A stretch of DNA of 63,789 bases, counting the filler. It is 7 parts of 7 records of this genome, joined end to end, with 100 filler letters (N's around TTAATTAATTAA, not from the genome) between each part and the next. Parts side by side here need not be neighbours in the genome. Positions count along the whole stretch, not along the records: positions 13,636 to 19,543 come from SRR31147125_40216; 6 more parts are not named here. One strand, written 5' to 3'. Shown here piece after piece: positions 1 to 63,789 of this stretch. The notes under the pieces were generated by a model, which was given only the letters and a program-made list of their open reading frames with translations, was not told where the DNA came from and searched no databases. Numbering within the stretch: position 1 is the stretch's first letter; every line of letters starts with the position of its first letter. A program made the translations under genes and the position numbers.

Positions 1-2
1 TT

Positions 3-1842
3 TTGCAATCCGGAACCGACATCCTGGGTTCTCCCTATAATACCAGGCCAACAGCACCTGTAACCGTGGATGGGTTTGTTTACTGGAGTGGAACCGACGG
101 CATTGTAAAGTGCCTGGATGTTCAAAGTGGTAAATTATTATGGAAAGCTTACACTGGCGGTGTTGTACGTTTTCCACCTACCGTTTGGAAAAACAAAATA
201 CTCGTTGCGTCCGGTGATGGATATGTTTATAACTTTGATGCCAGAACCGGCTTTTTAAACTGGAAATTCCAGGCAGCACCGGAAAACCGAAAAATCCCTG
301 TGTATGGCTCACTCTCATCCACCTGGCCGGCCGCCAGCAATGTCCTGGTTGAGGATGGCGTAGCATATGTTGCTGCCGGTATCGTTAATTATGACGGGAC
401 TCACCTCTACGCTTTGGATGCTGACAACGGTGATATCATTTGGCAAAACAATGACTCTGGTCATCTATTGCCAGAAGCACGAACCGGTGTGAGTGTTCAG
501 GGTCACATGCTTGTGATCAAAGATAAACTCTACCTGGCTAGCGGCACTTCACTTTCTCCGGCAATTTATGACATAAAGACCGGCGATTGCCTTAATGATC
601 CGGAGCCTCTTAAAAGGTGTGAATCAAACAGCCCCCGTGGATGGGAATTATATCGGATGGGAGATAAAATTATCGTTGGTGGAAAACCTTTTTACAGCCA
701 CCCGGAACATGATGTTTACGATGCAACAGTCACGAACAAAATACTCCACTCTCCAGCGGGTGATAAAGATATATTCTGGATAAATCAACGTAAAATTATC
801 TGTTACCCACATGTCGACAAAAAACATTTAAATAAAAGTGTGGCAGATCAGAGTATTGCGGAATTTCATTTGTCAGTGTGGGGTAAATTGGATATCCCTT
901 TTAAATCGCTTTGGGAAAATAATTCTGAGGAAAGTATTGCTTTAGCCGTATGTAAAAATGCGGTTGTTGTCGCTGAAAAAACTCAAATCACGGTTCTCGA
1001 CATCAGGAATGGTAAAACAATGTGGACACAACCTTTGGATTATCCACCAGTTCCCTGGGGTCTGGCCCTGAGTCGGGATGGTCGGATTATTGTTACCCTG
1101 GAAGATGGATCGGTCCAGTGTTTCGGCAGCAAGCCCACAAATCCCACCCCGTATCTGAGTTCAAATAATACCTACTTTGTTGGATCAGCCCTGGTTACAT
1201 TGGCATGCAATACCAGAGAGGCACACATTCGTTATACACTGGACGGCAGTCAACCTGTAAAAAGTTCACCTCTTTATCAGAAACCTTTTACCCTGACAAA
1301 CTCGACAACTCTTAAAATGCGGGCATTTAAAAAATATGCCACCCAGCTATGTCATAACAGAACAATTTAAAAAAGTCGAATATCAGAGCGCGAGTGAAAC
1401 TGGCGATATAATACCGGGCTTGTCTTTTGATTATTATGAAGGTTATTGCGCCACTGTCGCAGACCTGGATCATTTAGAACCTGTCTCATCCGGGATTATG
1501 ATGGAATTAAAATTACAGCCGCGTAATCGGAAAAGTGAGTTTGGATATATTTTCAATGGTTACATTCTTGTGCCCAAAGAAGGCATTTACACCTTTTATA
1601 CAAAATCCAATGACGGAAGCAGACTCTATATAAATAATCAGCAAGTGGTTAATAATGACGGTGCGCACGGCGCAATAGAAAAATCCGGCCAAATCGCACT
1701 ATCTGCAGGTGAACATCCAATTATGGTCAAGTATTTTCAACAAGGTGGAGGAAAATTTTTCAACGTGAGTTGGGAGGGTCCGGATATGCCGAAACAGGAG
1801 ATTACGGCAGAGGTGCTGTTTCACAAAGCAAACTCATTATAA
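3..1842 (+). CDS. PQQ-like beta-propeller protein with chitobiase/Fn3-like (CHB_HEX_C-type) and PA14 domains; 5'-truncated, frameshift at A-run 1329-1334
   Basis: ORFs 3-1370 and 1336-1842 together align collinearly with the C-terminal half of the 2009-5845 protein (PQQ/BamB-like W-rich repeats, IRYTLDGS motif, PA14 motif SNDGS..NNDGAHG..YFQQGG). The paralog reads MRAFQKNFPD across the break, where this copy would read MRAFKKNMPP. Confidence 0.8.
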
Positions 1843-2008
1843 TGCCTCTTACATCGTCAAAATAAATAATCGTACTATTTTAACCGATCTACCAGATCCG
1901 TTAGTCATAAATTTACTCGAATCAACTGCATATTCATAATATTTTTTACGTTTTTACCCAAATCTAGTAAATGGGAAAGAAATTGACTCTTATTTAGAGG
2001 GCTTTATT

Positions 2009-5000
2009 ATGTTAAAAAATCAGAGATCATGTAAAAAAGAGCAGCAACAATTATTTTGCAAACTCACAATAGTAACATTAATGTTATTTGTTGCTGCTAC
2101 TGGATTTTATTGCAGTAAAGATAAGGAAACGAAATACCGTGATTATGATTCACTCTCCAGTAGTCAGCTATTACAGGATATCGGGGTCTCACGTGGTATC
2201 TGCGTTGTTTTGGGAGATTCCTTATGTGAATTATCTCGTGCCCTGTCATCCCAGTCCGAATTGATTATTTACACACAATTCAGTAACCAGGACAATGTGG
2301 ACGCTGCCCGTGAAATCATCGATGCAGCTGGCCTGTACGGAACTCGCATCTATGTAGAAAAAGGAGATCTTGCAAAAATACATCTGGCTGATAATATAGC
2401 CGATGCCGTTATTGCGATGGGTGACGCGACGCACATTCCCAAAGACGAAATCCTTAGAGTTTTGCGACCCGAAGGTGTTGCGCTTGTCGGCAGTAAAAAA
2501 TTTATCAAACCTTTCCCTGAAGGTATAGATGACTGGAGTCACCCTTACCATGGTCCGGATAACAATACACAATCGAATGATCAGCTCATTAAAGCACCCT
2601 ATTTAACCCAATTTATTTCAGATCCCAGATATGCTCCGGCAACTCAGGTTTCCGTAGCTTCTGCCGGACGCATATTCAAGGCATTTGGTAATGTAGCCTT
2701 TCATGAACGTGAAGAACCCTATCTCAACACTCTGGTTGCCTTTAATGGATATAATGGCACCATTTTATGGAAAAAAGACCTGGTACCCGGAATGATGGTC
2801 CATCGTAACACCATGATCGCGACACCCTCCACCCTATACCTTGCTGATGACATATCCTGTAAACTCATAGACAGCAGAACAGGGCGTATAAAAGATGAAA
2901 TCATTCCACCCGTCGACAAATCCGGAGGCACCTTTTGGAAATGGATGGCCATGGAAAATGGTATTCTCTACGCTTTAATCGGCGAACAGGAACAAAAAGA
3001 TGCTGTCATGCGCTGGCGACGCACAATTCATGGTTGGCCATGGAACGGTATATCTGAAGGATTTACCCAGGAAGATAATCCATGGGGGTTCGGGCATAAT
3101 ATACTGGCAATTGATCCGGAAAAGAAAAAAATATTATGGCATTACCAGGAAAAAGAAAAAATAGACAGCCGTGCCATCTGTATGAAAAACAATTGTATTT
3201 ATCTGTTCCGATTCGACTCATATCTGACCTGCCTGAACGCGAAAACAGGTAAAATAATCTGGCGCAAAACAAAAGAATCCAATCCTGATCTATTTCAAAT
3301 CCTGGGACATGACTTGAACAGGCAGGGTTATGTAACAAACTGGCGTACGACAGATTATGTCATGTGCAGTGATGATGCTCTTTATTTTGCCGGCCCCCAG
3401 GTGCAAAAGCTGATCGCTGTGTCGACAAAGGACGGAAGCGTTTTATGGCAGAATGATTTTAATAACTTTCAGCTGGTCTTACGAGAGGATGGGCTTTACG
3501 CCATTAGTGGTCCCTGGAACAATAATGTAAGTAAGATATTTAATCCTCTAACCGGTGAAATTCTGGCAGACCTGCCAGCAGGCCGTCGGGCATGTACACG
3601 ACCAAACGGTTCGGCTGATGCCATATTCTACCGTGCAAAGGGTGGCACTGTTCGCCTGGATATTCAGGAAAAAGAGCAACACTGGATTTCACCCATGCGC
3701 CCTCCCTGTCATGATGGTGTCACAATATCCAACGGAATGCTCTACTGGGGACCTTATGTATGTGACTGTCAACTCACAATGTATGGTATGATAGGTCTTG
3801 GCCCGGCTGGAGACTATGACTTTAACCAAAAGGCAACTAAAAGCGAACGACTTGATATATATGACAACCGGGTTGAAAAAACCAGCTTATTACATTCTAC
3901 ATCTGACTGGCCCACGTTTCGCCAATCAAACAATGGATTTGTTTCTACAGATGCTATCATTAGTAATAACAGTCAACGCCTGTGGCGGTATCCTGAAGGA
4001 ATCCTATTGCATCAAGGTACAGATATCCTCGGACATGCCTTTTACAACCAACCAACTGCTCCTATCACCGTTGATGGACTCGTTTTTTGGAGCGGTACCG
4101 ATGGTATCGTCAAATGCCTGGATGTGTTATCCGGAGAATTAATCTGGAAAGCTTTCACAGGTGGCGCCGTTCGATTCCCGCCAACAGTTTGGAAAGACCG
4201 GCTTCTGGTTGCGTCAGGCGATGGATACGTATACAACTATAACGCCCGAACTGGTACATTAAAATGGCGTTTCCGTGTGGCACCGCAGGAACGTAAAATT
4301 CCGGTTTATGGATCACTTTTATCCACATGGCCGGCTGCGAGTGGCGTACTGGTAAAAGACGGTGTCGCGTATGTTGCTGCCGGTATCGTCAACTATGACG
4401 GTACGCACATTTATGCTCTGGATGCAGATTCTGGCGACATTATCTGGCAAAACAATAATTCCGGTCATTTACTACCAAATGCCCGCACAGGCGTTAGTGT
4501 GCAGGGTCATATGCTGATAAAGAAAGATAAACTTTACCTGGCCAGTGGCACATCACTTTCTCCGGCTATTTATGACATAAAGTCCGGCACATGCCTCAAT
4601 GATCCTGAGCCCCTTAAAAACTGCGAATCGACAAGTCCACGTGGATGTGAACTGTACCTGGTTGGCGACAATGTCGTTGCCAGTGGAAAGCCATTTTACA
4701 GCCATCCCGAGCATGACGTTTATGACGCGTCGGTTTTAAACAAAATGCTGCATTCTCCAAACGGCAAAAGAGATATCTTGTGGGTCAATCAAAGCAAGAT
4801 TTATTGTTATCCGTCTCTGGACAAACAACTTTTGAATAAATGTTCCGGTGAGAGAGGATTTATGGGATATACTCCGTCAATCTGGAGCCGGTTCGATAAT
4901 GCTCAAAAAGCCATCTGGGAAGTTGATTGCGAGGAAAGTGTCGCGCTGGCTGTGTGTGAAAACGCTGTTATCATAGCGAAAAAAACACAACTCATCGTGT

Positions 5001-5845
5001 TGGATATATCGGATGGGAAACAAAAATGGAGTCAGACTCTGGATTATCCTCCGGTTCCATGGGGCCTGACTGTGAGTCGCAATGGACAAATCGTTGTCAC
5101 TCTTGTAGATGGATCGATCCAGTGTTTTGGTGAAAAATCCAGTACCCTGATGCCTTACATAAGCTCGGATAATAGTTATTTCTCTGAATCTGCAGTCGTA
5201 AAAATGGCGTGCGATCAAAAAAATGCCCTTATTCGATATACCATCGACGGCAGTGACCCAACGGAAGAATCTGACGTATATAAAAAACCATTTACAATCA
5301 CGAATCCTGCCACCGTTAAAATGCGCGCTTTTCAAAAAAATTTTCCTGACGGTTATGTTGTCAGCCAGGAATTCAAAAAAGTGGATTATAATAAGGCACG
5401 TGAACCGGAAAAAGCAAGAGCTGGCCTGGCATACAATTATTATGAAGGCTATTGTAATACAGTCTCGGATTTGGATCAAATGGAACCGGTAAAATCAGGC
5501 ATAATAATGGATTTCAAGTTACAACCCAGGGAAGGTGTCAATGTATTCGGATATCATTATAGTGGTTTTATCCTTATACCTCGTGATGGTGTATACACCT
5601 TTTACAGCAAATCCAACGACGGAAGTGTGTTATACATTAACGGTAAAGAACTCATCAACAATGATGGGGCACATGGAACGTATGAAAGATTCGACCAGAT
5701 TGAACTCAATGCAGGTGAATATCCCTTCATGTTTAAATATTTTCAACAGGGAGGTGGAAAATACCTGAAGGTAAGTTGGCGAGGACCAGATTTCCCAAAA
5801 CAGGAACTAACAGCAGATGTGCTTTTTCACAAAATAAGCAAATGA
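2009..5845 (+). CDS. Secreted or membrane-anchored multidomain protein: SAM-methyltransferase-like domain, two PQQ-like beta-propellers, chitobiase/Fn3-like domain, PA14
   Basis: 1278 aa. N-terminal hydrophobic segment; GICVVLG...EILRVLRPEG methyltransferase-like region; DDWSHPYHGPDNN and DWPTFR propeller starts; IRYTIDGSDP; C-terminal PA14 motif. Confidence 0.8.
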   Translation: MLKNQRSCKKEQQQLFCKLTIVTLMLFVAATGFYCSKDKETKYRDYDSLSSSQLLQDIGVSRGICVVLGDSLCELSRALSSQSELIIYTQFSNQDNVDAAREIIDAAGLYGTRIYVEKGDLAKIHLADNIADAVIAMGDATHIPKDEILRVLRPEGVALVGSKKFIKPFPEGIDDWSHPYHGPDNNTQSNDQLIKAPYLTQFISDPRYAPATQVSVASAGRIFKAFGNVAFHEREEPYLNTLVAFNGYNGTILWKKDLVPGMMVHRNTMIATPSTLYLADDISCKLIDSRTGRIKDEIIPPVDKSGGTFWKWMAMENGILYALIGEQEQKDAVMRWRRTIHGWPWNGISEGFTQEDNPWGFGHNILAIDPEKKKILWHYQEKEKIDSRAICMKNNCIYLFRFDSYLTCLNAKTGKIIWRKTKESNPDLFQILGHDLNRQGYVTNWRTTDYVMCSDDALYFAGPQVQKLIAVSTKDGSVLWQNDFNNFQLVLREDGLYAISGPWNNNVSKIFNPLTGEILADLPAGRRACTRPNGSADAIFYRAKGGTVRLDIQEKEQHWISPMRPPCHDGVTISNGMLYWGPYVCDCQLTMYGMIGLGPAGDYDFNQKATKSERLDIYDNRVEKTSLLHSTSDWPTFRQSNNGFVSTDAIISNNSQRLWRYPEGILLHQGTDILGHAFYNQPTAPITVDGLVFWSGTDGIVKCLDVLSGELIWKAFTGGAVRFPPTVWKDRLLVASGDGYVYNYNARTGTLKWRFRVAPQERKIPVYGSLLSTWPAASGVLVKDGVAYVAAGIVNYDGTHIYALDADSGDIIWQNNNSGHLLPNARTGVSVQGHMLIKKDKLYLASGTSLSPAIYDIKSGTCLNDPEPLKNCESTSPRGCELYLVGDNVVASGKPFYSHPEHDVYDASVLNKMLHSPNGKRDILWVNQSKIYCYPSLDKQLLNKCSGERGFMGYTPSIWSRFDNAQKAIWEVDCEESVALAVCENAVIIAKKTQLIVLDISDGKQKWSQTLDYPPVPWGLTVSRNGQIVVTLVDGSIQCFGEKSSTLMPYISSDNSYFSESAVVKMACDQKNALIRYTIDGSDPTEESDVYKKPFTITNPATVKMRAFQKNFPDGYVVSQEFKKVDYNKAREPEKARAGLAYNYYEGYCNTVSDLDQMEPVKSGIIMDFKLQPREGVNVFGYHYSGFILIPRDGVYTFYSKSNDGSVLYINGKELINNDGAHGTYERFDQIELNAGEYPFMFKYFQQGGGKYLKVSWRGPDFPKQELTADVLFHKISK

Positions 5846-5938
5846 CATTCTTTTAAAAATGTATTAAAATACTGCTTTTTATGTTATTAGAGTCCTGTGC
5901 TGGAATGGTATTAGAAAAACTAAAATGAATTACGAATT

Positions 5939-7120
5939 GTGAACAATAATATGAGATTTATTTATAAAATCCTGATTTTACTTTTATATGTGGCAACCGC
6001 GTATCCGTGTCAATATAATGTTCGAGAAACGGGATTTGCTGATTTCGGCGACAAACATTATAATCTCTACATGCTTGTAGATCAAAAGACAGATACGGAA
6101 ACTCTCGCTCAGTATAAACACGTTGCAAAAGAAATGTTAATGGAAAGCAACATTGACTTTGATGTCATTGCTGTTCATGAACAAAAAGAGCATCCTGTGT
6201 TGCATCTGTTAACAACTCGTAATATAACATCTTTCCCTGCATTAATTTTTCTTTCAGTGGACGGGCAATCTTTGGTTTTGCCATTTTCTTCTCCCCTGGT
6301 CACACAAATGGCTGGTTTTCGTTCGATATTAAAAAAAGTGCTTTCTTCACCCTTTAGAACGAAAATAAAACAAAAAGCAATCGACGATTTCGCTGTCATT
6401 CTACTAATAGAAGGAAAAAATTCACAGCAAAACCTTATTGCCCGTCAACAGGCCCGTGCTGCTATCGAACATGTCCGGTCCAAGATGGACATGTTACCAA
6501 AACCCATAAAAAATCCACCATCCCTTGTTATACTGGACTCAAAGTCAGCTCAAAATGAAAAAATATTATTATGGAGTTTGGGGCTTGACCGGACACAATT
6601 TGAAAAACCTTTAGCGGCTGTCTTGTACGGACGACTGCGCTGGTTTGGACCGCTATTCCGTAATGAACACATTATTAAAGAACGACTTGCAGAACTGATT
6701 CTGATAGTTGGGGCTGATTGTGAATGCGGCCTGGACAAACAATGGCTTCAGGGTACAATGTTGCCGACAAAATGGGATAACGCAGTCCAGAGTCGTGTTG
6801 TAAAAAATTTGGGTTTTGATCCGGAAAATCCCCTGGTCAAGATAGAAATGAATCGAATCATGAGGGCAGGCTCATCTTATCCAGGTGTTCCTATTACCGG
6901 AATAAAACCGGAACGTAAATCACAACAATCTTCCCATGAGCTGGAACAACTCGACGAGCAAGAATCATTATCATCAAATTCTGAAAATGCCCGCGACGTT
7001 GAAAACATTGATAATACATCCGCCTTTTCCCGGACCATTGTTATTACTGTTGTTTTTTTTAGTATCATCTTGCTCACCGGATTATTTATCTTATTTCGTT
7101 CCGATAAAACAAAAGGGTAA
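5939..7120 (+). CDS. Hypothetical exported protein with C-terminal membrane anchor
   Basis: 393-aa ORF with signal-peptide-like N-terminus, CQY and CECG motifs, acidic linker and a C-terminal hydrophobic helix followed by basic residues. Confidence 0.7.
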   Translation: MNNNMRFIYKILILLLYVATAYPCQYNVRETGFADFGDKHYNLYMLVDQKTDTETLAQYKHVAKEMLMESNIDFDVIAVHEQKEHPVLHLLTTRNITSFPALIFLSVDGQSLVLPFSSPLVTQMAGFRSILKKVLSSPFRTKIKQKAIDDFAVILLIEGKNSQQNLIARQQARAAIEHVRSKMDMLPKPIKNPPSLVILDSKSAQNEKILLWSLGLDRTQFEKPLAAVLYGRLRWFGPLFRNEHIIKERLAELILIVGADCECGLDKQWLQGTMLPTKWDNAVQSRVVKNLGFDPENPLVKIEMNRIMRAGSSYPGVPITGIKPERKSQQSSHELEQLDEQESLSSNSENARDVENIDNTSAFSRTIVITVVFFSIILLTGLFILFRSDKTKG

Positions 7121-7396
7121 GGCCTGTTTCGGTCAACTCTGTGAATTATAATTAAAAATAATTTGTTAAAAAAAATAAAGACCTAACGATTAAAATAATA
7201 AAAAATAATAAGAAAATTGCTACAGACATAAATTAACTACCTGATTATTACACAAGTTTTGCATACCCACTTTTCACATTTTATTGTTTTAGCCGGTTAT
7301 ATTATTTCGAGGGTTTTGCGATTCGGACATCATAGTAAGTGACCAGTGCTCTCAAAACGCCCTCACGTATTTCTCAGTGAAATGGAGGGAATTATA

Positions 7397-7852
7397 ATGA
7401 GATTCAAATGTGCAAAAGAATTTTTGGATTATGCTCGCTCTGCTCACCATTTAATTTCAGAGTTTTACCATCAATTAAGCGAAAAAACGAATAAAGAAAG
7501 ACTAAAGCTTTTACTTGACTATCTGAGTGAGCATGAAAAACACCTTGAAGAGGGACTATCAGAATATGAAGACGAAGCTTCTAATATGGTCCTGAAAACC
7601 TGGTTTCAGTTTACCGAATGTGAAGATATAAGAAAATATTTGGAAAAAGCTGTGTTAAGCCCTAATGCCACGGTGGACGATGTAATGCGTATTGCAATGG
7701 AGCTGGATGAGTGCTTTATTCGAAAATTTAAAGAAATAAGCACCAGTGCTGAAAGTGAACACGTCAGAGAAGTATTCAGTAATATATTAGAATTGGAAAA
7801 AAGCGAAAAACGCAGGATGGTTCTAAGTGCACTTAGATTGGAAGACCTCTAA
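7397..7852 (+). CDS. Ferritin-like four-helix protein
   Basis: ATG at 7397 follows a GGAGG RBS; helical protein with HExH and ExxE metal-type motifs (LLDYLSEHEKHL). Confidence 0.6.
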   Translation: MRFKCAKEFLDYARSAHHLISEFYHQLSEKTNKERLKLLLDYLSEHEKHLEEGLSEYEDEASNMVLKTWFQFTECEDIRKYLEKAVLSPNATVDDVMRIAMELDECFIRKFKEISTSAESEHVREVFSNILELEKSEKRRMVLSALRLEDL

Positions 7853-8031
7853 CGTAAACCATGATACATTTATTAGTTGATCTTTATGTCAAATATTATT
7901 CAGGATACACACCTGTGGAGAAATCCCTAATACCACCAATCATAGCAAATAATAGTAATTGATATGGCACTTCTTTATTCATTAGTTTAATCGTCTCAAA
8001 AGACTAAAATAATGAGAGAGGTTTTTAAATA

Positions 8032-9003
8032 ATGAAATACAGAAAATTCGGGCGTCTCGGTTGGCAGATAAGTGAAATTGGCTATGGTATGTGGGGCATG
8101 GGAGATTGGTCAGGTTCGGATGACAAGGAATCATTAGATTCCCTGCAAAAATCTATCGATCTGGGCTGCAATTTTTTTGATACAGCCTGGGCTTATGGAG
8201 CAGGTCACTCTGAAAAATTGCTGGGACAATTGGTAAAATCAAATCCTGGCAAAAAACTCTATACAGCCACAAAAATCCCTCCCAAAAATTTCAAATGGCC
8301 GAGCAGCCCTGAATTTACCCTGGATGATTGTTTCCCTCCGGATCATGTCGAGGAATATGTTCACAAAAGCCTTGAAAATGCCGAACTAGACAGCTTTGAT
8401 CTTGTCCAGTTCCATACCTGGGAGGATAAATGGATCGAAGATGATCGATGGATTCGTTCCATGCAAGACCTGCGCGACCAGGGACTCATCCACGCTACAG
8501 GTATCAGCATTAATCGTTGGGAACCATGGAACGGCGTCAAAGCAGTCAAAACTGGTCTCATAGATGCCGTACAGGTTATCTATAATATTTTTGATCAAAA
8601 TCCGGAAGATGAATTATTCCCGGCCTGCACAGAAATGGACGTGGCCGTTATTGCCCGCGTTCCATTTGATGAAGGCACCTTAACCGGGACGCTAAGCAAA
8701 AAGAGCACGTGGCCACAAGGAGATTGGAGAAACACTTATTTTGTACCCGAAAACCTGATCTCAAGCGTTGAACATGCAGATGCACTGAAACCACTTGTTC
8801 CTGATAACATGACCATGCCTGAAATGGCACTACGTTTTATTTTGAACAATCCCACCGTAACCACAATTATCCCAGGAATGAGAAAATTAAAACATGTTAA
8901 ACAAAACGTGGCTACAAGTGATGCCGGACCCCTTGCGGAGAATCTATACAACTCACTAAAAGCCCATCGTTGGGTTCGGACAAGGACGGAATGGTCTCAA
9001 TAA
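8032..9003 (+). CDS. Aldo/keto reductase
   Basis: MKYRKFGRLGWQISEIGYG, FFDTAWAYGAGHSE, ATK, QVIYNIFDQ and IIPG motifs; GAGG RBS. Confidence 0.92.
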   Translation: MKYRKFGRLGWQISEIGYGMWGMGDWSGSDDKESLDSLQKSIDLGCNFFDTAWAYGAGHSEKLLGQLVKSNPGKKLYTATKIPPKNFKWPSSPEFTLDDCFPPDHVEEYVHKSLENAELDSFDLVQFHTWEDKWIEDDRWIRSMQDLRDQGLIHATGISINRWEPWNGVKAVKTGLIDAVQVIYNIFDQNPEDELFPACTEMDVAVIARVPFDEGTLTGTLSKKSTWPQGDWRNTYFVPENLISSVEHADALKPLVPDNMTMPEMALRFILNNPTVTTIIPGMRKLKHVKQNVATSDAGPLAENLYNSLKAHRWVRTRTEWSQ

Positions 9004-9165
9004 AAAAAATGTTATTCCTGGTTCTCATTCAGATTATCAATTTTTCGTATATCATTCGATTTTTTGTAAATTCAATACGTTAAATCTGCCTGAATTTCAT
9101 ATTATAGTGCACACATCGATTTTAAGCACCATCCTTTAGCTCACTGGCAGAGTAATTTTAATGAC

Positions 9166-9194
9166 TTGATTTTGATAGAATAAAGTCTTATAAT
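9166..9194 (+). promoter_or_regulatory. Sigma-70 promoter
   Basis: TTGATT-N17-TATAAT about 45 nt upstream of the S41 peptidase ORF. Confidence 0.55.
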
Positions 9195-9238
9195 TAGTTA
9201 TATTAGCGTAAATTTCCATTATCTTTTTTGACGAATTT

Positions 9239-10819
9239 TTGATCATGCGAGCACATCAGCATTTAAAATATATCGTGTTATCGACCTTTTTCTTTGGTTT
9301 TCTTTGTAATTTTGTTGGATATCCTGAGACCCTCAACGCTTCTCAGCTTGATTATAACAAATGGAAAATTTTAACTCTCATCCTGGACAAGATTGAAAGA
9401 TTTTACGTCGATCCAGACGTTTCTGAGAATCTTTTTGAAAGCACAATTTCCGGTCTACTATCCAGCCTGGATCCACATTCTGCCTATCTTACAGCTGATG
9501 AATATGCCAAATGGAAAGAAAAATACGAGGGCTACTATGGCATAGGATTAAGATATAACTTTATGCATGGAAAACCGGTCGTCTGCTCTCTGGTCGAAAA
9601 TGGCCCTGCCAAAAAATGCGGAATCCATCTGGGTGATCGGATTCTTTCTATTCAAGGTACCAGCGTAATAAATCTAAAAACAGAAGAAATACGCCATCTG
9701 TTACTGGGTCCTTTGGACACATCCGTGCATATTTTCATTGAAAGAGACAACCCGGAAACAATACACGAATTTGATGTTCCTCGTGAACAAATTTTGCTTG
9801 AGAGTATCCCTTGTGCTTTTATGTATAACGATACAACTGGTTATATAAAAATAGCCTATTTCACTCAATCTACACCAACTGAACTGGATATGGCATTTGC
9901 TAGCTTGAAAGAACAGGGCATGCAGCAGCTGGTACTGGATTTGAGGGATAACAGTGGTGGCGAATTCAATGCAGGCATCGAAGTCGCAGATAGATTCCTT
10001 GCTGCAGGTAAAATCATTGTTTTTACTCAGGGACGTTCAAATAATGCCAATCAACAATACATTTCCAGTGATCAAAACACGCTACCTTTTATTCCTATTG
10101 TTGTTTTGGTCAATCAGGCAACAGCCAGTGATGCTGAAATTGTAGCTGGAGCCATACAGGATTGGGATCGGGGCATTATCGCCGGACAATCAACTTATGG
10201 TAAAGCCTTGATTCAAACAGAATATCCTTTTCCGGATGGCTCGGCACTTTTATTAACAACAGCCAGGTACTATACACCTCTGGGCCGGCTTATCCAGAGG
10301 GATTACCAGGGATCAGCCAGTAAAAACCATCAAAATCCTGCAGAGCCTCTCCCCCATAGCAGAAAATCAAAAAAACAGGAATTCATGACTCCAGGAGGCA
10401 GAATCATTTACGCTGGCGATGGCATTACCCCCGATTATCTCGTTGATTACAAAGAATTCGAAATATCCAATTTTATGAAACATTTGTATAAAAAAAACAA
10501 TAAATTCATCTTTCAGTATGCCGATAAATTTGTACGCATTCGGGCTGAATTAATAAATAGCCAAAATGAATACTTGTTTAATTTTCAAATACCTGACTCT
10601 GTTTCATATGATTTTTACAAATCACTGCCACAATCAGGAAATCATGTTGCTAAAAATAATTTCAAAAAATGCAAAAAAGATATCGAGTATGCTTTAAAAT
10701 TAGAAATCGCGGGCAGAATATGGGGAGATTCAGGGCGAATCATGGTTAATGTACTTGGGGATTCGCAAATTCAAAAAAGCATCAGCCAATTCAGCAAAGC
10801 TATGGAACTGGCTTTTTAA
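9239..10819 (+). CDS. S41 family C-terminal processing peptidase (PDZ plus protease domain)
   Basis: LDPHSAY, GIG PDZ loop, LDLRDNSGG, catalytic Ser (TASDAEI) and Lys (TYGKAL), [13 protein letters not shown]. Confidence 0.92.
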
Positions 10820-10902
10820 GAGTTCTCAAAAAAATTTGCTTGATAAACATTTTACAATATTATATCTTACATAAAAAATTCTATACGAAATCGGAGCACC
10901 AA

Positions 10903-12360
10903 ATGTCGGAAAAACTTTTGTTTGAACTTGGCTCAAAAGGCAGAAAAGGATCCTTACTCCCGGATTGTGACGTTCCACAAATCGAATTAAACGAATTGAT
11001 ACCTGAAAACTATCAAAGAAAAATCCCGGCTCGTTTGCCAGAAGTAAGCGAACCAGAAGTTGTTCGTCATTTTGTCAACCTGTCAACATTGAATCATCAC
11101 GTTGATAAGGGATTTTATCCACTTGGTTCATGTACGATGAAATACAATCCCAAAATTAATGAAGATGTTGCCGGTCTGGATGGATTGCAGGCACTCCATC
11201 CTCATCAACCCGAATCAAGTGTACAGGGTGCTCTAAAATTATATTATGAACTATCCAACTATCTGTGCGAAATAGCCGGCTTTTCAGCCCTGACGTTACA
11301 ACCAGCAGCTGGAGCCCATGGCGAGTTAACAGCACTTATGATGATCAAAGCATACCATGAATCCCGTGGAAATCCAAGAAAATATGTACTCATGCCCGAT
11401 TCTGCTCATGGTACAAATCCAGCCAGTGTTGCCATTTCAGGTTATAATTCCATTACTATCAAATCTAATGAAAACGGACTGGTGGACCTGGAAGCGCTGC
11501 GAAATAACCTGAACGAAGAAACAGCGGCTTTGATGCTGACAAATCCAAATACACTTGGGATTTTTGAATCTCAGGCAACAGAAATCTCTAAAATGATACA
11601 CGATGCGGGTGCCCTGCTTTATATGGATGGCGCAAACATGAATGCCCTACTGGGCCAGGTGCGTCCTGGGGATTTGGGCTTTGATGTGATGCATTTCAAT
11701 CTACACAAAACGTTTTCGACTCCACATGGAGGTGGAGGTCCGGGCTCTGGTCCTGTCGCTGTTAATGAAAAGCTGGCTCCGTTCTTGCCGTCCCCTACTG
11801 TTATTAAATCCAAAGATGGATGGGCTCTGAAAAAGAATAATCCCCACTCTATTGGCCAGGTTTGCTCTTTTTATGGCAACTTTGGTGTTATGGTAAAGGC
11901 TTTTACTTATATTTCTATGCTGGGCGCTAAAGGTCTTCAAAATGTCAGTCGAAACGCCATTATTAATGCCAATTATTTACTCAGTCTCGTCAAAGATGAT
12001 TTTGATGTTCCTTATGATAGTACACCAATGCATGAATTTGTCATATCCGGTAGCAGACAAAAACAACTTGGCGCTAAAACTCTGGATATCGCAAAAAGAT
12101 TATTAGACTTTGGCTTTCACGCGCCAACTATTTATTTTCCACTTATTGTAAATGAAGCTTTGATGATCGAACCAACTGAAACCGAAAGCAAAGAAAGCAT
12201 TGAAGAATTTGCAGCGACAATGAAAGCCATTGCAAAAGAAGCAGAAAAAGATGCCTCAATATTGAAAAACGCACCAACAAAAACACCTGTCTCCCGACTG
12301 AATGAGGCCTTTGCAGCGAAAACCTTAAATATTCGTTATCCGTACAAAGAAAAGGAATAA
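10903..12360 (+). CDS. gcvPB: Glycine dehydrogenase (decarboxylating) subunit 2
   Basis: [34 protein letters not shown]-lysine motif [26 protein letters not shown] 10903 follows GGAG. Confidence 0.95.
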
Positions 12361-12372
12361 TCTATTAAAGGA

Positions 12373-13332
12373 TTGGGTTTGGAAAAAGATAAAACCAAGA
12401 AAAAACCTAAAATTCTTGTCGTTGATGATATTCCTGTTAATATTCATTTACTTCAAGCTTACTTAACCAGCGCAGGCTATGATACGCTCGTCGCTCACAA
12501 TGGCGAGGAAGCGTTACGCCAGGTCAGGGCGAACCAACCAGATATTGTACTTTTGGATGTCATGATGCCTAAACTGGACGGATTTCAAACGTGCCGACTT
12601 TTGAAAAACGATAAAAAATCACGATACATCCCCATAATAATGGTTACAGCCCTCAATGAAATTGAAGATAAAGTAAAAGGAATTGAAGCAGGTGCTGACG
12701 ATTTTATTGCCAAACCTTTTAACAAACTAGAGTTATTAGCCCGTGTAAAATCGTTGCTTCGGATTAAATTTTTGCACGATGAACTGCAGGAAAAAGTTAA
12801 ATTATTGGAACAAGCTAAGGAGCGACTTCGATCTTTAGCAGTGACAGATGGTCTGACCGGATTACATAATCATCGATATTTTAAAGAATATTTGTCACAT
12901 GAACTTAGCAGATCTCAACGGCACCAATCACATGTTTCCTTGATCATGATAGATATCGATTTTTTCAAGGTTTATAACGACACACACGGCCATCTGGCTG
13001 GAGATAAAATCCTGAAAACACTCGCCCAATTAATGCGTACAAATATTCGTAGTATTGACGTCGCAGCTCGTTATGGGGGAGAGGAATTTGCCCTTATATT
13101 GCCTGAAACCAACAAAAGTGCGGCTCGAATTGTAGCTCATAAGATTAAAAAACTAGTTGAAGAACACGAATTTCCAAATGAACAAAGCCAGCCAAATGGT
13201 CAAATCACTATTAGCCTTGGTGTAGCTGTTTTCCCTGAAAATGCCAATAATATGGACGAATTAATAAATATTGCAGATCAAAGATTATACAAGGCCAAAT
13301 CCCTCGGTCGAAATCGGGTCGTTGACGTGTGA
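12373..13332 (+). CDS. Response regulator-diguanylate cyclase (REC-GGDEF)
   Basis: ILVVDD...LLDVMMP...KPF receiver; DGLTGL, DIDFFK, RxxD I-site (RSID) and intact GGEEF. Confidence 0.93.
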   Translation: MGLEKDKTKKKPKILVVDDIPVNIHLLQAYLTSAGYDTLVAHNGEEALRQVRANQPDIVLLDVMMPKLDGFQTCRLLKNDKKSRYIPIIMVTALNEIEDKVKGIEAGADDFIAKPFNKLELLARVKSLLRIKFLHDELQEKVKLLEQAKERLRSLAVTDGLTGLHNHRYFKEYLSHELSRSQRHQSHVSLIMIDIDFFKVYNDTHGHLAGDKILKTLAQLMRTNIRSIDVAARYGGEEFALILPETNKSAARIVAHKIKKLVEEHEFPNEQSQPNGQITISLGVAVFPENANNMDELINIADQRLYKAKSLGRNRVVDV

Positions 13333-13348
13333 TGTGTGAGGAGAAATT

Positions 13349-13535
13349 ATGACAAATTGGATTCGGCAACAACTTAAAGGAAAACTCTTTCGCAAAGTTT
13401 TCCTTGCAACCCTTGTTTCATCTATTATCCCCATCGGGGTGATGATTCTCTTTTTATTTAGAAGCGAATTCTCTACAAATGATTTTCAATCTCGCTTTTC
13501 GCCGCAATTTTTTATTATTATGCTATTAGCTTTTT
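13349..13535 (+). CDS. Membrane sensor-like protein, 3'-truncated at contig end
   Basis: GAGGAG RBS, ATG and two hydrophobic segments running into the N-linker. Confidence 0.5.
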
Positions 13536-13635
13536 NNNNNNNNNNNNNNNNNNNNNNNNNNNNNNNNNNNNNNNNNNNNTTAATTAATTAANNNNNNNNN
13601 NNNNNNNNNNNNNNNNNNNNNNNNNNNNNNNNNNN
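13536..13635. other. Artificial contig linker
   Basis: 100 nt of N with central TTAATTAATTAA (stop codons in all six frames). Confidence 0.99.
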
Positions 13636-14323
13636 CCCAAGTGGTAGATAGTGGATCACCGAAACCTAGAAACTCAAGTGTTGCTTCTGCCATAATAGCA
13701 TAGATGACCGTACCTACAAAGAGACTACTAAGGATAGACATCATATTCGGCATTACTTCAAAGAAGAGCCTGCGTATTTTGGTTTCACCCAGTGTTTCTG
13801 CAGCATATACAAACTCTCTCTGGCGGATACTCAATGTCTGACTTCTGATAACACGTGCTCCCCATGCCCATGAAGTTATCCCGATAATAAAACCGATTGC
13901 AAGCGGTGATATCTTACCAAGCATAGCAGCCAACACCAGGAGTAGCGGTATATTTGGTATCACCATAATTACATTTATTATAGTTGCGATTATATTATCT
14001 ATTATTCCGCCGAAATATCCGGCTACGACCCCGACAATCATTGCCAAACCCATTGCGATAGAACCGGCAATAACCCCAACTACTATTGATGTACGCCCTC
14101 CATAAAGAGTCTGAGAGAGTACATCTCTACCTAATTGTGTTGTGCCTAGTTTGTGTTCGAGAGAAGGTGGTTGATGAGACTTACCAATTCTATCGACTGG
14201 GTCATGTTTGAGGAATAGCGGCGCTGCGAAACAACTTATAATTATTCCAAGCAGCATAACGGAACCAATAGTAAATTTCAAATTCTGTCTTATAAATCTT
14301 ACTACTTTATTTTCATTATTCAT
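13636..14323 (-). CDS. ABC transporter permease, OppC/DppC-like; 3'-truncated
   Basis: HKLGTTQLGRDV, GYFGG, EAA-like motif REFVYAAETLGE, LEFLGFG. Confidence 0.9.
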
Positions 14324-14324
14324 T

Positions 14325-15314
14325 TTATTTTCCCTGCTTTCTCAGCCTTGGATCGAGAGCAAGAATAAGCACATCTGCACCAAAATTAGCCACGAGAACC
14401 ATACTTGTAATCAGTAATAAAAGTCCCTGAATAAGGGGATAATCACGAGCAGAAAGACTCTGATACATCACCAACCCCAACCCGGGATAATTAAAGACGA
14501 TCTCGACAATAAGCGATCCACCGAAGATATATCCAATACACATAGCGAAAGTTGTTACAATCGGCAGCATCGCGTTGCGTGCACCATAACCAAACATCAC
14601 TCTTGTATCAGGCACACCTTTTGCCCAGCCCATTACAATATAGTCTTCACCAAGTTGGTTAATCATATTGGCTCGCATGACCATGATATTACCAAGACTG
14701 GAGATTATAATTGCTGTAGCTGGCAGTACTGCATGATATAAGACGCTACTTATATACTCCCAGGTAAATCCCGGAAAAATAAGACTATCATAAGCATAAC
14801 CGGTTGGGAACCATTTGAGGTGACTCCCGAAGATAAAGTACAGACTCAATGCTGTTACAATTGCAGGGATATTCGCAAGAATCTGCCCAGTAATAGTGAC
14901 AATACTGTCAAACCTGCCGCCTCTCCTCCACGCCACTAAGATACCTAAGAAGGTAGTTATCGTATAAGAGATAACAATTGCTGAGCCGACAAGGAATATT
15001 GTCCAGGTTACACCACGAGAAAGAGCTTCAGTAACAGATAACGGATAGAACTTGAGAGATGTTCCCCAGTCACCTGTAAAGATATTACCGATATAATCGA
15101 TATAGCTCTTCCAGAGCGGCTGATCGACAAAACCAAACATCTTCTCGATAGCTTTTACTGTCTCTTCACTGACATTACCACCACTTGCATATAATGTTGC
15201 CAGATATGCCTGCACAGGATTACCCGGCATCATTCTAGGCAGGAAAAAATTAATCGTAATAGCGGCGAAAAATGCTATTATATAGAACCCAAGCCGCTGC
15301 AGTAAAAATTTCAT
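14325..15314 (-). CDS. ABC transporter permease, OppB/DppB-like
   Basis: FFLPRMMPGNP, GDWGTS, EDYIVMGWAKG, EIVFNYPGLG, RDYPLIQG, LDPR. Confidence 0.92.
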   Translation of the reverse strand: MKFLLQRLGFYIIAFFAAITINFFLPRMMPGNPVQAYLATLYASGGNVSEETVKAIEKMFGFVDQPLWKSYIDYIGNIFTGDWGTSLKFYPLSVTEALSRGVTWTIFLVGSAIVISYTITTFLGILVAWRRGGRFDSIVTITGQILANIPAIVTALSLYFIFGSHLKWFPTGYAYDSLIFPGFTWEYISSVLYHAVLPATAIIISSLGNIMVMRANMINQLGEDYIVMGWAKGVPDTRVMFGYGARNAMLPIVTTFAMCIGYIFGGSLIVEIVFNYPGLGLVMYQSLSARDYPLIQGLLLLITSMVLVANFGADVLILALDPRLRKQGK

Positions 15315-15338
15315 TTTCTATCCTAATCTCTTTTAACT

Positions 15339-15387
15339 GTTTACTGAACCGGTTACTATTCGGTTATTCAGAACCGGCTCAGTAAAC
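15339..15387 (-). other. Intercistronic stem-loop between the solute-binding and permease genes
   Basis: 16-bp inverted repeat (15339-15354 / 15372-15387); its single mismatch is a G-U pair on the coding (minus) strand. Confidence 0.65.
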
Positions 15388-15428
15388 TCCCATAAATCAA
15401 GTTATTTTAAAGGTTACTACAAATACTA

Positions 15429-17105
15429 TTATTCAACTGGCTTAAGATTTAGCACATGGATAATTTTGTTATCCCAGTCACCCATACCAATAGCAGGGTC
15501 AATGTATGGATCAGATTCATTTGCCCAGCCTGTTACTCGTGAATCATTATAAACAAACCATTTACCATTATAGTATAGTGGAATATGTGGAACATTCTTA
15601 GCATACATCATTTCAATTTGATCAACAATTTCTTTCTGTCTGTCTTTATTAACAGTAACCTTAAGCTCGTTGATAAGTGCATCACGCTCAGGATTTTTAT
15701 CTTTAGTCAAGTTTGATGACCACCATGTAGTACTATTAAAGAATGGCTCAGTCATGGTTTTTTCATAGAATTTATAAATATTCGGAGCAAGACCATTACC
15801 ACTGAACTGTGCATCAAAGTTACCTGTTGTCCATGCTTCTGTATAAGCATTTACTTCCGGAGTAGCTACACTTGCATTGATACCAATTTTACGTAGACCT
15901 TCTACAGCGATCTGACAATTATTAACCCAGTCAGTCCAACCACTTGGAACTTGAATATCAAATTCAATCTTTGAACCATCTTCATTTTCAACCCAACCAT
16001 CATGATCAGTATCTTTAAAACCACCTGCTGCTAGTTCTTCTTTTGCCTTATCAATATCAAACTGTGCAAACTCTTCCCAGATCTTATCAGCTTCAGGATT
16101 TCTCCAACCCCAAAGTGATGGTGGAAGACCAGTTGCAGGGTTACCGCCTTTTACATAACCATAAGAACCAATTTCCATCATGTCCTGACGATTCATAGCA
16201 AGTGAGAATGCTCTTCTGAAATGAATATTTTTAAATGCTTCAAGATTACCTGCATTCTTTGTCTGCATATTCATACAGATACGTACACCATCATGTGAAG
16301 GGAACCAGTATTTCTTTGATTCATCACCAGCAACATATACTTTGTCAATCTCAGGTATAAAGATATGACCCCAATCGATCTTGCCAGCCTGCAACATATC
16401 ATATGCAGCTTCATTTGAGTTATACTGCGGGTAGAGCACTCTATCAACTTTGAGTTTATCTCCCTGCCAGTAATTTGGATTTCTTCCCATTGCAAAAAGC
16501 TGCGGAGTAAAGCGGAGTACTTCTGTAAATGCACCAGTACCGATTGGATTTTCAACAACCATCTTAGCAGGATCTTGGATATCCTTCCAAATATGCTCCG
16601 GCACCATCATTACTTCATTCAACACAGCACTCTTACCAAATGCATTTACATCTTTGAGTACAAATTCAACAGTATCAGCATCAAGCTTTTTTACACTTAC
16701 AAGTTTACCATTGTCTCCCCACATCCCTTTACCATCAATTTCAGGATGCTCTTTGAAGTAATTATAAGTAAAGACTACATCATCAGCAGTAAAATCCTTA
16801 CCATCACTCCATTTAACATCTTTACGAACTTTGATCACAATTGTTTTTGCATCATCTTTCATTATCGCTTCTTCAGCCAACCACGGAATTTCTTCATTAC
16901 TTAACCCGTTATAAATAACTAGAGGCTCATAAGCAAAACCTTTTTGTGCTTCCAGCACATTAGTAAAAGGATTGAAATTTCTATTCCAACCGGTTACTGA
17001 CTGCTGCAATACACTGATTGATACAGGGGAAGCTTTGACAACACTGCTACTGCAAGCTATAAGCATAGCAACACAAAGCAGGCCTATCCACATTCTTTTT
17101 AACAT
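15429..17105 (-). CDS. ABC transporter family-5 solute-binding protein, probably oligosaccharide (cellobiose/chitooligosaccharide-binding type)
   Basis: Signal peptide with possible lipobox LIAC; RNFNPF, YEPL, VKWSDGKDFTADDVVFT, PIGTGAF, VPSGWTDW. Confidence 0.85.
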   Translation of the reverse strand: MLKRMWIGLLCVAMLIACSSSVVKASPVSISVLQQSVTGWNRNFNPFTNVLEAQKGFAYEPLVIYNGLSNEEIPWLAEEAIMKDDAKTIVIKVRKDVKWSDGKDFTADDVVFTYNYFKEHPEIDGKGMWGDNGKLVSVKKLDADTVEFVLKDVNAFGKSAVLNEVMMVPEHIWKDIQDPAKMVVENPIGTGAFTEVLRFTPQLFAMGRNPNYWQGDKLKVDRVLYPQYNSNEAAYDMLQAGKIDWGHIFIPEIDKVYVAGDESKKYWFPSHDGVRICMNMQTKNAGNLEAFKNIHFRRAFSLAMNRQDMMEIGSYGYVKGGNPATGLPPSLWGWRNPEADKIWEEFAQFDIDKAKEELAAGGFKDTDHDGWVENEDGSKIEFDIQVPSGWTDWVNNCQIAVEGLRKIGINASVATPEVNAYTEAWTTGNFDAQFSGNGLAPNIYKFYEKTMTEPFFNSTTWWSSNLTKDKNPERDALINELKVTVNKDRQKEIVDQIEMMYAKNVPHIPLYYNGKWFVYNDSRVTGWANESDPYIDPAIGMGDWDNKIIHVLNLKPVE

Positions 17106-17183
17106 AGTAAAACTCCTGAATTGACTTACAACAAAAACAAAAAAACCCGAAATAATAATAACACAATATTTTCAGCAAAATAT

Positions 17184-17219
17184 AAAAAAAGCAGAACCTG
17201 TAATTTACAGGTTCTGCTT
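17184..17219 (-). terminator. Intrinsic terminator (attenuator) in the leader of the ABC operon
   Basis: Minus strand reads AAGCAGAACCTGTA-AAT-TACAGGTTCTGC-TTTTTTT, ending about 80 nt upstream of the start codon at 17105. Confidence 0.8.
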
Positions 17220-17319
17220 GAAGATACAAAAATATTTAAACTTATTACTGCTTCTTATATATGCTTAATAACAGCACTATAAAACTAAATCTATCAACAA
17301 ATTTATAATAATCAGATTG

Positions 17320-17520
17320 TCAGACCAGACGGCGATAGATTCATTCAGTAATAATTGTGGTTAAACTTTTTAGTCTTCGCAGAACCCTTCCATGCAACAC
17401 AGCACTCTGTCTTGCACGTAGATACTCTACAAAATAAAATTTAAAACTGAATGCAACCGAAGACAAGGTTTTCCTGACACCTTACGCTACTTCGCCGGAC
17501 TGCTCTTAACAGTAGGGTTA
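17320..17520 (-). ncRNA. Candidate structured cis-regulatory RNA, family not recognised
   Basis: GC-richer island in an AT-rich intergenic region, with several complementary segments and an 8-nt match able to pair with the terminator's 5' arm (see findings). Confidence 0.45.
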
Positions 17521-17973
17521 TTGATCATTGTTAAAGAAAACAATATTAACTCTTAAAATGAAACACTCAAGCCATTAATGCTTATCTCACATGCTTCCAA
17601 GTTATAAATATTTGTTTTCTTACTCTTTGAATTAACTATACAATAATATTATTCTTATGCAAATTTTTTATCTCTGTATTCAATAATTTTCTCATTTAAA
17701 ATATAGAAATAACTATCCATTCTTTCAACAAGTTTATCCTATCTTTTATTTATTAACCTAAATAGAAAAATACAAATCACAAAACACTATAACTCATGAA
17801 TCTTCCCAGATTATAACTCTGACACAAGCAATAATAAGATATATAATATATAAATACAAACACAAATACTATTTCACGAAATTGTGCTATTATATTTTCA
17901 CTTTTAGTTGGCTAGGATCCATAAAATAAACTCAGAAATTTTAATAACTCAACATCCTCAAATGAAAAATTAA

Positions 17974-18672
17974 CTATTTTTCAGCAACAATAACTGTAGC
18001 AGGTGACGTATTATCCCAGCAATTCATTTTAAAATCACCATATGAATGAGTATTCTTAAAACCGTTCTTCTCCAATAAACTCACAAGCTTCATTTTACGA
18101 AGTGGAAATAATTCTATCTCACTACTCAGAGTTTTTCCCTCTGTTTTTACTGTCAACTCTCCCCTGAAAATAAACTTTTCCCCCTTAATATAAGTACGTT
18201 TAAAGGTTATCTCTTCATTATCAAGTAGTGGCAAAGCAGCAAGAGCATGATCCAGAATATTATCGTAATTGACAATCTGAAGCAATACTTTCCCCCCAGA
18301 CTCCAACCGCTCAAATACTCCTTGTAAAAACTGGTCTACATCTTTCTCAGAGATATGCACCAGCGTATTACCAAAACATATCACTCCATCATACTTCTGT
18401 TGCAAGGTATTAATTTTTAGCATATTGAGAGTCTGAAAGCTCAACTCTGGAAAACGGTTTCTTGCAATTTCTATAAAATCATCTTCCAGATCAACTCCAG
18501 AAATTTCATATTGTCTCAATGCATTCGTAAGTTTTCCGTTAGCACAACCTACCTCTAAAATCCTACTCTGCTGTTCAGGAAAATTATTCAGCACAAACTC
18601 AACCTGTAAATTACTGAGTGGAAATATATAATCATAATACTCAACTATCTTGCTATAAAATTCATTACCCAT
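17974..18672 (-). CDS. Class I SAM-dependent methyltransferase
   Basis: ILEVGCANG motif I, GVDL, YDGVICFGNTLVH. Confidence 0.88.
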   Translation of the reverse strand: MGNEFYSKIVEYYDYIFPLSNLQVEFVLNNFPEQQSRILEVGCANGKLTNALRQYEISGVDLEDDFIEIARNRFPELSFQTLNMLKINTLQQKYDGVICFGNTLVHISEKDVDQFLQGVFERLESGGKVLLQIVNYDNILDHALAALPLLDNEEITFKRTYIKGEKFIFRGELTVKTEGKTLSSEIELFPLRKMKLVSLLEKNGFKNTHSYGDFKMNCWDNTSPATVIVAEK

Positions 18673-18693
18673 AATTTATTTATCCATTTCTTC

Positions 18694-19543
18694 TCAACAT
18701 GCAGCTGGAGCAAGAGCTTCCAACAGCTGCTCAATCCCCCTTCCGCTCTTATCTACAGTAAAATTAAAAACATACTTTCCGACTCTTATTATCACACAAT
18801 CAAACTTTTCTTCTTCATCAAGCTTTATATTGTCAATATTATCAAAAGGTATATAAATATAAGAATATGAATAATTAGCTTCGCCCTTCTCCACAAACTT
18901 AGTACTTCTATTAACAACTATCAAATCCTTATCGGTACAGACAAAGATACTGCTGCAAAATGAAATATTCCTCTTAAAGATACGTTTCAACTTACTGACT
19001 AAGCTCTTCTCCCTAGGAGGGATAAAATCTGGCTGATATGCAATCAAACTACTTGTCGGATCATCCTTCTGCAACTTATTGAGTAAATTCAGATATAATA
19101 AATCTAAATCCTCCTGCTCATACCTCAGCTCAGTTACAGTAATCTCCTCGGCTGGTGTCTGCTGTAACTCCTTTATCAAATTTATAAAATCAATCATAAT
19201 ACTATATGATACTGTATTATAATCTATTACGATTATATCATCAGCAATATATAATTCAAGTTTTCCATCAAGCAAATTCTGAGTATTGGTTATTACCCGC
19301 ACATCAGCAAGTTCCACTTTCTCTTCCCTGACCTCATCACCTTCACGCTCTAAAATAGTTATATGATCAGGAAATAACCCCACAACCCTATCATAAAGGT
19401 GTTCATCCGGACTTGCATACTTACGCTCAACCTTTCTAGGTATTTTAAATAATATTAGAGCCGAATCCTGAAGATATTTATACTTATTAAATACAGGCGG
19501 CATAGTATGAACATCATCAATCAAGTAAATCCACGGTCCAAAA
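18694..19543 (-). CDS. Hypothetical protein, 5'-truncated
   Basis: Frame stays open to the contig edge (FGPWIYLIDDVHTM...); YLQDSALILFKIPRKVERK motif. Confidence 0.7.
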
Positions 19544-19643
19544 NNNNNNNNNNNNNNNNNNNNNNNNNNNNNNNNNNNNNNNNNNNNTTAATTAATTAAN
19601 NNNNNNNNNNNNNNNNNNNNNNNNNNNNNNNNNNNNNNNNNNN
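19544..19643. other. Artificial contig linker
   Basis: 100-nt N run containing TTAATTAATTAA. Confidence 0.99.
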
Positions 19644-19772
19644 GGGTCCATTATAATTCGCAGGCTTTTTCACCGGTATTTGGGTTTTGAAAAAGAACTA
19701 TAACTGATTTGGGAAGCATCGTAACCAGACTAAGGTTCAAACGGTGCCCCCTCTTTCCGGCTGCATTCAACC

Positions 19773-20132
19773 CTATGGCTCTCTTTTAATACGTATTTTA
19801 CCCAATTTTATTAAAATAAAGATTGAAATAATACTAGTACAAACAACACTGTAGAAATATAAATCATAAAGCTTTTTTACATAGTTGGGATTAATAATAA
19901 AGTATCTTAGTAGCTCAATTGGCATAACAAAAACTATATAGATAGAAACGATTGTAAGTATAACTCTGAAAACTCCTTCCTTTATTTTAAACCATTTATC
20001 TTTTGGCTTTTTTGATATCAAATATTCCTGAAATTTACTTAAAAGGATTAAATAAAAACCTATCAATATTCCAATAATTATTGCATAAGCAAATATAAGA
20101 TATTGCATTAAACTCATTGAAATCTCGCTCAT
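19773..20132 (-). CDS. Small membrane protein, putative immunity protein of the RHS toxin
   Basis: 119 aa, three hydrophobic helices, very AT-rich, begins 18 nt after the RHS stop codon. Confidence 0.65.
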   Translation of the reverse strand: MSEISMSLMQYLIFAYAIIIGILIGFYLILLSKFQEYLISKKPKDKWFKIKEGVFRVILTIVSIYIVFVMPIELLRYFIINPNYVKKLYDLYFYSVVCTSIISIFILIKLGKIRIKREP

Positions 20133-20150
20133 AAGTACTCTTTTTTTATA

Positions 20151-23100
20151 TTACCATTTGGGCTTATAGGGTGCCATATTAGGACCTGGGCTTGCTATAT
20201 AGTTTAATCCTGTTGAAACTCCACCAGATAAACTTCCACCTACAAGAGCAGAATTTACTGCTGATGCTCCACCTTTGAAAGCTGCCGCACCTGTACCACC
20301 GCCTATTGCTCCAGATAATCCGCTAATGACAAGAGAGGTAATGTCAATATCTCTACATGGATTTGAACGACGCTGTATTAAATAATCAGTCCCAAGGCCA
20401 ATTGTTGCACCTATTGCAGAGTTTGCAATAAGTGAGGTGCCAAATGACACGCCTGCAAGCGCTCCGACACCAGCTCCATACATAGCACCTTGTAATACAT
20501 CGCCATTGTTGAATAACGCATTGACAGCTCCTATTGCTCCCCCAATTGCTGCACCAACCCCAGTGGCTCCAAAATTAATAAACTCACCAGTTGGATCTAT
20601 AAAATTAATCGGATCATTTAGACAATAGCCATACAGATCAGTATCCCCGCCGTCAAAAAGCAGCGGATCCTTGGCCGTCCATCGCCCTGTTTCAGGGTCA
20701 TAATCCCGGAACCCGAACCGGACCAGGCCGGTATCCGTATCGTACAGGCCCCCGGCAAATCCGAACGGGACGGCAAGGCCGGGGTTGCTGTCAGAAATCA
20801 CCGAACCAAAGGTGTCGTATTCTATCTGCTTTATAACATTGCCCAAGGTGTCGACAACCGCCTTCAGGGTCCCGGCCTGATCCCAGGCAAGATAATAGGT
20901 GGTGTTGCTTTTGACCATGGCAACGGGCATGCGGCCGTCTGCGTATTCAAACCGCATAACCAGGTTGTCGGCTCCGTCATATACGGCAAGCAGGCGGGTC
21001 CGTCCCTGCCAGAGGTATTTTTCCGTGATAATGCCGTTGACCTTTTTGGCGATTCTTCGGCCTGAGGGATCACGGACGTACTCTATGATTTTATCGTCAG
21101 GCAGTGTGACTTGTTTGAGTTCGCCCCGGACCGAGTATATATATTCCGTGGTGTCGGGTGCTGTGCCAGGCGGTACGGAGTTATCTGTTTTTCTGAGAAG
21201 AAAGCCGTCAGGGTCGTACTCATAGGATATGTCTCCTGCAGTGAGGAGATGGTCTTCCTCAGAATATGTATAAACCTTATTAAGGATGTTTCGTAGTACA
21301 TTGGTTTCAGAAACCCGGGTGCCGTTGGGCCCGTATTGATAAGACTCCGTAAGGGTGCCGTTTCGGATGACAGTCAACAGCCGTCCCATGGCATCATAGG
21401 TATAGTCATATTGGGTCGAGACTCCGGCCAGGGTTTCGGTTTTCCGGGTGATCCGGCCAGTCTTGTCCCGTTCCAGGTTCCAGGAAATCAGGTCATCGGC
21501 TCCCACGGTCCGGGTAAGGGATTCTATCTCGGCAAATCCGTTATACTCTCTGGCAACGAACAATGCACCCCCTGACAGGGAGACGGCAAGGCCGTTACCA
21601 GGGTGCCTGGTGATTGTATAATTACCGGCACCGGTGAGGAGACCGTCATTGTCCCAGGTGTAATGTACGGTATCACCGGCATAGGTAAAGGATGCCAGGT
21701 TAAAATCATTATTCCATGCATAGGACAGGGTCTGGTTCAGGGAGCCGGCAAAGGTTTCCGATGTAACCAGGTGTGCATCATATCCATAGGAAAGGGTTTC
21801 TCCATCCTTGGCAAGGCTGCCGATCTTTGATCCACAAAGATATGTGTATTCAATGGGGCCGTCCGGGGTCAGGGTCGACCCGAGGCGGTCCAGGCCGGCC
21901 TCATAGATATTTTCTATCACCTTACCTGACGGAAAAACAGTCTTTATGTGTCTGCGGTCCCTATCAAACTCAAAGGCATACCCACCGCTCAGGGGTGGGG
22001 AATATCCGGTATTCAGATTGACCTTATTGTAGCTGAATGAATGATCAGAGGGAGTAGGGGTGGTCAAAACCTTGAGGTTGTCATTGGCATCATAGGAAAA
22101 AAATACACCTGTGTTGTCCGGCCAACTGATCTGTGTAGTTCTGCCCTTTGGGTCTTGGAAAAATGTGGTTTCATTATTTTTCGGATCTATAATTTTATGA
22201 ATAAACCCCTGGGTATTGTACTGAATCTTTGTTTGTCTCCCACCTGTTTCTGACATTGTCAACCGTCCCTTGGCATCGTATTGGAAATCAGTGTCCAAAA
22301 GGCCCGGGATTCTTACGGTTAAAGGCAACAAGGTGTCAGGATTGTAAATAATGTCGGTTGTTCTGCCTTCAGGACTGGTTATGTTTTTTTTACTTTGGGT
22401 GACATCGTGCTCATATTCTATTGTCTTGTCGTTTACAGACCTGGTTTCAAGGATGCGGTAATTGTTCCCTTCACTGATAGTGCTGTAGTTTCTCACTATG
22501 TTTGTGATCCGTGTCAGCCCTGAAGGTGTGGCCTCTGTGGATTGAGTTAAATATTTATAGTTGAATTTTGGATCTATACCGTATTGGAATGTCATTTGCA
22601 GTCCACAGGCATCGGTCTTTTCTGAGGTCAGGCCTGATGCGTCATATAAGGTCTGGCCGCCTGACTCATCCGTAATCACAGAGGAGTAGGCGCCTGCAGC
22701 ATCTGTAAAATCCTTATAGGTCCGCTGGTTTCCCTCTCCTGTAGTGACCTGCGTCAGGATGGAATCATCAGTCGGGTATTCCCGGTTGTAAACCCAATGC
22801 CCTCCGTTTTCATCCCGGATTTCTTTAATTTTGCCGGTTTCTGAAAAGGTATGAAAAAATCTGTTTCCGCCAGGATCCGTCTCGGTTTCCATCTGCCCTT
22901 TTGAGTTGTACTGAAAATCATAGTGGGAACCGTCCGGAAAGGCTATCCGGATCAGGCGGTTGTTATGATCAATGGTAAGTTCGGTTCTCAGGCCTTCTGG
23001 TGAGATAATGGCCGTGGGTATCTGTTCAGGGTTCCGTTCAATCCTGGTGGTATTGCCGAAGGTATCTGTAACGGATGCCAAGGCCTTTGGCTGGGCATCT

Positions 23101-26100
23101 GTATAGCTGAAATTTAATATTGTTTTTCCTGTTTCAAGCTCAATGGTTTTTGAATGTAATCCAAGGTCGTTCACGACATGACCTTGCCCGCTTGCCTCAC
23201 TGAATACATGGGCTTTTTCCGTTTCCAGATACGTATAAGGGAGTAATGGGCCTATTTTACCGATGAGGTTTTGCTGTGAAAAAACTACATAAACAAGACC
23301 TGGCTCATTGACGGCTATATCAGAATAATCCGTTAAAAACTCAGGGGCAACCGGAAAGGTCCCCTCCGTCATATGAGAGTATCCGCCCTGTCCTGAAATG
23401 GTTGTAATGATACCATTTGTATTGATTTTGCGCAGACATCTATTTCCTCGGTCTGAAACGTAAATATTACCTTCTACATCCAGGTCTATTTTGTTAGGAT
23501 ATTTAAACCGGGCTTGGACGGCAGGGCCTCCATCGCCTGAATATCCAGATTCTCCTGTCCCTGCAACAGTGGTTATGACACCGTCAATACTAATCTTCCG
23601 TACAACATGGTTGTTGCGGTCTGCAATATAAATATTTCCCTGCCTGTCCGATTTCACATCTGTTGGCTCGTTCAGACGGGCCTGTTTAGAAGGTCCGCCG
23701 TCTCCTGAATATCCCGAAGAACCGATTCCGGCAATGGTTGTAATAATACCTGAGGGATCCACCATTCTGATCCGGTGATGACGTGTGTCGGCAATGAACA
23801 GGCTGCAGTCATTGTTTAGTAAAATGCCGGACGGTCGTGATAATTGGACAGCGTCACTGGTTGCAGGTTCATTATCCCCAAGAGGTCCTCCAAATGACCC
23901 GGCCACTGTTGACAACATACCATTTTTATCAATCCTTCGTATAAAACCTACCCCGTGCTCTGCTTCAACATCAGTAAAGAACACATTACCCTTATTGTCG
24001 GTCGCCACAGCAACCGGCCCCCACATGGGAACATCTGTTGCAACGACCTCTTTTGCAGTGCTGCTACCGTCCGGGTTGTTCATGAACGGGTCACCAAAAC
24101 TCCCGTTTCCCGCGATAGTAGTCACAACCCCTTGGGTATCAATTTTTCGAATTCTTAGGTTGAATTTATCTGCTATAAAAGTATTGCCGGCAGCGTCAAC
24201 CGCAATTCCCGCTGGATAATTGAAGTCTGCCTGGACGGCCGGGCCATCATCCCCAGAAAAACCGCTATTGCCTGTTCCGCCAACCGGCTCAATCAGGTTA
24301 AAATTATCGATTCTCATGTATTTGTATTCCGAAACAAAACTGCTGACATTACTTCCGTTTCCTTTAAAGAGAACAGTTGGATCTATGGTGCTTATAAAAG
24401 AATGATTGGTCAGGGTCCAGCCTTCTGCAATAGTGGGATTATATCTTTCTGGATTTACTATAGGTGGATTTATCGTGATATTATAAGTTTGCATTTTTTC
24501 TAAGTTTAATCTCGCTTCAACCCTTGTGGCATATTCCGGATACTTTGCAAACCATTTCAGAAAGAGATCTTGAAAGGCCCCGTAATGACCTTTATACAAA
24601 TAATACACCCATATTCTCACTTGAACCGGAGTTATTATTTTCTTTCCCTGAAAATCAAGCCCGTTCCAGAAAAACGGAAAGTATAGATTGGGCAGCGCAT
24701 CAAATGAGTATGTATACTCTTTCCCGGCGATTTCTATCACCAACCGGATTCCTTCAAGGCTCTCTGGAATGGTATCGCCTGATACCGGTATGTTTATCTG
24801 TGTAAAATTGCTTGACAGATTGCTCGTTGAATAATGGAGGCTAAAGTTCGTACCAGGTATTGAAATGCTTTCGTGGAAAATTCGACTCCGTTCGTCTACA
24901 TATGAATTAAATGCTTTCTTACAATCCCTGTTTTCCTCCAATGGCCTATCTATATAAGGAAGAAGGTTGGGATCCGGGTGTCTTACATCTGCTGGAAATA
25001 TAACAGGGGCATTTATATCCCAGGGAGAAAAATGGTCGACTTCAAACCACCACATGTTAATCCCTGGCGGATAATCCTCTGGGTTTTCCAGGCCTGCTGC
25101 TTCGTCGTGGACAGATCCGCTTTGGTTCAAATCATCGGGTTGGCTGTCTCCGTCCGCATCCATTGCGTCTGTTATGCCGTCGGCATCTGTATCCAGAAGT
25201 TTAACCACCCTGGCATTTTTCTTAGGAATCCAACAACCACAATCACGATCATAAAATCCCACAGGGATAATAGTACCGACTTCAAATCCGAGAAAATTTT
25301 CCAGTAAAGCGGTTACTGGCTTTTCAAATGCCACCTTCGTGGCCCCGTCCACGGAAAACTCGGCACAATAGGTGAACGCGGATGTGGGCGGCAAGGCGGC
25401 CGGCATGGACTCCGGGGTAGGGTATTCGGATACACGGACGTCAATACTGTCCAGGGTGAGGACCTTATTTCCATTCTTATCCATGGCATAAGCCCGATTA
25501 TCTCCAGTTGTGACAAGCGTGACTGAACGGGTGCCGGCGCTTGTGGTGACCGGGCTGCTTCTATGGGTGAGTATGGTGTCGGGATTGCCGTCAAAGGTAA
25601 ACTTTGTAGATATGGTATCTTCCGGGATCATCTGAACTGTATCCAGAACGCCAAAATCATTCCAGGGGACATAAATTTTGCGCTGTAGGGGAATCAGCCC
25701 CTCTTTATGATATGACACTGCCAGGGTCCGTCCACCGTTACCAGGGATGGCAAACCTTCCCTCCGCATCGGTTTGAGCTGAGCCGTATTCAGGGTGGCCA
25801 AGCACTGTAATAGTTACACCAGGCACCGGGAGCCCGCCCTCTTTTGTTACAAGCCCGGTCATCAGGGCGAAGCGTTTAGGATCATAGGCTGCAAGGGTTG
25901 CATCATCCGGGATCCATTCACGGTACGCGTCTCCAAAAGAGCCCTTGGGCGGGGCCTGGGGCGAGCCAAGCACCTTTATATTTGCTTCAGCCCCGGCAAC
26001 ACCCGCCGGGCCTTTAACTGTGATGGCATAGACCGTTGTATGCCCGGGTGAAACCTGGATATTGCCGCTGGGCGGCACATTGCCGATATCCGGTTCAATA

Positions 26101-26657
26101 AAGGCGGCATCTGCATTGGACGATGTCCAGGATAGGGTTGCCTGTTCCCCGGGATTGATCTGAGTCAGAGACGCGATCAGACTGACTTCAGGCTGTAAGC
26201 CAGGGGCATTATCTGAATATTCCAGGATGCTAAAATGGAACCTGCGCCTGTAGGGATTGCCGAACACCCATTTTTTACTCTGGGTTATTTCGCCAGGGCC
26301 AAGGGTTTGCCCTGGGATACCATACTCAAAATAGGGATTGCCCTCATTTGTGATTCCGTCGGAATTTTCAACGGTCACAAGATTATCGGTGATCCCTCCG
26401 ATAACAACACGAATCGGCATTTGAAGAGGACTTTGGGACAAGTTTTTCACAGCGGCGTTGAGAAAATTTTTATTGTTAAACCGATCAAAGTAAAGTCTAC
26501 TGCGTACCAGTTCCACCTTGTCGTCTGGCAAAGTGGCTGAATAGGCTTTTGGGGTATAACCCATCCCTATACAGGATAATGCCTGAAAAAAGAAACAGAT
26601 GAATAATATCTTGAAAAAAAAATACTTTAAGGATGATTTTTTTGGAATATTCATCAT
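20151..26657 (-). CDS. Teneurin-like RHS/YD-repeat protein with NHL beta-propeller and variable C-terminal domain
   Basis: 2168 aa. Signal-like N-terminus; carboxypeptidase-regulatory-like domain (GLPVPGVTITV..TDAEGRF); NHL repeats (GYSGDGGPA..F.YP.GIAVD); YD repeats; RHS core PFGFAGGLYDTDTGLVRFGFRDYDPETGRW..DP and YCLNDPINFIDPTG; Gly/Ala-rich tail. Confidence 0.9.
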   Translation of the reverse strand: MMNIPKKSSLKYFFFKILFICFFFQALSCIGMGYTPKAYSATLPDDKVELVRSRLYFDRFNNKNFLNAAVKNLSQSPLQMPIRVVIGGITDNLVTVENSDGITNEGNPYFEYGIPGQTLGPGEITQSKKWVFGNPYRRRFHFSILEYSDNAPGLQPEVSLIASLTQINPGEQATLSWTSSNADAAFIEPDIGNVPPSGNIQVSPGHTTVYAITVKGPAGVAGAEANIKVLGSPQAPPKGSFGDAYREWIPDDATLAAYDPKRFALMTGLVTKEGGLPVPGVTITVLGHPEYGSAQTDAEGRFAIPGNGGRTLAVSYHKEGLIPLQRKIYVPWNDFGVLDTVQMIPEDTISTKFTFDGNPDTILTHRSSPVTTSAGTRSVTLVTTGDNRAYAMDKNGNKVLTLDSIDVRVSEYPTPESMPAALPPTSAFTYCAEFSVDGATKVAFEKPVTALLENFLGFEVGTIIPVGFYDRDCGCWIPKKNARVVKLLDTDADGITDAMDADGDSQPDDLNQSGSVHDEAAGLENPEDYPPGINMWWFEVDHFSPWDINAPVIFPADVRHPDPNLLPYIDRPLEENRDCKKAFNSYVDERSRIFHESISIPGTNFSLHYSTSNLSSNFTQINIPVSGDTIPESLEGIRLVIEIAGKEYTYSFDALPNLYFPFFWNGLDFQGKKIITPVQVRIWVYYLYKGHYGAFQDLFLKWFAKYPEYATRVEARLNLEKMQTYNITINPPIVNPERYNPTIAEGWTLTNHSFISTIDPTVLFKGNGSNVSSFVSEYKYMRIDNFNLIEPVGGTGNSGFSGDDGPAVQADFNYPAGIAVDAAGNTFIADKFNLRIRKIDTQGVVTTIAGNGSFGDPFMNNPDGSSTAKEVVATDVPMWGPVAVATDNKGNVFFTDVEAEHGVGFIRRIDKNGMLSTVAGSFGGPLGDNEPATSDAVQLSRPSGILLNNDCSLFIADTRHHRIRMVDPSGIITTIAGIGSSGYSGDGGPSKQARLNEPTDVKSDRQGNIYIADRNNHVVRKISIDGVITTVAGTGESGYSGDGGPAVQARFKYPNKIDLDVEGNIYVSDRGNRCLRKINTNGIITTISGQGGYSHMTEGTFPVAPEFLTDYSDIAVNEPGLVYVVFSQQNLIGKIGPLLPYTYLETEKAHVFSEASGQGHVVNDLGLHSKTIELETGKTILNFSYTDAQPKALASVTDTFGNTTRIERNPEQIPTAIISPEGLRTELTIDHNNRLIRIAFPDGSHYDFQYNSKGQMETETDPGGNRFFHTFSETGKIKEIRDENGGHWVYNREYPTDDSILTQVTTGEGNQRTYKDFTDAAGAYSSVITDESGGQTLYDASGLTSEKTDACGLQMTFQYGIDPKFNYKYLTQSTEATPSGLTRITNIVRNYSTISEGNNYRILETRSVNDKTIEYEHDVTQSKKNITSPEGRTTDIIYNPDTLLPLTVRIPGLLDTDFQYDAKGRLTMSETGGRQTKIQYNTQGFIHKIIDPKNNETTFFQDPKGRTTQISWPDNTGVFFSYDANDNLKVLTTPTPSDHSFSYNKVNLNTGYSPPLSGGYAFEFDRDRRHIKTVFPSGKVIENIYEAGLDRLGSTLTPDGPIEYTYLCGSKIGSLAKDGETLSYGYDAHLVTSETFAGSLNQTLSYAWNNDFNLASFTYAGDTVHYTWDNDGLLTGAGNYTITRHPGNGLAVSLSGGALFVAREYNGFAEIESLTRTVGADDLISWNLERDKTGRITRKTETLAGVSTQYDYTYDAMGRLLTVIRNGTLTESYQYGPNGTRVSETNVLRNILNKVYTYSEEDHLLTAGDISYEYDPDGFLLRKTDNSVPPGTAPDTTEYIYSVRGELKQVTLPDDKIIEYVRDPSGRRIAKKVNGIITEKYLWQGRTRLLAVYDGADNLVMRFEYADGRMPVAMVKSNTTYYLAWDQAGTLKAVVDTLGNVIKQIEYDTFGSVISDSNPGLAVPFGFAGGLYDTDTGLVRFGFRDYDPETGRWTAKDPLLFDGGDTDLYGYCLNDPINFIDPTGEFINFGATGVGAAIGGAIGAVNALFNNGDVLQGAMYGAGVGALAGVSFGTSLIANSAIGATIGLGTDYLIQRRSNPCRDIDITSLVISGLSGAIGGGTGAAAFKGGASAVNSALVGGSLSGGVSTGLNYIASPGPNMAPYKPKW

Positions 26658-26750
26658 AATGCTTCCTCATGGCATTCTGCAAATCATGATAATAAAAATA
26701 GGTTAAATCGTGGTTTCCATATTTTCGTCAGACATAGGCTATTTAATCTG

Positions 26751-27329
26751 TCAAGATGCTTTTTTACTTTTTCTGGCAATTCCTACACCCGTTATTAATC
26801 CCGCACCCAAGAGGAACAAAGTTTCCGGTTCGGGGATGGGGGCTGTAACAAATTTAATATTTGATAAATGAGCGGCAGAGCTTATAAAAGGATATTGGTC
26901 ATCATATTCTAATCCAAAGGTTAACGCCACGGTCAACCCCTGAAACGATGTCAGGTCAACCGATCCAATTCCGCTTATCACTGGTGTGCTGGTTGAAAAC
27001 AGGATGTCAGAATTCTCTATAATACTATCCGTATCAACGGTAATAACCAACCAATCCAAATCGTTTGCCCCTGTAATCAGGTTGTAAACGAAAGTCAAAG
27101 CTATGGCATCGCCTGGTACCTGGAAGGTGTCATCATAGGCATAGGTCACCCAATCGGATTCGTTAAGATCAATGGTGCCTACCCTCGGATCAATACTGAC
27201 ATCAGCTGTGGGGTCTCCTTGAAAGAAACTCAGATCCAAGGGGGTAGACCAAACTGAAAAACAAAATAAAAAGGAAAGGACAAATAAAAGTACACTGAAG
27301 ATTTTTATAAAGACTCCATTACGACACAT
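26751..27329 (-). CDS. PEP-CTERM sorting domain protein
   Basis: Signal peptide; C-terminal PIPEPETLFLLGAGL, TM helix and basic tail; GGAGG RBS. Confidence 0.88.
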   Translation of the reverse strand: MCRNGVFIKIFSVLLFVLSFLFCFSVWSTPLDLSFFQGDPTADVSIDPRVGTIDLNESDWVTYAYDDTFQVPGDAIALTFVYNLITGANDLDWLVITVDTDSIIENSDILFSTSTPVISGIGSVDLTSFQGLTVALTFGLEYDDQYPFISSAAHLSNIKFVTAPIPEPETLFLLGAGLITGVGIARKSKKAS

Positions 27330-27753
27330 GATTGTCCTCCGGGTCTTGTAATGTTGATTTTGTGATGTTCGCTCGAAAATTGGAATAAAAAAAGTTTACT
27401 GAAAGCAGAATCTTAACAAACTGAAAATAGATACTAAATTATATAGCCGATTGGATTTGATTAATCAATGCTTTTAAATGTCTTTTCAAGCCTTTGTGTA
27501 TTTTGATCGCGATGGTTTTTGAAATCATATTGCCGCTTTAAATCATAACCAGTTCCCCGGTGAAACGAATCTTTGAAGGTTGTTCGACATGGCCGCCTTT
27601 CCTTTTCTTTCCTAAGGTCGGTGGGGATTAATGCTTTACCCTAATCCATACCAATTCTATCATATCCGGCAAGGTTGAGGCAGGAACCAAATAGTTTTTC
27701 TGATAAAGGATGAAAAAAAAGTAGGCCCTGAGGGAAAAAGGATAAAATAGGCC

Positions 27754-29947
27754 TTAAAAATTGCCGACAGTCATCTGATAGGAGGTCCGCTCATCAGTGC
27801 CATCATCGCTTCTGAAAAGGATTTCCGTGATCCTGGCATGGTGGATGGTTTTATCCACAGTATAGTCGCTGTGCTTTCCCATGACCACGGTCCCCGGTAA
27901 TATGGCCCCATCCACGATAATCTGGGCTTTTCCAGGGTTTTCCTTGGCCCACCGGGTCAGATTGTTTCTTTCCTGGAGTAAAAGGTTCTCTTTTTCCTTG
28001 AGCTTGCCGATGTCCCAATCCGCTTTTTTAATCACCGCTTCAAGGGCCTCACATTGTTCAAAACAATGATCAAGGCCATTCTCGGCATTTTCAGCAGCGG
28101 CTTCCAATTCTTCAAGCTGCTGTTTCAGATCCTCAGCCGCGTCCCCCTGGGATGCGCTGGCCAGGGCCTCTTCCAACTCCCGCTGTTCCAGCTGTGCCCT
28201 GTCCTGGACATGGGCCAATTGACTGATTTCCTTTTGAAGATCGTCATACTTCTCCCGGGTGGTCTCCTTTTTCTCCTCTATTTTCAGGATCCGTTCCCTT
28301 ATCCCGGCCACCAGGGACTTGTTCTTTTTCAGCTCCCTCTGGGTAAAGGCATCATGCCCCACCTTGATTACGGATGAAGAGGCCACTTCCGTACCGATAT
28401 TCCGGGCCGAAAGCCCCATCTTGGCAGAAATTTTGGATGAAATCAGTTTACCATTGATGATGGCGCAGGCCCCTGAGGACTCGATGGTGGAATCCACAAT
28501 TTCCTTTTGCACCACCACATCCCCCATGCAGACGATCTGTGATTTATGGACGAATTTGGCATAAACATTCCCCCGGGCGTAGATCTTCCCCTCGTTGATG
28601 CCCCCGGCCACCCTCAGGTCCCCTTCAGCCTCCACGATCCCCCCGTCCAGTTCCACGGTGGTCACATTGTTTCCCCGGACCTTAAAACCCGACTTAATAC
28701 ACCCCTTGATGTTCACATTCCCGTCGAATTCAATATGCCCGGTTTCAAAATCCACATCCCCCCCGGCGGTGTATTCCTCGTGGACAAAGATGACCCCGCC
28801 CAGGGAATATTTGGGATAGCCCCTGACCCCGGCAAGAATCTTAAGCCCGTCCTCTGAAAGCACGGCGCCCTTACCGAACCGCAGGGCCTGATCTTCCCCT
28901 TTTTCGGCAACCACTTCCTCCCCGAAAATATTCTGGCCCCACCGGGCCTCCACCCTGGGGGTTTTTTCCGCCAATACCGTACCTTTTTCAACCAGGGGAA
29001 TCTCCCCGCGCTCCTTAAAATCGATATTGCCGTTATCATCCATGCCCCCGGCCTTAAGGTAATCGGTGTTAAAAAAGAACTCGACCTTGGCGTCCTGACC
29101 CTGGATGGCCCGGACCCCCTTGGCCACCCGGAAGGCCTGGGTCTTAAATCCGGAAGACTTGATAAACCCGTCTATCATCTCATCGGCCATGACCCCCGAA
29201 ATGATCCCCCTTTCAAACAGATCATCCTTAATGTCCGAAGCCAGGACATCTTCGTCAAATGCATCTGTTTTGGATAAAAAGGCTGACATATAATCACCGG
29301 ACACCTGGAGCTGCACCCCCAACAATGATTTCAGGCGCCTGCATGGCAGGCGGTTTCTCTTCCTCGTCTTCTTTCCCGCCAGGCCTTTCCTTTGGGGCTT
29401 CTTCCCCCTCGGAATCCGGGGGTTTCACTTCTTTTTTAGCCGGTGTTCCACCCTCCCTGGCCGGTTTTTGACTTTGGGGCACAGGCTTTGCGCTTTTAGA
29501 CACAGGCTTTGCGGCAGATTCGCTGCGGAGCCGGTTCTGGAGTTTGAGAATATAATCCCGCTGCTTATTGGTGATCATGCCCGCTTCCACCATCATATCC
29601 CCGATGAGCCGGGGTTTTTTGCGGTTTTTAAGGTCTTCCTCCTGATCCTCCAATGCCAGGTCCAGCACGCTTTTATTGATATACCCCTTGGCCAGGGCAA
29701 TGGCGCCGAACTGGTACTCTTTCTGGCGGATGGAAATGGCCTTGGCGGCCAGAGAGAGACGCTGGATATTCTTCCCTGAAATCAATTCCCGGGACAGAAA
29801 ATACTCCTTAAGGGCGACCTCCGGATGTTTTGCGCCTTTGCAGTGTGTAAGGGCTGCCTCAAGCTCATTCTTGGTCACCAATTGGTTTTTAAGGGCCAGG
29901 ACCCCGATCAGGGGGATGTTATTCTTTTTTTTAGACCCGTCTGCCAT
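27754..29947 (-). CDS. FapA/DUF342 family protein with N-terminal extension; frameshift at G5 run (plus-strand C 29316-29320)
   Basis: 27754-29325 has DUF342 motifs (IDFKERG, GDVDFETGHIEFDGNVNIKG, coiled coil). 29294-29947 overlaps it and joins in frame if the homopolymer length is corrected. Confidence 0.78.
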
Positions 29948-30160
29948 GGTACCTCCAAAGGATTCAGATTAGATCACGGCCGCCAACACTCCTGCCAGTA
30001 AAAAAGAGGATTCAAACATCAGCTCGTATGGACTGCCGGATAGACACCGGTCTTCCCGGTACAATCGGGTTAATAAAAACATGCAAACAGGGATTAAAGC
30101 AAGCCAGAACCCTGTTCCCGTGAGGAAAAACCCGCAAACAGGCATGGCCATGGCACCCCC

Positions 30161-30260
30161 NNNNNNNNNNNNNNNNNNNNNNNNNNNNNNNNNNNNNNNN
30201 NNNNTTAATTAATTAANNNNNNNNNNNNNNNNNNNNNNNNNNNNNNNNNNNNNNNNNNNN
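30161..30260. other. Artificial contig linker
   Basis: 100-nt N run containing TTAATTAATTAA. Confidence 0.99.
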
Positions 30261-31726
30261 GAATGGGACATTTGGGCAATTGTTGCATAGAAGAACATGA
30301 TGAAAACAAGTGCAATAAAAAGAAAAACACCATGCCTTTTTATTTTATAATTAACCACATCACTTATCCTATCCGGTTGCAGCATTGGTTTTGATGGTCG
30401 AATGACAAGCCATGCAGAAAGTAAGACAGCGGAAAGAAAAAAGGACCCTTCCACAACAAGTCTGTTCTCATTAAATTGAATGAGAGAACCAAACTGATCT
30501 CCAATCACAAGCCACCACAAAAATAGCAAAAACAGCAAACCACCACGGCCTTCTGCAGATTCAGGTATCAAAGAAATAGAATTATTTTTTAAGCGAATAA
30601 TAAGAGTTAGCACGATAATGGCAATAAACACATAGGCCAAATTAAACCAAAATTCAGGTGACAGTCCGAAATAAACTGTGATCAAATCCTTTTCAACCCA
30701 GCGTCCCACATTTCGTTGAAAATTGATAAACGTCACAACAATCAAAACAAAAAAGAGCGCAAATACATTCGCCCAATCATGAATCCTTGCATCCTCATCA
30801 CATTTTGGAGTAACATGACGCAGACGCATAAAACCAATACCCATGCCAATCCCTGCAAAGAGGCCAAAAGTTTGCTCCATGATTTTCCACCAATCTATAC
30901 TAATTCCTGTGGCTGTGCCAAGGACAGCAAAAAGTTGACCGGTAGAAAAACCAAGTCCTGAAAATAGTCCAACTGTCAATGAGGCGTAAAGTGCGGCCCA
31001 TTTTTTTCTCCGAATTAAAAATACAATAAGGCCCAATAACACACCAAGAGCACCTGCCCAGTTATCACTTCTCGGCGGGGACAAATGCCAGCCCAGGATA
31101 GAGACAAAAAGACAAACACCGATTAACCAACCAATCGTCAAATGTAAAAAGAATGATATGGCATTCGTAATTCTCCTTTTAAGCGCTATGGTCAAAGTCA
31201 ATGCCAACAGGGCTCCGACAGCGGCTATCCAGTCCGTATCAAAATAATTGAGGACATCAGGTTCAGTTTCACCATAGAAGCGGATTTGAAGAAAATCCAC
31301 AATAACCCAGACCAGGAGGATCATAAGAAATGGAAAGACCATCTCTTTTATTTTATCCCGGGGTAACAAGATCACGAGCGCCAATACACCGGCACCAATC
31401 CCACCCCAAATGAGTCCTTCTAAAAAAAGAGCCCCAAATCCATATACAAGCGTCGTAAAATCCAGAGATCTCGTATAGCCAATAATAATACCATAACTCA
31501 TTTGCCCACCGAATGCCCATCCAAGTGCGCCAAAGAGACCAAAATAGGCAAAACGACTGTGCCAGTCCTTACGTCCGGAAACCAGGCAAACAGCCAGTGC
31601 ACCGAGGACACCGGGTATCATAGCCCCATACTCATGACCATAATTACCCCGGATTCCCCACCCTAACGACATTGCAAGACCAACAAAGAGAATATCTTTT
31701 AGCGGAAGATTTTTCACTTTTTCCAT
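30261..31726 (-). CDS. Polytopic membrane protein of unknown function, 3'-truncated
   Basis: Many hydrophobic helices; Gly-rich motifs SLGWGIRGNYGHEYGAM, WAFGGQMSYG and PPRSDNWAG. Confidence 0.8.
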
Positions 31727-31786
31727 GTATTCCTTCTCGAATGATGTATCATAATTCCAGTCACATTTTTATTAAAAATATTTTTC

Positions 31787-32989
31787 TTATTTTAACAATA
31801 CCATTCGGCGCATTATCTGCTTTTGATCCGATTTCATAACAGTAAAGTAAATTCCACTGGACAGTAGCAAACCATCATCATCCTGACCATTCCACATAAC
31901 ATGATGTATTCCCTGACTTTTAACATTATTTACGAGCTGGCGAACAATCTGTCCATTTGCATTTACGATAAAGAGCTCAACATGTGCCTGTTTTGCCAGT
32001 GAGTAGGATATGGTTGTTGTGGGATTAAATGGATTAGGATAGTTTTGTTCCAAAGTGAATTCACCCGGTTTTTTGGGGAGTGCATTGGGAACATCGTTCC
32101 ACAGATTTGTTAGCGTATATCCGACAACAGGATCAGCCGTATCAGACCCCCAAACAGACTTATTACCAGTATATCCGGCTTCGATGGCACTTTCAGAAAG
32201 TTCACCACTTCCTTCCAGAGAGAAAGATATATCGATTGTATCCCCCAATTTAACAATAGGTATACCGTTTTCATCCCAAAAGAAGCCCCACATGGGCGCT
32301 TTCATCTCTGCCTCATGACCATCCGCAGACACAGCTACCTCTACAATTCCCCCCTCAATTACCGGGCCTTTATCAGATACAAATACATAACTGGTATCCG
32401 GGAATGTTACCCATTGTAAATAATCATCATAGTTTCCAGGTCCCAATCGAATGATATGGTTGGCCAGGTCCTGTGCACCGACTTCCAGTTCCGATTCGGC
32501 TAAAAATCCATGATGAATATAATGCCCTGTGTTGAAGGAACCATCGTAAAACTCAACTTCCATATTCATGTCGTAACCTGTTGAATTAGGCCAATAGCCT
32601 CCTTCCTGAAGGGGATACCCGGTTTCATCATTATTATCAACATCAATTGTGATGATAAAATAGTAACGCCCTGCCTTTTGCCCGTCAGCTGAACGTGATG
32701 TTTGACCTATTATTCCACTCGCTTTTACATATCCATAGAGGTTTTCCTGATCATGAGAAAATTTGACCTCAAGTATATCTACATCACTATATTTACGTGG
32801 TGACGGCTGAGACATGTTCTCGTTATAAGGCTCTGTATCATGCTCATCATTTGGTGCATCAGTAACTAGCACAGGCAAAGGTGCCCAATCATCAAAATTG
32901 CCATCAATAGTGATGGTTGATTGACTCCACAAAATGGCAGGAAGAACATACACTGTAGCAAAAATTATTCGAAGCATTAAAACCTCCAT
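31787..32989 (-). CDS. Secreted protein with C-terminal FlgD-Ig / T9SS type-A-like sorting domain
   Basis: Signal peptide; ITIDGNFDDW; acidic core; C-terminal LEQNYPNPFNPTTTISY...WNGQDDDG..LSSGIYF. Confidence 0.85.
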   Translation of the reverse strand: MEVLMLRIIFATVYVLPAILWSQSTITIDGNFDDWAPLPVLVTDAPNDEHDTEPYNENMSQPSPRKYSDVDILEVKFSHDQENLYGYVKASGIIGQTSRSADGQKAGRYYFIITIDVDNNDETGYPLQEGGYWPNSTGYDMNMEVEFYDGSFNTGHYIHHGFLAESELEVGAQDLANHIIRLGPGNYDDYLQWVTFPDTSYVFVSDKGPVIEGGIVEVAVSADGHEAEMKAPMWGFFWDENGIPIVKLGDTIDISFSLEGSGELSESAIEAGYTGNKSVWGSDTADPVVGYTLTNLWNDVPNALPKKPGEFTLEQNYPNPFNPTTTISYSLAKQAHVELFIVNANGQIVRQLVNNVKSQGIHHVMWNGQDDDGLLLSSGIYFTVMKSDQKQIMRRMVLLK

Positions 32990-33144
32990 TATAGGATTTG
33001 TTATAACTAAATTTTCTAAATGATACTTTACTGAAAAACTTTTTCATGAAACATTCTCACACTCAAAGCATATCAAAGAAAGATTTATACTATTGAACGT
33101 TTATCATCCATCTGTTTTTAACTATATAGTATTTATTTGTTTAT

Positions 33145-35025
33145 TTATTCCACATCTTTAACGCATCGAAAACCAATTGGATAGCCACTGGTATGCGTGG
33201 CTGGATCGACATAATAACGGTGCGCACATCGTTGCATGCTGTTATCATTTATTCTTGACCCACCGCGAATGACTTTATACTTTTCCCCATATGATGAACT
33301 CGGCGTTGTATTTCCAGGATAAGGTAAATACCAATCTGCGGTCCATTCCCATGCACCACCAGTCATCCAATAGGCGCCATAGGGACTCTTTCCTGCTCTC
33401 CAGACAGCTTCCTTTGCGACACCATCCGGTTCGCCAAAACTCCAGTCATGAATATTCCCCCATGGATATTTTCGTCCATCCGTACCACGTGCCGCTTTTT
33501 CCCATTCTTCTTCGGTTGGAAGACGTTTTCCAGCCCACCTGGCATAGGCATCGGCCTCATACCAGTTCACGTTTACAACAGGATCATCTGCTTTTTCAGG
33601 AGGAAATTTATATTCCGATTTAAATTTGGCATAATCGGCATTTGAGACTTCAAATCGATCGATATAAAAGCCGTGCAGCCAAACCAAGCTTGGAGGATAT
33701 TCATCTGCATCGCCAATGTCGCTCCCCATGATAAATTCGCCTTCCGGAACAAATACCATTCCCTCAAAAACATCTTTTTGGGGTTTAGCCCATGATGGTG
33801 GATTCCCGGCTCCGACTGTATTATCTCTTTTTAACAGGTTAAGGTACCGGGCACTCCAATAAGCTCGCAAATACTGGTGAGATGGCTCTTGCCAGATTCC
33901 TTTAATCCTTTCCGAACCGCCCTCCTGCCTTAATAACTCATCACGATATTGACGCCAGGCCCCCTTCCAGTTTATCAGACTTTGCAGGGACCATTCATTA
34001 AAACCATTATTATCAGGCACATAATGAGCATAAACCACATGAAATGCTACCAGCGAATTTTCCTTCTCAACCATCCAATAGCGCTCCAGGGAGGCCAGAT
34101 ATTTGTTGCGCAAAGACGGTTCCGTTTCATATTGTAAAAGATGGTAGAGTGCTTCCAGGGCAAGTTTTGCATCCCAGGGTGCCACAGGAGGTTTATAGGA
34201 ATTCGCCAATATCGCTTGATCGGCATACCCAAAATCATCTATCAGTTGTTTGTACTTTAGCTGAAATCGGCCATCACCAGTAACATGATAGGCTATTTTG
34301 AGGTGCCCCAAAGGCAACAGTGAATTCAAAAGGTCATGATCCAAAAAAGGGCTGTAATTTCCCCAGAGCGTCATTTTACCGTCTATATCGACAATACGCA
34401 TACCAAAATTCATTTCTCTTGTTACGATACGATCAACCAAAGAAGCGACTCTTTTCTGCTGACTTTTATCTGCGCATAAATCATAATAGACAGCCAAACC
34501 ATAAAGCACATTGGTAATTGTGTCGGAACTTGGATCACCTAGCCACCGGTAACCCGGCATACTGGTAGATTGATGCCATTCGCCTGGAAAGAAGAACCAT
34601 TGTTCATGTTTTTGCGGAACAGAAGAATAATTGAAACTTCGGGCAACACAGCCAGGTGTACCGGTCACCCGTTCAAGCATTTCAATGGCAGCAAAACTTT
34701 GATCAGCCCAGGATTTCACTGTTTTATCCTTCGTCACAGCAAATTGAAAACACAGCGCTGCCAGATAAGGTCCGGTGCAATTTCCTCCATCTTCCTGATG
34801 CGCGGACGAATGATCCAAATTTCCTTCAGGTGGTAAAAGCACCCTTGGCATAACAAGGCCATTAAGCATATTATCCCGTCGTGTATCTTGTTGTAGCCAA
34901 TCCGCTTTTGCGGCCAGATCACTGTAACCGGTATAAGGATATTGATCATTATCCGGTTTTTCCTTAGCCTGAATCAGGCCCATGAAAAAAAGCATCAAAA
35001 CACTATATAGCAATTTTTCTTTCAT
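33145..35025 (-). CDS. Secreted fusion: helical N-terminal domain plus FGE-sulfatase (SUMF1) domain
   Basis: C-terminal GEFIMGS, IDRFEVSNADY, PVVNVNWYEADAYARWAGKRLPTEEEWEKAARG, GAWEW, GFRC. The N-terminal ~400 aa look helical, with DGGNCTG and GDPSSD motifs. Confidence 0.85.
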   Translation of the reverse strand: MKEKLLYSVLMLFFMGLIQAKEKPDNDQYPYTGYSDLAAKADWLQQDTRRDNMLNGLVMPRVLLPPEGNLDHSSAHQEDGGNCTGPYLAALCFQFAVTKDKTVKSWADQSFAAIEMLERVTGTPGCVARSFNYSSVPQKHEQWFFFPGEWHQSTSMPGYRWLGDPSSDTITNVLYGLAVYYDLCADKSQQKRVASLVDRIVTREMNFGMRIVDIDGKMTLWGNYSPFLDHDLLNSLLPLGHLKIAYHVTGDGRFQLKYKQLIDDFGYADQAILANSYKPPVAPWDAKLALEALYHLLQYETEPSLRNKYLASLERYWMVEKENSLVAFHVVYAHYVPDNNGFNEWSLQSLINWKGAWRQYRDELLRQEGGSERIKGIWQEPSHQYLRAYWSARYLNLLKRDNTVGAGNPPSWAKPQKDVFEGMVFVPEGEFIMGSDIGDADEYPPSLVWLHGFYIDRFEVSNADYAKFKSEYKFPPEKADDPVVNVNWYEADAYARWAGKRLPTEEEWEKAARGTDGRKYPWGNIHDWSFGEPDGVAKEAVWRAGKSPYGAYWMTGGAWEWTADWYLPYPGNTTPSSSYGEKYKVIRGGSRINDNSMQRCAHRYYVDPATHTSGYPIGFRCVKDVE

Positions 35026-35456
35026 TTAAGCCTCAGAAAGTGGTAAATACAGCTATGAAATCCATTAATGTAAAAGGATAATCCCAAAAGTTGGAATAAA
35101 GATTGGTTATTTAATTTTGTTTTTCAGAGTAATATTATCGCTTATTAAAGAACATCCAATAAAAACGTGAAAAAAAGAGATCAGGTAGATTCTTGAGAGG
35201 TGATAGTCCCTTATCCATCTAAATTCGTCGAAGAGGTAAGCACTTTTTAAAAAAGGGATATAAAATTTATCAGAGTAAGATTTTGGCGCTATATTGAAAA
35301 GTGCACGTCTGCCAAATAAAACGCAACGAGCACCTCTATCTTGTTCTCTGAAATTTATGGTTATTTTTCCTCACATATTATGGTCTGAGTGAAGATGGTC
35401 ATAAATTGTATATAATGCATTTCTTTCAGAAAACCAATATTTTTAAGATTTTGCTA

Positions 35457-35505
35457 TTGACAATACCGGTTTAATGAGTTACATTCGATTTAAGCAATCG
35501 TTTGT
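35457..35505 (+). promoter_or_regulatory. Sigma-70 promoter with possible LacI-type operator
   Basis: TTGACA-N17-TACATT (35457-35485), followed by the near-palindrome GCAATCGTTTGT (35494-35505). Confidence 0.45.
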
Positions 35506-35648
35506 CCTAAACTATTTCATAGTAGATGTTTTAATTTTAAAAATCAAGTTTAATTTACAAAATAATTACTTTTAAACTTGCTTTATTACATTTAATTTTT
35601 TATGCTTGCAATTAAATAAGAGACTTTTCAAACGAGGAGGCTTTATCC

Positions 35649-35692
35649 ATGTTATCTTTCAAGCTTGAGAGAACCCACTTTTTGCTTTTTTT
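35649..35692 (+). CDS. Start of a gene truncated by the contig end
   Basis: GAGGAGG RBS then ATG; frame open to the linker. Confidence 0.4.
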
Positions 35693-35792
35693 NNNNNNNN
35701 NNNNNNNNNNNNNNNNNNNNNNNNNNNNNNNNNNNNTTAATTAATTAANNNNNNNNNNNNNNNNNNNNNNNNNNNNNNNNNNNNNNNNNNNN
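35693..35792. other. Artificial contig linker
   Basis: 100-nt N run containing TTAATTAATTAA. Confidence 0.99.
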
Positions 35793-36986
35793 TTTTTCCG
35801 CAAAAAACTGAAGGGATTCGTCATCAAAATCACGATCCAGCGTGTTGCTCTGATTAACCAGGTCCTGGGATTCTACAAGATTACGCCATGAGAGGGAGAC
35901 ATTTAAATTGTGAACAGGACCAATATGACCGTCATATCTGAGGGAGTAAAGATCGTTCGAGTTTGAAAGAGATTCAATATCCCGGTGATTATCATAATCC
36001 AGTTCGGTCTTCATAAGCATGAGATGAAGTTTATTGGTGCCAATTTGATTTGGACTCCTGGAAAAATAGTATCCCAGATTGATGCTCTGGTTTTTAGAAT
36101 TGTTTTCAATATTTTCATTATCATCGATAGCATCTGCGTATGTGCGGGTTATCTCTCCCTGTTTATAACTATAAGCCGCATGCAGGTTACCGACATTTTT
36201 ATATAAATTTATTCCGGTATCCTGAGTATTATAGGTACCGATCCGGTGCTGTGCGCGAACAGTATAATCACGTTCAAATTCCGGTACAATGTTAATAACC
36301 CCGGAAAAAGCTTCCGGACCGTAAAGTGCTGTGTTACTCCCTTTTATGAGCTCAAATCTTTCCAGGTTTTCCAGATCAATCAGGGAAAAATCAAATAAAT
36401 TATCAAATGAACTATTCATTTTAACGCCGTTATAGAGCACAATGACCTCATCAGCATTGCCTCCTCGAATGGAGAGGGTTTTTTTACCACTGATTTCCTC
36501 TTCAACCTGAACGCTGTGTTCTGTTTTTAAATAGTCGCCCGCATCAACATAGCCGCGAATCTCGAAATTTTTGGCATCCAAAAGCGCAACGGTTTGAGGG
36601 ATGTCTTTGGAAATTTCTATTTTTTGTCGTTCATTTTGGCCAATAACTTCAATGCCCGGTAATTGAATGACGCGAGGCTGCATATAAACAAGTGGGTTTT
36701 GCTTTAACGAATCGACAGAAATTTCCAGTTTTTCATAAGAGATGTGCTGAAAAATGATAGAACTCTTTGATTGGCTGGCAGTAATTTGCAGAGTGTATTT
36801 CCCGGAGCGATTCGTAATAGTGCCGGTATTGGTTCCTTTAATGTAAACATTTACATCTCTTATTTCGCGGCGAGTATTTATATCATGGATTACACCGGAG
36901 ATTTTCGTCTGGGAGAAACTGGTGTTAATGATACTGAAGAGAAGCACGGCTGCCATAAATAATTTTTTCATGGATATGTTTTCCAA
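35793..36986 (-). CDS. TonB-dependent receptor, 3'-truncated
   Basis: Signal peptide; carboxypeptidase-regulatory-like domain (VNVYIKGTNTGTITNRSGKY); plug motifs LSIRGG and ERFELIKGSNTALYGPEAFSGVINIV. Confidence 0.88.
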
Positions 36987-37463
36987 ATGTTAAGGTAAAA
37001 ACATAGTTGTTGACCAGTTCAAAAGAGGGGAGTGAGTTCAGGAATTCACCGGCAACAATTTTAATGTTCAGGCTTGGGGTATATGCTTAATTAATAAAAT
37101 TAAATGATTTAGTCAATAATATTTTATATTATTTGCCCATTTTGACGAGCGGGAGCCAAATAATTAGACCTAAAAATAAAAAATAGTACAATCAGTTTCC
37201 AAAAGAGATGAACGGTTACCAGTTATGAGAAAAATTTTAATTTTGAGCAACTATTATAAAATCCAATCGTACCATCTGATTTTTCACACTCTTGTTTATT
37301 ATTGACTGCAATACGGAGCTTGTTTAACTGTGTGGATTTTCTCTTACATAATTTGGTAGAAAAACCATTTATCTATTATTGGCTTGTTATTTGCTGTATT
37401 AAAAAAGAGTCCGTTTTTAGTTCAATTTAAGCACAACTTTGTTACGCGGTGGAGTATTGTGAC

Positions 37464-39697
37464 GTGAAAATTTTACCAACTATCCTTATTATATTACATA
37501 TCTCTATAACTGATAATTTTGCAAAATCCTATTTTATTTCTGCAACTGATGGTGATGATGAATTTACTGGTCTAACGCCAAGCCGGCAGGAAAAAAATCC
37601 GGTCCGTTTTTAACACTGGCACGAGCTATTCGGATTGTCCAGCCTGGTGACTCTGTTTTTATTCGTAGTGGCGTTTACCATGAGAATGTGAAATTTAAAA
37701 CTTCCGGTTCTGCCAAAGCACCGATTGTCTTGCAAAACTATCCATATGAATATCCGACCATAACATCAGGTTCCAATGTTTATGATCCTGTTATGGAGAT
37801 GTCACATGTTGCTTACATTCATGTGGCTGGCCTCATTTTTATGGATTCCCAGGCAACGTGTAAACCTCTCTTTTTAAAAAATACCAGGCATTGTCAGATA
37901 TCAAAATGTACTTTTAGCAATAACAATAGCTTTGCTGCGATTCATCTTGCAGAGAAATCCTCATTTAATGAGATTTCACAATGTCTTTTCAAAGATAATG
38001 GAACCAGGAGACGGGAGTGGGATACACATGTTTATCTTGATCGATGTGGCTCGAATAACAAGATCAGGAATAATACGTTTACGCAATCCTCTCAATCATT
38101 AAATTTAACTGAGCGAGGTGTCTGGTGTTCCAAAACATCGGATACTAAAATATCCGGCAATACGTTTCGTTTCCTGACAAAGATAGCGCTGTCAATAGGT
38201 ATTGAAAAAAATGAGCCAAAAGATTCAGCACCGGGCGGTAATATCATTGAAAATAATGATTTTACTCAAAATTCCGGTATGTGCTGTCTGATCCGTTTTG
38301 CCTTCAATACCACGGTAACGGGATGTCGATTTTTTCATAACAACGCACATTATACGCTTACCATTCAAGGTGATGCTGCAAAAAACAATGTCATTGAGAA
38401 TAATCAATTTTGGGAAAACGGGTCTTATGATAAAGAATATTCGGATCACATCTCATTGTGGAATTGTGGAGCTGGAAATATCATCCGGGGTAATGACATC
38501 TTTGGAACTCCGGACTCTTCTTCCTTTAAAATTATCAAAGGGTATACAGCCATTAATGTACAAAAAACGTCATCCATTTTAATTGAGAACAACCATATTT
38601 ATAACCTGAATTACCCGGCGACAATCGATAAAAGTGATTATAATCCAGCATGGATAAAAACAGCAGATCAGGGAGGCCGGGCCGGACACGGTATTTGGCT
38701 GGATGGCGTAGATCAGGAGGCGGCTGATGTTATGATCAGGAATAACCGTATTCATCACCTTGGTGCCTCAGCTATTAGTGTATCTCATGCCGTAAAGTCG
38801 CTTATTCAGGGAAATGAGTGCTCTTTTAACGGGGCATGGGGAATAAGTGTAAATGGTCGCCATAATATCATTGAACAAAATACGACTTTTGAGAATGGAT
38901 GGATGCACGGGGGATGTAGCGGAATCAATTTACATGGCAGAAGCAGGGGGAATATTGTCAGAAAAAACGCGAGTTTTAATAACCGCCAGGGCAGGGAAGG
39001 CGAGGTGGGTTTTGATTGGTGGGATGACGGCAATGGCATCATCGCAGATCAGGGCGCGGACAGCACATGGATTTATAATAATATTTGTTATGGCAACGAA
39101 GGCGCAGGTGTGGCCATCACAGCCAGCTCTGATTGTTTTGTGTTGAACAATACAATTGTACAAAACGGGTATTGCAAGTTTGCCGGTTATAAAGCTGGCC
39201 TGGCTGTTATCTCTACGCCTGAAGCCAACCGCTTTGCCAGGAGAGAGACTATTATAGGAAATATATTATCCGACAATGCTTTTTGTCAACTTGCCATCGC
39301 GGAAACGGCTGATCACTCGCATATTCTGCATCATAACCTCTATTTTAAAGGCAAACGATCCACCTCCAAAACACTCGTACATTACAGGGATGAACAACTC
39401 GCATGGCAAAAGAGGGATTTTGACAATATAAAAAATTTTCAAAAATACTGGCGTGATAGAGGAGATAATTTAAATGGCAAAGGTTCACTTGATGTAGATC
39501 CAGAATTTGTATGTGGTACCGGGTCACCGGAAAGACCTGCTGACCTGATGCCACGTCTGACCTCTCCAGTAAGAATGGCAAGTTTAGTGTTATGCCAATG
39601 GTTGCAGGATGATTTCTTTAGTGTGGTCCGATCCTGTGAAAAAAAATGGGATATGGGCGCATTTGTGGTGAAAGACGATAACCGCAGGCAAAAGTAA
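37464..39697 (+). CDS. Secreted right-handed parallel beta-helix (pectate lyase-like) protein; frameshift at A7 run 37591-37597
   Basis: GTG at 37464 encodes a signal peptide and SYFISATDGDDEFTG. Adding one A continues into GPFLTLARA..QPGDSVFIRSGVYHE and joins the 37688-39697 ORF, which has Asn-ladder repeats. Confidence 0.8.
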
Positions 39698-39794
39698 GAA
39701 GATTTTATTTATTTTTAATTCCAGCCTTTAACACGTTTTGTTCGAATTTCTGGCAAATAACTGGACGTATTATTAATTCAACAGACTCGAGAAT

Positions 39795-41129
39795 TTACGA
39801 TAGCCGCTCCATTTTTGAGTATAACTGTCTTCTTGTGATACCTAACATTTCTGCGGCTTTTGTTTTATTTCCTTCAGCCTTTAACAGAGCTTGCTGAATC
39901 ATTTTTCTTTCCATTTCGTCCAGGGTCATTGAATTATCAATATCTATCTCTATGGGCATGTCTGCTTCACCGCGTATATGCGGAGGTAAATCCTTGACAG
40001 TAATTATATGACTACTGGCCATAATTCTGGATCGTTCGATAACATTCTCCAATTCGCGTACATTACCCGGCCACGAATAATCGATTAAAAGTTTCAGCGC
40101 TTTTGGTTCAATAGCGTCTTCCTTATAGTCTTGCAAAGCGAGAAAGTGAGCGACCAGATCCGGGATGTCTGATTTTCTATCCCTGAGCGGGGGTAGATAG
40201 ATGGGAAATACGTTGATGCGATAATAAAGATCTTCCCGGAACGCTTTGTTTTTAACGGCCTCTTCCAGGTTTCGATTTGTTGCGGCAATCGTTCTGGCTT
40301 TGATCGGGATAGTTTCTATACCACCAACTCGTACGATTTCACGATTTTGCAGAACACGTAATAATTTCACTTGAGTTGCGGGTGTCATATCACCAATTTC
40401 GTCCAGGAAAATAGTGCCATTTCCAGCTAATTCAAAGCGTCCTGGTTTTTGCTTGTCTGCTCCGGTAAAGGCTCCTTTCTCATGACCAAAGAGTTCGCTT
40501 TCCAGCAGACTCTCCGGCAAGGCGCCACAATTGACTGCGATAAAGGGATCGTTTTTACTTTGACTCAACTGATATATGGCTCTGGCTACCAGTTCTTTGC
40601 CGGTTCCGCTTTCACCGCGTACCAGAACTGTGGCGTTACTTGATGCCACCTTTTCGACCAGTTCATACACCTTTTGCATGGCGCCGCTACTGCCGATCAT
40701 GTTTTCGAGGGAATAGCGTTTTTTTAACTGTTCTTTTAATCCTTTATTCTCAGATTTTAGTCTTCCTTTTTCCAAGATATGGTTGATCTTGTGGCGTAAT
40801 TCAGCGATTTCAAAAGGTTTTATAATGTAATCATATGCTCCCTGTTTCATTGCATCAACGGCCGTCTGGGTATCTGCATAAGCTGTCATGAGCAATACCT
40901 CAGTATCCGGATTCTGTTTTTTGACCTTTTGCAGAACATCCAGGCCGCTTATACCGGGCATTTTAATGTCACTCAGGACGACATCAAACTGATCGATTTC
41001 CATGGCTGCCAGAGCCGCTTCTCCACTATCCGCTGTGGTGACAGCGATATCTTTGCTCTCCAGTGCGGCCTTTAACACAAGGCACATGCGTTTTTCATCA
41101 TCAATGATCAATAGTTTTGATTTATCCAC
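39795..41129 (-). CDS. Sigma-54-dependent response regulator (NtrC family)
   Basis: Receiver domain; GESGTGKE, ESELFGHEKGAFTGA, FLDEIG, WPGNVREL; Fis-type HTH. Confidence 0.95.
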   Translation of the reverse strand: MDKSKLLIIDDEKRMCLVLKAALESKDIAVTTADSGEAALAAMEIDQFDVVLSDIKMPGISGLDVLQKVKKQNPDTEVLLMTAYADTQTAVDAMKQGAYDYIIKPFEIAELRHKINHILEKGRLKSENKGLKEQLKKRYSLENMIGSSGAMQKVYELVEKVASSNATVLVRGESGTGKELVARAIYQLSQSKNDPFIAVNCGALPESLLESELFGHEKGAFTGADKQKPGRFELAGNGTIFLDEIGDMTPATQVKLLRVLQNREIVRVGGIETIPIKARTIAATNRNLEEAVKNKAFREDLYYRINVFPIYLPPLRDRKSDIPDLVAHFLALQDYKEDAIEPKALKLLIDYSWPGNVRELENVIERSRIMASSHIITVKDLPPHIRGEADMPIEIDIDNSMTLDEMERKMIQQALLKAEGNKTKAAEMLGITRRQLYSKMERLS

Positions 41130-41145
41130 TTTTCATCCGATTGGT

Positions 41146-42495
41146 TTATTTAACGGGTAAATAAAATTCTATAGTTGTTCCACCTTCTAATCGATTTTTT
41201 GCCTCGATACGGCCACCGTGAAGTTCAATGATATTTCGACTCACAGCAAGTCCTAAACCGGATCCTTTTGTTTTCGTTGTGAAGAAGGGCTCAAAGATTT
41301 CATCCGGATTACCTTTAATCCCATCACCATTATCTGTGACTATTGTTTTTGCAAATGGCTTACCTCGGATCTTGTGGATCTCAAGAGAGAGTGATATGTG
41401 ACTTTTTTTATTATTGACTGCCTGCGTCGCGTTTATTATTAAATTTAGCAATACCTGGAAAATTAATTCTGAATCTATTAAAAGAAATAAACTGGTTAAA
41501 GTCGAATGGAACGATATTGTGCAGTCACGCTGGTGGTCCAAATGAAATTTAGATATAGCATTTTTGATTAAAACAACCAGATCCGTCTTTTTTAATTTAA
41601 GATTAGGTTCTTTAGCTAACGTTAAATAATCGTTTACCAGCCCATTAAGCCTTTTTACTTCCTCATTGATAAAATCAAATAGTTCGTCTGGTTCATCCTG
41701 AGGCTGGTATTTTTCGCTTAGTAAATCTGCTGTTCCTTTGATAATGCCTAAAGGATTTCGGATTTCGTGTGCAACTGTTGCAGCCATTTGTCCCATTGAA
41801 GCTAATCGTCGGGATTTTTGTAACTGGTCCTCTGTTCTCAAAAATAGTGTTGTAACGGCTACAAGAAATAACGTGAGCAATATCAGGAGTGCGACACTGG
41901 TTATCACACCAAACCATAATCCTCTCTCGAAAAATCGAATGATATTCAAAAATTGTGCGTTTGCTTCCAGGACCAGAATAGCTCTGTTTCCCAAAATGTC
42001 ATGCACCGGAGCATAAACATTCTTGAAATGACTGCCAGCCACTGTATGCAATTTTGACGTCGTTATAGTGCCCCGGGCTGTTTTATTTATCGCTGTACTG
42101 TCCTCTAAAAGGTATCCCCGACTTACAGTTAACTCCAGATCCAATCTCGAGTCAAGTATAAGATTGTAAAATGGGTCAATCAGATAGGCGGCTTCCAGGT
42201 CGTTATCCCGGCGAATGGGTGCGAGAACAATTCTCAGCAGAGACTGCTCAGAGGTGTCATATATATCTGTGACATCCCGCTCAATAAATTTGGCTGTCAG
42301 TGAAGCTGCGGTTTTCAGGCGTGAATCCAGAGCTGTTTCCAAATATCCGCCCATCTGTTGAATGAAAAAATAGATCGCCAAATTATAAAAGAGCAGGAAC
42401 AGAAATGTGACCAGAACCACCGAAGCAGCTGTTGCTTTACGACGTATTAAAAGATTTTTATGTTTGGGATTTGTACTTTTCTTTATTTTTAGCAT
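41146..42495 (-). CDS. Sensor histidine kinase
   Basis: Two TM helices; H-box VAHEIRNPL, N-box NLIINA, DNGDG, FFTTK, GSGLGL. Start moved to the ATG at 42495 to avoid overlap with the NYN gene. Confidence 0.92.
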   Translation of the reverse strand: MLKIKKSTNPKHKNLLIRRKATAASVVLVTFLFLLFYNLAIYFFIQQMGGYLETALDSRLKTAASLTAKFIERDVTDIYDTSEQSLLRIVLAPIRRDNDLEAAYLIDPFYNLILDSRLDLELTVSRGYLLEDSTAINKTARGTITTSKLHTVAGSHFKNVYAPVHDILGNRAILVLEANAQFLNIIRFFERGLWFGVITSVALLILLTLFLVAVTTLFLRTEDQLQKSRRLASMGQMAATVAHEIRNPLGIIKGTADLLSEKYQPQDEPDELFDFINEEVKRLNGLVNDYLTLAKEPNLKLKKTDLVVLIKNAISKFHLDHQRDCTISFHSTLTSLFLLIDSELIFQVLLNLIINATQAVNNKKSHISLSLEIHKIRGKPFAKTIVTDNGDGIKGNPDEIFEPFFTTKTKGSGLGLAVSRNIIELHGGRIEAKNRLEGGTTIEFYLPVK

Positions 42496-42526
42496 GGAGC
42501 AGGGCCGCCTGATCTTACCTGTATTG

Positions 42527-43048
42527 TTATTTTGCGAGATAATTAGTCGTGATTTTTTTGTCATCCTGATTGAAAATATCCATCCATTCTTCAAGGTCTT
42601 TTTCAGACATTCGAATATTGTATTTATCCTGATACTCAAACTGATTTTTGCTGTGAGTTAATTTTGTTCTGAACGCCTCAACAGTCATGTGCATGCAACC
42701 GAAACTTTTCGCTGAGGCTGCCAGCCCTCTATCGGATGTGACCAGTGTAATATTTCCCGGATGTGGATCTTTTTGAACCATAGATATAATAACGGGATCG
42801 GCTTTTTGCGGTGCCCTGGAAAATCGGATGTTTATTCCGGCGGGCCTTTTAATTTTTGTGATCCCTTTAATATCCTGACCATCAAAAACAATGGTTACTT
42901 TCTTCCGTTTATTACCTCTAAAAGAGATGACTTTTCTGATAAAATCTTCGCGTGCTGACCAGAGTGCGTTTTCATCGTTGTGGTTGATTTTTTGTGAACG
43001 CAGAATATAATTGTATCCGTCGATGATAATGTGGTGAATATCAGCCAT
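42527..43048 (-). CDS. NYN domain protein (YacP/Rae1-like ribonuclease)
   Basis: IIIDGYN, IVFDG, ADPVI and LVTSDR acidic motifs. Confidence 0.88.
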   Translation of the reverse strand: MADIHHIIIDGYNYILRSQKINHNDENALWSAREDFIRKVISFRGNKRKKVTIVFDGQDIKGITKIKRPAGINIRFSRAPQKADPVIISMVQKDPHPGNITLVTSDRGLAASAKSFGCMHMTVEAFRTKLTHSKNQFEYQDKYNIRMSEKDLEEWMDIFNQDDKKITTNYLAK

Positions 43049-44058
43049 TTACACAGTCCTTTTGAAATTCAGAGCATTAATGGCTGCGTCATGTACTTTA
43101 TCCACAGAGATGGCTTCCATGCAATACAAGTCGTCGCACAAATCACGATGACACCGGCTGCAATCGACCTGATGATGGATGACCTGATGTCCTTTTTCAG
43201 CACTGTAAGGAAACCAGATCTCAGGCTCCCCGGGTCCAAATATGCCGATCGTTTTTGTCCCAACCGCTGGCGCCAGATGCATGGGACCACAATCATTGGA
43301 AATGTAAACATCAAACTGTTTGAGTACTGCTGCCAGCTTGCGCAGGGGCAATACCTCCGGTTCGATTACAGAAAAATTACAGGATTTGATAACAGATTGA
43401 ACCAGGTCCTCTTCGCCAGGTCCCATTGTAAAAAAACGTTCACATTTTTTTCAGAAAAGAGTCTGTTGGCAAGCACAGCGAACCGGTTAGGAAACCATCG
43501 TTTGGCCGGCCAGGTGGCACCCGGATGAATACCAATAATGTTGCTGTCTGCATCAATGCCTTTGCGTTTTAAATAGTCTTGTGCCCATTGTTCTTCCTCT
43601 TTACTGATGATAATATAGGGATCGACGACCTTGTACGTTATCTGAAGGGGAGAGAGATAGCCAAGGTGAAATTGTATGGCTGTTTTGGGATCATTGGAAT
43701 GTTTGATCTTATCTGTGTAAAAGATTTTCCGGCCTCTAAAATCGCCACCAATACGCTGTCGTGCGCCACTCAGAAAAATCAATTGAGCCGAACGGGGATT
43801 ACCAAACAGATCGATGGCCAGATCAAACTTTGAGGTCAGTAATTTAAGCGTGGTGGCAATTTCGCTTTTTCTACTTTTTCTGTTCAGGCTGATAATCTCA
43901 TCCACATCCGGATGATATTGCAGTATAGAAGAATAGGGCGTTTCAGCCAAATAGGTTATAAACGAATCGGGAAAGGCCTGACGTAAGGCGTTGAGAAGCG
44001 GTGTCGTCAGGATAATATCTCCCATAAATCGGAGTCTGGATACCAGTATACGTTTCAA
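43049..44058 (-). CDS. Glycosyltransferase family 9 (LPS heptosyltransferase-like); frameshift at homopolymer 43430-43436
   Basis: RFMGDIILTTP and GIHPGATWPAKRW in 43366-44058; SNDCGPMHLA..IFGP in 43049-43426. One extra T restores NVFFTMGPGE. Confidence 0.88.
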
Positions 44059-44623
44059 TAGAACAACTTTCTTGTAAATAATGTGATTTTCAAAAAGACA
44101 CCTTGTGCAAAGATTCTCTGGTGAAAGTAAAATATAAATCTGTTTCTGACAATATGTATCGTGTGGGTCTTTGATTATTTAAAGATCCCTGGTGTCTCTT
44201 TGTGTAATGTTTTGTTAGACATTATAAAACTATTTATAATTTGAATTTAAATCAAGTGAATAATTCCCGGGATAATTTTAAAAAAGAATTTGAAGGAAAG
44301 TACGGTATTGGCGGAAATTGTGAGATTTGTATACGGCACGTTTGTCTGAAAACAGTCAACTGATATAGAATATGATATGTAAAAACGATTAAAATTAAAG
44401 ACATGGGATTTTATTCCGCTGTTAATAAATTGTCTTGCAACTCACTTTAAAATTTAATATTATTAATTTTATAGTAAATATAAAGGTTGTATGGTTGAGA
44501 CGCACAGGACATAAAAAAGCGTAAAAAGGTTTATATTAAAACCATTTTATGCTTTTTTTATTGGGATGATTTAGATTAAAGAGTAACTGGATTAGATGTG
44601 CTAAATCAAAGGAGGAAAACCAA

Positions 44624-45820
44624 ATGAAAAAATATTCTAATTATCTTTCGATTTTTTTGGTCGTTTTTTTCTGTTTGATTCACAATAGTCAGGCTCAAAG
44701 TCTTGCTACGGATCTTTTTGAATTGGCTAAAATAAAATCAGATGTAAAAACAAAAAGAGTGAGTAGTTATGACAGGAGTGGCGGCAATAATGACAGATTC
44801 GAACATATAAAGGCTGGAGAGAAGCGTGTTATTTTTGATGTCAAAGGTTCCGGTATGATTAATCACATCTGGATTACCATCGCACCGCCTCCGGAAAAAT
44901 TGAACAGAAATGATATTATTGTACGAATGTATTGGGATGGCAACGAGTTTCCATCCGTTGAATCTCCAATTGGTCCGTTTTTTGGTCAGGGCTGGAATGA
45001 AAGTTATGATTATTCCAGTTTGCCTATAGCTGTTGGTCCTGTAAAAGGCAGAGCTATGGTCTCTTATTTTGTTATGCCTTTTGCAAAAGGAGCGAAAATT
45101 GAAATCGAAAATCAGAACGATGAGGAGATAAGAGCTTTTTATTATTATGTCGATTATGTACAGGTTGAAAAATTACCAAAAGATATGGGACGTTTTTGTG
45201 CCTGGTATAACCACGAATTAACAGAAGCCTTGCCAGATGGCGAAAATGAATGGAGTTCCCTCGGCGATCAGGGGGAAAATCCGGCAGGTGAAGGGAATTA
45301 TGTGTTCGCGGATATTAAAGGCAAGGGGCATTACATTGGTGTGAATTATTATGTAAATTCTCCCGGCCCTATGTGGTATGGTGAAGGCGATGATATGATT
45401 TTTATCGATGGCGACGATAAACCAACATTACATGGAACAGGTACTGAAGATTATTTCAATACATCATGGTGTCCTAAAACATTGTTTAATCATCCTTATT
45501 TTGGTTATGCCAGAGTGAACGAAAACATTGGCTGGCTGGGAAGAACTCACGTCTATCGCTATCATATTAGTGATCCGATTTATTTTGATAAATCTATTAA
45601 AGTCACAATTGAGCATGGACATAACAATTGCCTTACTCTTGATCTGGCCAGCGTGGCCTACTGGTATCAGCTGCCACCATTAACCAAATTGGCTCCCATT
45701 CCGGATAAAGAATCCAGAAAGCCAATGGACATCATTGATACCTGGCAAATCCATCAGTGGCGCAATGAGTGGCGTAAAAGTAAAGGTAATAGTCCATCCT
45801 TGTGGGGAACTGAAAAATAA
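44624..45820 (+). CDS. DUF2961 / glycoside hydrolase family 172 protein, secreted
   Basis: SSYDRSGGNND, HIWIT, MPFAK, WYGEGDD, GTGTEDYF, IEHGH, SVAYWYQ; signal peptide; GGAGG RBS. Confidence 0.88.
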   Translation: MKKYSNYLSIFLVVFFCLIHNSQAQSLATDLFELAKIKSDVKTKRVSSYDRSGGNNDRFEHIKAGEKRVIFDVKGSGMINHIWITIAPPPEKLNRNDIIVRMYWDGNEFPSVESPIGPFFGQGWNESYDYSSLPIAVGPVKGRAMVSYFVMPFAKGAKIEIENQNDEEIRAFYYYVDYVQVEKLPKDMGRFCAWYNHELTEALPDGENEWSSLGDQGENPAGEGNYVFADIKGKGHYIGVNYYVNSPGPMWYGEGDDMIFIDGDDKPTLHGTGTEDYFNTSWCPKTLFNHPYFGYARVNENIGWLGRTHVYRYHISDPIYFDKSIKVTIEHGHNNCLTLDLASVAYWYQLPPLTKLAPIPDKESRKPMDIIDTWQIHQWRNEWRKSKGNSPSLWGTEK

Positions 45821-45884
45821 ATTACAAAGCGCCTTACGGGTGCGGATAGAGCTGTGAAAGGTTGATTCCGGAACAGGACGGTTT

Positions 45885-45984
45885 NNNNNNNNNNNNNNNN
45901 NNNNNNNNNNNNNNNNNNNNNNNNNNNNTTAATTAATTAANNNNNNNNNNNNNNNNNNNNNNNNNNNNNNNNNNNNNNNNNNNN
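45885..45984. other. Artificial contig linker
   Basis: 100-nt N run containing TTAATTAATTAA. Confidence 0.99.
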
Positions 45985-46014
45985 GTGGGAGTTCGAGTCT
46001 CCCCTTCGGCACCA
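45985..46014 (+). tRNA. 3' fragment of a tRNA, probably tRNA-Leu
   Basis: T-arm GGGAG-TTCGAGT-CTCCC, acceptor strand CTTCGGC, discriminator A and encoded CCA. The anticodon is missing, so identity is inferred from the GCCGAAG-type acceptor stem. Confidence 0.8.
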
Positions 46015-46023
46015 ATTAACATG

Positions 46024-46055
46024 AAACCCGATCAGGAGACTGATTGGGTTTTTTT
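46024..46055 (+). terminator. Intrinsic terminator after the tRNA
   Basis: AAACCCGATCAG-GAGA-CTGATTGGGTTT followed by a T run. Confidence 0.8.
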
Positions 46056-46067
46056 GTTTAAGCGCAC

Positions 46068-46150
46068 TGTCGGAAAACGTTACAAGCGGTTTTTGTTCTA
46101 TAGAAAAAATCCTATAAACAGGTAGTTATCTATTTGGCATTAAATTAGCA
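46068..46150 (+). promoter_or_regulatory. Sigma-54 promoter (46135-46150) with candidate upstream enhancer (46068-46084)
   Basis: TGGCAT-TAAAT-TAGCA with exact GG-N10-GC spacing; TGT-N11-ACA dyad about 50 nt upstream. Confidence 0.65.
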
Positions 46151-46203
46151 TAGATTGAAAGACGTATTTATTATTTTAGCCCGTGGAGGGAAGGAGATTC
46201 ACA

Positions 46204-46884
46204 ATGAAAAAAATAATTATTTTTTTTGTATGTCTAATGTTAGTCACAGTCAGCGCACATGCTTTACCTGCTGGCTATGATTGGGTAGATGCTGACTACT
46301 GGACAATTTCTGATTTGTCAGGTTCACAAGGTACGTTTGAATTAATTTATGAGAATAGTGGCGCTGTTTATGAGAGTTCTTTTGGGCTGTACACCGTTAA
46401 TGATGCTGGTGATACAGTCGTAGCTAAACATGAAGTTTTTTCAGCTGATCAAGAACCTAGCACAGATATTTACGGTGGGCTGACAACTGCGTCATCTGTG
46501 TGGTTTAAATTGGATGGGTCAAGTTGGAAAATAAGCAATAGTGAATTCGGCACCTACTCTGACTTTGGAAAAACATTTGGTTTTTACTTCGATATTTTTA
46601 CAAATGGTTATGATGATGGTTCTCCGGATTATACTTGGTTTACGGATGTACAGTTCAATTCTAATGGAAGCGCAACAGAGCACATTTTTACAGCTTACAG
46701 TGGTGATCCAAATCGTATAACTAATATCTTCTTGGAGGATCGTGCTGCAGGTTATGTCGATGGTGATCCGCTAGATATGATGGTAAAAACAGATGATCTT
46801 CAGCCAGTTCCAGAGCCAGCGACACTTCTACTCCTCGGTTCAGGTCTTGTAGGCCTCGCATACGTGAGACGCCGCAAGAATTAA
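46204..46884 (+). CDS. PEP-CTERM sorting domain protein
   Basis: AAGGAG RBS; MKK signal peptide; C-terminal PVPEPATLLLLGSGLVGLAYVRRRKN. Confidence 0.93.
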   Translation: MKKIIIFFVCLMLVTVSAHALPAGYDWVDADYWTISDLSGSQGTFELIYENSGAVYESSFGLYTVNDAGDTVVAKHEVFSADQEPSTDIYGGLTTASSVWFKLDGSSWKISNSEFGTYSDFGKTFGFYFDIFTNGYDDGSPDYTWFTDVQFNSNGSATEHIFTAYSGDPNRITNIFLEDRAAGYVDGDPLDMMVKTDDLQPVPEPATLLLLGSGLVGLAYVRRRKN

Positions 46885-46907
46885 AATAAAGATCGTATGT
46901 TAGATTT

Positions 46908-46944
46908 AAAAGGCAGAACCAGAGGTGGTTCTGCCTTTTTTTTT
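46908..46944 (+). terminator. Intrinsic terminator
   Basis: AAAAGGCAGAACCA-GAGG-TGGTTCTGCC followed by a T9 run. Confidence 0.85.
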
Positions 46945-47085
46945 GTTTTTGATTAAAAACAACCCTTCCGGTTTGCATTCCATTATTTTTCTGATAAGCT
47001 TCAACATTCAAATTTAGTATTCAGTTATATTTAGAAATGATATTTTTGAATCTGAAATCCTCATTAAAACCAATGCTTTCCTTCG

Positions 47086-49731
47086 ATGTGGGGGCTTATG
47101 AGAAACGTCATTGTTCTATTCATCCTTGTTTTGTTGTTTGGTTGCGGCGGGCAATCAAAGGAAGAACTGGTTCAAGAAGGCAATAATCTTAAGGAATCCG
47201 GTAACTTCCGTGGGGCGATTGTCTTGTACAAGAACGCTCTGGAAAAAGATACTAATTACTTGGACGCACGAATGGGCCTGGCAGAAGCCTATTTTGAAAG
47301 CGGAAACTTTTCCAATGCTGAAAAAGAGTATCAGAAAATTCTCCTTCAAGATCCGTCTGCATCCGACCTGCTGTTAAAGCTGGCGGCGATATATATTCAA
47401 CAAAGAAATCCTGAAAAAGCTCTTCTTGAGCTCGATAAATTCCATTCAAAAGCGTCTGAATCTGTTGAATCTCTTGTTCTCTATGGGCGCGCTCATGGGT
47501 CTTCGGGGGACCTTGAGTCAGCAGAGGCTCTGTTCAATAAAGCTTTAAATCTCGACAGCCAGTCGATCGACCCACGTTATAATCTTGCAAAAGTTTATCT
47601 GCAGAAAAAGGATTTTAAGCGCTCAAATATTTATTTGAAAGAAATTCTCAACCTGAAATCCGATGAAATTCAAGCTTTTTACCTGTTGGCCAATATCGCA
47701 ACGCGACAGGGGCAGCGTGAGTCCGCGATCGAGTATTATCAGTCATTATTGTCGATCGACTCAAACCAGTTGCGGGCCCTTTACATGTTGGGTGTTCTGC
47801 AGATGGATATGGGGAATCTGGAAGCTGCGAAAACGACTGTGTCTCAACTGAAATCAAAATTTGCTGCTCGCGCGGAAGGGTCTCGTCTGGAAGGGTTGCT
47901 TCTTTATCGGCAAGCTGATTATGAAAACGCGAAAATCGTTCTGGAAAATTCGGTTGGCAAAGAGCAGCATCTGCTCTCCTATTTTTTCTTGGGCCTGTCT
48001 TACTATGCTCTGGAGCAATATGAGCTGGCTTTGAATCAATTTCAGAAAACACTCGATTTAAACCCTGAGTTTGAACGTTCCCGTGTCCTGGTTGCTATGA
48101 CGCTGTTGAAACAAAAGCGCCTGGATGATGCTGTTATCGAGATTCAGAAAGTCCTTCGTAAAAGCCCGCAGAATGCTTACGCGCACAACATCCTTGGCAG
48201 TGCTTACTTAGCACAAGGAAAATATGATCAGGGGATGGAAGAGCTCGAACTCGCGACGGAAATTGATCCAAATCTGGCGGATGCGCACTTGAAACGCGGA
48301 CTTTTCCATCTGACTAAGGGAGAAGGGGCGCAGGGGGAAGCGGATCTAATGAGGGCGGTTAACGCTGCCCCAGAGGTCTTAAACAGTCGCTTGATGCTGG
48401 TGACGTATTATCTGCGTCAGAAGAATTACACCTCTGCGATAGAGACCATCACGGCTGGTCTCAACGGGGGCACAACGGATGCCTTATTGAATAATTATCT
48501 GGCCGCGGCTTATTTTTCTCAGAACAAGCCCGAAAAAGCCCTTGCTGCACTGGATAAGGCCAAGGTAGCGAACCCGGACTATCTAACTCCCTATTTTAAT
48601 AGTGCGGGTTATTATGCGTCAAAATCGGAATACCAGAAGGCGATCGGCGAATATGTCGCTGTCCTGGAAAAAGATGCAAACAATCTGCGTGCGCTGTTTG
48701 GTTTGATTTCTATCTATAATGTTCAAGGTGATCAGAGTTCAGTTGATGCAACTTTTCAAAAAATTGAAGCAACGCAGACCGAGCGTGGTTTTGTGTCTAC
48801 CGCTCAATATGTTTTAAGAGAGAAGGGTGCGACAGAGTCGTTAGCTGTGGTCGATCGTGGCTTGGGTGTTCATCCGTCTTCAGCACCTTTGCTAGAGTTA
48901 AAGGGTAACCTCCATATGCAACTGAAGCAGATTACTGATGCTGAATCTGCTTTTACCAAACTCAGTGGCGTTTCTCCGGAGAGAGGGGACTCGCTTCTTG
49001 TCCGCGTTTTCTTGTCCTCCGGTAAGGCCGATAGGGCTGAGTCGCTCATCAGTGAACTTTTGAGCACGAACAGTGACAAAGATTACCCCTATCTCCTGGC
49101 ATCTGGACTGTATCGCTCACAGGGAAAGAGTGAGGATGCGGTTGCGATCCTTGAAGATGGTGTCAGACAGGTTGCAAATCCTGTCAGGTTGCAGATGCAG
49201 TTGGGACGGAACTTCGAACAACTCAAGCAGACGGATAAAGCTGAGCAACTTTATCAGAGAATTATTTCAGAGCACCAGGAGTTCGCTCCCGCCTACACTG
49301 CTCTTGGATTTTTGAAAGAGCGTGATGGAGATAAAGGCGCCGCAAAAAATCTTTATGAAGATGCTTTGAAGCGGGATAAGAATAACATCCCAGCTTTGAA
49401 CAACCTTGCTTATCTTTTGGCCGATAATTTCGGTGAAGACAAAGATGCATTAAATTACGCCATGAGCGCTTATCGCTTGCAGCCGAGCGATCCACGTATC
49501 ATGGATACCTTAGGCTACATTCTCGTGAAGAATAATCGTGCCGATGATGCGGTTAATCTCTTGGAAAAAGCGCATGAACTGCTACCTGACGTTGAAGAGG
49601 TGACTTATCACTTAGCTATGGCGAAATCTGCTTCAGGGCAGAAGGAGTCTGCCCGGATTCTGTTGAAGACGATCATTGGCGGCAAGAGTGACATCGCTGC
49701 AAAAGCTGAAGCTCTGATGAAGCAATTGTAA
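47086..49731 (+). CDS. prsT: XrtA/PEP-CTERM system TPR-repeat lipoprotein
   Basis: Lipobox LFGC, AIVLYKNAL, TPR repeats throughout, ALNNLAYLL and IMDTLGYIL; located in a PEP-CTERM/EPS locus. Confidence 0.85.
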   Translation: MWGLMRNVIVLFILVLLFGCGGQSKEELVQEGNNLKESGNFRGAIVLYKNALEKDTNYLDARMGLAEAYFESGNFSNAEKEYQKILLQDPSASDLLLKLAAIYIQQRNPEKALLELDKFHSKASESVESLVLYGRAHGSSGDLESAEALFNKALNLDSQSIDPRYNLAKVYLQKKDFKRSNIYLKEILNLKSDEIQAFYLLANIATRQGQRESAIEYYQSLLSIDSNQLRALYMLGVLQMDMGNLEAAKTTVSQLKSKFAARAEGSRLEGLLLYRQADYENAKIVLENSVGKEQHLLSYFFLGLSYYALEQYELALNQFQKTLDLNPEFERSRVLVAMTLLKQKRLDDAVIEIQKVLRKSPQNAYAHNILGSAYLAQGKYDQGMEELELATEIDPNLADAHLKRGLFHLTKGEGAQGEADLMRAVNAAPEVLNSRLMLVTYYLRQKNYTSAIETITAGLNGGTTDALLNNYLAAAYFSQNKPEKALAALDKAKVANPDYLTPYFNSAGYYASKSEYQKAIGEYVAVLEKDANNLRALFGLISIYNVQGDQSSVDATFQKIEATQTERGFVSTAQYVLREKGATESLAVVDRGLGVHPSSAPLLELKGNLHMQLKQITDAESAFTKLSGVSPERGDSLLVRVFLSSGKADRAESLISELLSTNSDKDYPYLLASGLYRSQGKSEDAVAILEDGVRQVANPVRLQMQLGRNFEQLKQTDKAEQLYQRIISEHQEFAPAYTALGFLKERDGDKGAAKNLYEDALKRDKNNIPALNNLAYLLADNFGEDKDALNYAMSAYRLQPSDPRIMDTLGYILVKNNRADDAVNLLEKAHELLPDVEEVTYHLAMAKSASGQKESARILLKTIIGGKSDIAAKAEALMKQL

Positions 49732-49740
49732 AGTCGAGAT

Positions 49741-51101
49741 ATGATCAGACCTAAGTTCTACATCGTTACACTTGACATTGTTCTGGCTTACATTGCTTTA
49801 AGCTGCGCTTATGTCATCCGTTTTCAGTCGTTTGAAAGCCTTGATGCATTGTATTCAGGCGGACTCGTACGGATAACTGTTTTTTTCTGGTTGTTGTTTT
49901 TTCTGCATATTTTTTTGAGCTTTATGAGCGCCATAAGTTCCTGAGGAATCGATTCCTTACGTATCGAATTCCTGGGTCCTTTCTTATGGCGTTTCTGATT
50001 CTGTCCGTTTTTTTCTACGTTCTTCCAAATCAGCAGTTTGGGCGTGGTGTCCTCCTGATTGCGTTGCTTTGTTTTTCTGTTTTTCAGGTTGGTCTTCGTC
50101 TTTTATATCGTAAATTCGCCAATCGGATTCAATTTGCGAATCGGATTATGATTATCGGTGCGGGCGAACTCGCTCAAGAAATTTCAGGAATCATTCCTAA
50201 AGATGACAACCCTCATAGTTATGTTCGCTTCATCCGCTGTACGGATAAAGAGCCTTTTATTGATGAGAACCTTATCGTCGGTCATATCAAGGACATCGAT
50301 GATATCGTCCACGATTATAAACCGCAGAAGATTGTCATAGCTCTTAAGGAGCGTCGCGGTAATTTACCGCTCAGGCAATTCATGCACAGTAAGTTGAAGG
50401 GCATTGAAATCCTTGATGCTGTTGGTTTTTTTGAGCAGGAAAGGCACTGTTTACTAGTTGAAGGAATGCAACCGAGCGCTTTTATCTATACGCATGGCTT
50501 TAAAATGACTTCATTTATGCGTAGCTATAAAAGGATCTATGACATTTGTTTTTCATCCATCGGTCTTTTATTTGCATCGCCAATGTTCCCGATCATTGCT
50601 TTATTGATCAAGCTCGATTCTAAAGGACCTGTGTTCTTTAAGCAGTTACGTGTCGGAGAGAATGAAGTTGAATTCTTTGTTTATAAGTTCCGGACAATGG
50701 CTCAAGATGCAGAAAAGGAAACCGGAGCGGTCTGGGCACAGCAGAATGATCCGCGTGTGACCAAGATTGGTCAATTTATGCGGAAAACCCGCCTAGATGA
50801 GATCCCGCAGCTGTATAATGTCCTGAAAGGGGATATGAGTTTCATTGGGCCGAGACCTGAGCGGATGGCTTTTGTTGAGCGTTTGAAAGAGACAATTCCT
50901 TTTTATTCAACCCGTCATCTGGTCAAGCCTGGTGTGACGGGCTGGGCCCAGGTCTGCTATCCCTATGGGGCGTCCGACGAGGATGCACTCGAAAAACTGC
51001 GTTACGATCTTTACTACATCAAAAATTATTCAATCTTTCTCGACTTCAGAATCATCATTGACACAATCAGGGTTGTCCTTTCAGGGTTTGGAGGCCGCTA
51101 A
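49741..51101 (+). CDS. Priming (initiating) sugar transferase of the XrtA/PEP-CTERM EPS locus; frameshift at T7 run 49880-49886
   Basis: KFRTM, DPRVTKIGQFMRKTRLDEIPQL, GPRPER, KPGVTGWAQV, DLYYIKN. One extra T joins 49741-49944 to 49986-51101. Confidence 0.88.
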
Positions 51102-51103
51102 TC

Positions 51104-51895
51104 GTGCTACGCAATAGCTTCTGCATATTTCTGTTTCTGTTCCTGTCGTTTTCTTATGCGGTAGCAGAGGATTATAAAATCGGCAAAGGCGACGTCTTGG
51201 AAGTAACGGTCTGGGGCGTGCCAGAGATGAGCCGTTCAGTGACGGTTCGTCCGGACGGTAAAATTACCCTACCTGCGGTTGGAGATGTCGTTGCGGATCG
51301 AAAAACACCGACGGAGCTCAGCCAGATTGTTGCCGAACGAATGAAGGACTACATCCGGGAGCCAATTGTTACGGTATCAGTCGAGCAAATTCATAATAAT
51401 CGTGTCTATATTACCGGAGGAGGAGTGTCGCAGGTCTTTGAAATGTCCAGAGAAACAACTCTTCTGAAGCTTCTGAGTGAAGTTGGCGATCTGGGTGCGA
51501 CAGATTTACGGCGTGCTTACCTTTCGAGAGACGGAAAGAAAATTTCGAAAGACATTTACGCTCTTTATTATGACGGTGATACGTCTCAGGATCTTCTCCT
51601 AAAAGCTGAAGATATCCTGTTTATTCCGAGCAATCGCCTCAATCTTGTCTATGTTTTAGGCGCTGTTGCAAACCCGCAAAATCTCCAGTTTTACGAGGGG
51701 ATGAAAGTGATGGACGCAATTCTTTTGTCAGGGGGCTTTACTGAGTTTGCGAAAGAAAACACGGTCACTGTCATTCATAAAGATAAAACGCAGAAAAAGA
51801 TCGATTTAAAGAAGGTATCAAGCGGGAAAGATGTTTCAGCGAATATTACGTTGAAACCAGGTGATTATGTCGTTGTTGAAGAGAGCTTGTTTTAG
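51104..51895 (+). CDS. Polysaccharide biosynthesis/export protein (Wza-like)
   Basis: YKIGKGDVLEVTVW, VRPDGKITLP, SLBB repeats, LKPGD. Confidence 0.9.
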   Translation: MLRNSFCIFLFLFLSFSYAVAEDYKIGKGDVLEVTVWGVPEMSRSVTVRPDGKITLPAVGDVVADRKTPTELSQIVAERMKDYIREPIVTVSVEQIHNNRVYITGGGVSQVFEMSRETTLLKLLSEVGDLGATDLRRAYLSRDGKKISKDIYALYYDGDTSQDLLLKAEDILFIPSNRLNLVYVLGAVANPQNLQFYEGMKVMDAILLSGGFTEFAKENTVTVIHKDKTQKKIDLKKVSSGKDVSANITLKPGDYVVVEESLF

Positions 51896-51903
51896 GGGCC
51901 CAG

Positions 51904-53408
51904 ATGCAGAATTTTAAGGAAATATTCCGATATTTAAGAGCACTTCATCGACATCGTTATCTGTCTGGTACTGTTGCTTTGCTGGTGATGACGCTGATCG
52001 GTGGCTACAGTTTTACCCTGCCGAAGAAATACAGTGCCGATACAACGGTATTCATCGAAAGAAACGTTATTGATAGCCTGGTACGGGGCATTGCTGTCTC
52101 TCCCGATATTAATGATCGTATTCGCGTTTTACGCTACGCAATTCTCAGTCGTGATTTGGTGACAAAAACCCTCGAGGACGTCGGTTCCGACATTTTTACC
52201 AAGACGGACGCCGAACAGCAGGTTTATATCTCAAGACTTATAGAACGGATCAATCTGAGAATACGTGGTCAGGAGCTGTTTATCGTCTCCCTTGTCGATC
52301 AGGATCCGGCTTTTGCTCAGAAATTTGTCAATACTCTGGTTGGAAAATACGTCGAAGAAAATATCTCAGCGAAACGGGATGAAACATACGGGGCCAATCG
52401 TTTCCTTCAGGAGCAAATAGAAACATTTAAAGCAAAACTTGAGGAGTCTGAAGATAAGATTATTGATTTTCGTAAAAAAATGGAGTCTATTTTTCCGTTG
52501 ACGAGGGAGCAACTTTAGCAGCAATCCGCCAGATTGAAGGTCAGATCGAAACTCTTGTGCTAAATCAGGAAACTTTGACTGCCCGGAAAACTCAGATTCA
52601 AAGTCAGCTTGCTGAGATCCCACAAACCATTGATATGGTTAGCAGCGAGGCCGCAGAAGGCGGTCGTCTAACCGAAATGGAAACGCGTCTTGCCACATTG
52701 CTCCTGCGCTATACCGATAATTATCCGGAAGTCATTCGCCTGCGTTCAGAAATAGAAGCACTAAAGCAGCAGCTATCAGACCCTCAACAACAAGCTGATG
52801 ACAGCGGACAGACCCGTTTAACATCGATGAACCCACTCTACCAGGAACTTCAAGGTCAGGTCTTTGAAATTGACGCAGAGTTGTCTTCATTGGCTGCACG
52901 CAAGTTGAATCTACAGAGGACGATCGCAAAGCGGGAAAAAGAGCTTCAGGATGTTCCCACCGCACGTAAGGAACTCGGGATTCTGGTACAGGAACGTGAC
53001 TCCGTTCGTAACATCTACAATGATCTCCTTGGGCGTATGAGTCAGTCTGAAGTGTCCAAACAGATGGAAATTGGCAACAAAACGGCGACGTTTCGTATTG
53101 TTGATGCTGCAGTTCTGCCGAAGGTCCCGATTTCACCAAACATGTTAAAGATGTTTTTGATGGCTGTTGCCGGTGGCCTGGGATGTGCTGTTGGATTGGT
53201 TTATCTCTTAGAGAATATGGACACAAGAATTCGGGATGTCAGCGTTCTGGAAGAGTTGTCGCTCGATGTTCTGGCCACAATTCCTAACATTCGTGAACCT
53301 CAGCTGGTTAAGAAATCACTCCGACGCGATATCCTCTATCTCTTCCTGGCAGGGTCTTATTTCCTCTGTTTTGCTGGTGTTTTTGTTTATGAAATTTATC
53401 TTCGTTAG
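51904..53408 (+). CDS. Polysaccharide chain-length determinant (Wzz/Wzc N-terminal type); frameshift at A7 run 52474-52480
   Basis: Two TM helices flanking a coiled coil; YTDNYPEV and FRIVDAAVLP..PISPN. One extra A gives FRKKNGVYFS and joins the two ORFs. Confidence 0.87.
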
Positions 53409-53416
53409 GCAGAATT

Positions 53417-54044
53417 ATGAGTCGTATTGAAGAGGCGTTAAAACGTGTTTCTGGCCAGAAAAAGACATCCCAATCACGTGATGTTTTTGTTCCGGGACAA
53501 AAGAAAGTTGAGAAGAGGGAAAAGCTGACGAATCCTCTCAACCGGCTTCTTGATGTTGTTCCGCTGAAAGTGACGAATCTTCTTTTGGCAACGGCACGCG
53601 ATGAGAAGAACAGTGTCGTGGAAGAGTTTAATAAGTTGCGCTCGACGGTGATTTCTCTGACTAAAGGTGATAATTTCAAGAATACCATTCTCGTCACCAG
53701 CACTGCCAGTGAAGAGGGGAAATCGATGACGGCTCTGAACCTAGCGATTTCAATGGCAAAGGAACAGGATCACACGGTCTTGCTGGTCGATACGGATTTG
53801 CGCCGTCCATCAGTGCATCGTTACCTTGAGATGGAACCGGAGTACGGATTGATTCATTGCTTGCGTGATGGCCTACCAATTGAAAAGGCATTGGTCAAAA
53901 CGGGTGTTGGGAAATTGGTTGTTTTACCGGCTGGCGAAGCGGTCAAGGATCCTCTTGACCTATTGTCGTCCAACCGGATGAAGGGAATCGTCAAGGAGCT
54001 AAAAGAGCGCTACCCGGAACGCTACGTTATTTTTGATACTCCCC
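53417..54044 (+). CDS. Exopolysaccharide tyrosine autokinase (CpsD/Wzc-C type), 3'-truncated
   Basis: MSRIEEAL; Walker A VTSTASEEGKS; VDTDLRRP; IFDTP. Confidence 0.9.
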
Positions 54045-54144
54045 NNNNNNNNNNNNNNNNNNNNNNNNNNNNNNNNNNNNNNNNNNNNTTAATTAATTAA
54101 NNNNNNNNNNNNNNNNNNNNNNNNNNNNNNNNNNNNNNNNNNNN
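54045..54144. other. Artificial contig linker
   Basis: 100-nt N run containing TTAATTAATTAA. Confidence 0.99.
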
Positions 54145-54919
54145 AAAGGCTTTGATAATCCGTCAGGGTTTTCTCTATCTTGAATTGATTTGTTTTGGGT
54201 GGTTTTATTTTATTTAATATGGGATCAAGACTAATTTCAATTCCAGCTTTCGTCTTTTCTATAGACCCGATTTTCTCAATGAAGCGTTCAGTTTTAACAT
54301 CAAATACTTTACCCAACCATTTCAACCTTTCTTTTACCACATCAATTAGGAAATTATATAATTCGGTACCTCCCATTAAAACACCATCGAGATAAAAAGT
54401 GACTACCGGCAATGAAATCCATTCTGCAGCAAGGCCAGAATCCGGCGATAAAGTCTGGCATTTATCAGCGATGGTCCTCAACCATAATTGAAAATTCTGA
54501 TGTCCCTGATGATATTCACTGAATCTTAATCCATTTACTCCCATCATCATTGCTTTATCAAGACCAGGGCCACACAACTTAACTTTGCCATTGAGGTCCT
54601 TTATAAAACTTTCAGATAATGAGGGTAAAGTTCCTTCATGTGGTAACTTGGCCAACCAGGAAAACCGTTCTGAAATATTAGATAAATACTCGTTCAGTTT
54701 TTCTTCATCCTCTAAAAAGATCAAAGGATCCAGGTCCTCAACAAGATTTAGAGAGAACCATTCAAATATCAAATCCTGGTCTTCATTATTTCTATTAAGC
54801 CAATCGGAAACACTTGATACCCAATGATCAAAGGATCTCTTTATACCCTTTTGTGCTTCTATCAGGTTTATTCCAGCGATGACAATATCATGATATGTTT
54901 TCACCTTATATTCCCCCAT
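54145..54919 (-). CDS. Hypothetical protein with an internally duplicated helical domain, 3'-truncated
   Basis: Open frame to the contig edge; two copies of FxxW...LxxEWxSL...ERxxWLxK. Confidence 0.7.
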
Positions 54920-55887
54920 TTTATATCATTGAGTTTACTATAACCAAAGTTTACTACCATTTCAGGTGTTGGTACCAACCGATCAGGCCAATCTCCGGTA
55001 GCCCATTTTGCTTTAAATTCCTTCCTCGGCATGAGCACCGTTCTTTTTCTTGGTTTTCCGCTCTTTCGAAGAATTGGTTCTCCACTATTAATGATAAGAT
55101 CCATAAAGTGCTTGTTATCCTGAGTTCTTATTTGTTTTGCTTGCCCTGATTTTACATCTTTTTCATCAAAATAATTGAGTTCCTTATTTTTAAAGGCAAT
55201 TGCACCACGATCAAATGCAATCTGTTTGAGCGCTAATAAATCCCGATGCGTTTCCTCTTCACCAACTGACATTGTCATAAATGGCGAGGCCATAATTCTG
55301 ACAAAGATACCTGCATTGGCTAGTTCTTCCACAGCCTTTAATCTTGCATTAATAGATGGTGCGAATGGCTCAACTTGACGGCTTAGCTTTTGATCAGCAG
55401 TAATAATTGTTATTTCTACCTGGACGATGTGTCTCATTTCTGTAAGAAGGTCGACATAGTTTGTGATAGAATTGGATTTGGTAACGATGTGAACCATCCA
55501 TCGATTACCAGAATCCCAATGTCGACGAAATACTTCCATCGTTTCTCGCATTATATCCCGATTGTAATGCTTTTGCATATAGTTGATCACCTTCGGATGA
55601 AATCCTTCAGTAGCCGGATTGACCTGAATCCTTTTAAGATGTTGTGGTAATTCTCGAAATTTCTCAAGTTCGATATCCAGCTTTTCTGGGATCCAGTTCT
55701 TTACTATCATTTCTTCACCAAACGCTGTATGCATTGAGAATGGAAAGCCTTGCAAGTAGCAGTAATTGCATGCATAAAAACAGCCAATGTTCATATTAAG
55801 AGTGAAGGGGAAATTGAACATATCGATTTTTTTCTGTGGGGATAAGGCTTTTCCCTTTTTGTTATGGAGCCGTATTGTTGCTTTCAT
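54901..55887 (-). CDS. Radical SAM protein, SplB/spore-photoproduct-lyase-like
   Basis: CxxxCxxC (GCFYACNYCY), IVTKS, VEPFAPSINARLKAVEELANAGI; AAGGAG RBS. Confidence 0.85.
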   Translation of the reverse strand: MKATIRLHNKKGKALSPQKKIDMFNFPFTLNMNIGCFYACNYCYLQGFPFSMHTAFGEEMIVKNWIPEKLDIELEKFRELPQHLKRIQVNPATEGFHPKVINYMQKHYNRDIMRETMEVFRRHWDSGNRWMVHIVTKSNSITNYVDLLTEMRHIVQVEITIITADQKLSRQVEPFAPSINARLKAVEELANAGIFVRIMASPFMTMSVGEEETHRDLLALKQIAFDRGAIAFKNKELNYFDEKDVKSGQAKQIRTQDNKHFMDLIINSGEPILRKSGKPRKRTVLMPRKEFKAKWATGDWPDRLVPTPEMVVNFGYSKLNDIKWGNIR

Positions 55888-55934
55888 TCATTGTCTCCTT
55901 TATAGAAATAGGGCATCATATGACGCCCCATTTG

Positions 55935-56420
55935 TTATAATTCATTGTTTGCCACTATTGAACGAATTGTTTTTAAATCAGCAACAATCGCTTCATAAAT
56001 ATTTTCATTTGAATCTTTATTACTTGATAAATTTCCAGATGAATTATCATAATAGGATATATCGAATAACTTTCTTATTTCTTCCTTTTCATTCTCAAAA
56101 AGGCCTACCAAGTTATTAAATTTGGTAAGATTCTCTTTTGAAGAACCTTCATAGTCGTATGATACCAAAAAGTTCTTCTCTTGAGATCTTGAAATAAAAA
56201 TCATTTCAAATAATTTTGTACCAAATTTTTCCTCATCGTATAAAATTATATTGATTTTTTCTGGAACATCTCTTCCTATTTCATTACGTAAATCCTCAAG
56301 CTCACAATAACATTCTGGTGTCCACGGACCAAAGTGACAATCAAATTCCAAAGGAAATATCTTTCCGGAAATGTCTAATCCATTTTCAGCTTCTTCACAG
56401 TCATCGGTTATTTTAATCAT
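55935..56420 (-). CDS. Hypothetical acidic protein
   Basis: 161-aa ORF with GAGGT RBS, co-oriented with its neighbours. Confidence 0.65.
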   Translation of the reverse strand: MIKITDDCEEAENGLDISGKIFPLEFDCHFGPWTPECYCELEDLRNEIGRDVPEKINIILYDEEKFGTKLFEMIFISRSQEKNFLVSYDYEGSSKENLTKFNNLVGLFENEKEEIRKLFDISYYDNSSGNLSSNKDSNENIYEAIVADLKTIRSIVANNEL

Positions 56421-56443
56421 TATTACCTCTTATTTTGGAGTTA

Positions 56444-56475
56444 AGAAAATGCCCGGCAAAATCGCCGGGCTTTTT
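56444..56475. terminator. Hairpin, possible bidirectional terminator
   Basis: GCCCGGC-N6-GCCGGGC flanked by A-rich and T-rich tracts. Confidence 0.55.
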
Positions 56476-56481
56476 CATTAC

Positions 56482-57048
56482 TTATTCGTTATCTTCATCT
56501 TCAAATTGTGTCAAGGAATCCAGAGCTGTTAATCGAACTGATAAATCATGATCTTTACCGAGTTGCTCTAATATTTCCTGAGGCTGATCCGGATCTGCTG
56601 CAAACCATCCACGTATTTCATGCTCTGGATGACAAAGTAAGTATGATTTTATTTTATCGATCCCATCAACATGGGCAAAGTCCTCAAGTCGTTTAACAAG
56701 CGCAGTCAAAATGCCGATGTCATTCGATTCAACCAGTTTCTTTACCTGCGCTGCATTAAAATACTTGGCAGCCTCCTCGTTTGAGAACAGGCTTGCTAAA
56801 ACTATACGTTGATCATCTTCGACAAGAACATCAAAGATTGATTTTGGCATCGGCCTTAGATAAGCGATCTGTGAACGCAAATCAACTGAACCGTTTTTCG
56901 CCAATTCAAGAAAAAATTCCTCATTGTCTGTCTGATCCACACCTGTAAGTTCTTCAACGATCATCTCAAGATGTGTAGAACCCAATTCAATTTCTTTTCC
57001 GTTCACAATTAGTTTTGTTGTTAATTTTTTTCCGTCGATTTTACGCAT
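56482..57048 (-). CDS. HEAT / leucine-rich-variant repeat-like protein
   Basis: GGAGG RBS; repeats such as LAKNGSVDLRSQIA, LLCHPEHEIRGWFA and LGKDHDLSVRLTAL. Confidence 0.65.
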   Translation of the reverse strand: MRKIDGKKLTTKLIVNGKEIELGSTHLEMIVEELTGVDQTDNEEFFLELAKNGSVDLRSQIAYLRPMPKSIFDVLVEDDQRIVLASLFSNEEAAKYFNAAQVKKLVESNDIGILTALVKRLEDFAHVDGIDKIKSYLLCHPEHEIRGWFAADPDQPQEILEQLGKDHDLSVRLTALDSLTQFEDEDNE

Positions 57049-57193
57049 GTAAAACCTCCTTGTCTATTTATTAAATTATAATTAATTAATAACCCGACTG
57101 ATACTTTTCATTTCAATCGAGCTTTCATAAATAGATACACGGAGAATGGATTTTTTGGTATTTTAGTTAGATTTTATTGAAGATTTTGGAGGG

Positions 57194-57221
57194 AAAAATA
57201 AAGCCCGATCATTGACCGGGC
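57194..57221 (-). terminator. Intrinsic terminator after the sigma-like gene
   Basis: Minus strand GCCCGGTC-AAT-GATCGGGC-TTTATTTTT. Confidence 0.65.
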
Positions 57222-57230
57222 CTCAATTTA

Positions 57231-57967
57231 TTATTTGATTATCTTTGATAACGTGGAGATAGCATCCACCCCTAACTTTTCTAATACGTTCCGGGATATC
57301 TTCTGGCCTGCCTTTAATAATTCATCATCTATTACCTCTTCTTTTCTAAAAAGATCTTTAAAAAAGTCGAAAATTGCGAATTCAAAAACTGCAGCGGTGG
57401 CTGAGACAGCTACTAACATTTTATTCTTCGATTCAAACGCTTCTGCTTTTCTTTTAATACGTCTAAAAATATCATGTCCCTTTACTCCAGACAGACCCAT
57501 GAGTCGGGCTACTTTTGTTATGTTTATTTTTGCATCTTCCTCAGCAATTTCTATATAAAGATCAAGAAATTGAAGTTCATCTTCACGCAGTTCTTCTTTT
57601 AATTCGCTTACAAATTTTTGTATCGTTTCTTTTCTTTGTATATCCATAACTGGATCCCCTGGATCATATGGTAAGGATTCACTGTATTCCTCAATGGGCC
57701 TGCCATTTCTTTTAATTTTGTCTTTTTAAAATTAATGATATTATTCCTCAATGCCTTGAGAACGTAACCTTTGAAATACGCAGAATCGTCGCTGAATTGC
57801 TGTAATAAATTCTTGTCTTTTTGCATCCTTTCAAAACATTTAACCAATGTTTGTTGAACAACTTCTTGCGCATCATCCTCATTTAACTCTCTGTTCAAAG
57901 CAAAGCCAAATAATTTAGCATTTAGCCGATTAAACTGTTCCTCAAATGAAAATTGTTTTATTGACAT
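57231..57967 (-). CDS. ECF-type sigma-70-like factor with C-terminal extension; frameshift at homopolymer 57723-57727
   Basis: Region 2 (DDAQEVVQQTLVK...FKGYVLKALRNNIIN) in 57608-58012 and a region-4-like HTH (NITKVARLMGLSGVKGHDIFRRIKRK) in 57231-57647. One extra A joins them via FKKDKIKRNGRPIEEY. Confidence 0.7.
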
Positions 57968-58027
57968 ACCTATCCCTATATTATATACAATGACATCGGT
58001 GTTTTTTGGCAAAAAAGTTGAAAAAAA

Positions 58028-59182
58028 TTATTTACAGGCAATGATTTGTACAGTTGCTTGTTGGAGTCTGCTAATAAGAATTTCAGGATCAAATCTCTTT
58101 CTATAATTATATTTTAAAGTTTTCGAAATCCCTGGAATCTCAGATAAAAAATTATATAATACTTCACTTTTTATCGCATAATTCACATTTTGAAATCTCT
58201 TCAACGAAGCATTTGTAATCCCAAGCAAGGAACCACTTTTTTTATCAATCAATGGCCCACCAGAATTTCCCGGCTGAATAGCTGCGTCTATTTGAAAAAA
58301 TCTTGAATCATCCTGATATCCACACATTGCGCTAACAACACCTTGTGTCATTTTGGGGGCAAAACCTTGTACATCGGGCTGAGGATATCCAAACGTAATC
58401 ACTTCCTGGCCCATTAGTACTTTTTTAGAAAAAAACAAATACTCTGGAGATGAACAATCAATCTGTAAAAGACATATATCGTTCAATTCATCTAATGATA
58501 TAATTTTTGCATCAAAAAAATCTAATTGAGTACGAATCTTAAGTTTTTTGCTATTCTCTATAACATGATAATTTGTAACGATATAACCTAAATCATTAAT
58601 AAAAAATCCTGTACCATAATCTTTAATTTTTATTTTTTCTAACAACTGATCAAATTTGTATTGGAATAACATCTGTTCATAGGTATTAGATGGTAGATGT
58701 AAAATTTTAATGGCCTCTTTAATTGCACTTTCTTCATCTAAGCAAAAATCATCATCAATGTGCGCCAATCCCAATAAAAAATATATCAAATTTACATTTT
58801 TATTATAATCATAGTCAGTTATTTTGCCATACTGCTCAATGTAAAACTGAAAGTCTGCTTTATCCCCTGTAACTGAATCAAATACCTGTAAAAAATATTC
58901 TAGTGCATGATCATCAAGATTAAGACCTTCTTGTAAGATATCTTCGATCATTTTTATTTCTTTACGGCTAATTTTTCCATCTATATTAGCCATTTTAGCG
59001 ACACAGGATATCATACATAATAATTCTGCTTCGTTTTCCAAATCATCAATTGAATTCTTATCAGTGTCTGTCAATAAAGAACCTACTAGAGCTCCCATCG
59101 CCATTCCACCCATAGGACCACCAAAAAATCCACCTACAAAACCGCTTGCACTAGTTATAGCCAATCTTTTCCAATAATTCAT
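58028..59182 (-). CDS. TerB/DjlA-like N-terminal domain fused to a trypsin-like serine protease
   Basis: Glycine-zipper TM (GGFFGGPMGGMAMGALVG); MANIDGKISRKE and LAHIDDDFCLDE; protease triad motifs TNYHVI, NDICLL and IQPGNSGGPL. Confidence 0.85.
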   Translation of the reverse strand: MNYWKRLAITSASGFVGGFFGGPMGGMAMGALVGSLLTDTDKNSIDDLENEAELLCMISCVAKMANIDGKISRKEIKMIEDILQEGLNLDDHALEYFLQVFDSVTGDKADFQFYIEQYGKITDYDYNKNVNLIYFLLGLAHIDDDFCLDEESAIKEAIKILHLPSNTYEQMLFQYKFDQLLEKIKIKDYGTGFFINDLGYIVTNYHVIENSKKLKIRTQLDFFDAKIISLDELNDICLLQIDCSSPEYLFFSKKVLMGQEVITFGYPQPDVQGFAPKMTQGVVSAMCGYQDDSRFFQIDAAIQPGNSGGPLIDKKSGSLLGITNASLKRFQNVNYAIKSEVLYNFLSEIPGISKTLKYNYRKRFDPEILISRLQQATVQIIACK

Positions 59183-59490
59183 TATCAAGTTCCCTTTTTG
59201 TTGGTTTGGATAATAAACAATTAATACAATTTTCATACCATGACTAAGCATTGATATAATATATTGTTATTTATTAAGTAATAAACATTCATTTTCAACC
59301 ATGGGCACTGTAATCATTAAATTATGAAATTGTTGAATTGCAAAATGAAAAGATTAAAAAAAACTAGACATTTTAATCAAAAATTATTAAATTATTATAT
59401 ATATTTTTAACACTGTAATCTAACCAGGTGGATGAAAATCTACCACATTAACATGACCTCATAAATCTTTCCTTTTTTTGTAAAATAAAT

Positions 59491-59519
59491 TTGACTTCAA
59501 TCAAGAAATAGTTTAGATT
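59491..59519 (+). promoter_or_regulatory. Sigma-70 promoter of the replication operon
   Basis: TTGACT-N17-TAGATT. Confidence 0.5.
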
Positions 59520-59621
59520 TAATTATATACCCAAGGCAGTGCTGTTTTGAATGGGCGTATCAATTTTATGCCCATTCTTTTCAGCCATTATGTTTAAAAC
59601 CGATGCGGAGGTTGAAATGAA

Positions 59622-59786
59622 GTGAAATACTTCAACGTAAGACTTGCTCCATATCTGGAGGAAGAGATACTTAATAAAATAATAAAAGAAACAAAAAAGC
59701 CGGTCTCATTGAGATACGTGGCTAGAAAATTCAATCTAACAGTTTATGCTGTTAAGAGATTATTAGAATATCACAAATCAATATGA
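59622..59786 (+). CDS. Small helix-turn-helix protein (54 aa, below the ORF track cut-off)
   Basis: GGAGG at 59607-59611, GTG start; translation VKYFNVRLAPYLEEEILNKIIKETKKPVSLRYVARKFNLTVYAVKRLLEYHKSI has an HTH-like C-terminus. Confidence 0.6.
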   Translation: MKYFNVRLAPYLEEEILNKIIKETKKPVSLRYVARKFNLTVYAVKRLLEYHKSI

Positions 59787-59832
59787 AAGGTCAATACTTG
59801 ATCAAATTTAAAACAAAACCAAATTTACAATT

Positions 59833-62244
59833 ATGTATGAAAGGCAAAATTATGTAGACGAAATTAAACGAATTCCAATAACAGATGTAGTCAATCGACT
59901 TGGATTGAAATTACACAAAACAGGTAATACTCTCAGGGGAAATTGTCCTACCGGGCATGCTTCAAAACATGGCAATTGTTTTTGCATCGTTCCTGATGGC
60001 AATTACTTTCATTGCTTTCATGACGGTTGTGATGCAGCAGGTGATGTGATAAAACTCGTTGAAATTGTTAATAACATCGATTTCAAAGAAGCCATTTCAT
60101 GGCTCGGCAATGAATTTAATATCATTACACCTTCCAGCTTTAAAGAACCTACCCAAAAAATAAACTACGAACTTTATAAAAACGCGGCATTATATGAGGA
60201 GCTTTATCAGTATGGTCGTTATTTACTATGCCAATCCGATGGTGCTGAAGCTCGCCAGTATTTAACAAAGCATCGCGGATTCACAGAAGAATCACTTAAA
60301 AAAACCGAATGGATCTTCTTCCCTCCTGAAGACATCGCAAAAGCTCATCTGATCGATAAATTTCCGGAAGCAGAAGAACAGATTAAAAATCTGCACCTTG
60401 ACAGTTTCAGGGAAATAACTTACTGGGCATCATTTCCATACCGTAACAGAGATGGTTTGATAACAGGTTTTCTAAAACGAGCTTTAAAACCATCAGGATA
60501 CGATGTTACTTTTAAAAAAGGCAATGTCGCCAGTGAACTAAGATGGCATAGTACAGCTGGAACAAACAAACATGATCTGTTTAACCTGCATCGATGCAAA
60601 GGGCAGGAATGGCTTTTAATATTAGAAGGTTATCCTGATGCAATCTTGCTGCCAACGATGGGCCTGGAAAATGTTGTTGCTGTGGGGCAGGGAAAGTTAT
60701 CAAAGACTCACATCGAAGGACTCGATGAGTTTGGTGTGCGGAACGTAATTATGTCTTTTGATAATGACACTCCGGATGACAAGGGCAACCGGCCTGGCAT
60801 GAATAATACCATCGATGCTGTAAAGCTTTTGCTCGATGAAACCAGAATCAATGTGTTCGTGATAGATCCTGAACTGCTTGATCCATACAAGGATCCGGAT
60901 GAACTTGTTAGAGCGATGGGAGTTGATTTGTACTACGAGTTAACAGCCAATGCTGAAGCTGGTGCATCCTGGCTGGCGAAAAAGATGCTCGAAAAATATG
61001 ACGATGGTGTGGATTTACAAAAACAGCAGGCATTGGATGAAGCTTGTGAGCTATTAGAGAAAATCAATAGTAGACTCGCCTACGACCAGTTCATCGATGC
61101 ATTATCCAAGGGACTAAAGATGAACATCGAGGCTATAAAAGATTACATCGGAGATTACAAACAACGCATCGAACTGGCTCGAATCAATGAAGAATACAAA
61201 AAATTAACTTCTGAAGCAGAATGTCTGCGAAGCAAAGGCGACCTGGAAGAAGTTTCAAAATTCATTGAGGAAAAAGGTCTTGAGCTTAAAAATGAGTTAT
61301 ATAAAACAAAAATCAAACCCATCTCGTCATTATCAGATCGTCTCATCGAGAAATACGAATTTGAGAAAAACAGACCTGATGGATTATTAGGGTATCCTCT
61401 TGAGAAATTTAATAAGCTGGCTGAACGCATCGACGGTGTTCAACCTGGATTATATCTGATAGGCGCTGAGACCAACGTAGGTAAAACAGCGATGCTAACA
61501 AATCTTTGTTTGGACCTGATACAATCTAATGATGATGTTCGAACGTTATACTTTTCAATGGACGACAGCTGGAGCGTTATCATCAACCGATTATTAGGAA
61601 TATTAACTGAAATAGACCTGAATAAAGTACAAAGACGACAGACTGATGCCATAGGTATGAAAAAATTAAAAGAGGCCTATGACTACCTCGTTAATTTATC
61701 AGAACAGGATCGCTTATTCATCAAGGATCTTGGAGAAGTTACCAGTTACAACCAGGTCGAAGCAGTAATAAGAGAATTATATGATAATGATAAGTTCTGC
61801 GTCTTTATCGATGGATTATATAATATCGATGTAGATAGCAATGGCAATATTCGTGATGCTAATGTCGAACGGGCTATGAAAATTAAAATGCTCGTTGATA
61901 CTTACCGAATACCAATGATTTGCACAGCGGAATTGCGAAAGAAAACCAAGCAAGAAGGGAAAGATAAACCACCAACGATGAATGATATCATGGAATCAGG
62001 AAAATATGGCTACAATGCTAATGTAGGTTGGCTGTTATCTGCAAAATACAAAGACATGAAAGAATTAGATGATTTGCCAGTTACGATGAATTACGAAAAA
62101 AACAAATTATCGCATTACAAAGGGTATCAGGATCTCACCTTTATTCGCAGTAAGGGAATAATGTTAGAAGGACCTGCTCCAGGATCGAATCTGATAAATA
62201 ATTTATTACAATCTAACGTCGGAGGCGAACTTGATTTTAACTAA
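59833..62244 (+). CDS. DNA primase-helicase fusion (CHC2 zinc finger, TOPRIM, DnaB-like helicase)
   Basis: CPTGH...FHCFHDGC zinc finger; ILEGYPDA and SFDND TOPRIM motifs; KDPDE; Walker A GAETNVGKT; YFSMD; Walker B VFIDGL. Confidence 0.88.
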   Translation: MYERQNYVDEIKRIPITDVVNRLGLKLHKTGNTLRGNCPTGHASKHGNCFCIVPDGNYFHCFHDGCDAAGDVIKLVEIVNNIDFKEAISWLGNEFNIITPSSFKEPTQKINYELYKNAALYEELYQYGRYLLCQSDGAEARQYLTKHRGFTEESLKKTEWIFFPPEDIAKAHLIDKFPEAEEQIKNLHLDSFREITYWASFPYRNRDGLITGFLKRALKPSGYDVTFKKGNVASELRWHSTAGTNKHDLFNLHRCKGQEWLLILEGYPDAILLPTMGLENVVAVGQGKLSKTHIEGLDEFGVRNVIMSFDNDTPDDKGNRPGMNNTIDAVKLLLDETRINVFVIDPELLDPYKDPDELVRAMGVDLYYELTANAEAGASWLAKKMLEKYDDGVDLQKQQALDEACELLEKINSRLAYDQFIDALSKGLKMNIEAIKDYIGDYKQRIELARINEEYKKLTSEAECLRSKGDLEEVSKFIEEKGLELKNELYKTKIKPISSLSDRLIEKYEFEKNRPDGLLGYPLEKFNKLAERIDGVQPGLYLIGAETNVGKTAMLTNLCLDLIQSNDDVRTLYFSMDDSWSVIINRLLGILTEIDLNKVQRRQTDAIGMKKLKEAYDYLVNLSEQDRLFIKDLGEVTSYNQVEAVIRELYDNDKFCVFIDGLYNIDVDSNGNIRDANVERAMKIKMLVDTYRIPMICTAELRKKTKQEGKDKPPTMNDIMESGKYGYNANVGWLLSAKYKDMKELDDLPVTMNYEKNKLSHYKGYQDLTFIRSKGIMLEGPAPGSNLINNLLQSNVGGELDFN

Positions 62245-63313
62245 TGAAATATCCAATCGTAAAAATAGACAGAACAACTGCCCAGGAATGGTTACCGATA
62301 ATAATAAACAGGGGTATCTTTTCAAAATACAAAAACCTGCCTGACAAGAACGAAATTCTTAATGAAGCTAAAAATGACATGGGCGTCAATGAATTGACGC
62401 CTGTTCAGGAAAGAGAAATATTAAGCAAAATCGGTGAGTATAAAACAAACCGATGGGTCGTAAAAGATTACGGTAATTATTCCATCGGATTCAATATCAA
62501 AATGTACAATGATTTTCTTAATGAAACGGAAAATGAGTTTAAAGAGGAATTGTCTGGAGACAGATATGAAAAAACGCGTGTTGAGAAAGCCCTGAGACAG
62601 ATCCATTTATATAAACTGGGGCATAAACTGGCGATGATAATATTATCTGAGGCGTATCGGCAGCGCAAGTATGACGAATTGATAATTAATAAAGAAACGA
62701 TTCTGAATTACCTCGGCTACAATTCCAATGAGAAACAAATCTACAATGACATCGATGAGGCGATGTTTTCACTGAGATGGCTGGACTACGTAATTTACAA
62801 ATATAAAAACAAAACAACGATGAAACCTAATTCACTTACAACAGGAAACTTTATTTATAACATGGACGTGGATCAGAAATCTTACACATTGTGGATTAAT
62901 AAAGTGTTTCTTGGATGCATCGAACACGTATTACGTGAAGAAACAGAACAGCTAAACGATGCTGAAAAAAGATGGTCTTTAGAAGAGGATATTTTACATA
63001 CCCCACGGCACTATTATCGATGACTAAAGATTACTCGACATCGGCATATTTACTAGCTCACTTCCTGACATTGGATTCCGGTAACTGTAAATTAAACGGA
63101 AGCGATTACAAAGTAGTCGCGTATAAAGCATCCCGGTTCATGGGAGAAGCAAGGATTACTCATAATCGTCCCACTCGACGAAAAAACAGTCTAATAAAAG
63201 CTCTAAATGAAATCGACATCATCGCTCGGGTGGATCCTGACATTGAAGAGTTGAAAAATATTAAACCAGCAAGATTCGATGATACTCCAATGAGGGTTTA
63301 TATAAAAAAGTAA
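62244..63313 (+). CDS. Putative replication initiator (Rep-like); frameshift at A6 run 62965-62970
   Basis: Translationally coupled to the primase gene (TAATG). One extra A joins 62244-63023 and 62972-63313 (AEKKMVFRRGY). Winged-helix-like segment (ILNYLGY..IYNDIDEAMFSL); directly abuts the iterons. Function inferred from context only. Confidence 0.55.
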
Positions 63314-63378
63314 TCTTTTGGGTGCAGAATCGGCAAAAAAGTAATCTTTTGGGTGCAAAAAGTAATCTTTTGGGTGCA
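63306..63378 (+). repeat. Three perfect 21-bp direct repeats (iteron-like), AAAAGTAATCTTTTGGGTGCA
   Basis: Copies at 63306-63326, 63337-63357 and 63358-63378. Confidence 0.9.
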
Positions 63379-63750
63379 AAATATTATTTTCGGTCTAATA
63401 ATATCAATAGGTTAGCTATGCAGAATTTCACTCAAATATCTCAGATATACTCAAATGTAAACAGCCCCCTACGCAGGAGCTGCGGGGGCTGATGTAAATG
63501 TCGAAAAAGGTCTTCGATGATGCAATACAAAGCCGTAGAAAAAATATAAATGGTTTATAATTATCAGAATTGAAACAGATAATAAAGGATTTGAATTTTA
63601 GTAAAACAAAGAGGATAGCTTAGCCATACTTTGGAACGGAATGTCAATGAGAGGTGCGGTTTCAGGGTATTAAAATATCAGACGAAATGTTTTATTATTA
63701 CAGAATGACAAAAGATATCAGAATAATTAACAACGGAGAATAATAATATT

Positions 63751-63789
63751 ATGAATTCAATCAACCTTAATGATAGATATTTTGAATAC
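63751..63789 (+). CDS. Start of a gene truncated by the window end
   Basis: GGAG upstream, ATG, frame open to the end (MNSINLNDRYFEY). Confidence 0.35.
   Translation, partial: MNSINLNDRYFEY

Follow-up and report, generated by a model that had tools for sequence, protein, structure and literature searches.

A conserved leader RNA with a covarying three-way junction ahead of ABC-importer operons in Planctomycetota, a candidate attenuation switch

Introduction

Carbohydrate use in bacteria is controlled by proteins, namely repressors, two-component or hybrid systems, and PRD antiterminators. The RAT sites of the BglG/SacY/LicT leaders measure about 30 nt and overlap with the terminator, and the RNAs of processive antitermination include put of phage HK022 and EAR of the Bacillus eps operon. 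A natural riboswitch for a neutral sugar has long been sought, and we know of none described. Gene regulation in the Planctomycetota has been little studied.

The nearest published case that we found is the xyl-doc 5′ UTR of Clostridium papyrosolvens, a leader of considerable length containing terminator-like stem-loops; according to the abstract it keeps transcription blocked in the absence of plant substrate, and its authors speculate that it is a riboswitch (PMC5815224). Excerpts of a 2024 review of hemicellulase gene regulation mention riboswitches only as engineered tools (PMC10766802), and the terms xylosidase, glycoside hydrolase, arabino- and Planctomycetes do not occur in a survey from 2024 that described new non-coding RNAs from 50 genomes (PMC11109978). 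Our literature search, confined to the main text of open-access articles, returned no description of the motif presented here.

The leader RNA analysed here resembles the attenuation riboswitches in having a multi-helix junction with conserved junction bases and covarying stems, in lying between a promoter and the first gene with a terminator before that gene, and in holding, in the window (the whole stretch of 63,789 nucleotides, filler included, that was analysed), a segment with two possible partners, one inside the fold and the other the terminator 5′ arm. It differs from them in that it matches no known class, its sensor and terminator are separated by 103–173 nt, and the switching helix is unconserved. 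With the BglG/SacY/LicT leaders it shares a candidate conditional terminator ahead of what is probably a sugar operon; its conserved element, however, measures about 130–200 nt and lies 103–173 nt upstream of the terminator. A structured cis RNA acting at a distance, as HK022 put and Bacillus EAR do, would suit the long variable spacers, whereas the motif is without any Rfam match. As for the xyl-doc 5′ UTR, to the extent that the abstract describes it, the likeness is that genes for hemicellulose degradation follow a long structured leader containing terminator-like stem-loops; that leader belongs to another phylum, nothing points to homology, and the two are likened by description only.

Results

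The leader and its operon

The gap on the minus strand of the window, which the initial annotation had put at about 870 nt of non-coding DNA, was confirmed at 868 nt, from a methyltransferase ORF (18672..17974) to the gene of a 558-aa SBP_bac_5 protein (17105..15429). The features of the leader and the operon are collected in Table 1. No further copy of the gap is present within the window, except for the inverted repeat of the terminator itself, and the island has no ORF longer than 41 aa that could encode a leader peptide. When a DNA sequencing run was compared with the window, five of the seven pieces matched at at least 99% with no differences, and no variation was seen; in the same run, two pieces matched at below 90%, from other high-depth contigs.

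Table 1. Features of the leader RNA and the downstream operon in the window
Feature	Position	Strand	Basis
Sigma-70-like promoter, TTTGCA-17-TATAGT	17635..17663	-	scan, 9/12 matches
P0 hairpin, CUGUU-AAG-AGCAG, directly 5′ of junction motif	17500..17512	-	kept in relatives
P1 5′ strand, CCGGCGA (relatives: CCGGCAAA)	17492..17498	-	cmsearch alignments
J1/2, AGUAGCGU, after P1 5′ strand	17491-17484	-	cmsearch alignments
P2 hairpin, AAGGU-GUCAGGAAA-ACCUU	17465..17483	-	in MFE fold
J2/3, GUCUUCGGUU	17464-17455	-	cmsearch alignments
P3 5′ strand, GCAUUCAGU	17454-17446	-	cmsearch alignments
P3a, long distal hairpin	17377..17432	-	MFE fold
P3b, short distal hairpin, AGACU-AAAA-AGUUU	17363..17376	-	MFE fold
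P3 3′ strand of MFE fold, ACUGAAUG	17349-17342	-	MFE
P1 3′ strand of MFE fold, UCGCCG	17335-17330	-	MFE
A+T-rich spacer between motif and terminator, with local hairpin	17220..17329	-	sequence, fold
Intrinsic terminator, 14-bp stem, 3-nt loop, U7 tail	17182..17219	-	scan; fold -21.3 kcal/mol
Ribosome-binding site, AGGAG	17117-17113	-	read from sequence
Start codon ATG of binding-protein gene	17105-17103	-	ORF call
Operon downstream of leader, binding protein and two permeases	13580..17105	-	Pfam
SBP_bac_5 solute-binding protein, 558 aa	17105-15429	-	Pfam E 4.9e-66
Permease 1	15314-14325	-	Pfam
Permease 2, without about 70 last residues	14323-13580	-	Pfam

From the promoter at 17635..17663, the leader transcript probably starts at about 17628. 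An identical TTTGCA-17-TATAGT stands at the equivalent relative place in the leader L027 of a relative (described below), and a blastn match of 31 nt spans the promoter of L004/L005, two leaders of more closely related operons. Since promoter-like sites are no commoner in the scan than in shuffled sequence, the promoter call draws on position and similarity only.

The strong terminator of the initial annotation was found as described, with a 14-bp stem at 17219–17189, of which 6 pairs are G-C, followed by a T7 run, as is typical of intrinsic terminators. Two terminator-like sites were found in the region against 0.6 expected in the scan. Between the end of the terminator and the binding-protein gene there are 78 nt. 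Immediately ahead of the ribosome-binding site and ATG, the window has a T-rich tract, GTTTTTTTGTTTTTGTT, that L004/L005 share.

The binding-protein gene and permease 1 are full-length in the window. In tblastn with the L004 operon, permease 2 matched residues 1–229 of 298; the third protein of that operon had no match anywhere in the window, and no ATPase genes follow permease 2. The operon is therefore incomplete at its 3′ end, so that the window copy may no longer matter to the cell.

Relatives of the island

The initial annotation could not match the leader to the consensus sequences of T-box, SAM, lysine, glycine, FMN, TPP, cobalamin or cyclic-dinucleotide RNAs. Rfam 15, whose families include these as well as sugar-linked orphan motifs, bore this out: across the window no family reached its gathering score. 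When searched by E-value, the region 17050–18050 gave 11 matches of 14.8–28.9 bits, all below the cut-offs, ten of them on the terminator hairpin region, one at 17902–17961 and none in 17322–17517. When the motif of the relatives' leaders L027, L028 and L030 was compared with Rfam, no match at E up to 1 was obtained.

Six relatives of the binding protein, with 65–70% identity, are found in Planctomycetota MAGs (L001–L006). These six closest orthologous leaders are without the island and gave no match with the covariance model R2 introduced below; they carry two to three copies of TGGTCGCGYGTTCA together with a covarying CUCUCC/GGAGAG hairpin. In the window, TGGTCGCGYGTTCA has no copy with fewer than three mismatches, and none in the leader, so the window does not share the leader type of L001–L006. 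A metagenome scan with the binding protein gave four loci, all at 44% identity or less; because no locus exceeded 44%, metagenomes yielded no closer leaders. Taken alone, the absence of the island from L001–L006 would speak against the initial annotation, which had tied its reading to conservation in homologous leaders; the covariance models changed this picture.

The homology of the island is visible only with such models; DNA BLAST returned only short matches (best E 0.0145) in the genomes of five relatives, and at a cut-off of E 0.01 it matched none of the order's 37 genomes. Model R1, consisting of the window island and its MFE fold, gave full-length matches in the genomes G001, G002 and G005 (E 1.9e-4, 0.034 and 0.148 per genome). 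Model R2 was made from these three relatives only, with the window left out. It matched the window at 41.3 bits (E 6.3e-8), with nothing else in the window below E 0.5, and found one strong copy each in G001, G002, G004 and G005 at 172–190 bits. The motif is present in 4 of the 37 genomes of the order and 4 of the 62 of the class, all of them Planctomycetota MAGs. When 401 genomes sampled from the phylum were scanned with a strict core pattern, it turned up in 3, each of them a member already known.

Several other matches were set aside. The R1 match L029 was rejected because it covers the ribosome site and the signal-peptide coding sequence of a Peripla_BP_4 gene, and L031 because it was a weak G+C-rich match; the weak R2 matches L036, L037 and L038, being without P1 and P3, were not counted.

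Consensus and covariation

In the motif, hairpin P0 is followed by a junction of three helices, P1, P2 and P3, the last of them variable in its distal part. Its consensus reads CUGGUU-N-ACCAG for P0, CCGGCRA... for P1, AAGYARMGW for J1/2, RUCUWCGGUU for J2/3 and GCWUUC... for P3; P2 has 5 bp and a 9-nt loop, and the distal P3 of 70–99 nt folds into two hairpins. The conserved element spans about 130–200 nt, and the string UCUWCGGUUGC, running from J2/3 into P3, is common to all five members. Among the relatives the motif cores are 0.91–1.0 identical, and the flanking leader is 0.46–0.67 identical, which is background for A+T-rich sequences. The core of the window is 0.65–0.69 identical to those of the relatives. 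The spacers between motif and terminator in the relatives (103–173 nt) are unconserved, with an identity of 0.46–0.56 among them.

Since MAFFT misaligned the 3′ end of the window, model-based alignments were used to compare the stems. P0, which reads CUGGUU-N3/4-ACCAG in the four relatives, keeps 5/5 pairs in the five sequences, and one pair differs at both positions (G-C to U-G). In P2 (AAAAC-N9-GUUUU in the relatives), three of the five pairs show two-sided changes relative to the window and are still paired. One two-sided change is seen in P3, where the relatives' U-A becomes A-U in the window, and one in P1 (A-U to G-C), the latter only in the R1 alignment to the relatives' GAAAG/UUUUGCUGG. 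Overall, the R2 alignment has 24 pairs, with 99.2% of cells paired and 5 two-sided changes, and the R1 alignment has 29 pairs, with 95.1% paired and 7 two-sided changes; in neither case did any of 500 shuffles score as high. When the partners were slid by 1–3 columns, pairing fell to 31–57%.

These figures come from five sequences, effectively two lineages, and from two alignments that are both fitted to a model; because the four relatives are almost invariant in their stems, all the two-sided changes fall on one branch, that of the window against the rest. Within this sample, the sequences point to a conserved structured domain with covarying stems, as is expected of a riboswitch. The covariation in homologous leaders that the initial annotation had looked to was thus found only in part: the six closest orthologues are without the island, but the leaders of the GH43 glycosidase operons in the relatives show the compensatory changes.

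The fold and its alternative

A 351-nt stretch of the leader folds at -99.2 kcal/mol (z -5.31), which none of 100 shuffles equalled. For the 184-nt island, z was -4.15 on the minus strand (0/300 shuffles) and -1.9 on the plus strand (12/300), and such an asymmetry between the strands is the expected product of RNA-level structure with G-U pairs.

The complementary segments noted at the outset are all present. The closing helix, CGGCGA (17497–17492) with UCGCCG, and the second helix, CAUUCAGU (17453–17446) with ACUGAAUG, both appear in the MFE fold, and the two local hairpins lie at 17483–17465 and 17512–17500. The complementarity of GUCUUCG (17464–17458) to CGAAGAC (17379–17373) also exists and crosses the CAUUCAGU/ACUGAAUG helix, from which a pseudoknot or alternative folds had been suggested; this crossing pair is read from the sequence and is absent from every predicted fold. 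Hairpin P3b overlaps the CGAAGAC strand, the complement of J2/3.

In the R2 alignment, the window is given other 3′ strands for P1 (UGUUGCAUGG, 17399–17390) and P3 (GAGUGC, 17407–17402) than in the initial annotation, and both of these alternative partners are contained in P3a. The window thus offers two mutually exclusive partner sets, since both complement the same conserved 5′ strands. The distal set, that of the initial annotation (17349–17342 and 17335–17330), folds at -59.1 kcal/mol, compared with -33.0 kcal/mol when the proximal set is enforced, and it matches the topology of the relatives with their two distal hairpins. Even when the transcript is cut at 17386, P3a, a local hairpin, holds the proximal strands. 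From these predictions we take the distal fold as the ground state and the proximal set as a possible alternative fold. The duplex energy between the downstream leader and the 5′ half of the motif was not significant in the window, with 37 of 300 shuffles as good, and in the four relatives 274, 79, 26 and 170 of 300 shuffles were as good or better.

Gene context in the relatives

The relatives share one order: a promoter-like site, 76–107 nt of leader, the motif, the 103–173-nt spacer, a U-tailed hairpin, about 30–40 nt, a ribosome-binding site and a GH43 gene. The first gene after the motif encodes a GH43 glycosidase in 4/4 relatives (Pfam 1e-90 to 5e-97 in three; the fourth protein is 93% identical to one of them), and these enzymes carry a beta-xylosidase-type C-terminal domain. 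In five related genomes without the motif, the GH43 protein had no match at E 1e-30 or better. After GH43 comes a protein of 560–563 aa that is 60–62% identical to the binding protein of the window. At the locus L041, four more ORFs follow this protein: two that share 76% and 74% identity with the two permeases of the window, then two of 324 and 333 aa that we take for ATPases from their position and size only.

In a tree of the binding proteins, that of the window is sister to the A-type clade of L001–L006 with moderate support (88/92), and the GH43-linked B-type proteins form the other clade. One RNA motif therefore stands ahead of B-type operons in the relatives but of an A-type operon in the window, which means that it follows a paralogous transporter pair and not one orthologue. 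In these predicted 5′ leaders, the motif has the recurrent place ahead of related operons that is typical of riboswitches, with GH43 and family-5 ABC genes downstream in the relatives and only the ABC genes in the window.

The initial annotation had called the operon one for oligosaccharides. This cannot be derived from the protein family alone, because SBP_bac_5 in Pfam takes in proteins that bind peptides, nickel or opines, and NCBIfam, whose matches were all far below cut-off, left the binding proteins without a substrate name; indirectly, however, the GH43 gene beside the relatives' paralogous operon lends the name some support. Sugar-binding members of the family-5 binding proteins are known from Thermotoga. 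With the GH43 genes at the paralogous operon as the only basis, the substrates are probably pentose oligosaccharides.

Terminators and the antiterminator pairing

A U-tailed hairpin lies shortly before the first gene in 5/5 leaders, and the terminator regions fold at -10 to -21 kcal/mol. The terminator scan accepts the hairpins of the window and L030 and rejects those of L027, for its few G-C pairs, and L028, for its 12-nt loop. That every one of the five leaders places such a terminator-like hairpin ahead of its first gene speaks for attenuation.

An antiterminator had also been proposed for the window, where GGUUCUGC (17386–17379) is complementary to GCAGAACC (17217–17210) in the terminator 5′ arm. 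The duplex, at -15.8 kcal/mol, was matched by only 3 of 500 shuffled leaders, and in a transcript ending before the terminator 3′ arm, the MFE structure has GGGUUCUGC paired to the 5′ arm. When the island is complete, GGUUCUGC lies hidden within P3a, whose 3′ strand (17384–17377) makes up most of it. The octamer being buried in the full island and paired with the arm in the nascent RNA fits an ON switch, in which a signal would free it.

The proposal stands for the window but not as a conserved feature, since the complementarity beats chance in only 2/5 leaders, those of the window and L028, and the segment of the motif involved is not the same in the two. In L028 it is the P3 5′ strand that is perfectly complementary, over 12 nt, with 0/500 shuffles as good, and pairing with this strand would imply the opposite switching logic. 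In L027, L030 and L033 the complementarity is at chance level (149, 495 and 364 of 500 shuffles as good, respectively). The long unconserved spacers would also fit a protein-mediated or a processive mechanism.

Discussion

Taken together, the comparisons indicate that the island is a real and conserved leader RNA not filed before, and that it goes with a terminator and with operons that serve to take up, and in the relatives also to cleave, what are probably pentose oligosaccharides. The initial annotation had suggested a possibly new cis-regulatory RNA or a protein-dependent antitermination leader; what holds of this is a conserved, covarying RNA filed under no family, which is absent from the closest orthologous leaders. 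The element is probably an undescribed genetic switch, that is, a cis-acting attenuation leader that is either a riboswitch candidate or a protein-dependent antiterminator.

On balance we lean towards reading the island as the sensor domain of a cis-acting leader that controls transcription stop at the terminator 17219–17182. In the stable fold, GGUUCUGC would be locked in P3a, so that the terminator could form and the operon would be off; a signal tied to the supply of pentose oligosaccharides would remodel the junction; and the freed GGUUCUGC would then pair with the terminator 5′ arm at 17217–17210 and permit read-through. That this signal is a small molecule bound directly, which would make the leader a riboswitch, is conceivable but doubtful, and that it is an RNA-binding antiterminator protein is less probable still. 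The most specific form of the idea, in which the motif is the aptamer of a new class whose ligand is a pentose or an oligosaccharide of pentoses (xylose, arabinose, xylobiose or one of their close derivatives) and turns the operon on by antitermination, is speculative and, as we judge it, unlikely. Several observations go against the sensor reading: the motif–terminator distance of 103–173 nt is unusual for the expression platform of a riboswitch, the closest orthologous operons (L001–L006) carry a different leader, the family has five members with all two-sided changes on one branch, the antiterminator pairing is no better than chance in three leaders, the scan rejects the terminators of L027 and L028, L027 has a promoter-like site between motif and gene, the downstream leader shows no significant complementarity to the motif 5′ half, and the operon of the window is truncated.

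The strong terminator (14 bp, U7), 110 nt past the motif, also looks like the end of an RNA gene, and the region from the promoter (17663–17635) to the terminator (17219–17182) could be read as a stand-alone sRNA of about 440 nt, acting in trans or in some other role. Transcription of the binding-protein gene would then start from a separate promoter within the 78 nt that follow the terminator, where a TG-N-TATTAT can be found by eye before the start codon; in L027, a promoter-like TTCACG-16-TATAAT likewise lies between motif and gene. The initial annotation had named a transcription start in this interval as the sign of an independent sRNA. However, the scan found no promoter-like site on the minus strand of 17184–17105, and in L027, L028 and L030 the hairpin ends about 30–40 nt before the start codon, leaving little room for a promoter. 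Each of the five genomes moreover has a single copy of the motif, always in the orientation of the operon that directly follows it, and that operon is of one kind throughout. We regard a separate sRNA as quite unlikely.

A processive antitermination element, with which the RNA itself would make the polymerase resistant to terminators and no antiterminator helix would be needed, could explain both the long and variable motif–terminator distance (103–173 nt) and the restriction of the antiterminator pairing to 2/5 leaders. Yet no Rfam family whatsoever matches the motif, and the pairing in the window is better than chance; a constitutively overridden terminator would also have no obvious use, so that a signal would still be needed. 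We consider such an element improbable.

We hold it to be just as improbable that the window copy is a relic, drifted ahead of a decaying operon, with its extra helices and its match to the terminator arm functionless and the family functional in the relatives. The incomplete permease 2 with no ATPase genes after it, the core identity of only 0.65–0.69 to the relatives, against 0.91–0.92 between these, and the extra distal segment of the window motif would all be expected from decay. The binding-protein gene and permease 1, however, are full-length, the fold is highly stable and strand-specific, and all the stems still pair through 5–7 two-sided changes, which argues for continued selection on the fold. 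Finally, although short complementarities are common in long non-coding gaps and several were sought at once, a mere chance pattern in an A+T-rich spacer is hardly credible given the match of an independent model at E 6e-8, a fold with z of -4 to -5 and a core conserved against diverged flanks.

The preferred reading, a sensor domain in a cis-acting leader, leaves a compact and testable candidate with a conserved core of about 130–200 nt, and its tie to one kind of operon, GH43 with a family-5 ABC importer, shortens the list of possible ligands. If the pentose-aptamer reading were true, this would be, to our knowledge, the first natural riboswitch for a neutral sugar. Even with a protein as the sensor, it would be the first description of leader-RNA control of polysaccharide use in the Planctomycetota. 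The occurrence of the motif on either of two paralogous transporter operons in different lineages would represent a case of regulatory rewiring.

Make-up of the window leader and its operon

From the sequence, the leader of the window's ABC operon appears to be of mixed make-up. Its final ~40 nt look A-type, since a T-rich tract immediately 5′ of the ribosome-binding site is common to this leader and to those of L004 and L005 (two of the loci with A-type operons, orthologous to the window's SBP_bac_5 operon), and the remainder is that of a leader of the GH43 type. The operon itself looks as if it had been truncated at its 3′ end through rearrangement: permease 2 aligns with only residues 1–229 of the 298 in its L004 counterpart, no ATPase gene follows it (downstream to 13333), and a convergent response-regulator/GGDEF gene borders the end of the operon.

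On the other side, immediately upstream of the leader, there is what looks like a polymorphic-toxin-like cassette, with the gene order 2168-aa RHS protein, two small ORFs (neither with a Pfam match), methyltransferase and leader. This cassette may be the reason for the loss of synteny with the relatives at this point.

Positions of the features discussed
Feature	Location	Strand	Remarks
T-rich tract GTTTTTTGTTTTTGTT	window 17128-17144; L004 and L005 about 2965-2985		just upstream of ribosome-binding site
Permease 2	window 13580-14323	minus	
Response-regulator/GGDEF gene	window 12373-13332		convergent
2168-aa protein	window 20151-26657	minus	RHS repeats; teneurin-like YD-shell, NHL and TTR domains
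Two small ORFs	window 19773-20132 and 18694-19524		followed by methyltransferase
TGGTCGCGYGTTCA copies	L004 2744-2757 and 2875-2888		
TGGTCGCGYGTTCA copies	L001, L002, L003, L005, L006, between about 2600 and 2900		
~85-nt element	L036 1501-1587 (G004); L038 1501-1583 (G005)		kept in two genomes
CRISPR-DR9-like matches	L030 2025-2321 (G005)		upstream of GH43 leader
Promoter-like site TTCACG-16-TATAAT (10/12)	L027 1422-1449	minus	within spacer between motif and GH43 gene

Other elements in the relatives

In the leaders of the orthologous A-type binding-protein operons (L001–L006), TGGTCGCGYGTTCA is directly repeated, with two or three copies per leader; within any one genome the copies do not differ in their central variant. 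The hairpin between the copies covaries from genome to genome (CUCUCC/GGAGAG versus CUCCCU/AGGGAG) and has U and A runs on its flanks; copies and hairpin found no match in Rfam. Together they look like a second regulatory device distinct from the motif, which would be a pair of operators or else an RNA element.

In two genomes, L036 and L038 hold an element that is similar to part of the motif, namely J1/2 and the P2 hairpin (AAGCAA..GAACUUUGGAAAAGUUC). It has neither P1 nor P3 and is followed by a GCGCGC...U-run hairpin. It is perhaps a small RNA with no relation to the motif, or perhaps a protein-binding module that the two have in common.

Five weak, evenly spaced matches to the Rfam CRISPR-DR9 repeat (24–26 bits, below the gathering score of 45) may be a CRISPR array that adjoins the GH43 leader of L030. 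For L027, if the promoter-like site in the spacer is used, part of the GH43 transcription would escape the motif while still having to pass the terminator-like hairpin.
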